Part shown: positions 1 through 29,355 of the stretch, piece after piece
How the letters are laid out: every line of letters begins with the position of its first letter
Numbering within the stretch: position 1 is the stretch's first letter
UHGV virus genome: UHGV-0194501
Strand: one strand, 5' to 3'
Length of the DNA stretch: 29,355 bases
DNA from: a virus
Made by a program: the position numbers and the translations under genes
The notes under the pieces: model-generated
Seen by the model: the letters and a program-made list of their open reading frames with translations, nothing else
Told to the model about the DNA's origin: nothing
Database searches by the model: none

Positions 1-148
1 ATAGTAAGATGTAGATGCACTCGACATGATGTGTGCATCCTTTCTCTGTATGTGGGGGTTTTCCCCAGCGGCCGGGTTTGGCTCACCCCCTTTTCCCGGC
101 CGCCCCTTGTATGGCTTTTTCCTCTTTTCATTGATACATCTCCTTTGG

Positions 149-203
149 AAAATTCCGGTCATGTGTTTCGTACTGTCTTTCGCACATGGCCGGGATTTTT
201 TTT
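149..203. terminator. Intrinsic terminator-like hairpin downstream of cI; long T-tract on + strand
   Basis: AAAATTCCGGTCATGTG (149-165) pairs with CACATGGCCGGGATTTT (183-199), followed by a T run. Confidence 0.65.
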
Positions 204-228
204 CTTTTTCGCGATATTACGAAAAAGG

Positions 229-978
229 TCAGTGCACGATCCACGCCGGATCGAGGACGCCGATGATCCGCCCTTGCGGGTACACGGCCGCGCTGGTGAG
301 CGGGATCGGCGCGTAGTCGCGATTGAGGGATATCAGCTCGCCGCACCCGGCTTGCTTTATAAAAGATTTTCCATCTACGGAAAAAACGCCCACTTCCCCA
401 AAATCGACGACGTCGGTTTTATGTACCAGCAGCAGATCGCCGTCTAGAAAGCGCGGCATCATGCTGTCGCCTTGGACGCGCACGACGTAGTCCGATGCGA
501 CCGTGTATCGATTGGCAAGGACTTCCAGCGTGTCGTGATATCCGTCGCCGGGATCCACTGTGCCCGTACCAGCCGACACCGGCAGGCGGTAGTAGTCGAT
601 GGTCAGCGTGGCGCGCTGCGTTTTCGCAGCGGGTCCGGGTTTCTGCTGCGATATCGCAGCGCCCGCTCGCGTATACTCACGATCCAGTATGATGGAAACT
701 GTCTCTTTCCCGTACGCGTCCAGCGTGCGGAATTTTTTTACAATTTCAAATTCGTCATTTGTGACGCCGACGCGCACAGGCGGGGTATCGCAAAAGTCAT
801 CCAAAGTTTTTCCCAAAACAGCCGCAATCGCTCGAACATTTTCAAGAGAGGGAGATTTTGAAATTCCTGCAATTATCTTGTTTATGGTACTTTTTGGAAC
901 GCCTGATTTTTCGGCCAGCTCGTCCAAAGTAATTTTCTTTTCCTTTCTGAATAGTGAAATCTTTTCACCGATATCCAT
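229..978 (-). CDS. CI-like repressor (XRE HTH + S24 peptidase)
   Basis: N-terminal HTH (ITLDELAEKSGVPKSTINKI) and C-terminal S24 motifs VQGDSMMP...FIKQ. RBS GAGGTG precedes the ATG at 978. Divergent from the cro-like gene. Confidence 0.92.
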   Translation of the reverse strand: MDIGEKISLFRKEKKITLDELAEKSGVPKSTINKIIAGISKSPSLENVRAIAAVLGKTLDDFCDTPPVRVGVTNDEFEIVKKFRTLDAYGKETVSIILDREYTRAGAAISQQKPGPAAKTQRATLTIDYYRLPVSAGTGTVDPGDGYHDTLEVLANRYTVASDYVVRVQGDSMMPRFLDGDLLLVHKTDVVDFGEVGVFSVDGKSFIKQAGCGELISLNRDYAPIPLTSAAVYPQGRIIGVLDPAWIVH

Positions 979-997
979 TAACATCACCTCTATCTAT

Positions 998-1026
998 ATT
1001 ATACCGTACCGCATAAGGACTGTCAA
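998..1026 (-). promoter_or_regulatory. Leftward sigma-A promoter for cI
   Basis: TTGACA-17 bp-TATAAT on the minus strand. Confidence 0.85.
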
Positions 1027-1068
1027 CGAAAAAGTTATATAAAAGGAATTTTTTTTTGCCTTTTGGGG

Positions 1069-1097
1069 TTGACAAATTACATACATGGTGATATAAT
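1069..1097 (+). promoter_or_regulatory. Rightward lytic promoter (PR-like)
   Basis: TTGACA (1069-1074)-17 bp-TATAAT (1092-1097) with TGn extension. Confidence 0.88.
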
Positions 1098-1106
1098 AAA
1101 GATAAA

Positions 1107-1122
1107 GTTCCACACATGGAAC
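1107..1122. promoter_or_regulatory. Putative CI/Cro operator
   Basis: Palindrome GTTCCA-caca-TGGAAC just downstream of PR. Degenerate copies near 1006-1021, 1034-1049 and 1076-1091. Confidence 0.6.
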
Positions 1123-1136
1123 GCGGAGGTGATATA

Positions 1137-1352
1137 GTGGCATATGTAGCATATCCCCGCCTTGCCAGTGAGATAAAAAGGCGAGGGATAAAAAAAGTAG
1201 CGATTGCCGAGCGCATCAAGGTGACAGAAAAGGCGCTGAGCAACAAAATGTCGGGAAAAACTTCCTTTTCATGGGAGCAGGTTTGCGAAATTGCGGAGAC
1301 TTTTTTCCCAGACCTTAGCAAAGAGTATCTTTTTGAAAAAGCGGACCAGTGA
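1137..1352 (+). CDS. Cro-like HTH protein
   Basis: Small XRE HTH (IAERIKVTEKALSNKMSGKTSFSWEQ), GTG start after GGAGGTG, divergent from cI. Confidence 0.85.
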   Translation: MAYVAYPRLASEIKRRGIKKVAIAERIKVTEKALSNKMSGKTSFSWEQVCEIAETFFPDLSKEYLFEKADQ

Positions 1353-1373
1353 GACAGAAAGGTAGGCAACAAA

Positions 1374-1673
1374 ATGGGACAATATCACTTTCGCAAAATC
1401 CTGAAAGAAAAAGGGCTTGGGATTGACGACATCACAAAAGCCCTCGGCATCAAGGATGACCCGCTCCACCACATGAGCAGAGGACAGATCACTTTGCAGC
1501 GGCTCCATGAGATCGATCTGGACGGGTGGCCATGTATGGGCAACGACCTGCTGCTGCGCGATGTGCGCAACATCGTGAAGCTCATGGATCTGACGCACGC
1601 GCAGATCATCGACGTCTTTTTCCGGGAAAATCCGGAGGGCTGGCCGTACGTCGATCCGGATGATCCGGAGTAA
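1374..1673 (+). CDS. Hypothetical protein, possible HTH DNA-binding
   Basis: RBS AAAGG/AGG; Cro-like N-terminus (LKEKGLGIDDITKALGI) and C-terminus (IIDVFF). Confidence 0.6.
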   Translation: MGQYHFRKILKEKGLGIDDITKALGIKDDPLHHMSRGQITLQRLHEIDLDGWPCMGNDLLLRDVRNIVKLMDLTHAQIIDVFFRENPEGWPYVDPDDPE

Positions 1674-1676
1674 AAG

Positions 1677-1704
1677 AAAAGCTGCCGTTGCAGCGGCAGC
1701 CTTT
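1677..1704. terminator. Bidirectional hairpin terminator between convergent genes
   Basis: AAAA-GCTGCCG-ttgcag-CGGCAGC-CTTT. Confidence 0.65.
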
Positions 1705-1712
1705 CGCAGGGG

Positions 1713-1877
1713 TTACTTGTCTTCCAGCGCGGTGAGGATTTGCGCGATCGCGGTATGTAGTGTGTCAAAAGCGACGCGCACATCCCGCTGGGTGGCGGGT
1801 TCGTCCGTACGGTCGGGGATAAATGGCATCTCTTTTTCGATATGCCACAAAATTTTTTCGACGGTACTGGTATCCAA
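1713..1877 (-). CDS. Small counter-oriented protein (54 aa) with its own promoter
   Basis: TTG start after GGAGGTG; upstream TTGCTT-17-TATAAT (1928-1900, minus strand); terminator just downstream. Confidence 0.7.
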   Translation of the reverse strand: MDTSTVEKILWHIEKEMPFIPDRTDEPATQRDVRVAFDTLHTAIAQILTALEDK

Positions 1878-1951
1878 AAAATCACCTCCTTCCGATTGGA
1901 TTATACCATGGGGATGGTGAAAAAGCAAGAATTTTTTTAGAGGGTGACATC

Positions 1952-2323
1952 ATAGAAAGATTTTACATCACCGGCAGATATGCCGTGACCGATCCGGGGC
2001 GAGCAAACCAGCGCATGATCGTGCGGATGCTGCTCGACGCGGTGACGGAGGCGGTCGATGAAGCGAACCGCATCGCGGACAGGGAAAAACTCCCGGTAGA
2101 TGTGCGGCTTCGGTCGGTAGAACGGCAGCTGTGCCGGGTGCAGATACTCGCGGATATCATCGGTGACGATGGGATCGGTATCACCGCATCCGATACGGAT
2201 ACCGGTCGCGACATCATCGAGGACGCGCTGATCCGGCTGGCGAGTATCGAAGCATGGCTGCGCGTACAGGACAAGCTTCGCGCGGCGCGCGAGTATATGA
2301 AAGCGGCTGGGAACGGAAAATAG
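1952..2323 (+). CDS. Hypothetical early protein (start uncertain: non-canonical near 1949/1952, or ATG 2015)
   Basis: Open frame with phage-like codon usage; RBS-like GAGGGTG at 1940. Confidence 0.55.
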   Translation: MERFYITGRYAVTDPGRANQRMIVRMLLDAVTEAVDEANRIADREKLPVDVRLRSVERQLCRVQILADIIGDDGIGITASDTDTGRDIIEDALIRLASIEAWLRVQDKLRAAREYMKAAGNGK

Positions 2324-2338
2324 AAAGGATGGTAAATC

Positions 2339-2590
2339 ATGACACGGAGTGCAGAGATCGCAAAAGCGATCCGGGTGGTAGCACCCAACCGCGCGGCGAT
2401 GTGTATCGCGGAGTACGCGCGGGCGCTGGGATATGACGAGCGCACCATGCGCAAGCTGCTGGAAACGCTGCCGTCGTGCGGCTTTGGACGAAAAAAGCTG
2501 TATCTGATCGCGGACGTATCCCAGCTTTTGGCACAAAATGAAATCAAAAATTTAGTCCCGGATCGTCCGGGTACTTTTGGGAGGGCATGA
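2339..2590 (+). CDS. Excisionase-like / winged-HTH protein
   Basis: IAEYARALGYDERTMRKLL...GRKKLYLIADV pattern; RBS AAAGGA. Confidence 0.55.
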   Translation: MTRSAEIAKAIRVVAPNRAAMCIAEYARALGYDERTMRKLLETLPSCGFGRKKLYLIADVSQLLAQNEIKNLVPDRPGTFGRA

Positions 2591-2593
2591 CAG

Positions 2594-2842
2594 ATGGAAG
2601 AGATGAGGCAGATCGTGATCGCCATACTGGCGGTCGGAGGGATCGGGACGGCAGCAGTGGCCGCGCAAGAGATCGTGCAGGCCGTCGCCGAGCGCCGCCG
2701 CCGCGCCGAAGCGCTGCGGGATGTACGCGCCCACGACATGGAAGCCCGCGCCGAGCGGATCAAGCGGGAGCGGATCGCCGAGTGCCGGCGCCAGCTGTGG
2801 CTCGAGTACGCCGCCGACAAGCGCGAGGATACCGCACGATGA
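2594..2842 (+). CDS. Hypothetical protein with N-terminal hydrophobic segment and coiled coil
   Basis: IVIAILAVGGIGTAAVAA; stop overlaps the next ATG. Confidence 0.6.
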   Translation: MEEMRQIVIAILAVGGIGTAAVAAQEIVQAVAERRRRAEALRDVRAHDMEARAERIKRERIAECRRQLWLEYAADKREDTAR

Positions 2843-3162
2843 AAGATCCACGCAGCATAGACGGGAAGATCGTGCAGAGATATGTCATCCAGCGCCGAAA
2901 AAAGTGCTCGACGTGCCGGTATGAAGAAAAGCTCGGGCCGATCTACATATGCGGATACATGGATCTGACCGGAGAGCGGCGCGGGTGTCCGCCCGGATAC
3001 GGATGCAAGAGATATGAGCGGTTGCAGGTGCAGCGCAAGCCGCCGCGCCCGCCGCAGCCGATGGTGCGCCGTGAGATGCTGGACGCTGACAAAGACGCAC
3101 AGGAGCAAAAGGGCAGCAGTCATTTTGACGATACCATAAGACGGGAGAGTGACAAAAATTGA
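2839..3162 (+). CDS. Cys-rich hypothetical protein
   Basis: CSTC...ICGY...RRGCPPGYGC; ATGA coupling with the previous gene. Confidence 0.6.
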   Translation: MKDPRSIDGKIVQRYVIQRRKKCSTCRYEEKLGPIYICGYMDLTGERRGCPPGYGCKRYERLQVQRKPPRPPQPMVRREMLDADKDAQEQKGSSHFDDTIRRESDKN

Positions 3163-3599
3163 GTTTTGAGGTTTTGAAGCTTATGCCGGATATGCCGATG
3201 CAGTACGTCCATCTGGACGCCAGCGATATCGGCGCGGCGATCCGGTGCGAGCTTGGCACCGGCCTGGACGGCGAGCTGAGATATGAAAAGCGCGGCGATT
3301 ACATGGTCATCAGCCCGTGCGTCCCGCTCGAGGGAGCGAAAGAAAATAGGTATATGCGGTGCAAGCGCGGCACGGTGCTGATCGCGCGGTCGGTGCCAGC
3401 TCATGTGGCCGTATGCACATATACGCTGACGCCGGAAGATCATGACCGGCTGCGCTGGCTGTACGGCGGCACCAGTATCACGCAGGAGCCGACAAAAAAA
3501 GTCGTCCCGCGGGACAAGCTTCACCCGATCCGCGGGCGTGAGTACACGCTGGCCGGGAAGCGATACACGATGTGTCTGGTGGAGGTGGATGCGCTATGA
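3159..3599 (+). CDS. Hypothetical protein
   Basis: 146-aa ORF coupled to both neighbours. Confidence 0.55.
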   Translation: MSFEVLKLMPDMPMQYVHLDASDIGAAIRCELGTGLDGELRYEKRGDYMVISPCVPLEGAKENRYMRCKRGTVLIARSVPAHVAVCTYTLTPEDHDRLRWLYGGTSITQEPTKKVVPRDKLHPIRGREYTLAGKRYTMCLVEVDAL

Positions 3600-3841
3600 T
3601 AGATATGCATCTGGGCGCGCTGCTGGCGCAGGCACTCGAAGATCGGCTTTTTATGATCCAGGACGGCACAAAGAGCAGCGAAGATCCCGATACGATCGAC
3701 TACATTGCAAAGCTTGGCTATGCCTGCATCATATACGGCGGAGGGGATACATATGGATCGGAAAAGGTCACTCCGGGCAAATGCCCTGATGTGGAGCCTA
3801 TGCCAGAAAATAGCAAAGCTGACTGGCACGACAAAAGATGA
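3596..3841 (+). CDS. Hypothetical protein
   Basis: ATG after GGAGGTG, coupled to the previous stop; overlaps the next gene. Confidence 0.4.
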   Translation: MIDMHLGALLAQALEDRLFMIQDGTKSSEDPDTIDYIAKLGYACIIYGGGDTYGSEKVTPGKCPDVEPMPENSKADWHDKR

Positions 3842-4100
3842 CGTTTACCGCGACGCGCTGCGGCAGGCCGGAAGCTTCCGGATGCTGCGGGTAGCACCAG
3901 ATCGAGAAGCGGATGTGCGCAGCCGATGGGCATCACGCGGAACCGGATGGATCGTCGAGCGGGCGGACAGCACGGACGACTACGTCGATCTGCTGCTGTA
4001 CTACGGCACGAGCACATACACGGATAGAGAGATGAACATCCTGCTCGACTATCTGCGGGCAGGATACGATGAACTACAAGGGGATGTAAAAAATTGTTAA
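3753..4100 (+). CDS. NinB/Orf-like recombination protein
   Basis: RSLRANALMWSLCQKIA...YGTSTYTDREMNILLD; RBS GGAGG. Confidence 0.7.
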   Translation: MDRKRSLRANALMWSLCQKIAKLTGTTKDDVYRDALRQAGSFRMLRVAPDREADVRSRWASRGTGWIVERADSTDDYVDLLLYYGTSTYTDREMNILLDYLRAGYDELQGDVKNC

Positions 4101-4558
4101 ATCACATCGTTTTGATGGGACGGCTGACGGCCGCCCCAGAGCTGAAAAGCACCACTCAAGGGACGTTTGTACTATCGGCGACGCTGGCGGTCGAGCGGCC
4201 GGGATACAAGGAAAAGACCACGGACTTTCTGCCGATCGTCGCATGGCGCGGCACGGCGGAGATGATCTCAAAGTATTTTCACAAGGGCAGCATGATATGC
4301 ATCGAGGGGATGCTGACGACGCGCAAGTGGGATACGAAAGAGGGCGAGCACCGCACGGCGTATGAGATCGTGGTGGATCGCGTGCACTTCACCGGTGAGC
4401 GGCGAAGCGACGCGCCGACAGCGCCGGACGACGCCGACGAGCCGCCAGTGTATGGAGTGCCACAAGCGTATGCGCCGACCGGAGAGCGGGCAGCACGAAA
4501 GACTGGCGAAGCGGATGCATTTTCAGCCGTCGAGGACGATGGCGATCTACCTTTCTGA
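4094..4558 (+). CDS. ssb: Single-stranded DNA-binding protein
   Basis: LNHIVLMGRLT OB-fold start; acidic tail ending DDGDLPF. Confidence 0.93.
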   Translation: MLNHIVLMGRLTAAPELKSTTQGTFVLSATLAVERPGYKEKTTDFLPIVAWRGTAEMISKYFHKGSMICIEGMLTTRKWDTKEGEHRTAYEIVVDRVHFTGERRSDAPTAPDDADEPPVYGVPQAYAPTGERAARKTGEADAFSAVEDDGDLPF

Positions 4559-4574
4559 TGGGCGGTGGTAGCAT

Positions 4575-5459
4575 ATGCCAAACCGCATCATAAAAGAGAC
4601 GATACAGACAAGCAAAAGCGTGAACCTCTTAACGGATTTCCAATTTCGGGTATTTATTCATCTGATTACGTACGTGGATGACTACGGGCGCGGCTCAGCA
4701 GACCCGGAGATCATCAAAGGGCGGGCGTTAACGAGACGGAAGAATTTGACAGAAAAACAAATCGCAGATGCGCTTTACGCGATGGCGAATACTGGCATTA
4801 TTAACCTCTACGAGGTAGACGGGGAATCGTTCCTTTATTTTCCACACTGGGCAAAGCATCAGCAAGTACGAAACAAAGTGTCAAAATTTCCTGAGCCACC
4901 TACCTTTGATGATACGGCGGAAAGTGAAACCAGTTGCACAACGCAAGAGCAAAAAAGTAATTTGATATCAAATGATATCAAGCGATATCAAGCGCAAGCG
5001 GATGATTGCAAATGTGCTCGTAATCCAATCCAATCCAATCCAATCCAGAATCCAATCCAGAATCCGGAATCCGTCTCTTGCACGGAGCCACACAGCGGCT
5101 CCGCACCGACGCCGGAAGAACCGGCGATAAAATTGCCATTGAATGACAGCACGGAGTACGCCGTGCCGCAGAGCTTTGCGGACGAGATGGCGAAGCTATA
5201 CCCTGCCGTGGACGTGATGCAGCAGCTGGCGGCCATGCGTGGGTGGCTGATCGGTAACCCGACGAAAAGAAAAACCCGCGCCGGTATCAAGCGCTTCATC
5301 ACGTCGTGGCTGGCACGCGAGCAGGATCGGGGACGCCCGACAGCTCAGCGGCAGCCGTATGCACAGACGCAGAGCAAGACCGCGCTGGCCGGGGATGCGT
5401 CGTACGACCTAGAGGCTTTCGAGCGCATGACGCTGTACGGGACAGGAGGTGGCCGATGA
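4575..5459 (+). CDS. Phage replication initiator / replisome organiser
   Basis: MPNRIIKE...VDDYGRG N-terminus, internal iteron-like repeats, C-terminal domain (W...NPTKRKT..GIKRFITSWL). Confidence 0.75.
   Translation: MPNRIIKETIQTSKSVNLLTDFQFRVFIHLITYVDDYGRGSADPEIIKGRALTRRKNLTEKQIADALYAMANTGIINLYEVDGESFLYFPHWAKHQQVRNKVSKFPEPPTFDDTAESETSCTTQEQKSNLISNDIKRYQAQADDCKCARNPIQSNPIQNPIQNPESVSCTEPHSGSAPTPEEPAIKLPLNDSTEYAVPQSFADEMAKLYPAVDVMQQLAAMRGWLIGNPTKRKTRAGIKRFITSWLAREQDRGRPTAQRQPYAQTQSKTALAGDASYDLEAFERMTLYGTGGGR
4961..5071. repeat. Putative replication origin: GATATCAA x3 (10-bp period) plus AATCC tandem tract
   Basis: Direct repeats in the linker of the initiator gene, the usual origin position in lambdoid-type phages. 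Confidence 0.6.
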
Positions 5460-5953
5460 TGATGGGGTTCGACGAAAGCAGCGTGGGCGACTACCTTGGC
5501 AGCTGCCGCTTTTGGGTGCCGGGCAAGCCCCGCGGAAAAGCCCGGCCACGATTCAACCCAGCCGCGCCGGGCGCCAGACCGTACACGCCAGCGGATACGG
5601 TGGCGTATGAGACACTTGTGGCGACAAGATACCGCGCTGAGCGGGTGGAAGCCGATCTTCGCCTGCCACACGTCGCGATGGTGGACATCGTGGCATACTA
5701 CCCGATCCCGCAGCGGTACACGAAAGCCGAGCGTGCACAGGCACTGACCGGCACGCTCCAACCGACAGCAAATCCAGACATTGACAACATCGCCAAAATC
5801 GTCCTGGACGCACTGAATGGCGTGGCGTGGAGCGATGACAAGTGCGTCGTCGATCTGCATGTGGCAAAGTACCACGCGGCGGCGCCCGGGGTGCAGATCA
5901 CCATCCGGTGGTATCGGACTTGGCGCCGAAAGCGTGGAGGGAAAAAGCCATGA
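5456..5953 (+). CDS. rusA: RusA-family Holliday junction resolvase
   Basis: PGKPRGKARPRF and PDIDNIAKIVLDALNGVAWSDD catalytic motifs. Confidence 0.88.
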   Translation: MMMGFDESSVGDYLGSCRFWVPGKPRGKARPRFNPAAPGARPYTPADTVAYETLVATRYRAERVEADLRLPHVAMVDIVAYYPIPQRYTKAERAQALTGTLQPTANPDIDNIAKIVLDALNGVAWSDDKCVVDLHVAKYHAAAPGVQITIRWYRTWRRKRGGKKP

Positions 5954-6237
5954 GCCGAGGAAAGAAAATTTTCTTCACGGCTGATGAAGAAAAGATTTTG
6001 CGCGATACGAGCATATCCGCGAAAAAGGCCGGGCTTGCGATCGGATGCAGCCCGACCACAGTTCGACTATGGCGAGACCGTCATGGAGTGCTCACGAGAC
6101 GATACTGGCACGGATGCCAGGAGACGTGCCCGGACTACTGCCCATATGGCGAGTGCCTCATGCCGGCATATCTGGCCGGGATAGAGGACGACGAAGAGCG
6201 GGCGCGAAAGATGCAGCATGGAGGGATGCGGAAATGA
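5950..6237 (+). CDS. Hypothetical HTH-containing protein
   Basis: SAKKAGLAIGCSPTTVRLWR plus Cys cluster. Confidence 0.55.
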   Translation: MSRGKKIFFTADEEKILRDTSISAKKAGLAIGCSPTTVRLWRDRHGVLTRRYWHGCQETCPDYCPYGECLMPAYLAGIEDDEERARKMQHGGMRK

Positions 6238-6692
6238 TGACAGAAAAAGAGCGGGCGCAAGCGGTCGAGCAGCTGACCATGCTGGCGGATCGTGTGGCAC
6301 GCGAGCGCAGGATGTGCAGCGACTGCGAAAGCTGGGATCACTGCGAGCGGGACGGATGCGCGCTTTTACACAAAGTGGCGCTGAGCATAGCGACGAAGCC
6401 AGCGCTATCAGGGACGCATGGCGAGTGGAGGGTGTACGAAGCAGATACGCCGCAGTGCAGTCACTGCGGGATGTGGATGCCTTTTGCGAGATACCGCAGA
6501 AAGGCGGGGGCAAATGCTCGGCGGATTACCGATTTTTGCCCATCGTGCGGAGAAAAGATGACCGCCATGCCGATGTGTGGAGACTGCAAATACGGGCAAG
6601 GCGTGTGGAAAGAGGACGGGATATGCTACGCCTGCCGTGAGCAGGTATGGATCCCGGGCGCGCCGCACAGAAAAGCCGGAGAGGAGGATTGA
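6234..6692 (+). CDS. Zn-ribbon hypothetical protein
   Basis: Several CxxC motifs (CSHCG, FCPSCGEKM). Confidence 0.6.
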   Translation: MMTEKERAQAVEQLTMLADRVARERRMCSDCESWDHCERDGCALLHKVALSIATKPALSGTHGEWRVYEADTPQCSHCGMWMPFARYRRKAGANARRITDFCPSCGEKMTAMPMCGDCKYGQGVWKEDGICYACREQVWIPGAPHRKAGEED

Positions 6693-6694
6693 CG

Positions 6695-7003
6695 ATGGCT
6701 GATTACATTGACCGGGAAGCGGTGCTGACGAAATTGATGCAAGATGGGCGCAGCGAAAAAAATATGCATGCCATTATGGGCATGCCAGCCGCCGACGTGG
6801 AGCCGGTGCGGCACGGAAAATGGATCCCGATCGGGGAAAGAAAACTGTTTCGCCTTTATGGCGAGTTTGATGTGCCACAAAGCGAAACAAAAATGGAGTA
6901 TTCTTGCAGGACGGACGGATGTTGGGTGCAGACGACATATCGATATCCATTTTGCCCTATGTGCGGCGCGAAGATGGACGGAGGTGCGGACGATGAGGAT
7001 TAA
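6695..7003 (+). CDS. Conserved phage protein with C-terminal Zn ribbon
   Basis: MADYIDREA...PAADVEPVRHGKW...FCPMCGAKMD. Confidence 0.7.
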   Translation: MADYIDREAVLTKLMQDGRSEKNMHAIMGMPAADVEPVRHGKWIPIGERKLFRLYGEFDVPQSETKMEYSCRTDGCWVQTTYRYPFCPMCGAKMDGGADDED

Positions 7004-7160
7004 GGGAGCGTTTGCGAGAAACGAGGTTTTTATTACCCCTGCTTTTGGCGTTATCAATGAGCGTGGTTATTATGGCTATCCGGTTATCGCTATCGCCTTT
7101 GCTTGGCTGCACTGGCGGTGCAAAATTGAAATCGGAGTAAGGAGATTGAGGTGGCGGTAA
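6993..7160 (+). CDS. Small hypothetical protein
   Basis: ATG after GGAGGTG; 55 aa. Confidence 0.5.
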   Translation: MRIKGAFARNEVFITPAFGVINERGYYGYPVIAIAFAWLHWRCKIEIGVRRLRWR

Positions 7161-7161
7161 A

Positions 7162-7411
7162 ATGAATCGGAAGATGGATCCGAAAAGCATACGAAGAATC
7201 GCGCCGGTGCACGCACCCGATCGTGATGCTGATCCCAGCGCGCACGGATACCAGCTATTTCCACGACTACATATACGGGAAAGCGGAAATTCGCTTCATA
7301 CGGGGGCGGCTGAAATTCACAGACGAGAGCGGGCAAGAAAAAGACACCGCGCCTTTTCCGTCGATGGTGGTCATTTACAGAGGACAGAGACAGGAGGACG
7401 ACGATAGATGA
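7162..7411 (+). pseudogene. Truncated phage DNA N6-adenine methyltransferase (Dam-like); C-terminal half only
   Basis: IGRWIRKAYEES...VMLIPARTDTSYFHDYI...RGRLKF...APFPSMVVIY is preceded in frame by TGA. The NPPY-containing half is absent and the ATG at 7162 is out of frame. Confidence 0.75.
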
Positions 7412-7674
7412 AAGTGATGAAAGAGCGATACCGGACACATACCGCCGACGCGATGGACACGGCGATGTCTCTGGGGATAACGCTGACGATGGTCGTCATG
7501 GCGCGCGAGTTTGGATTTGGTAAAAAACGCCTTTTGCGTTTGCAGAAAGCAGCAGTCGAGTTTTTGGAGACGGAAATCCGTCCTCATGGTGCCAGATACA
7601 CGCAGCAGTATCAAGACGAGCTAGACTATGCTTTGGAGCGGATGCAGCAGGCGCTCGCAGAAAGGTTGGAATGA
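7408..7674 (+). CDS. Hypothetical protein
   Basis: EFGFGKKRL motif, RBS GGAGG, coupled ORF. Confidence 0.65.
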   Translation: MKVMKERYRTHTADAMDTAMSLGITLTMVVMAREFGFGKKRLLRLQKAAVEFLETEIRPHGARYTQQYQDELDYALERMQQALAERLE

Positions 7675-7675
7675 A

Positions 7676-7774
7676 ATGGAAATTATTTGGTTTGGTATCG
7701 GCGCATTTGTCGGTGCGACGGTCGCGGCGCTTGTGATGGCGTGCTGCAAGGCGGGCGGAGATGGTGACAGATGA
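7676..7774 (+). CDS. Small membrane protein (DUF3789-like), 32 aa
   Basis: MEIIWFGIGAFVGATVAALVMACCKAGGDGDR; not in the ORF track; stop overlaps the next ATG. Confidence 0.6.
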   Translation: MEIIWFGIGAFVGATVAALVMACCKAGGDGDR

Positions 7775-8094
7775 AGAGAGAAGATTTCTATGCGTACTAT
7801 CACCATCAGATCGAGCTTGCAACGCTGAAAAAGAAAAGCCGACGTTGTATACTCACCCCAGAGCAAAAGAGCCGTATGCGGGCGCTGGACGCGTCACAGG
7901 ATGATGAAAAATTAGACCTTGCTATGACGATCGGCGAGTGCACCGATCCACAGACGCGCACGATGCTTTTCATGCGCTTCTTGGACTTCCGGTCCTGGGC
8001 GGAGATCGCGCAGGCCATGGGCGGCGGAAACAAACCGAGCGGGTGCCGGATGCGCGTGGAGCGTTACATCAAGCGCGTGGATCGGCGGGATTGA
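7771..8094 (+). CDS. Late-gene transcriptional activator (ArpU/RinA-like)
   Basis: C-terminal HTH (LFMRFLDFRSWAEIAQAMG); last early gene before the packaging module. Confidence 0.7.
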   Translation: MKREDFYAYYHHQIELATLKKKSRRCILTPEQKSRMRALDASQDDEKLDLAMTIGECTDPQTRTMLFMRFLDFRSWAEIAQAMGGGNKPSGCRMRVERYIKRVDRRD

Positions 8095-8110
8095 AACCGG
8101 GAAAAGATAT

Positions 8111-8152
8111 AAAAACTGCCGTGAGCGGGTTTCGCCACGGCAGTTTTCTTTT
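8111..8152 (+). terminator. Early operon terminator
   Basis: AAAACTGCCGTG...CACGGCAGTTTT followed by a T-rich tail. Confidence 0.8.
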
Positions 8153-8242
8153 CTCTGGAAAAAGTTGTGCGTTCTTCTTTGGTAGATATGATACGATATC
8201 CATGGAGCCGGTATAGGATATGCTGGCGGGAGGGCGTGCGGG

Positions 8243-8494
8243 ATGTTCGACTATACTTCCGTAAAATGGAAAAAAATCAGAGCGTCAATTTTGCGCCGGG
8301 ATGGATACCGCTGCAAGATATGCGCGCGCTATGGCCGGATGGTACCGGCAACGGAAGTGCATCACATCAAACACGCGGACGAGTATCCCGAGCTGGTATA
8401 CGACCCGCAGAACCTCGTCAGCCTTTGCAAATCTTGCCATAACCGCCAACACCCGGAAAAGGGCGGCGAAAAGTCATTTTATACCAGAAATTGA
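8243..8494 (+). CDS. Packaging-associated HNH endonuclease
   Basis: RDGYRCKIC...VHHI...NLVSLCKSCHNRQH, directly upstream of terS. Confidence 0.9.
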   Translation: MFDYTSVKWKKIRASILRRDGYRCKICARYGRMVPATEVHHIKHADEYPELVYDPQNLVSLCKSCHNRQHPEKGGEKSFYTRN

Positions 8495-8552
8495 CCCGGA
8501 CGACGGCGGCTTGGGAATGATTGGGCGGCATGGGCGGCGGTTGGAATTTTTG

Positions 8553-8636
8553 ACGCCCCCCCGGTCATCGGGACGTCCCTCCCCGGGGCTTCTACTGGTG
8601 GGGTATAACTTTTTCTAACCGCGCGGAAAAATTTGA
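8553..8636. other. Probable cos/packaging region
   Basis: GC-rich non-coding stretch (CCCCCCGG...CCCCGGGG) between HNH and terS; inferred from position only. Confidence 0.4.
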
Positions 8637-8652
8637 TAGGAGGGGAACCGCC

Positions 8653-9036
8653 GTGACGGAAAATGAGCGCGAAAAGCGTGTAAAAAAATGGAAAAGCACG
8701 ATAAAAAAACACTGCACGATCGTGGGGACATACAAAAGCACTTTTGACCCGGTCATCGCCACACTGGCGGAAGTCCTCACCCAGCGCGACGCGACGTACG
8801 ACGAATTTCTGGCGACCGGCGCGCAGCCGGTCTTGGAGTACACCAACAAAGCGGGCGCGACAAATCTTACCAAAAATCCCCTGCTGGTGCTTTGGGACGA
8901 GCTGAACAAATCCGCGCTATCTTTTTGGCGTGATCTAGGGCTGACCCCGGCCGGACTGCGAAAGATCGACGAGACGGCGATGAAGCAGCAAAAGCGGAAT
9001 GTGCTGGCGGAGGTGCTGAGCAGCCTTGACCCGTAA
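8653..9036 (+). CDS. terS: Terminase small subunit (P27 family)
   Basis: NKAGATNLTKNP...DLGLTPAGLRKI. Confidence 0.88.
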   Translation: MTENEREKRVKKWKSTIKKHCTIVGTYKSTFDPVIATLAEVLTQRDATYDEFLATGAQPVLEYTNKAGATNLTKNPLLVLWDELNKSALSFWRDLGLTPAGLRKIDETAMKQQKRNVLAEVLSSLDP

Positions 9037-10765
9037 AAGCTACAAAGCCGTCGCCCTAGCCTATGCGCGCGCCGTGACGTCCGGCGAGAAAATCGCCGGA
9101 AAAGAGATCGTGCAGTCGTGCGCGCGCTTTCTGAAAGATATCGAGCGCGACGACATGGAACTGCGCAGCCGGGAACCCGATCTGGTGATCTCCATCATCG
9201 AAAAGACGATGGTGCACAAGCAGGGCGAAACGCTGACCGGTGAATCGCTTCTTGGCAAGCCGCTGCGGCTTGAACCGTGGCAAATCTTCCTTGTGTATAA
9301 CCTGCTGGGCTTCTACTACAAAGGCACCGACGAACGGAGATACAAGGAAGCCTTTATCATGGTGCCGCGGAAAAACGGAAAAACAACCTTTATCGCTGCG
9401 CTGGCGTGGGGCGTCGCGCTGCTGGAACGGAAATCAGGCGCGACCATCTACATCGTGGCGGGAAGCCAAAAGCAGGCGTGCCAGAGCTTTGACTTTATCC
9501 TGCACAGCCTGCGCGCGTCGCATATGATCGAAGATTTCCGCGTGCTGAACAATAATGCCGAACATAGCATATCTTACCAATTCAAAGACGATGCGGGACA
9601 GCCGGTCGGCAGCGTCCGGATCGAAGCCTTGGCGGCCAACCCGGATGCGCAGGACAGCTTCAACTGCAACATTGCGATTGCGGACGAAATCCACAGTTTC
9701 AAGAAAGCAAGCCAATACAACCGCTTTAAGGAAGCTATGAAAGCATATACCAACAAACTCATGATCGGGATCACGACAGCCGGAGATAATCAAAACTCAT
9801 TTTGCTATCGCCGCTTGGAGTACGCGCTGAAAGTCCTCGACGGGACGGTGAAAGACGATACGCTATTTGCGTACATCGGGCGCGCGGACAAAGACGACGC
9901 CGGAAATGTGGACTACACATCGCCCATCCAGCACGAAAAAGCCAACCCGAACTATGGGGTCACGATCCGACCGGAGGATATCTTGGCGGAAGCGATGCAG
10001 GCGCAAAACGATCCCCAGCAACGGAAAGACTTTCTTTCCCGTTCTTTGGATATATATACCAGCGCGATGAACGCGTACTTTAACATCGACGAAATCCGCG
10101 CATCCGACGCGCAGTATAACTGGACGTTGGAAGAACTTTCCAAAATGAAAATCGATTGGTACGGTGGCGCAGACCTTTCAAAGCTGCACGATCTGACCGC
10201 TACTGCGCTATACGGGATGTATGGCGACGTCGGGATCATCATCCCGCACGCTTTTTTCCCAGTAGTCGCAGCGCATCAAAAAGCCGATGAAGACAACATC
10301 CCACTTTTTGGGTGGGAGGAAGATGGCTGGCTGACGATGTGCAACGCGCCGACAGTAAATCACGCAGATGTAATAAATTGGTTTTTAGATATGAAAAAGC
10401 GCGGCTTTCGGATCAGGCAAGTCGGGCATGACCGGAAATTTTGCCGCGAGTACTTTGTCGGCATGAAAGATGCCGGGTTTGCCATCTTTGACCAACCACA
10501 GTACTACTTCAAAAAATCTGAAGGGTTCCGGTACTTGGAAAAGATGGCAAAAAACAAAAAGCTTTACTATCTGCACAGTGACGCTTTCGAGTACTGCATC
10601 CAAAACGTGCGCGCCGTGGAAAAAACGGACGATATGGTTCAATTCGACAAAATCCGGCCGACGCAGCGAATCGACGTCTTTGACGCTTCTGTCTTTGCAG
10701 CGATCCGATACCTCGAAAGCATGGAGAGCACGCAGAAAGCAAAATCTTGGTGGGGTGGAAAATAA
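9026..10765 (+). CDS. terL: Terminase large subunit
   Basis: Walker A VPRKNGKT, Walker B IAIADEIH, ITTAG, nuclease motif GADLS..DLTA. Confidence 0.95.
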   Translation: MTRKSYKAVALAYARAVTSGEKIAGKEIVQSCARFLKDIERDDMELRSREPDLVISIIEKTMVHKQGETLTGESLLGKPLRLEPWQIFLVYNLLGFYYKGTDERRYKEAFIMVPRKNGKTTFIAALAWGVALLERKSGATIYIVAGSQKQACQSFDFILHSLRASHMIEDFRVLNNNAEHSISYQFKDDAGQPVGSVRIEALAANPDAQDSFNCNIAIADEIHSFKKASQYNRFKEAMKAYTNKLMIGITTAGDNQNSFCYRRLEYALKVLDGTVKDDTLFAYIGRADKDDAGNVDYTSPIQHEKANPNYGVTIRPEDILAEAMQAQNDPQQRKDFLSRSLDIYTSAMNAYFNIDEIRASDAQYNWTLEELSKMKIDWYGGADLSKLHDLTATALYGMYGDVGIIIPHAFFPVVAAHQKADEDNIPLFGWEEDGWLTMCNAPTVNHADVINWFLDMKKRGFRIRQVGHDRKFCREYFVGMKDAGFAIFDQPQYYFKKSEGFRYLEKMAKNKKLYYLHSDAFEYCIQNVRAVEKTDDMVQFDKIRPTQRIDVFDASVFAAIRYLESMESTQKAKSWWGGK

Positions 10766-11587
10766 ATGGTAAATGATGAGAAAATAGAACTCGTTGAAAC
10801 GGAAGAGTATAAGGAATTTGTTGACAAATTCAAAATCAAGCTGACGACGGATGACTGCTACACCCCTGATGGAGTGTATAAAGTAGTGCGGGATTTCGCT
10901 ATGGCACAGTACGGCTTTGATGAAGGAAAAATTATCCGTCCCTTTTGGCCGGGCGCGGATTATGAAAGCCTTTACTACCCGGAGGGATGCGTGGTACTAG
11001 ATAACCCACCTTTTTCCATCCTTGCAAGAATCGTGAGATTCTATCTTGATATGGATGTAAAATTCTTTCTCTTTGCCCCCGGAATGACAAGCTTAAAGAC
11101 TGGCTCCGATCGCTGGCGCAGTGTGTGCAAGATATATGCGGACGCGAGAATAACATATGAGAATGGAGCAGTAGTTCCAACGTCATTTGTTACCAACATG
11201 GACAAAACGAGGGTTGTATATACAGCCCCAGATCTCCATATGGCAATAGAAAAAGAGGACAAGGAAAGAAGAAAAGAAAAAAAGAAACAAATTGGGAAAT
11301 ATGAGTATCCAAGAGCTGTACTGACAGCCGCACAGCTAAATGGGTATGCGAAGCGAGGTGTGCGATACGAAGTGATGCGCGACAGGTGCGAGATCATTTC
11401 ATCGCTGGATTCACAACGTCCAAAGAAGAAAGCCATATATGGCGGGGCGCTGCTTTTATCCGACCGGGAAAAAGCCGACCGGGAAAAAGCCGACCGGGAA
11501 AGAGCCGACCGGGAAAGAGCCGAAGTGTGGGAATTAAGTGACCGAGAAAAGGAAATTATATCCAATTTATCGGAGGACAGGACATGA
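10766..11587 (+). CDS. Putative DNA N6-adenine (amino) methyltransferase inserted between terL and portal
   Basis: TTDDCYTP and VLDNPPFS motifs; visibly AT-richer than its flanks. Confidence 0.65.
   Translation: MVNDEKIELVETEEYKEFVDKFKIKLTTDDCYTPDGVYKVVRDFAMAQYGFDEGKIIRPFWPGADYESLYYPEGCVVLDNPPFSILARIVRFYLDMDVKFFLFAPGMTSLKTGSDRWRSVCKIYADARITYENGAVVPTSFVTNMDKTRVVYTAPDLHMAIEKEDKERRKEKKKQIGKYEYPRAVLTAAQLNGYAKRGVRYEVMRDRCEIISSLDSQRPKKKAIYGGALLLSDREKADREKADRERADRERAEVWELSDREKEIISNLSEDRT
11460..11519 (+). repeat. 15-bp tandem repeat x4 (CCGACCGGGAAA[A/G]AG) encoding DRE(K/R)A
   Basis: Directly visible in the sequence. Confidence 0.9.
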
Positions 11588-12780
11588 GCAAAAAACGCAG
11601 AGCCAAACCGACCGCGCGGGATGAACCCGCACAGAAGCGCAGCCTGGTATGGGTGGCAGATCAAAACAGCTGGAAGAATCTGGAATGCAAGGGGTATGTT
11701 CCGCTGTCTCAAAATCCGGAGGTATGCACGGCCGTGGACACCATCGCGCGACTGATCGGCAGCATGACGATCCACCTCATGCGCAACACCACGGCCGGGG
11801 ATGTGCGCGTGATTGACGAGCTGGCGAAGAAAGTGGATATCAATCCCAACCAAAATCTGACGCGCAGCGAGTTCGTCCGGTGGATCGTCCGCACTATGAT
11901 GCTGGATGGTGATGGGAACGCAGTCGTCTATCCAAAGACGCGCGCCGGGTATCTGAAAGACCTGATTCCCATCCCGGCAGCCTACACGGCTTTTGTGCCG
12001 GATGGCGAGTACGGATATAAAATCATGATCTCCGGGCAGGAGTACAAGCCGGATCGGCTGCTGCACTTCCGATGCAATCCCGGCCGCTTTTATCCGTGGC
12101 TGGGCGAGGGATACCGGCTGACGCTGGCAGACGTGGCGCAAAATCTTCGGCAGGCCGCCGCGACGGAAAAGGGCTTTATGTCCAGCGAGTACAAGCCGTC
12201 GCTTATAATCAAAGTAGACGCGCTCGTGGATGAATTTTCCAGCCCGGAGGGACGCGACAAGCTGCTGGAAAGCTACTGCCGCGCCGGGCAAGCTGGCGAG
12301 CCGTGGCTGATCCCAGCGCAGCAGTTCGACGTCCAGCAGGTAAAGCCGCTGACCCTGTCCGATCTTGCGCTGGCGGATTTTGTAAAACTGGACAAGCAGA
12401 CCGTCGCATCGATCCTCGGCATCCCATCTTTTGTGCTGGGTGTCGGAGACTTTTCACGGGATGCATGGAACAGTTTTGTAAATACGACAATTATGCCCAT
12501 GGCGCAAAACATCCAGCAAGAGCTGACGCAGAAGCTGCTCATAAGTCCTGATCTGTATTTTCGGTTTAATTCATGGAGCCTATATAGCTATTCTATCACT
12601 GAAATGGTAGAAGCTGGTGGGCAGATGGTAGACCGCATGGCACTACGCAGAAATGAATGGAGAAACTGGCTCGGGCTTCCGCCCGATCCGGACATGGACG
12701 ATCTTCTGGCGCTCGAAAACTATGTCCCAGCCGACCGGCTGGGCGATCAAGCAAAGCTGAATGGTGGTGATGGAAAATGA
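11584..12780 (+). CDS. Portal protein, HK97 family
   Basis: INPN..LTRSEF...MLDGDGNA, ILGIPSFVLG, NEWRNWLGLPP. Confidence 0.93.
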   Translation: MSKKRRAKPTARDEPAQKRSLVWVADQNSWKNLECKGYVPLSQNPEVCTAVDTIARLIGSMTIHLMRNTTAGDVRVIDELAKKVDINPNQNLTRSEFVRWIVRTMMLDGDGNAVVYPKTRAGYLKDLIPIPAAYTAFVPDGEYGYKIMISGQEYKPDRLLHFRCNPGRFYPWLGEGYRLTLADVAQNLRQAAATEKGFMSSEYKPSLIIKVDALVDEFSSPEGRDKLLESYCRAGQAGEPWLIPAQQFDVQQVKPLTLSDLALADFVKLDKQTVASILGIPSFVLGVGDFSRDAWNSFVNTTIMPMAQNIQQELTQKLLISPDLYFRFNSWSLYSYSITEMVEAGGQMVDRMALRRNEWRNWLGLPPDPDMDDLLALENYVPADRLGDQAKLNGGDGK

Positions 12781-13343
12781 TGAAAAGAACCTTATTCCAT
12801 GATGGCGTCGGCTTTAAGACGCGCGAAGAGAACGGCGAAAAGCATATCGAGGGATATTTTGCCGTTTTTGCTGGCAAGTACTGGCTGTGGGATGATGCAT
12901 ATGAGACGGTGGACGTCGGGGCTTTTGACCTCGCCAGAGACAAAGACGTGCGCGCCCTGTGCAATCACGATACAACGCTGGTTCTCGGACGCACGACGGC
13001 CGGGACGCTGGTACTGGAAGTGGACGATCACGGACTTTGGGGAGATGTAAAAATCAACCCGAATGACCAAGATGCGGTAAATCTTTACGAGCGTGTCAAG
13101 CGCGGCGACGTCACGCAGTGCTCTTTCGGCTTTGACATCCTAGACGAGCTGATGGAGCAGGAAAAAGGACAGCCGACCGTGTGGCACATCCGAAAGGTCA
13201 AGCTGTACGAGGTATCGGTGGTCACTTTTCCCGCGTATGAGGAAACCGGCGTAAAAGCCCGGAAAAAGGAAATCGACACCATTAAAGAGCGGAAGCTCGA
13301 AGAGTGGAAAAAATCGCAGGCGAACCGCCTGAAAGGAGTATGA
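12777..13343 (+). CDS. Prohead protease, HK97 family
   Basis: NHD..LVLGRT, CSFGF, LYEVSVVTFPAY. Confidence 0.93.
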   Translation: MMKRTLFHDGVGFKTREENGEKHIEGYFAVFAGKYWLWDDAYETVDVGAFDLARDKDVRALCNHDTTLVLGRTTAGTLVLEVDDHGLWGDVKINPNDQDAVNLYERVKRGDVTQCSFGFDILDELMEQEKGQPTVWHIRKVKLYEVSVVTFPAYEETGVKARKKEIDTIKERKLEEWKKSQANRLKGV

Positions 13344-13346
13344 AGC

Positions 13347-15020
13347 ATGGCACTGAAAGCGCTGATGCTGCGGCGCAGCATCGAAAACAAAAAGGCAGAG
13401 CTTGCCAAACTCACCGCGAAAGATGCAGAGATGCAGACGCGCGAGGCTGAGCTGGAAAAAAGCGTCGCCGAAGTCGAAACCGAGGAACAGCAAAATGCAG
13501 TCTCTGCTGAGATCGACCAGTTTGAAGCTGATCGGGCGGCACACGAGAAAAGCAAAGCTGACATTTTGGAAAGCATTTCCGCGCTTGAAAAAGAGCTGGA
13601 AGAGCTGGAAAGATCTGATCCGGCTTTGCAGAAAAAAGAAGAACCGAAATCCGAAAGGGGTATGAGTATGGCAAATTTTGACGTGCGGTCGCTGCCGATT
13701 GGCAAAGCGGTCGTGGATGCGCTGCCGACTGAGCAGCGGGAAAGCATGATGCAGCGTGAGGATGTGAAAAAATTCCTTTCCGAGCTGCGGGCGTACAAGG
13801 GCCAGACGCGCGCGATCACGGGCGGCAGCCTGACAATCCCGACCGTGCTGCTCGATCTGGTGGCAGAAAATATGTACCGGTACAGCAAGCTGATCAACCG
13901 CGTGCGCGTGCGCAACGTCGCGGGCGTCGCCCGTCAGGTCGTGGCGGGTGTCATCCCGGAAGCGGTGTGGACGGAGATGTGCGGAGCAATCAACGAGCTT
14001 TCGCTGGAATTTAATTCCTATTCGCTTGACGGGTACAAAGTCGCTGGATACGTCCCGGTGTGCAACGCACTGCTGGAAGATAATGACATCGCGCTGGCGT
14101 CGTACATCGTCGAAGCCCTCGCGCAGGCGATCGGTCTGGCGCTGGACAAAGCGATCCTGTACGGCAAAGGCTCCGGAAGCAAGATGCCGATGGGTATCGT
14201 CACCCGGCTGGCGCAGCAGACGAAGCCGTCCGACTATCCGTCCGACGCTCCGGCCTGGACTGATCTGCACACCACCAACATCCAGAGCATCGACGCGTCC
14301 AAGACCGGCGCGGACTTTTGGTCGGCGCTGGCGCTAGCAGCCGGGAACACCTACACCAAGTATTCCCGCGGCATCCAGTTCTGGGCAATGAACTCCAAGA
14401 CCTACGCGAAGCTGAAATCCAAGACGATCACTTTCACGGCACAAGGTGACATTGTTTCCAATGTTTTCGGCGTCCTGCCGATCGTGAACGGCGATATCGA
14501 CATTTTGGAATTTATGCCAGATGGTGACATCGTCGGCGGCTATGGCGATCTGTATCTGCTGGCCCAGCGCGCGGGCATGGAGATCGAAAGCGATAGATCG
14601 GTGCAGTTTATCCAGGACAACACGGTTTTCCGCGGCAAGCAGCGCGCGGACGGCGTGCCGATCGTCCCGGGCGCTTTCGTGGCCATCAACATCGACGGCT
14701 CGACGGTCACGACCGCGATGGATTTTGCGGGAGATACTGCCAACGATGCGACCTTGTCCAGCCTGACGGTGGGTACCGAGACGCTGGCGCCGACCTTTGC
14801 GGCCGGTACGACGTCGTACGCGATCACCGCGTCCGGCACTTCGGCCGCCGTGACGGCTACCCCGGCGCAGGCCGATGCAGTGGTAGCGATTGCCTATAAT
14901 GGCAAAAACGTCTCCAACGGCGCGTCTGTCACCTGGACGTCCGGCGCGCACCCGCTGACGATCACCGTCAAGCGCGGAAACGCCACCCGCGTCTACACGG
15001 TCACGGTCACGAAGTCTTGA
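13347..15020 (+). CDS. Major capsid protein (HK97 fold, N-terminal delta domain) with C-terminal cadherin/Ig-like domain
   Basis: Coiled-coil N-terminus, LDKAILYGKG...PMGI, and C-terminal NDATLSSLTV...TRVYTVTVT. Confidence 0.92.
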   Translation: MALKALMLRRSIENKKAELAKLTAKDAEMQTREAELEKSVAEVETEEQQNAVSAEIDQFEADRAAHEKSKADILESISALEKELEELERSDPALQKKEEPKSERGMSMANFDVRSLPIGKAVVDALPTEQRESMMQREDVKKFLSELRAYKGQTRAITGGSLTIPTVLLDLVAENMYRYSKLINRVRVRNVAGVARQVVAGVIPEAVWTEMCGAINELSLEFNSYSLDGYKVAGYVPVCNALLEDNDIALASYIVEALAQAIGLALDKAILYGKGSGSKMPMGIVTRLAQQTKPSDYPSDAPAWTDLHTTNIQSIDASKTGADFWSALALAAGNTYTKYSRGIQFWAMNSKTYAKLKSKTITFTAQGDIVSNVFGVLPIVNGDIDILEFMPDGDIVGGYGDLYLLAQRAGMEIESDRSVQFIQDNTVFRGKQRADGVPIVPGAFVAINIDGSTVTTAMDFAGDTANDATLSSLTVGTETLAPTFAAGTTSYAITASGTSAAVTATPAQADAVVAIAYNGKNVSNGASVTWTSGAHPLTITVKRGNATRVYTVTVTKS

Positions 15021-15038
15021 TGAAAGAGGTGGGCGCAG

Positions 15039-15317
15039 ATGACCGAAGCGGAAATTTTGACCATGACAAAATCCAATCTGGCATTACTTACCAGCGCGCA
15101 CGATGCATACCTCGCCCACCTCATCACTGCTGCGTCCAGCATGATCGCCCGTGAGGGGATCACGCTGGACACCGGCAAAATCGAGGACTGCAATCTCATC
15201 GTCATGTACGCATCGTACCTTTTCCGGAAAAGAGCGGAAGATAACGCCCCCATGCCGCGGATGCTGCGGTACGCGCTCAACAATCGGCTTTTCAGTGAAA
15301 AGGTGGGAAGCGTATGA
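15039..15317 (+). CDS. Head-tail connector (gp6-like adaptor)
   Basis: Small helical protein after the capsid gene; YASYLFRKR...MPRMLR. Confidence 0.75.
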   Translation: MTEAEILTMTKSNLALLTSAHDAYLAHLITAASSMIAREGITLDTGKIEDCNLIVMYASYLFRKRAEDNAPMPRMLRYALNNRLFSEKVGSV

Positions 15318-15703
15318 CATACGACGATGGTGTGGTGCTGATCTGCGATTTGAAAAATGTCGCCATACCTCCGGCCATGCCGGTGCAGCGGCTCGCTGCG
15401 AAATCGCAGCACTTCTACGCAGAACGAACCGTTGGATATAATCGCCAATATGCGGCAATGGGTGTAAATGAGTACGTCGATATGCTGATCCGCGTGTGGA
15501 TGGATCGATCAATCCACGTCGGCCAGTATGCCGTGCTCGAAGATGGCAGCCAGTACAGGATTGCCAATATCGCCCAGATCGTGGACGAGGATGAACTGCG
15601 CGCGACCGAAATCACCTTGCGGAGGATGGACAATCTTTATGATGTGGAAAATGCAAACCAGTTTGGAAGCATTTGGGAGAATGCTTGCGGAAATCACCGG
15701 TAG
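15314..15703 (+). CDS. Head closure / stopper protein
   Basis: Position, size and beta-rich composition. Confidence 0.65.
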   Translation: MTYDDGVVLICDLKNVAIPPAMPVQRLAAKSQHFYAERTVGYNRQYAAMGVNEYVDMLIRVWMDRSIHVGQYAVLEDGSQYRIANIAQIVDEDELRATEITLRRMDNLYDVENANQFGSIWENACGNHR

Positions 15704-15992
15704 CGTATATCACTACTGGCGCCCGAAGATGCAGCCGCCTTTTATCTGCTGGGCAGAGACTGGCGAAAATGACAGCTCATGGGCGGACAATCGCAAGCAG
15801 GAGATGCAGATCGATATCACCGTGGACTACTACACGGCGACGGAGTACGATCCGACCATCGATAAAATCCAAAATGCGCTAAATCTTGCATATGGCAGCT
15901 GGACACTGGAAAATGTTTCGTACGAGGATGAAACCGCGCTGATCCATTACCAGTGGCAAGGCACCATTAGCGTGGCAAAATCGGACGAATAA
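15651..15992 (+). CDS. Tail terminator-like protein
   Basis: PPFICW.E...VDYYT...YEDETALIHYQW pattern; start may be 15639-15651. Confidence 0.65.
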   Translation: MQTSLEAFGRMLAEITGSVYHYWRPKMQPPFICWAETGENDSSWADNRKQEMQIDITVDYYTATEYDPTIDKIQNALNLAYGSWTLENVSYEDETALIHYQWQGTISVAKSDE

Positions 15993-16108
15993 TCCCAATT
16001 TACAGCAAAAACGTCCGATTTACAGCCCACAGTGTGTGGAAAAACGACCTACGGTACGGAATCGCACACGGTGATTTTGGGTGGATTGTAAAAAGTAGGT
16101 GATTTTGG

Positions 16109-16618
16109 ATGGCAAAGAATGCCCCGTTTACCTTTAAGGGACTGGAAGAATATGAACTCTTTCTGTCAAAGCTGGGAGAAGCCGCAAAGCCCATGATTGG
16201 TGCTGCACTATATCGCGGTGGTGAGATCATGGCGGACGCGCTCAAAAAAAGCGTGCGCGCCCTGCCGACCATATCCCCGAAGCTGCACGGCAGCCCGGAG
16301 AAGAAAATCGACGGGCTTACGACTGAGCAGAAAAAGGGACTGATCGACGGCTTCGGCATTTCCAAAATGCGGAAAGATAACGGCGTTTACAACATCAAAC
16401 TGGGATTTGATGGGTACAATGGCGTAAAAACAAAAAAATATCCAAAAGGGCAGCCAAACGCGCTGATCGCGCGGTCGGTGGAAAGTGGAACTTCTTTCCG
16501 AAAGCCCCATCCTTTTGTACAGCCGGTCGTGCGGCAGGTGCGGCAGGCGTGCGAGGATGGCATGGCCGAAGTGCTTCTCGAGGAAATCAAAAAATTTGTA
16601 AAAAAGCAGGAGGACTGA
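16109..16618 (+). CDS. HK97 gp10-like tail completion protein
   Basis: FKGLEE...ARSVESGTS...HPFVQP. Confidence 0.75.
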   Translation: MAKNAPFTFKGLEEYELFLSKLGEAAKPMIGAALYRGGEIMADALKKSVRALPTISPKLHGSPEKKIDGLTTEQKKGLIDGFGISKMRKDNGVYNIKLGFDGYNGVKTKKYPKGQPNALIARSVESGTSFRKPHPFVQPVVRQVRQACEDGMAEVLLEEIKKFVKKQED

Positions 16619-16624
16619 TTCAAA

Positions 16625-17236
16625 ATGGCAAATGGTAGAATTTGCACCGGGTACAGCAAGCCCTATGTGGCGAAATACAGCGCGTCGGGCAGTACGGTGA
16701 CGTACACCGAGCCGACCGTGCTGGCGCGCGGCGTCAGCGTGTCGATTTCGCCGGAAACTTCTGACAATAATGTCTTTTATGCTGACAACGTCGCGGCCGA
16801 GACGGAAGCGGGTACCTTTACGGGCGGATCGGCGACGATCACGGTGGACGGACTGAAAGACGACGCGGCCGAGCTTGTGCACGGCCTGCCGGAGCCGTCC
16901 ACGATTACGGTAGGTGCTTCCAATACTGTCAATATCACGGAATACGGCGACAATGCAAATCCCCCGTATCTGGGATTCGGCTGCCTGGTGCGGTACATGG
17001 AGGACGGCGTGGCGTCGTGGGTGCCGGTCGTGCTGACAAAGGTGCGCTTTGACACATCTGCGCTGGATGCGGCAACTCAAGAGGAAAATATTGACTGGCA
17101 GACGCAGGAACTCACTGCACAAATTTTCCGTGATGATAGCACGAACCATAACTGGAAGAAAATCGCAGCTGCGCAGACTTCCGAAGCGGCAGCAGAGACG
17201 GTGCTGAAAGTCATGCTTGGAGGGACTGCGTCGTGA
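16625..17236 (+). CDS. Major tail (tube) protein, phi13-like
   Basis: FYADN..AE, PPYLGFG, TQEENIDWQTQEL. Confidence 0.85.
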   Translation: MANGRICTGYSKPYVAKYSASGSTVTYTEPTVLARGVSVSISPETSDNNVFYADNVAAETEAGTFTGGSATITVDGLKDDAAELVHGLPEPSTITVGASNTVNITEYGDNANPPYLGFGCLVRYMEDGVASWVPVVLTKVRFDTSALDAATQEENIDWQTQELTAQIFRDDSTNHNWKKIAAAQTSEAAAETVLKVMLGGTAS

Positions 17237-17607
17237 AAAAATACCATCTTTTCGGGCGCGACATCGAGCTGGAAATGACCGTGGCGGCTTTTGCGGAAAT
17301 TTCTGACCTTTGCCCAGATGGTGACATTTCCAGCATCGACAAGATGCTGGGCGCGCCGTCCGGGCAGCGGGCGCGGTTCACTGCGCGGTGTATCGCTGCG
17401 CTGAGCCGCGGCGCAGAGGGTCAAAAGGCATATGACGATCCGGCCTACAAGCCGCGCCCGATCACCGAAAGCGAGATCATGCAAAGACCGATCCGGGAAT
17501 TTAAGGGAGCAGATGAGCAGATGATGCGCATCTTGCTGGACACCATCGGCACGCCGGACGTCGAGACCGAAGACGCAAAAAAAAACGCGGAAGCGGAGCA
17601 GGCATAA
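17233..17607 (+). CDS. Tail assembly chaperone (gpG-like)
   Basis: Between tail tube and tape measure genes; A9 slippery run near its 3' end. Confidence 0.8.
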   Translation: MKKYHLFGRDIELEMTVAAFAEISDLCPDGDISSIDKMLGAPSGQRARFTARCIAALSRGAEGQKAYDDPAYKPRPITESEIMQRPIREFKGADEQMMRILLDTIGTPDVETEDAKKNAEAEQA

Positions 17608-17789
17608 AAATCAACAAAACCTGGCTGCTTTTTTATGGGAGACGGCTGGGGATGGGAAAGCGGGAGATTATGGTAACATCGTACAGGGAAATGATGGACA
17701 TGATCTTCTGCTTTGCCATCGCAAACGGCGCAAAACCAAAAAACAAACGGAAAAAATTTACACTTGACGAAGCGCTGCATTTGAGGTGA
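17577..17789 (+). CDS. -1 frameshift extension of the tail chaperone (gpGT-like)
   Basis: The -1 frame from the A9 run is open to TGA 17787-17789 (…INKTWLLFYGRRLGM…DEALHLR), ending 6 bp before the tape measure start. Confidence 0.78.
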   Translation, partial: KKKRGSGAGIKINKTWLLFYGRRLGMGKREIMVTSYREMMDMIFCFAIANGAKPKNKRKKFTLDEALHLR

Positions 17790-17795
17790 TGTGAC

Positions 17796-20700
17796 ATGGC
17801 AGTTAGTATCGGACCGAAGATCGGCATCGACGGCGAAGCCGAGTACCGAAAGCAGATATACCAGATCATCCAACAGGCAAAAACTCTCAAAAGTGAGATG
17901 GACGCTGTCGCGTCATCTTTTACTAAAGAGACATCTGCGGAGGAAAAAAATCGCGCCACAAAAGCGGTGCTGACAAGACAAATCGAAGCGCAGGAGCAAA
18001 AGACGAAGCTTCTTGCGCGTATGGTCGAAGAATCCGCAAAAGCGACGGGTGAAAATAGCACTGAGACCCTCAAATGGAAAGACCAGCTCAACAAAGCAAC
18101 GGCAGAACTTGGTAAAATGAACCGCCAAATGGAAGATTTGGACGGCAGCTTGGATGATACAAGCGATGGTTTCAGCAGCAACCAAAAAGCGGCAAAAAAA
18201 TTTGGCGACACGCTCGACGATACAAAAATAACCGCCGCCGATTTTGGGGATATTTTACGCGCAAATATCCTCTCGGACGCGATTGTCAGCGGATTTGAAA
18301 AATTGGCAGGATATGCCAAAGATTTTGCAACCGGTTCCATCGAAGCGGCTGCAAACGCAAACGCGCTCGCCAGCCAGATGGAGCAGACTTTCGGCGCGCT
18401 GAAAGGTGAAGCCAGTGATGCGATTGGAAGAGTAGCGAAAAATAGTGGGATTTTGGAAACGCGGCTGCAAGGCGCAGCGGCGCAAATCTATGCTTTTGCG
18501 CGGTCATCCGGCGGCGACACAACGGAAAGTTTACAACTTATGGAAACTGCGTTGCAAGCTGCGGCGGATAGCGCGGCATACTACGACAAAAGCCTGGACG
18601 ACACCGTCGAAACGCTCCAAAGCTTTTTGAAGGGAAATTATTCCAATGATGCCGCGCTTGGGCTTAGCGCAACGGAAACGACAAGAAATACTGCGGCAAC
18701 CAAACTTTTCCGCAAAGAGTACAACAAACTAACCGAAATCCAAAAGCAAAAAGTTTTGCTTTCTATGGTCACGGATGCGCAAAAGCTTTCGGGGGCGATG
18801 GGGCAAGCTGCGCGCGAGGCGGATGGATGGGAAAACGTACAGGGCAACTTAAACGAATCTGTCAAACAATTCCAGGCACAGGTTGGGAAACCGGTGCTAA
18901 AAAATCTGATCCCTATCGTGCAGGAAATAACCAGAAAATTTTCTGCGTGGCAAAAATCTGTTGATTGGTCAAAGTTTGGTAGACAGGTTTCATCTGCTTT
19001 CGATTTTCTTCTTGAAAATGGGGAAAAAATAGCAAAAACGGTCGGGGTGGTTGGCGGATCATTTCTGGCGATTTCCGGGGGGATCAAGACTTTCAACGGG
19101 TTGGCAACGGCTGGGAAAACGCTGGTCGCTGTACTCGGCGCCGGTGGCGGCGCGGTAGGGATCGCAGGCGCGGCGGTTGCTGCTGCGGCGGGGATCGGCA
19201 TTTTGCTGTCGCGCGTCTTTGATGCGCGGTATCAAACGGCAGAACTCAACAAAATCGAAAAAGATAATATTTCCACATTAAGTCAATTAAGAGATTCGTA
19301 TCAGTCTGTATCTGATAGCGCAGCGGAAAAAGCAAAGGGCGAACTCGCAGAGGTAGCACATTTGCAAAACCTGGCAAAAGAATTGGATCTTTTGGTGGAT
19401 GCAAATGGAAAAGTCAACGAAGCGAACCGCACACGCGCGACTTTTATACTCGGCGAACTCAGCGAAGCACTTGGGAAGGAATACCAGCTTACCGGGGATC
19501 AGATAAAAGGATACGACGATCTGAAAAAAAGCGTCAGCGACTATGTCGAGACACGAAAAGCGGAGATACTGCTGGCGGAAGCGGAAGCAAAATACACCGA
19601 AGCAAAAACCCAAAAAGCGGATGTTGAGAAAGGGATTTACAAGCAGCGGCAAATCATGATCCAGCGCGAGATCGAGCTGAAAGAAGCTAACCGTGCCGTA
19701 ATGAAACGAATAGAAAAATATGGCAGCCGAGCGTACGATTTTGAGCTTCGAAATCTCGAAAGGATAGCCGGGCAGAAGAAACTTCTTTACCAGGAATCGG
19801 TAAATGCGTACGCTGAGTTTTCAAAGCAGTATGACCAGATCAATCAGGACATCCAGTCATATGAGACGGCATCCGCGGAGCTGATGCAGGGACACGCTGA
19901 AAAAACGATCGAAATTCTTGATAAGCAAAACCGCGCTTTCAAGACGGCGCAGGATGTGGCGCTGGCGGACGCGGAAGAGAAAAAGCGAATCCTTGGTGAG
20001 CAGTACGAGTATGCGGAGGGTATTCTCGAGGAGTACCAGAAAAGGTATGTGGCAGGAATCGAGGGATACACCGCCGAAGGACTGGCCATTTTGGAACAAA
20101 ATGCCAAAGATGCAGCAGAGGAAGCGCGAAAAGTCGGCGTTGAAATCGCGACCGGCACCGAAGCCGGTGCAAAGTCCCAGCTGCCGTCCTTGGAGGAAGC
20201 GCTGAAATCCGGGCTTTTTGATGTGACTTCTGGATTGACATTTGATGTAAATGATGATGCGCAAGAGATCGGAAAAACCCTCACGTCCGGCGTGAGCGCC
20301 GGAGCGCAGGCCACGCTTGCGGGGATGGATGAGACACTGAAAAGAAACTTTTCCGGTGTAACGTCTGGCATTTTGGGAAATGTTGGAGTAGACGGACAGC
20401 AGATCGGAAAAGCGCTCACCAGCGGCACGGAATCTGGTGCAAAATCCCAAATCCCGACTTTGGAAGCGGCACTGAAATCCAGCTTTGGAGAGGTGACGTC
20501 CGGGCTGTCTTGGGATGCAAGCAAAGACGCGCAGGATATCGGCAAAAATATCGCGGACGGCACCGAAAAGGGATTCAATTCCAAAAAGTGGACGTTGAAA
20601 GCGCGGATCACAAGCTACTTCCAAGACATGGTGAAAGGCGTCAAAAAAGCGCTGGGCATCGCGTCCCCGTCCAAAGTATTTGCAGAAATTGGTAAATTTA

Positions 20701-20954
20701 CGGCGGAGGGCTACACCATCGGACTGGAAAAGACGATGGCGAAAGATATGCGGTCGATCCAGTCCGCTTTTGAGCTGAGCGCCGACGTGGCCGCGGCCGC
20801 TGCGGCACCGCAGCCGGTCACATACGCGACGACGGAATACGGCGGATTTACAATAAATGTAAACGCCGCACCAGGACAGAGCGAGGAAGCAATCGCGGAT
20901 GCGGTATCCGCACGCATCCAGCAGCAGATCAATCGACGGGAGGCGGTATGGTAA
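17796..20954 (+). CDS. Tape measure protein
   Basis: 1052 aa, helical, with hydrophobic Gly/Ala segments and LGIASPSKVF motif. Confidence 0.92.
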   Translation: MAVSIGPKIGIDGEAEYRKQIYQIIQQAKTLKSEMDAVASSFTKETSAEEKNRATKAVLTRQIEAQEQKTKLLARMVEESAKATGENSTETLKWKDQLNKATAELGKMNRQMEDLDGSLDDTSDGFSSNQKAAKKFGDTLDDTKITAADFGDILRANILSDAIVSGFEKLAGYAKDFATGSIEAAANANALASQMEQTFGALKGEASDAIGRVAKNSGILETRLQGAAAQIYAFARSSGGDTTESLQLMETALQAAADSAAYYDKSLDDTVETLQSFLKGNYSNDAALGLSATETTRNTAATKLFRKEYNKLTEIQKQKVLLSMVTDAQKLSGAMGQAAREADGWENVQGNLNESVKQFQAQVGKPVLKNLIPIVQEITRKFSAWQKSVDWSKFGRQVSSAFDFLLENGEKIAKTVGVVGGSFLAISGGIKTFNGLATAGKTLVAVLGAGGGAVGIAGAAVAAAAGIGILLSRVFDARYQTAELNKIEKDNISTLSQLRDSYQSVSDSAAEKAKGELAEVAHLQNLAKELDLLVDANGKVNEANRTRATFILGELSEALGKEYQLTGDQIKGYDDLKKSVSDYVETRKAEILLAEAEAKYTEAKTQKADVEKGIYKQRQIMIQREIELKEANRAVMKRIEKYGSRAYDFELRNLERIAGQKKLLYQESVNAYAEFSKQYDQINQDIQSYETASAELMQGHAEKTIEILDKQNRAFKTAQDVALADAEEKKRILGEQYEYAEGILEEYQKRYVAGIEGYTAEGLAILEQNAKDAAEEARKVGVEIATGTEAGAKSQLPSLEEALKSGLFDVTSGLTFDVNDDAQEIGKTLTSGVSAGAQATLAGMDETLKRNFSGVTSGILGNVGVDGQQIGKALTSGTESGAKSQIPTLEAALKSSFGEVTSGLSWDASKDAQDIGKNIADGTEKGFNSKKWTLKARITSYFQDMVKGVKKALGIASPSKVFAEIGKFTAEGYTIGLEKTMAKDMRSIQSAFELSADVAAAAAAPQPVTYATTEYGGFTINVNAAPGQSEEAIADAVSARIQQQINRREAVW

Positions 20955-21734
20955 ATGGGATATTTTGAGTATAACGGGAAAAAGTCCTCAGATTTCGGGA
21001 TCGAGATCGAGCGGTATCCGTACATCCCCAGCGGCGCACGGCTTTACGAAGCCGTGCAGGTGCCGGGACGATCCGGCACGCTGACGCTGGACACGGGTGC
21101 ATTTTCCAATTACACCCAACCATACGAAGTTTACTACAATACCCAAAAACTGACACCAAAGATGAACGCCGGGTACTGGGCGCAGCGCATCCGCGGGTGG
21201 CTGGCTCTGGACGCGGGATATCACCGGCTGATCGACAGCTACGACGCGCAGACCTTTCGCTTTGCGCGGTACGCCGGCGGGGACGAGATCGAAAATATCC
21301 GCAATCGATACGGACGATTTACGGTAAATTTTGACTGCGCGCCGCATCGGTACTTTGTATCGTCGTACGACGAGCCGGAGGAAATCACAGCGACCGCTGC
21401 CCTGATGAATCCATATTTTCCCGCCCGCCCCCTGCTGCGCATCAAGCTTTCGAGTGGCCAGACGTCCGGGACGATCACGATCGGCGGATACACGATCGAG
21501 ATCACCGGCGCGCAGACTGCGGCCGGACGCGAGCTGGTCATCGACTGCGAGACCGGCGTGGCGTACTACTCCGACACGCCGACGATCAGCCGGCTTTCGC
21601 TGCTGAAGGTGACGAACACCGTCACGGGATTCAATGAATTCCCAATTCTTCCCCACATTGACGAGCCGGGCACCATCGCCGTGGACAGCGGCGGCTTTTC
21701 CATCGACTTTTACAGCCGACTTTGGACGCTATAA
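20955..21734 (+). CDS. Distal tail protein (Dit)
   Basis: YFEYNGKKSSDFGI...VPGRSG; directly follows the tape measure gene. Confidence 0.8.
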   Translation: MGYFEYNGKKSSDFGIEIERYPYIPSGARLYEAVQVPGRSGTLTLDTGAFSNYTQPYEVYYNTQKLTPKMNAGYWAQRIRGWLALDAGYHRLIDSYDAQTFRFARYAGGDEIENIRNRYGRFTVNFDCAPHRYFVSSYDEPEEITATAALMNPYFPARPLLRIKLSSGQTSGTITIGGYTIEITGAQTAAGRELVIDCETGVAYYSDTPTISRLSLLKVTNTVTGFNEFPILPHIDEPGTIAVDSGGFSIDFYSRLWTL

Positions 21735-21747
21735 GGAGGACGCAAAA

Positions 21748-24054
21748 ATGATTTTTCTTTACGAACAGAACGAAAAAAATTTCACGAGTGCGGGGCTTTG
21801 CACGCTGCCGGATGCGACGTCTTGCGTGGTGACAGAGGAAAGAAATGGCGCCTACGAACTGGAAATGCAATATCCAATAAATGGTATTGCATATTCTTCC
21901 ATCACCGCGCGCCGGATCATCTTTTGCCGCCCAAATCCATACGAGCGCGAACAGCCTTTCAGAATCTACAAAATTTCTAAGCCAATAAACGGAATTGTGA
22001 CCGTTTACGCCCAGCACATTTCGTACGATCTCAAAGGTATCCCGCTTTCGCCCTTTACGGCGGAAAATATCCTCACAGCGCTGCAAGGCTTCACCACGTA
22101 CGCGGTCGGCGACCAGCCGTTTACTTTCACTACGGACAAAACAACGACGGCAAATTTTGCCGTCACTGTCCCATCGTCCGCCCGGTCGATGCTCGGCGGG
22201 ACGGATGGATCCCTGCTGGATGTGTACGGCGGGGAGTACGTCTTTGACCGGTACATCGTCGCGCTGAAAGCCGCGCGCGGAGAAAATCACAGCGTCGAAA
22301 TCCGGTACGGGAAAAATCTGACAGACGTCACGCAAGAGGAAAACATTTCCAAAGTCGCGACCGGCGTCTATCCGTACTGGAAGAGCATGACCGACGACAC
22401 GCTGGTGATGCTGCCGGAAAAGACGCTGGCCGCACCCGGCACATACACTTTTTCCCACGTCGTGCCGCTCGATCTTTCGACAGAGTGGGACGAAGCGCCG
22501 ACCGAAGCGCAGCTGCGCGCCAGAGCGCAGAAATATATGGAAGATAATGCCATTGGCGTGCCGGAAGTTTCGCTTTCCGTATCTTTTCAGCCGCTGGCGG
22601 ACACGGTCGAGTACAAAGACCTCGCGCCGCTGGAAGAGGTACGACTGTGCGACACGGTGACGGTGCTTTATCCGGAGCTGGGCGTATCGGCGACGGCAAA
22701 AGTGATCCGCTGTGTATACAACGTACTGCTGGGACGATATGACAAAATCGACATCGGCGACGCGCGTACGACGTTGGCGGACACGATCGCCGGGCAGGGT
22801 GATGCGATTTCCAATCTTCCCCTTGACGACGTCGCGAAGCAAGCGACGGAGAGCAGTACAAACATCTCCCAAGAACTGCAAAAACTGCTTGCAAATGGCA
22901 TGGGACTTTATACATCGACCGTGGACGCGGAAAATGGTGGCAAAATCTTCTATATGCACGACAAACCGACGCTGGCACAGTCTACCAATATATGGCGTAT
23001 CCAAGGCGGCGTTTTCGCGGCCAGCTCGGACGGCGGGAACACCTGGACGGCAGGATTTACCACAAGCGGAAATTCTGTGGCGAAAGTCATCCAAACGGAA
23101 AAAATTGTATCACCGGTCGATGATGATGTGTATATCGACATGGTAAATGGTGACATTTCCGCAAAAACTTTGCGAAACTCCGACACGGAAAGCTACGTGC
23201 AGATCGGGTCGGATGGTACGACGTCGCAAGGGCTTTTCTTGTATCGGGATGATGTTTTCCGCGCGATGCTGTCTACGCAGCCGTATGCACCGTCAAAAAA
23301 TGGTATGAGATCATGGCTCTTGACTACGGCAGACCTGTGGCTGCAAGGCGCACCAAGCCAGGACGGAAAGCCGTGCCGGTTGATCTTCGCACGCGACATG
23401 GACGATAATGCGTCGGCATTTTTTGAGATTGATGGGAAAAGGTCTATAACGATGACTCCCAGCCGTATCAGGTTTTCCCTAAGCGGCGCCGAAGCGGCAT
23501 CCATCGACAGCGACGGATATCATGGATGGGTGAACGCAAATAGAACAAGATATGGGAATAGTGCAGTTATTGGGAAAAACGAATATGGCGATACTGTTCA
23601 TATTAGGGAAAATAGTGGAGACTATACATCATGGAAAAATTATGCAGGGGCAGAAATCGCAAAGATGGACATGGAATCCGGAGATTTTACCATAGCCGGA
23701 AAACTATATGCCGAAGGGAAACCGTTCTATGGGACAGGCGATGGGGCATATGGGGATTTTAGACTGGGACATTATGGTATATCTTGGGGTTGGGCAAAAG
23801 TAAATGTAAGTATTACTAAAAAATGGGGAAACATTTATTATGGAGAAATCAACGAAGAATGGTATCACCAGTTAAATTATGCCAATTCCCCTGCCGTCAC
23901 TTTGGGTTGGGAAAGCTTGAACGGGGAGGTAATTAGTGTAACTATAAAAAATTCTAACCAATCGGGAATTTCTGGCTTTTATGTTTTTAGCGCTGACTCG
24001 AGGGAAGCGTCTCTATGGATTCACTGGCACGCCATCGGGCAGCTGTCAGAATAA
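21748..24054 (+). CDS. Tail spike / Tal-like baseplate hub with C-terminal receptor-binding region
   Basis: VTEERNGAYELEMQYP, IRYGKNL, EVRLCDTVTV; RBS AAGGAGG; divergent AT-rich C-terminus. Confidence 0.82.
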   Translation: MIFLYEQNEKNFTSAGLCTLPDATSCVVTEERNGAYELEMQYPINGIAYSSITARRIIFCRPNPYEREQPFRIYKISKPINGIVTVYAQHISYDLKGIPLSPFTAENILTALQGFTTYAVGDQPFTFTTDKTTTANFAVTVPSSARSMLGGTDGSLLDVYGGEYVFDRYIVALKAARGENHSVEIRYGKNLTDVTQEENISKVATGVYPYWKSMTDDTLVMLPEKTLAAPGTYTFSHVVPLDLSTEWDEAPTEAQLRARAQKYMEDNAIGVPEVSLSVSFQPLADTVEYKDLAPLEEVRLCDTVTVLYPELGVSATAKVIRCVYNVLLGRYDKIDIGDARTTLADTIAGQGDAISNLPLDDVAKQATESSTNISQELQKLLANGMGLYTSTVDAENGGKIFYMHDKPTLAQSTNIWRIQGGVFAASSDGGNTWTAGFTTSGNSVAKVIQTEKIVSPVDDDVYIDMVNGDISAKTLRNSDTESYVQIGSDGTTSQGLFLYRDDVFRAMLSTQPYAPSKNGMRSWLLTTADLWLQGAPSQDGKPCRLIFARDMDDNASAFFEIDGKRSITMTPSRIRFSLSGAEAASIDSDGYHGWVNANRTRYGNSAVIGKNEYGDTVHIRENSGDYTSWKNYAGAEIAKMDMESGDFTIAGKLYAEGKPFYGTGDGAYGDFRLGHYGISWGWAKVNVSITKKWGNIYYGEINEEWYHQLNYANSPAVTLGWESLNGEVISVTIKNSNQSGISGFYVFSADSREASLWIHWHAIGQLSE

Positions 24055-24066
24055 GGAGCTGATAAA

Positions 24067-24732
24067 ATGGCAAAATTTGTAGACCGAATCAAAAACTACC
24101 CGCCAATCCTGTGCAACGCGTACACGCTCGGACTGATCACGCGTCGGTACAGCGCAGTACATACCGGCATCGACAGCTGCACCATAGCAGGACTGGACGT
24201 CTGCACGATCTGCGACGGTACCGTGAAAAAGGTGTATAAAACGGTAACACATGGGAACTGTCTCGAATACGGCTATGACGGCGTGACCGTCCGGTACTGC
24301 CATATGGCAAAGATCACCGTGAAAGTCGGCGCGCACCTGCCGAAAGGCGCGGTTGTCGGTCAGATGGGAAACACTGGTACGTTTGCACGCGGTATCCATC
24401 TGCACCTGTCGCTCCTGCTGGATGGAAAGCTTGTCAATCCGGAGCCGTATCTGAAAGGTCAAAAAAAGCTGCCAGACCCGGCAGCGAAAAATACATTTAT
24501 TGGGGGTAATCTTATGATCCGAAAAATCACAAATTCTGGGCTTAATCTCCGCAGCGCGGCCGGGGTGGGAAATCCCATCGTGTACGGCAGTATGCCGATC
24601 GGGACGATCTTGGTGTGCGGCGCGACGAAAAAAGTCAGCGGCGCGACCTGGGCACAGGTGTACGCGCTGATCGATGGAAAACAGTATGCCGGATGGTCGA
24701 ACATCGGCACCGCGTGGAGCAAGGAGGTCTAA
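24067..24732 (+). CDS. Endolysin: M23 peptidase plus SH3b-like cell-wall-binding domain
   Basis: HTGID, YCHM, GNTG...HLH; C-terminal LNLRSAAG...GW. Confidence 0.85.
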   Translation: MAKFVDRIKNYPPILCNAYTLGLITRRYSAVHTGIDSCTIAGLDVCTICDGTVKKVYKTVTHGNCLEYGYDGVTVRYCHMAKITVKVGAHLPKGAVVGQMGNTGTFARGIHLHLSLLLDGKLVNPEPYLKGQKKLPDPAAKNTFIGGNLMIRKITNSGLNLRSAAGVGNPIVYGSMPIGTILVCGATKKVSGATWAQVYALIDGKQYAGWSNIGTAWSKEV

Positions 24733-24736
24733 AATT

Positions 24737-25261
24737 ATGCTGAACTTTTTCCGTTCTTTGACAATCAACCGACTTGGCGCGGCCGAAGTCGGGCTGACAG
24801 CCGGAGCGGCTGCGCTCGGCGCATGGATGCTGGCACGCGTCGGTGCGCTGCTGCCGGTGCTGCTGGTGCTGCTCAGCGTGATGATCCTCGACTACATAAC
24901 CGGAATGGTAAAGGCAGGGATTTCCGGGAATCTCAACTCAACGCGCGGTTGGCAAGGACTTTTGAAAAAGCTCATGTATGCCGTGACCGTCGCGATCGCT
25001 ATGGTGGCCGACTATCTGCTGTATATCGGGGGCAGCCAGATCGGCATCGATATGCACGAAAGCGCATATTTTGGTACGCTTGTCTCGATTTGGCTAATCA
25101 TCAATGAATGCATTTCCATTTTGGAAAATCTTTCCGAAATCGGGGTGCCGATGCCGGGCTTCCTGGGGCGGATTTTGCAGCGTGTCCAGGACAAAGTGGA
25201 CGAAACCGGAAACGATATGGCAGAATCCGGTAATTCTGAAAGCGAGGATGATGCGACATGA
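24737..25261 (+). CDS. Holin (phage holin 4 / toxin-secretion family)
   Basis: LDYITG...GLLKK...INECISILEN...GVPMP; several TM segments. Confidence 0.88.
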   Translation: MLNFFRSLTINRLGAAEVGLTAGAAALGAWMLARVGALLPVLLVLLSVMILDYITGMVKAGISGNLNSTRGWQGLLKKLMYAVTVAIAMVADYLLYIGGSQIGIDMHESAYFGTLVSIWLIINECISILENLSEIGVPMPGFLGRILQRVQDKVDETGNDMAESGNSESEDDAT

Positions 25262-25331
25262 TGGAGCTGAGCGGCTCCCGGCGCGGGCTTTTCCAGTAAG
25301 ACACAGGCACGCTGACGGCGAAGGAAGTTAC

Positions 25332-25360
25332 TTGACAAATCTCCCTTGATGTGGTATAAT
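25332..25360 (+). promoter_or_regulatory. Consensus sigma-A promoter with no downstream ORF
   Basis: TTGACA-17-TATAAT with TGn extension. Confidence 0.8.
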
Positions 25361-25366
25361 TTCATC

Positions 25367-25470
25367 ACGTAGAAAACGCAGCGCGTTTGCGGGGCGGGAT
25401 TGGCGGCCAGCCGATCCGGCCCTATTTTTGCGTAAAGAAAAAGAGACGCTCGCCACGTCTCTTTTTTTTT
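25367..25470 (+). ncRNA. Putative structured sRNA (~100 nt)
   Basis: Promoter upstream; closing stem ACGTAGAAA/TTTTTGCGT encloses two hairpins; terminator downstream; no RBS or ORF. Confidence 0.55.
25438..25470. terminator. Bidirectional intrinsic terminator
   Basis: AAAAA-GAGACG-ctcgcca-CGTCTC-T9. Confidence 0.85.
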
Positions 25471-25499
25471 GGATTGGACGATACGCTTTTGACTTTTTA

Positions 25500-25527
25500 C
25501 AGTCACCCCCGCACACGCGGGGATTGG
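25500..25527 (-). CRISPR. Solitary type I-E-like CRISPR repeat (not an array)
   Basis: CCAATCCCCGCGTGTGCGGGGGTGACTG resembles the Firmicutes I-E repeat pattern GTNTTCCCCGCNNNNGCGGGGGTGATCC. The CCCCGC-tetraloop-GCGGGG stem is intact and followed by GTGA. Confidence 0.68.
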
Positions 25528-25548
25528 GTATCGCCCGATCACGTATAT

Positions 25549-25577
25549 AGTATATCATGGATGCGGGCGGATGTCAA
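25549..25577 (-). promoter_or_regulatory. Sigma-A promoter driving the repeat-containing RNA
   Basis: TTGACA (25577-25572)-17 bp-TATACT (25554-25549) with TGn extension. Confidence 0.8.
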
Positions 25578-25592
25578 GATGGCAGCAAAAAT

Positions 25593-26087
25593 TTATCTGC
25601 ATTTTTCGATGAGCCACTTTGCGCTTTTTTCCGTGCGGATTTTCAGGCGGCGTTCCCATCTGCCAATCGGCATCCACTTCGCACGCGCGCCGTCGATCTC
25701 TTCGATCATCTCTTCAACGGACGCATCCGCAGCGGCTTCACCTTTGCGGCGGATCATGATCTTGCGCATCTCGTCGATGATATCATCCGCCGTGGCGTCC
25801 GCGTACGGCGCATCATACATGATCGCGCGGCAGCGAATTTTTTCTGCCCATGCGATTTGTTTTACGGTGCCCTCCAAAGCCGGAAGCCCCAGCCGGACGG
25901 CCTGCGCGCGGATCATGCGCTCTTCGGATTCTTTGCACTCTTTTTCATAGCACTCCGGGCACATGGTGATATGCTCGGCAGCCCATTTTTCATAGGAATC
26001 CGCTTCATATCTTTTCCCGCACGCCTTCCGATGCTCGAACTCGCACCCGCATTTTTCGCAAACTCTTTTGATAATCGCAACCGCCAT
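25593..26087 (-). CDS. Zn-binding accessory protein (164 aa), anti-defence candidate
   Basis: CEKCG, CPEC, LPALEGTVKQIAWAEKIR; RBS AAAGGA; own operator-containing promoter. Confidence 0.75.
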   Translation of the reverse strand: MAVAIIKRVCEKCGCEFEHRKACGKRYEADSYEKWAAEHITMCPECYEKECKESEERMIRAQAVRLGLPALEGTVKQIAWAEKIRCRAIMYDAPYADATADDIIDEMRKIMIRRKGEAAADASVEEMIEEIDGARAKWMPIGRWERRLKIRTEKSAKWLIEKCR

Positions 26088-26125
26088 TTTGAAACATCCT
26101 TTCGATCTTTTTGATTTCTCTTTGA

Positions 26126-26164
26126 CTGTGATTATATTATAGCACATAATATGTGCCATGTCAA
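26126..26164 (-). promoter_or_regulatory. Consensus promoter with palindromic operator (copy B)
   Basis: TTGACA-17-TATAAT; the spacer contains GCACATA-N-TATGTGC. Confidence 0.88.
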
Positions 26165-26190
26165 GAGGTTTTTCAAAAAAATCGGATTTT

Positions 26191-26553
26191 TCAAAAAAAT
26201 TTTCGATCAAAAATCCCGATCAGCTGCGCAAGCATGATACGCAGGTATGGCGGCGTGCGATTAATCTCCGCTTCCCATGCCTGCAAAGTGCGGCGCGGGA
26301 TGCAGTACCTATCACAAAATCCCATCTGAGACAGTCCGAGCCGCTTTCGGACGTCTCGCACACTGAGATGCGCGACGTCCCATATGCTTTCCAGCTGATC
26401 CAGCAGATAAAGATCGGGATCGGCGTCGTCCGGGATATCGTCCTGCTCGATCTCGGCACCGTGATGCATCCAGTAGTCCAAAAACGCGTCCCGGCCATCG
26501 GCCGGGAGCGACACTGCATGGGAAAATATATCATGGAATTGTTTGTCATCCAT
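26191..26553 (-). CDS. XRE HTH protein with acidic N-terminal domain (Aca-like repressor candidate)
   Basis: VRKRLGLSQMGFCDRYCIPRRTLQAWE...TPPYLRIML; last gene of the operon from promoter A. Confidence 0.8.
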   Translation of the reverse strand: MDDKQFHDIFSHAVSLPADGRDAFLDYWMHHGAEIEQDDIPDDADPDLYLLDQLESIWDVAHLSVRDVRKRLGLSQMGFCDRYCIPRRTLQAWEAEINRTPPYLRIMLAQLIGIFDRKFF

Positions 26554-27397
26554 GGGAGATCACCTCAAACATTCCGGGAGTAGCCCCAACACCTGGGAAA
26601 ATATCGCTGTCATTTTGGGCGGATTGCCATGCACTGGATACGTCGCCGAGGTCGTCAAAGCGCACCCCCTGTATAACAATTTGTACGTCCGTACCGCGCT
26701 GTGTACGCCCAATTTTTTTCAAAGATTTGCAAAGGTTTTCCATCTCATCCTCCGAGAGGGAGGCCACGACATACATGCGCATTTTCCATCCAGCAGCGGC
26801 AGCGAAACTCTCGACCTCCCCGTACAGGAAATCGTCCAAATTTCCATCTTCGCAATATTCTGTTAATTCCTGCCAAAAACGGCGCTCTACATTTTTTACT
26901 GCTGGCACGTCTCTGTGCTGGATGAGCGCATCCGGCACCCATGCCCAGATGCTGTCTTCGTCGGGATCAAGATGACTTGCAATTGCGTCAGAAAATGACA
27001 TCCACGCTTGTTTTCCAAGCATTTCCATTGCGTTTGCGGATTCGATGCTGGCAGCCATGTCGTAGTACAGCTGCTCCATCACATAGCGGATCGGGTGCGC
27101 GTACATATCGAGACGGCCGCGCACCGCTTCCATGGCTTTCAGCCCGGTCTTTGCATACTGCGGATCGTGTACCGCTTTTCTGGCCCAGTCTTTATACTCC
27201 GCACGCGGCATCTGGAAAAAGAAAGCGCCGTCCACGTATGCCGTGGATGTATGATCGAAGCCCGTGCGCGCGTCGTGCAGATGGACACGAAAGCGAAGCT
27301 GATCCAGATAGTCGGTATCCGCAAAATCCATCGTCCCGGCGTCCGTATCCCACAGGTCGATAATCTCCCAGGGCGATAATCTTTTAATTTTTTCCAT
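26546..27397 (-). CDS. Acidic hypothetical protein (283 aa), anti-defence candidate
   Basis: RBS AAAGGA; D/E-rich; N-terminal ~100 aa resemble the upstream ORF. Confidence 0.75.
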   Translation of the reverse strand: MEKIKRLSPWEIIDLWDTDAGTMDFADTDYLDQLRFRVHLHDARTGFDHTSTAYVDGAFFFQMPRAEYKDWARKAVHDPQYAKTGLKAMEAVRGRLDMYAHPIRYVMEQLYYDMAASIESANAMEMLGKQAWMSFSDAIASHLDPDEDSIWAWVPDALIQHRDVPAVKNVERRFWQELTEYCEDGNLDDFLYGEVESFAAAAGWKMRMYVVASLSEDEMENLCKSLKKIGRTQRGTDVQIVIQGVRFDDLGDVSSAWQSAQNDSDIFPGVGATPGMFEVISHG

Positions 27398-27462
27398 GAT
27401 TTAACATCCTTTCTCAATGTGGCATCCCGGGGGCTTTCGCCCCCGGTGCGCTGTCTCTTTCT

Positions 27463-27798
27463 TTATCCGATACGATCCAGGGCTTTCAGCGTGCTTTCGT
27501 CCGGATCGAACTCTTCGCCCCAGTACTCGCAGTAGGCATCCAATTTTTGGTTCAGATCGTCTTTCACTTCGTCGAGGTAGTCCACCCAGTCCGGATTTTC
27601 GTCCGTCATCATGTCGTAGAACTCGTCCTCGCTCATGTCCTTCACATAAGCGCCGCGTCCGCTGCTGTACTCGATCTTTTCGCCGTCTTTGCTGACCAGC
27701 GTGACGTATACCCAAAGGTATCCATCGTAGTCGATTTCAAAGCTGCCGCAGTGAGTGCTCCAAAGATTTTTGACCTGCTCCAAAGTGAGATTTTTCAT
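27463..27798 (-). CDS. Small, highly acidic protein (111 aa), Acr / DNA-mimic candidate
   Basis: RBS AAAGGA; rich in D/E and aromatic residues; first gene after promoter A. Confidence 0.8.
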   Translation of the reverse strand: MKNLTLEQVKNLWSTHCGSFEIDYDGYLWVYVTLVSKDGEKIEYSSGRGAYVKDMSEDEFYDMMTDENPDWVDYLDEVKDDLNQKLDAYCEYWGEEFDPDESTLKALDRIG

Positions 27799-27847
27799 GA
27801 TTATGCATCCTTTCTTTTGAGGGAATTTATTTTGTTTCTCTCCCTCT

Positions 27848-27886
27848 CTGTGATTATATTATAGCACATAATATGTGCTATGTCAA
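27848..27886 (-). promoter_or_regulatory. Consensus promoter with palindromic operator (copy A)
   Basis: 38/39 bp identical to 26126-26164; 21-bp palindrome ATAGCACATA-A-TATGTGCTAT. Confidence 0.88.
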
Positions 27887-28065
27887 TAGCTTTTACGAAA
27901 AAACTTAAAAAAATTTTTCTTCCATCAATTACCAAAAAAGCAAATCCAAATCGGTTTTTGCCGCACTTTTTGCCGCACTTTTGCCGCACTTTTGACCTTT
28001 GCCGCACCCCTGCCGCAGCCGTTTTGCACCCAAATGCACCTATTTTCCCCTTTGAAAAACGCTGC

Positions 28066-28106
28066 AAAAAAAGCCGATCTGCCGCGATATACCGCGACAA
28101 ATCGGC
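28066..28106 (-). terminator. Intrinsic terminator downstream of the tRNA fragment and integrase
   Basis: Minus strand: GCCGATTTGTCGCG-gtatat-CGCGGCAGATCGGC-T7. Confidence 0.75.
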
Positions 28107-28116
28107 GTTTTTGGCT

Positions 28117-28168
28117 TGGAGCTGGTGGACGGGCTCGAACCCCCGACCTGCTGATTACAAATCAGCTG
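28117..28168 (-). tRNA. 3' part of tRNA-Thr(UGU) forming the attP core (not a full tRNA)
   Basis: CAGCTGATTTGTAATCAGCAGGTCGGGGGTTCGAGCCCGTCCACCAGCTCCA: anticodon arm with TGT, T-arm GGTTCGA and 3' CCA; no D-arm or 5' acceptor strand. Confidence 0.9.
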
Positions 28169-28217
28169 GGTGCTTTGCCCTTTTTCGCATGATACCGGGA
28201 AAAACGGGGCTTCCATT

Positions 28218-29318
28218 TTAGCCGTGCCGCACTTTTGCCGCACTTTCAGAATTTCCCTTTTCCCTGTAAGCACGCAGGGATTTTACGGCGTTTTCTTCCA
28301 TCTCCGGCGTGAAGTGGGTGTACACATTTGCCGTCATTTTTATGTCACTATGTCCCAAAAGTACCTTCGCGACGTTGAGCGGGACACCAGCCGCTTGCAT
28401 ATCGGTGGCAAAAGTGTGGCGCAGGCAGTATGGCGATAGATCGTCCGCAAGCCTTGAGATCATGATGCGATTTCGGTACAGCTGCGCGCCCATCTCGATA
28501 TCCAGCGCGCGGCGGAAGCTTTTCCACATACGCTGCACCCGGTCGTGCGTCATGGGGGATACACCGTCGGACATTGTAAAAATTTGGATTGAGAGGGTTT
28601 TTCTTTTGGCCGCGCGAAGATCGTCCAGCAGCTCATCCGGGATCGGCACGCGACGCACACCGGCACGCGTCTTGGTCGTCTGCCGCCCGATGGAGTGAGA
28701 GACAGACAAAAGCGCGTGCGGAAAGTCCACATCCGACCAGCGCAGATCGGCAGCCTCGGACGGACGCAGTCCGCAGTACAGCATGAGCTTGATCCACAAG
28801 CCGGCCGGGTGATCCTCCGCGACTTTGAGGATGGCGGCGCGCTCGGCGTCGGTGATCGATCGGTGCGTACCGGCGACCGCTTCCGGCGCCTTCAGCCCGC
28901 GAGCGGGATTTTTCTGCAAAATGTCATCATTTACCGCTGATTCAAAAATTTGCATCATGGTCATGTGGATTTTCTGCACCTGGCTATGGCTTTCTCCCGC
29001 GTGCGCTGACAGTATCCGCGCGCAGTGGCTGCGGCGGATATCCGCCAGCCGGATCGCCCCCAGCACGGGATCGAGGTGCTTCCGCACGATCGTCTCGTAC
29101 ATCCGTACGGACTTTTTCACGACCGTCCCGCGCTTATAGGTATCGAGCCAGTGCTCGGCATAGTCGTCGAAGCGTGTGCGGTCATTTAGCACAGCAATTC
29201 CATTTTCTACCTTGATTTGCGCTTCCAGCACCTTTTTGTCCAGCTCCGCTTGACTGTCCGCCCGGATGGTCATCCGCCGGCCTCCCGGCAGCGTGATATC
29301 TTTTCTAAATTTTTGCAT
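28218..29318 (-). CDS. int: Tyrosine integrase
   Basis: GLRPSE, CLRHT, LLGH, VYTH catalytic motifs; RBS AAAGGAG; adjacent to attP. Confidence 0.95.
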   Translation of the reverse strand: MQKFRKDITLPGGRRMTIRADSQAELDKKVLEAQIKVENGIAVLNDRTRFDDYAEHWLDTYKRGTVVKKSVRMYETIVRKHLDPVLGAIRLADIRRSHCARILSAHAGESHSQVQKIHMTMMQIFESAVNDDILQKNPARGLKAPEAVAGTHRSITDAERAAILKVAEDHPAGLWIKLMLYCGLRPSEAADLRWSDVDFPHALLSVSHSIGRQTTKTRAGVRRVPIPDELLDDLRAAKRKTLSIQIFTMSDGVSPMTHDRVQRMWKSFRRALDIEMGAQLYRNRIMISRLADDLSPYCLRHTFATDMQAAGVPLNVAKVLLGHSDIKMTANVYTHFTPEMEENAVKSLRAYREKGNSESAAKVRHG

Positions 29319-29355
29319 TTTTGTGCTCCTTTCCGCTTGACATTTCGCGCTTTAT

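Follow-up and report, generated by a model that had tools for sequence, protein, structure and literature searches.

What does a phage gain from a single type I-E-like CRISPR repeat placed behind a promoter of its own? The question arises from a short intergenic segment of the virus genome UHGV-0194501, the whole analysed stretch of which (29,355 nt) is referred to here as the window. An earlier note had read the segment as a crRNA mimic, in which a free 33-nt spacer follows the repeat and a terminator, lying exactly one 61-nt period downstream, replaces the second repeat hairpin. Our analysis points, with slightly better than even confidence, to another kind of mimic: a predicted RNA anti-CRISPR (a Racr-type decoy) directed against a type I-E system and held together by a clamp between its 5' leader and the distal part of the presumed spacer.

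An ORF family scan identifies the window as part of a temperate tailed phage encoding terminase, portal, capsid and tail proteins, M23 endolysin, holin and integrase. No Pfam Cas family was detected among the 31 ORFs scanned, in agreement with the previous statement that the window lacks cas genes. A clue to the host lies beside the integrase gene (28218-29318):

28117-28165, minus strand: attP-like 3' half of a tRNA-Thr gene

This half matches at least 120 loci in a genome scan, every one of which differs from it at one position, and nearly all of the 80 titles listed are Clostridia (among these titles, mostly Acutalibacteraceae, Ruminococcus and Oscillospiraceae), so that the tRNA sequence makes a Clostridial host likely. 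Relatives of the integrase did not yield a reliable host name; in two of the three relatives of the locus described below (L154 and L155), the integrase region is more distant and the tRNA half is absent. Direct repeats with a unit of 11-12 nt, likely integrase arm sites, lie on either side of the tRNA half in the window (27956-27993 and 28225-28247) and are kept in L154 and L155. Type I-E is rare in the sampled host order, cas8e being detected in 13 of 401 genomes sampled from the order and in 17 of 401 sampled from a family. Because none of the 162 host-clade array spacers matches the phage beyond 14 nt, the true host locus is probably not among the I-E loci scanned here.

The RNA gene consists of the following parts:

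25549-25577, minus strand: sigma-70-type promoter, TTGACA-17-TATACT with an extended -10 (score 11/12)
25528-25542, minus strand: 15-nt 5' leader, which would form the 5' side of closing stem P1 (transcription start placed from the promoter)
25500-25527, minus strand: solitary type I-E-like repeat, stem 25522-25507
25499-25506, minus strand: 8-nt 5' handle-like segment, which keeps -7 U and -5 A and is without the CC at -3/-2
25485-25498, minus strand: 14-nt arm between handle and P1 (15 nt including the preceding base), of the same length in 4 of 4 copies
25472-25484, minus strand: 3' strand of P1 (anti-leader), from the fold and the relatives
25434-25470, minus strand: hairpin with U-tracts on both strands, arms 93% complementary, one two-sided change among the copies

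The elements on which the earlier note was built are all in place: TTGACA begins at 25577 and, after 17 nt, TATACT ends at 25549; the repeat spans 25527-25500 and the 33-nt segment 25499-25467; and the hairpin with its U-tract at 25470-25434 is likely, from its predicted fold, a bidirectional intrinsic terminator, which a simple terminator scan of the window did not list. Both promoter hexamers are invariant in the relatives L153-L155. The repeat stem has a predicted probability of 1.00, and the expected Cas6e cleavage site falls between 25507 and 25506. In the window there is a single occurrence of the repeat core, where 0.06 would be expected with three mismatches allowed; no second repeat was found within 35-80 nt of it, and a degenerate remnant resembling the repeat is situated about 128 nt downstream. 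The pattern of promoter and repeat core was detected in 0 of 381 Clostridia genomes. Close copies of the element were not found in exact and degenerate scans of viral contigs, protein-based scans gave distant loci only, and only short matches were returned by a DNA search of the 401 genomes of the Oscillospiraceae sample and, at chance level, by BLAST against phage and plasmid records. Among RNA-labelled sequencing runs, X18 contains the element on a 20,022-base contig that is DNA-like, and X15-X17, flagged as probably DNA, leave it uncovered.

Three features extend beyond the earlier description, namely pairing of the leader with the spacer, pairing of the handle with the seed, and a convergent RNA gene on the plus strand. 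A three-way junction is the predicted fold of the transcript (z -4.9 with the terminator left out), in which the 15-nt leader pairs with 25484-25472 to form P1, enclosing the repeat hairpin and the 14-nt arm; 12.5 leader bases are paired in the predicted ensemble. Part of the 33-nt 'spacer' is thus predicted to be occupied: the leader takes up its distal 13 nt, and only 14-15 nt after the handle lie outside the closing stem, an arm that possibly serves as a short guide or as a landing strip for Cas7. The two pieces that a cut would produce are predicted to bind each other at -13.5 to -17.2 kcal/mol. The handle-like segment is in turn predicted to pair with the seed; since the fold of handle and spacer in the window, at -5.2 kcal/mol, does not exceed the strength seen in host arrays (mean -6.7), this hairpin carries little weight. 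The first bases of the transcript, GTGATC, were also considered as a handle mimic; they read GCGATC in 2 of 4 copies, and the candidate was dropped.

A metagenome scan, the pattern of which itself fixed the handle and nine seed bases, recovered three relatives (L153-L155) that carry the element. All three keep the repeat along with the handle set by the search pattern, and L155 retains the element despite an exchanged upstream gene. Across the four copies, P1 pairing holds in 48 of 48 cells; one change is two-sided and another one-sided (G-C to A-U, and G.U to G-C), so that all changes in the relatives preserve the stem, and run X5 represents the G.U intermediate. Two points count against a decoy: in four such similar copies, the covariation of P1 does not reach significance (52 of 500 shuffles), and the duplex between the leader and downstream sequence has, compared with shuffles, only p 0.062 in the window (p 0.002-0.004 in its relatives). 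The distance from handle to P1 is 14 nt in all four copies. That from the repeat stem to the terminator is 61, 60, 60 and 59 nt, and hence the 61-nt period, exact in the window, is not a conserved feature; the start of the terminator stem is itself arbitrary, because A-U pairs extend it. A further expectation, that relatives would carry the same cassette with a variable spacer, was borne out for the cassette, present in all three, but not for the spacer, which is not variable.

The predicted closing stem recurs in other phages. When viral contigs were scanned for a promoter with the repeat core behind it, 19 loci were obtained, 10 with a second repeat and 9 without. Five of the nine single-repeat loci carry, as judged by eye, an I-E-type handle, and their leader:downstream duplexes, compared with shuffles, have p 0.008 (L228), 0.002 (L231), 0.002 (L237), 0.044 (L239) and 0.43 (L242). 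The other four single-repeat loci all have p>=0.31; among the ten loci with two repeats, one, L226, comes down to p 0.008; none of 78 host array repeats has such a duplex at p<=0.01; and 15 more solitary sites picked by eye, nearly all lacking a detected promoter, are without a clamp, their lowest p being 0.14. The loci L231 and L237 are homologous, with neighbours 55-58% identical and with diverged leaders and spacers; each pairs 13-14 leader bases, and a U-tract directly follows P1. The arms measure 26 nt in L231, 27 nt in L237 and 34-35 nt in L228. A covariance model built from the four copies places L228 and L237 on top among 36 other loci (E 3e-4), in favour of a decoy; that it misses L231 speaks against one. 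Given the predicted duplexes of the window set, L228 and L231/L237, the modelled clamp is common to three lineages and four unrelated leader sequences.

A broad repeat scan of viral contigs returned at least 144 loci, mostly REP-like palindromes, and 37 of 177 sites were solitary among the matches listed. REP palindromes of the CGTC type look much like the I-E repeat core and can mislead Racr searches that are based on the repeat. Two other loci deserve mention. At about position 301 of L342 (minus strand), an I-E-like repeat with handle:seed pairing precedes a second repeat-like end, which is of a different type, presumably I-C-like; there is a possible weak clamp (p 0.14). L226 (G1148:C1:5158-5382) is a two-repeat I-E mini-array located about 400 bases from a gene of the AcrIE7-like family.

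The RNA gene adjoins a cassette with the following features:

25593-26087, minus strand: zinc-ribbon protein of 164 aa, remotely homologous to AcrIE7 and AcrIF23, encoded immediately upstream of the RNA gene
26136-26164, minus strand: perfect promoter that carries a palindrome between its -35 and -10 elements; another copy lies at 27886-27858
26191-26553, minus strand: 120-aa HTH protein (HTH_3 below cut-off)
26546-27798, minus strand: two genes of the same cassette without family assignment, 283 aa and 111 aa

The previous description of an acr-like cluster next to the element is upheld at the level of remote homology, no member being a validated Acr, and with it the acr/aca linkage of the solitary repeat: a profile of 85 members of the zinc-ribbon family matches AcrIF23 (E 4.6e-7) and AcrIE7 (E 2.5e-6) over two motifs. 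The family is large (5129 representatives), and the window protein has the second Acr motif only in an altered form; its AlphaFold model is weak (pLDDT 64), and a Foldseek search with this model gave no significant match, AcrIF23 ranking second with E 0.98. That one profile matches both proteins suggests, from sequence, that these two Acrs have a common domain. AcrIE7 binds the single-stranded DNA of the R-loop, as described in PMC12002350. Family searches returned none for the 283-aa and 111-aa proteins. For the 120-aa HTH protein, we assume an Aca-like role. An HTH gene is found beside the RNA in all three clamp lineages; the window, L228 and L231 also have a phrog_16123 gene close to the RNA, and L228 encodes homologues of both window genes (AcrIE7-like and HTH). 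L154 and L155 have another palindrome in the cassette promoters than the window, and in L155 the recognition helix of the HTH protein is different as well. In P0112, a relative of the 164-aa gene, the C-terminus reads into the repeat region, as after a deletion that would have taken out the promoter and leader of the RNA.

The phage 28-mer is identical to 17 array repeats of the likely host order at 14-22 of 28 positions, the best being that of L159 (22/28, and 20/21 in the core), where validated type I Racrs have 22/28 to about 25/29 with the repeats of their test hosts (as given in PMC10651486); this supports the proposal that the solitary I-E-like repeat is a Racr candidate. The best BLAST match to a host repeat, among only these 17 repeats, has 40.1 bits over 20 of 28 nt, just under the score demanded by SRUFinder (thresholds >=90% identity, >=90% coverage and >=41.1 bits); the set in the corresponding paper comprises 17,823 repeats, and a validated Racr that was found only in part is reported there (PMC10651486). 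The base after the phage 28-mer is Y, as in 112 of 139 host spacers. The handle is altered: 162 of 162 host handles end in CC, and that of the phage has CTG, so that, of the positions read base-specifically in E. coli (-7, -5, -3 and -2, according to PMC4288178), the phage has retained the first two and lost the other two.

The Racrs described in PMC10651486 (RacrIE1, RacrIE2, RacrIF1 and RacrIC1) resemble the element in consisting of one repeat behind a promoter, in lacking cas genes and in lying beside acr-like genes, and their identity to host repeats falls in a similar range. RacrIE1 shares its 17-nt stem-loop core with the phage element, and the primer used to clone RacrIE1 begins two bases ahead of the repeat (PMC10651486). 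The phage element is likewise solitary, intergenic and free of cas genes, resembles host repeats in both sequence and stem-loop, and has an upstream promoter recognized by its motif; by analogy, it would work like a Racr. I-E Racrs are known, and in PMC10651486 their mechanism is not worked out. For RacrIF1, the same source reports that the stem-loop is essential and the handle dispensable, and that it acts through 70-76 nt of free upstream RNA, whereas the leader of the phage element is only 15 nt long and predicted to be fully paired downstream, a difference that counts against a decoy.

Starting from the observed sequence, conservation, genomic context and recurrence of the predicted stem, we propose the following course for transcription, cutting, binding and inhibition. 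A small RNA with one repeat hairpin would start at 25542, and its leader would pair with the distal half of the 'spacer'. Once bound to the hairpin, host Cas6e would cleave the RNA at the hairpin base, and the 36-nt 5' piece, with Cas6e, and the 72-nt 3' piece would stay joined via a stem of 12-13 bp. Because the repeat starts right after P1, the nicked RNA would be laid out like a crRNA with a 15-nt spacer, that is, crRNA-like in shape, with handle, 15-nt arm and Cas6e-capped hairpin. The altered handle would load Cas5/Cas8 poorly, so that the RNA would tie up Cas6e and a portion of the Cas7 and would not guide cleavage of DNA.

A broader proposal, possible but in our judgement well short of probable, is that phages evolved a circularly permuted crRNA more than once, in which the single repeat provides both handles, the helix of leader and anti-leader aligns the Cas6e products, and arms near one-Cas7 steps load a shortened Cascade as a decoy or a repressor; the four available arm lengths (15, 26, 27 and 34-35 nt) cannot show a 6-nt rule.

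The rival that survives best, although we consider it rather unlikely, is a circularly permuted short guide of the Cracr kind, in which P1 would re-attach the Cas6e hairpin behind the 15-nt spacer and a small but complete Cascade would repress a promoter, for example that of cas genes, without cleavage by Cas3. As described in bioRxiv 10.1101/2024.10.29.618823 and 10.1101/2023.03.03.530964, Cracr, CreR and CreA resemble the element in having their own promoter and terminator, a repeat-like element and a short usable spacer, and phage Cracrs against I-E have been reported (bioRxiv 2024.10.29.618823). The position of the repeat directly after P1 suits such a guide, and so do the arm lengths, that of the window being the length in the -18 crRNA that assembles StCascade (a complex with assembly defects, in the account of PMC6859484), those of L231 and L237 lying near 33-6 and that of L228 near 33; L228, moreover, retains a canonical handle, which fits a guide better than a decoy. 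The seed is the reverse complement of the -35-like TTGACTTTTT.

CreR-like mini-arrays exist in the likely host order, in Oscillospirales: in L158 (the cas3-cas8e gap, ~11400-11510) and in L159 (5940-6090), the spacer of the latter having a distal hairpin. Their spacers match their own cas8e promoters over 15 and 14 nt, with an AAT PAM and mismatches at 6 and 12. Against this background, a target for the phage arm was sought as a cas-promoter match beside a PAM with at least 9 PAM-proximal bp. Its best run in 25 cas promoter regions was 7 nt, where the CreR controls scored 15 and 14; no convincing target was found in 26 I-E loci (328,574 bases); 27 I-E genomes gave two matches against one in the control, both within long open frames (chance level); and no self-target beyond 9 nt was found in the window. 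I-E Cracr and CreR, as described in the two preprints, have two or three repeats and a cas-promoter match, whereas the element has one repeat and a closing stem, and its handle, which is predicted to be engaged by the seed, is not canonical, lacking the base-specific CC. The absence of a target in the scanned loci together with the altered handle thus favours a decoy over a guide. Two viral contigs, L240 (1501-1640 and 2400-2600) and, likewise, L244, carry two I-E mini-arrays each, a spacer of which matches a site about 1 kb away over 14 and 13 nt, with an AAT PAM; the matched site in L240 lies behind a promoter and ahead of a gene, resembling CreTA-like self-regulation.

Less probable still is that the element is no CRISPR mimic at all, being instead another structured small RNA, such as one half of a pair with the convergent RNA, or a look-alike of CGTC-type REPs. 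The partner would be the following gene:

25332-25470, plus strand: second, convergent small-RNA gene candidate, with a perfect promoter at 25332-25360 (12/12), a structured body and the terminator common to both RNAs

This candidate (z -3.5 without the terminator, no match in Rfam) is conserved in L153-L155, and 8 nt of it are complementary to the 5' end of the repeat. In L155, one of its hairpins has survived an insertion of 30 nt and numerous other changes. Such a reading would also accord with the rarity of I-E in the sampled host order and with the many repeat-pattern matches in viral contigs that are REP-like. CGTC-tagged REPs (PMC3733652) are, like the repeat, GC-rich palindromes with a 4-nt loop, but they are reported from five phyla, none of them Firmicutes, whereas the element occurs as a single copy in the window, behind its own promoter and in a Firmicutes context. 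The same architecture, with clearer I-E repeats, in L228, L231 and L237, the AcrIE7-like neighbour and the lack of any Rfam score near the gathering value for the element all argue for a CRISPR mimic. It also differs from viral CRISPR mini-arrays, which likewise have a promoter-driven I-E repeat in a phage (10 of the 19 scan loci are of this kind), in having no second repeat one period away and a spacer that does not vary among relatives. The original picture of a one-piece crRNA, in which a free 33-nt spacer is followed by a terminator standing in for the second repeat, is very improbable, as the 61-nt distance seen in the window shifts in the relatives, the distal spacer changes in step with the leader, the host-type CC is missing from the handle and the U-tract abuts P1 in L231 and L237, even though E. 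coli Cascade is described as needing only one nucleotide 3' of the spacer and P1 could melt after the cut.

A permuted or leader-paired single-repeat RNA was not found in the literature searched; the bioRxiv table of 219 Cracr candidates may contain such loci. Searches for Racrs look at the repeat alone, and the recurring closing stem provides a structural signature for divergent decoys missed by repeat-matching. The clamp also allows one to ask directly whether Cascade will take a permuted crRNA made of two pieces; should it do so, a guide cassette with a single repeat would offer a compact means of type I-E repression.

Follow-up and report, generated by a model that had tools for sequence, protein, structure and literature searches.

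A likely anti-CRISPR cassette with a candidate repeat RNA directed against type I-E systems in a temperate siphovirus

Beside its phage attachment site the viral DNA analysed here, a stretch of 29,355 nucleotides referred to below as the window, carries a small group of genes and a solitary CRISPR repeat which together are quite likely to form an acr-aca-racr cassette directed against type I-E CRISPR-Cas systems. Judged by its sequence, the repeat RNA is likely a decoy against host CRISPR immunity. The repeat closely resembles that of an uncultured member of the Clostridiales, genome G001, about half of whose type I-E spacers match this phage. A putative regulatory HTH protein, two nearly identical promoters bearing its presumptive operator, and three further proteins without assigned function complete the cassette.

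Phage and cassette layout

Profile searches of the window ORFs point to a small temperate siphovirus, most of whose genome is covered by the window. Genes for replication, terminase, portal, capsid, tail, endolysin and holin follow one another on the plus strand; after them come the cassette, the att site and a tyrosine integrase (28218..29318, minus strand; Pfam and PHROGs). The divergent genes at 229-984 (minus strand) and 1116-1352 (plus strand) were labelled cI-like and cro-like from reading their translations. Sequencing runs containing parts of the cassette region derive from wastewater and animal gut; some of it is present in 20 of 24 rows, and half or more in one of the 24. The RNA runs among them contain no more than a small share of the region.

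A bidirectional terminator hairpin (25434..25470) separates the late operon from the cassette. At the other side the 3' half of a tRNA-Thr(TGT) gene (28109..28168, minus strand) adjoins the integrase and thereby marks attP, so that the cassette does stand where the preliminary description had put it, next to attP. Over 60 bp the core shares 98% identity with the intact tRNA-Thr(TGT) gene of G001, and the tRNA fragment was the only match in an Rfam search over 25200-28300. Five copies of a motif, TTTGCCGCAC, flank the att core on either side (27957-28017 and 28223-28246) and are likely to represent integrase arm sites.

Four ORFs, all with good ribosome-binding sites, lie on the minus strand downstream of promoters. 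P1 precedes ORF1 (27463..27798; 111 aa, pI 4.05), ORF2 (26546..27397; 283 aa, pI 4.68) and an XRE-type HTH gene (26191..26553; 120 aa), and P2 precedes ORF4 (25593..26087; 164 aa, pI 8.0). It had been claimed that four genes, one of them encoding an XRE HTH protein, oppose the late operon, and such is the case, the HTH gene being the third. Their portrayal as acidic small proteins fits ORF1 and the HTH; ORF2 is acidic but has 283 residues, and ORF4 is not acidic. Between ORF1 and ORF2 (27409-27451) is a strong GC hairpin whose loop has four bases. This stretch is retained in the related phages L092 and L094, both of which have no ORF2, and it may serve as an mRNA stabiliser or as a recombination joint for gene swaps.

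Twin operators and the probable HTH repressor

Promoters P1 (TTGACA-17-TATAAT, 27848..27886) and P2 (26126..26164), both on the minus strand, match the consensus at 12/12 positions (27886..27858 and 26164..26136) and possess a TG extension; the two 39-bp blocks differ at a single base. In the spacer of each lies the palindrome GCACATA-N-TATGTGC (GCACATANTATGTGC), of which the only exact matches in the window are those at 27864-27878 and 26142-26156. A search allowing up to three mismatches adds a single site, with three mismatches and at 13863 (mean expected by chance 1.14); the cI/cro region contains no such site. The twin promoters with perfect boxes, and a palindrome unlike the cI operator, were therefore correctly recognized beforehand. 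A viral scan with the operator-promoter pattern produced no matches. One other locus, L068, was discarded as an operator site, being a tRNA promoter look-alike.

The HTH protein possesses an acidic N-terminal half and the recognition helix RRTLQAW. It matches Pfam HTH_3 at E=0.0055, which is under the curated cut-off, and phrog_25567 at 2e-11. The position of the palindrome between the -35 and -10 boxes implies repression by the bound HTH. The link between this protein and the palindrome, which had been proposed from the window, now also draws support from comparison with relatives. An alignment search with the HTH led to 47 metagenome loci. Altogether 52 sequences were examined for covariation and 17 were scored; two were dropped for want of the helix motif and 33 because the fixed register contained no operator, the majority of these 33 belonging to a distant group in which the palindrome is one base off.

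In L091, a close relative, the HTH is 100% identical to that of the window and the same palindrome occurs in both promoters. Those of L092 and L093 are 78 and 81% identical with the helix YRSLED, and here CCACGG-ATT-CCGTGG is found in both promoters. Two operator promoters are present in eight of the 17 scored loci, and within each locus both copies are of one type. Helices ending in A accompany the half-site CACAT, those ending in D accompany CACG, and those ending in N accompany CACC or CACT; the window helix (RRTLQA) and that of L095 and L097 (RRTYEA; 46% identical) both occur with CACAT. The ten helix/half-site types covary with a permutation p of 0.0019, the test being post hoc and the types sharing ancestry. 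The operator of L138, an unrelated gut viral contig which was retrieved by the RNA search, agrees with its helix type and so repeats the pairing seen in L087; its HTH is of the same family as ours (hhalign 97.5%). Since helix and palindrome change together across related phages, and both operator copies change together, the HTH very probably represses the twin promoters.

Like the operons controlled by Aca1-14 (PMC13551039), the cassette has its HTH gene within an operon, an inverted repeat overlapping the promoter, and a single regulator whose two operators serve neighbouring operons, the control of neighbouring operons by one Aca being known (bioRxiv 2026.07.27.740549). Unlike the operons presented in the available part of PMC13551039, it contains no validated acr gene, none being found when the window and 30 neighbour ORFs were scanned in Pfam, and the HTH gave no significant match to solved Acas in a PDB search, the best Aca-like rows included. 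A further difference from that account is that helix and operator are here exchanged together between close phage strains.

Cassette proteins

ORF1 belongs to no known family and is represented by other alleles in related phages, while ORF2 belongs to a narrow family of 14 homologues and is absent in L092 and L094. The N-terminal domain of ORF2 and ORF1 are distant paralogues which are linked through the L091 allele (E=1e-7). Neither has a Pfam or PHROG family, and no cassette protein found a match in NCBIfam. ORF1 gave no usable Atlas match, and its apolipoprotein-like PDB matches were rejected as coiled-coil noise; the ORF2 model (pLDDT 75) has no fold match in PDB or BFVD at E<=0.001. One G001 spacer matches ORF2 with six mismatches. 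Across the DNA contigs of different strains the promoters persist, while ORF1, ORF2 and ORF4 may be replaced or missing. The ORF4 slot of L092 is occupied by a GNAT acetyltransferase (L092:5460-5789), directly before the repeat RNA. Anti-CRISPR proteins which are acetylating enzymes exist, AcrVA5 being one example.

ORF4 combines a four-cysteine, zinc-ribbon-like N-terminus with the motif G-T-x-K-Q-x-x-W-A. Its sole family match is one PHROG of unknown function, yet its family is large and unnamed (2,956 clusters). In an alignment of 84 sequences, taken from 83 of the 150 matches listed, the cysteines, G73, K76, Q77 and R85 are invariant or nearly so; INPHARED yielded no match. In the PDB its profile matches AcrIF23 best (E=0.028), a zinc finger and AcrIE7 (E=0.09-0.12) ranking next, and it shares with AcrIE7 (PMC12002350) and AcrIF23 (PMC9270243) the helix motif G-x-x-K-Q-x-x-W-A. 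K76 aligns with K6 of AcrIE7, numbered by inference from a 106-aa chain, and that residue is required for single-stranded DNA binding (PMC12002350). In contrast to these two proteins ORF4 adds the four-cysteine domain, and the part of it that matches AcrIF23 excludes the loop of residues 17-28 which binds Cas2/3 (PMC9270243). The ORF4 model, a weak one (pLDDT 67), compares with 7fia at E=0.87 and TM 0.19. Homology of ORF4 to AcrIF23 or AcrIE7 over the full length, in sequence or fold, was not found, the likeness being confined to the motif.

Searches of Pfam, PHROGs, NCBIfam and the PDB gave no significant match between any cassette protein and a known Acr. What we retain of the earlier suggestion of possibly new Acr families is the weak ORF4 motif match, a lead and not a membership. 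It resembles, at motif level only, the occurrence of distant AcrIF23 homologues near acr-aca operons (PMC13551039). The chances that at least one of the ORFs is an anti-CRISPR protein appear about even, ORF4 being the best candidate.

It is possible, though on balance rather doubtful, that anti-CRISPR activity is confined to the repeat RNA, the ORFs under HTH control acting against other defences (restriction-modification, abortive infection, nucleotide signalling) or serving to exclude superinfection. P3, the promoter of the RNA, has no operator; unrelated genes such as the GNAT acetyltransferase fill the ORF slots in relatives; homologues with the ORF4 motif precede a gene in L001 and L003 which reads like a helicase from its sequence; and many non-Acr genes occur in Aca-regulated operons (bioRxiv 2026.07.27.740549). 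Against this, two type I Acrs are among the best PDB matches of ORF4, and L138, too, has an ORF with the ORF4 motif (92%) next to a solitary I-E repeat. An ordinary lysogenic-conversion moron with an autoregulated XRE repressor, devoid of any role in counter-defence, would suit the att-adjacent position, the opposite orientation and the fact that no ORF has a known function. We regard it as improbable, since it leaves unexplained the conserved, host-matched repeat RNA, the recurrence in L138 and the heavy spacer pressure on this phage.

The predicted repeat RNA with its probable host and action

A solitary type I-E repeat (25500..25527, minus strand) is situated between ORF4 and the late-operon terminator. 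It is intergenic and single-copy, and the ORFs scanned around it are phage genes only, with neither cas genes nor a second repeat. P3 (TTGACA-17-TATACT, 11/12; 25549..25577, minus strand) begins 16 bases past the ORF4 stop and is predicted, from its consensus match only, to drive an RNA of about 110 nt (25432..25543, minus strand). The preliminary description had alluded to an RNA element, and this lies at approximately 25432-25577, outside the segment given there. The predicted transcript folds far better than shuffled sequences (z=-6.2, terminator included) into an outer 9-bp stem (25536-25528/25484-25476), the hairpin of the repeat, a further hairpin of 4 bp which covers handle positions 3-6 (25504-25491), and the terminator. 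Cas6e is predicted to cut between 25507 and 25506.

The 20-nt core of the repeat was found at 60 loci in genome contigs, many of which are arrays of 61-bp period in Bacillota. One of these (L060), in G001, is composed of 47 repeats and 46 spacers. The phage repeat is identical to that of G001 at 22 of 28 positions, 21 of them contiguous (25503-25523), the whole stem-loop being the same; the 5' handles differ (GTGACTGT in the phage vs GTGATCCN in the host). Since G001 was found through the repeat search this match was selected, and the spacers and the att core furnish independent confirmation. Twenty-four of the 46 spacers match the window with seven or fewer mismatches, 18 with four or fewer and five perfectly, and AA stands upstream of the protospacer in 12 of those 18; no match at seven or fewer mismatches was obtained with 298 spacers from other arrays. 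Because its array targets the phage and its tRNA-Thr matches attP, G001 is a host or close kin of one. Its I-E operon is complete (cas3, cse1, cse2, cas7, cas5, cas6e, cas1 and cas2; NCBIfam, above cut-off or as best match), with cas3 truncated by the end of the locus examined. The claim of an RNA anti-CRISPR component gains support from this I-E system, the matching repeat and the 24 spacers, and its target narrows to type I-E, which the RNA probably inhibits.

No prophage with this cassette was found in G001. Two of its contigs (L064 and L065) contain the tRNA-Thr region with the same flanks, and the site looks empty in both. In the I-E locus (L070:4149-5162, L060:2901-3773) the gene before cas3 reads like a WYL regulator, and Cas2e is fused to a DEDDh exonuclease.

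The repeat is retained in L092 and L093. Among these and the window, three sequences in all, one base pair of the outer stem is altered in both partners and another in a single partner. In all four related contig sets (DNA contigs from four other runs) 25479-25523 has no listed change and the flanks vary, and two outer-stem changes in these sets keep pairing. Handle positions 3-6 are paired with a probability of at least 0.98 in all four such RNAs, similar burial being seen in five of the 46 host array units. The compensatory changes in the outer stem lend support to the predicted clamped fold. L138 carries its cassette (L138:591-3800) beside a recombinase-like gene, and this includes a solitary I-E repeat, which has a promoter of its own and an 11-bp outer stem of different sequence. 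Its handle hairpin has the same form (4 bp, 6-nt loop) with two pairs exchanged.

Among 19 single-match viral loci examined, a true solitary repeat is present only in L138, the sole independent example of the clamped repeat which we found. Viral scans with the exact repeat and with the window-type handle hairpin each gave no matches; the other handle-hairpin pattern gave two, L169, on the L138 contig, and L170, which was rejected as an ordinary array. A pattern search of 401 family genomes matched seven, in none of which did the matched text include a handle hairpin, and only two of the 47 metagenome HTH loci carry a solitary repeat. In L091 P3 and the repeat are deleted (L091:5969-5978), and the 3' segment and terminator remain; the repeat RNA is therefore dispensable.

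On phage entry P1, P2 and P3 would fire at once. A dimer of the HTH would then bind both operators, between the -35 and -10 boxes, and shut off P1 and P2, and the repeat RNA would be made from unrepressed P3, possibly also by read-through from P2, which could supply longer forms. With RacrIF1, the stem-loop of the repeat is bound and cleaved by Cas6f, inhibition comes from the upstream product, and the handle is for the most part dispensable (PMC10651486). By analogy, we infer that Cas6e would bind the phage repeat hairpin and thus be diverted from real pre-crRNA. RacrIF1 exerts its effect by way of a long upstream fragment with a Cas7 coat (PMC10651486), whereas transcription from P3 would leave about 21 nt upstream of the hairpin. 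A length of this order would not accommodate an extended Cas7 filament and, with the handle predicted to be buried as well, titration of Cas6e offers the simplest model.

A resemblance to Racr RNAs or solitary repeat units, especially acrIC5-racrIC1 and RacrIE1/2 (Camara-Wilpert 2023, PMC10651486), is seen in the single intergenic repeat with an upstream promoter, in a subtype matching the host system and in the position of the repeat directly downstream of an Acr-like gene. Taken whole, the cassette would operate as an acr-aca operon followed by a Racr, in the manner of acrIC5-racrIC1. The repeat accordingly has the sequence features of a Racr candidate, as the cassette has the layout of one under Aca control. 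Its Clostridial I-E host sets it apart from the Racrs in the accessible portions of PMC10651486, in which we also found no description of an outer clamp with a handle-burying hairpin. The 20-nt core does not occur in nine supplementary files of that paper, a set which possibly excludes its large tables, and the literature searched, from which most subscription papers were left out, contained no clamped I-E Racr.

Two other roles for the repeat are very unlikely. As a guide RNA (Cracr or crlRNA) it would send Cascade to silence a host cas promoter. The unit shares with such guides, of which I-E examples exist (bioRxiv 2024.10.29.618823), a phage-borne repeat-like element with a downstream segment, and the order of repeat, 32-nt segment and hairpin gives a crRNA-like spacing. 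We rejected this reading: there is only one repeat, unlike the guides in the part of that preprint available, the predicted fold places both handle and guide in base pairs, and no target was found in the host cas locus (best PAM-anchored match of 5 nt in G001 vs a shuffle mean of 5.1) or genome-wide (one pattern match, with two mismatches, vs one control match). If the repeat instead served the processing of ORF4 mRNA by Cas6e or the stability of that mRNA, or were a REP-like palindrome with no connection to CRISPR, this would agree with the absence of a detected terminator between ORF4 and the repeat and with the single occurrence of the same 20-nt core in alphaproteobacterial genomes (L007, L020, L029), but not with the repeat having its own promoter in the window, L092, L093 and L138, nor with a single-copy sequence which matches the repeat of the host targeting this phage.

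Returning to the decoy, a more elaborate joint proposal is speculative and rather unlikely to hold in full. Here the RNA would be a structural subclass of I-E Racrs, a pure Cas6e sponge with a clamped junction; ORF4 would be the first member of a large zinc-ribbon family with the AcrIE7/AcrIF23 motif, shielding R-loop DNA; and the HTH would represent an Aca family in which helix and operator are exchanged jointly. The outer stem would clamp the leader to the downstream segment and the 4-bp hairpin would hide the 5' handle, so that Cas6e might bind, cut and stay trapped, neither product seeding Cascade, unlike the Cas7 filament of RacrIF1. Should the clamped fold matter, it would amount to a second mode of RNA anti-CRISPR action and a compact type I-E off-switch. 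New here are an identified targeting host, the clamped RNA fold predicted in two unrelated phages, and the helix-operator code, with which Clostridial gut phages can be searched for counter-defence genes. Phage, host with about half of its I-E array aimed at the phage, natural RNA deletion (L091) and gene swaps constitute a matched test set.

On the plus strand, at 25332-25430, a fourth perfect promoter (12/12) leads into a non-coding stretch of about 60 nt which ends in a GC hairpin and a T run and is convergent on the repeat RNA. It has a fold z of -3.4 and no Rfam match. The element is present in L091 and L093, where the changes preserve pairs, and L092 has a promoter at the same position but a different structured RNA behind it.
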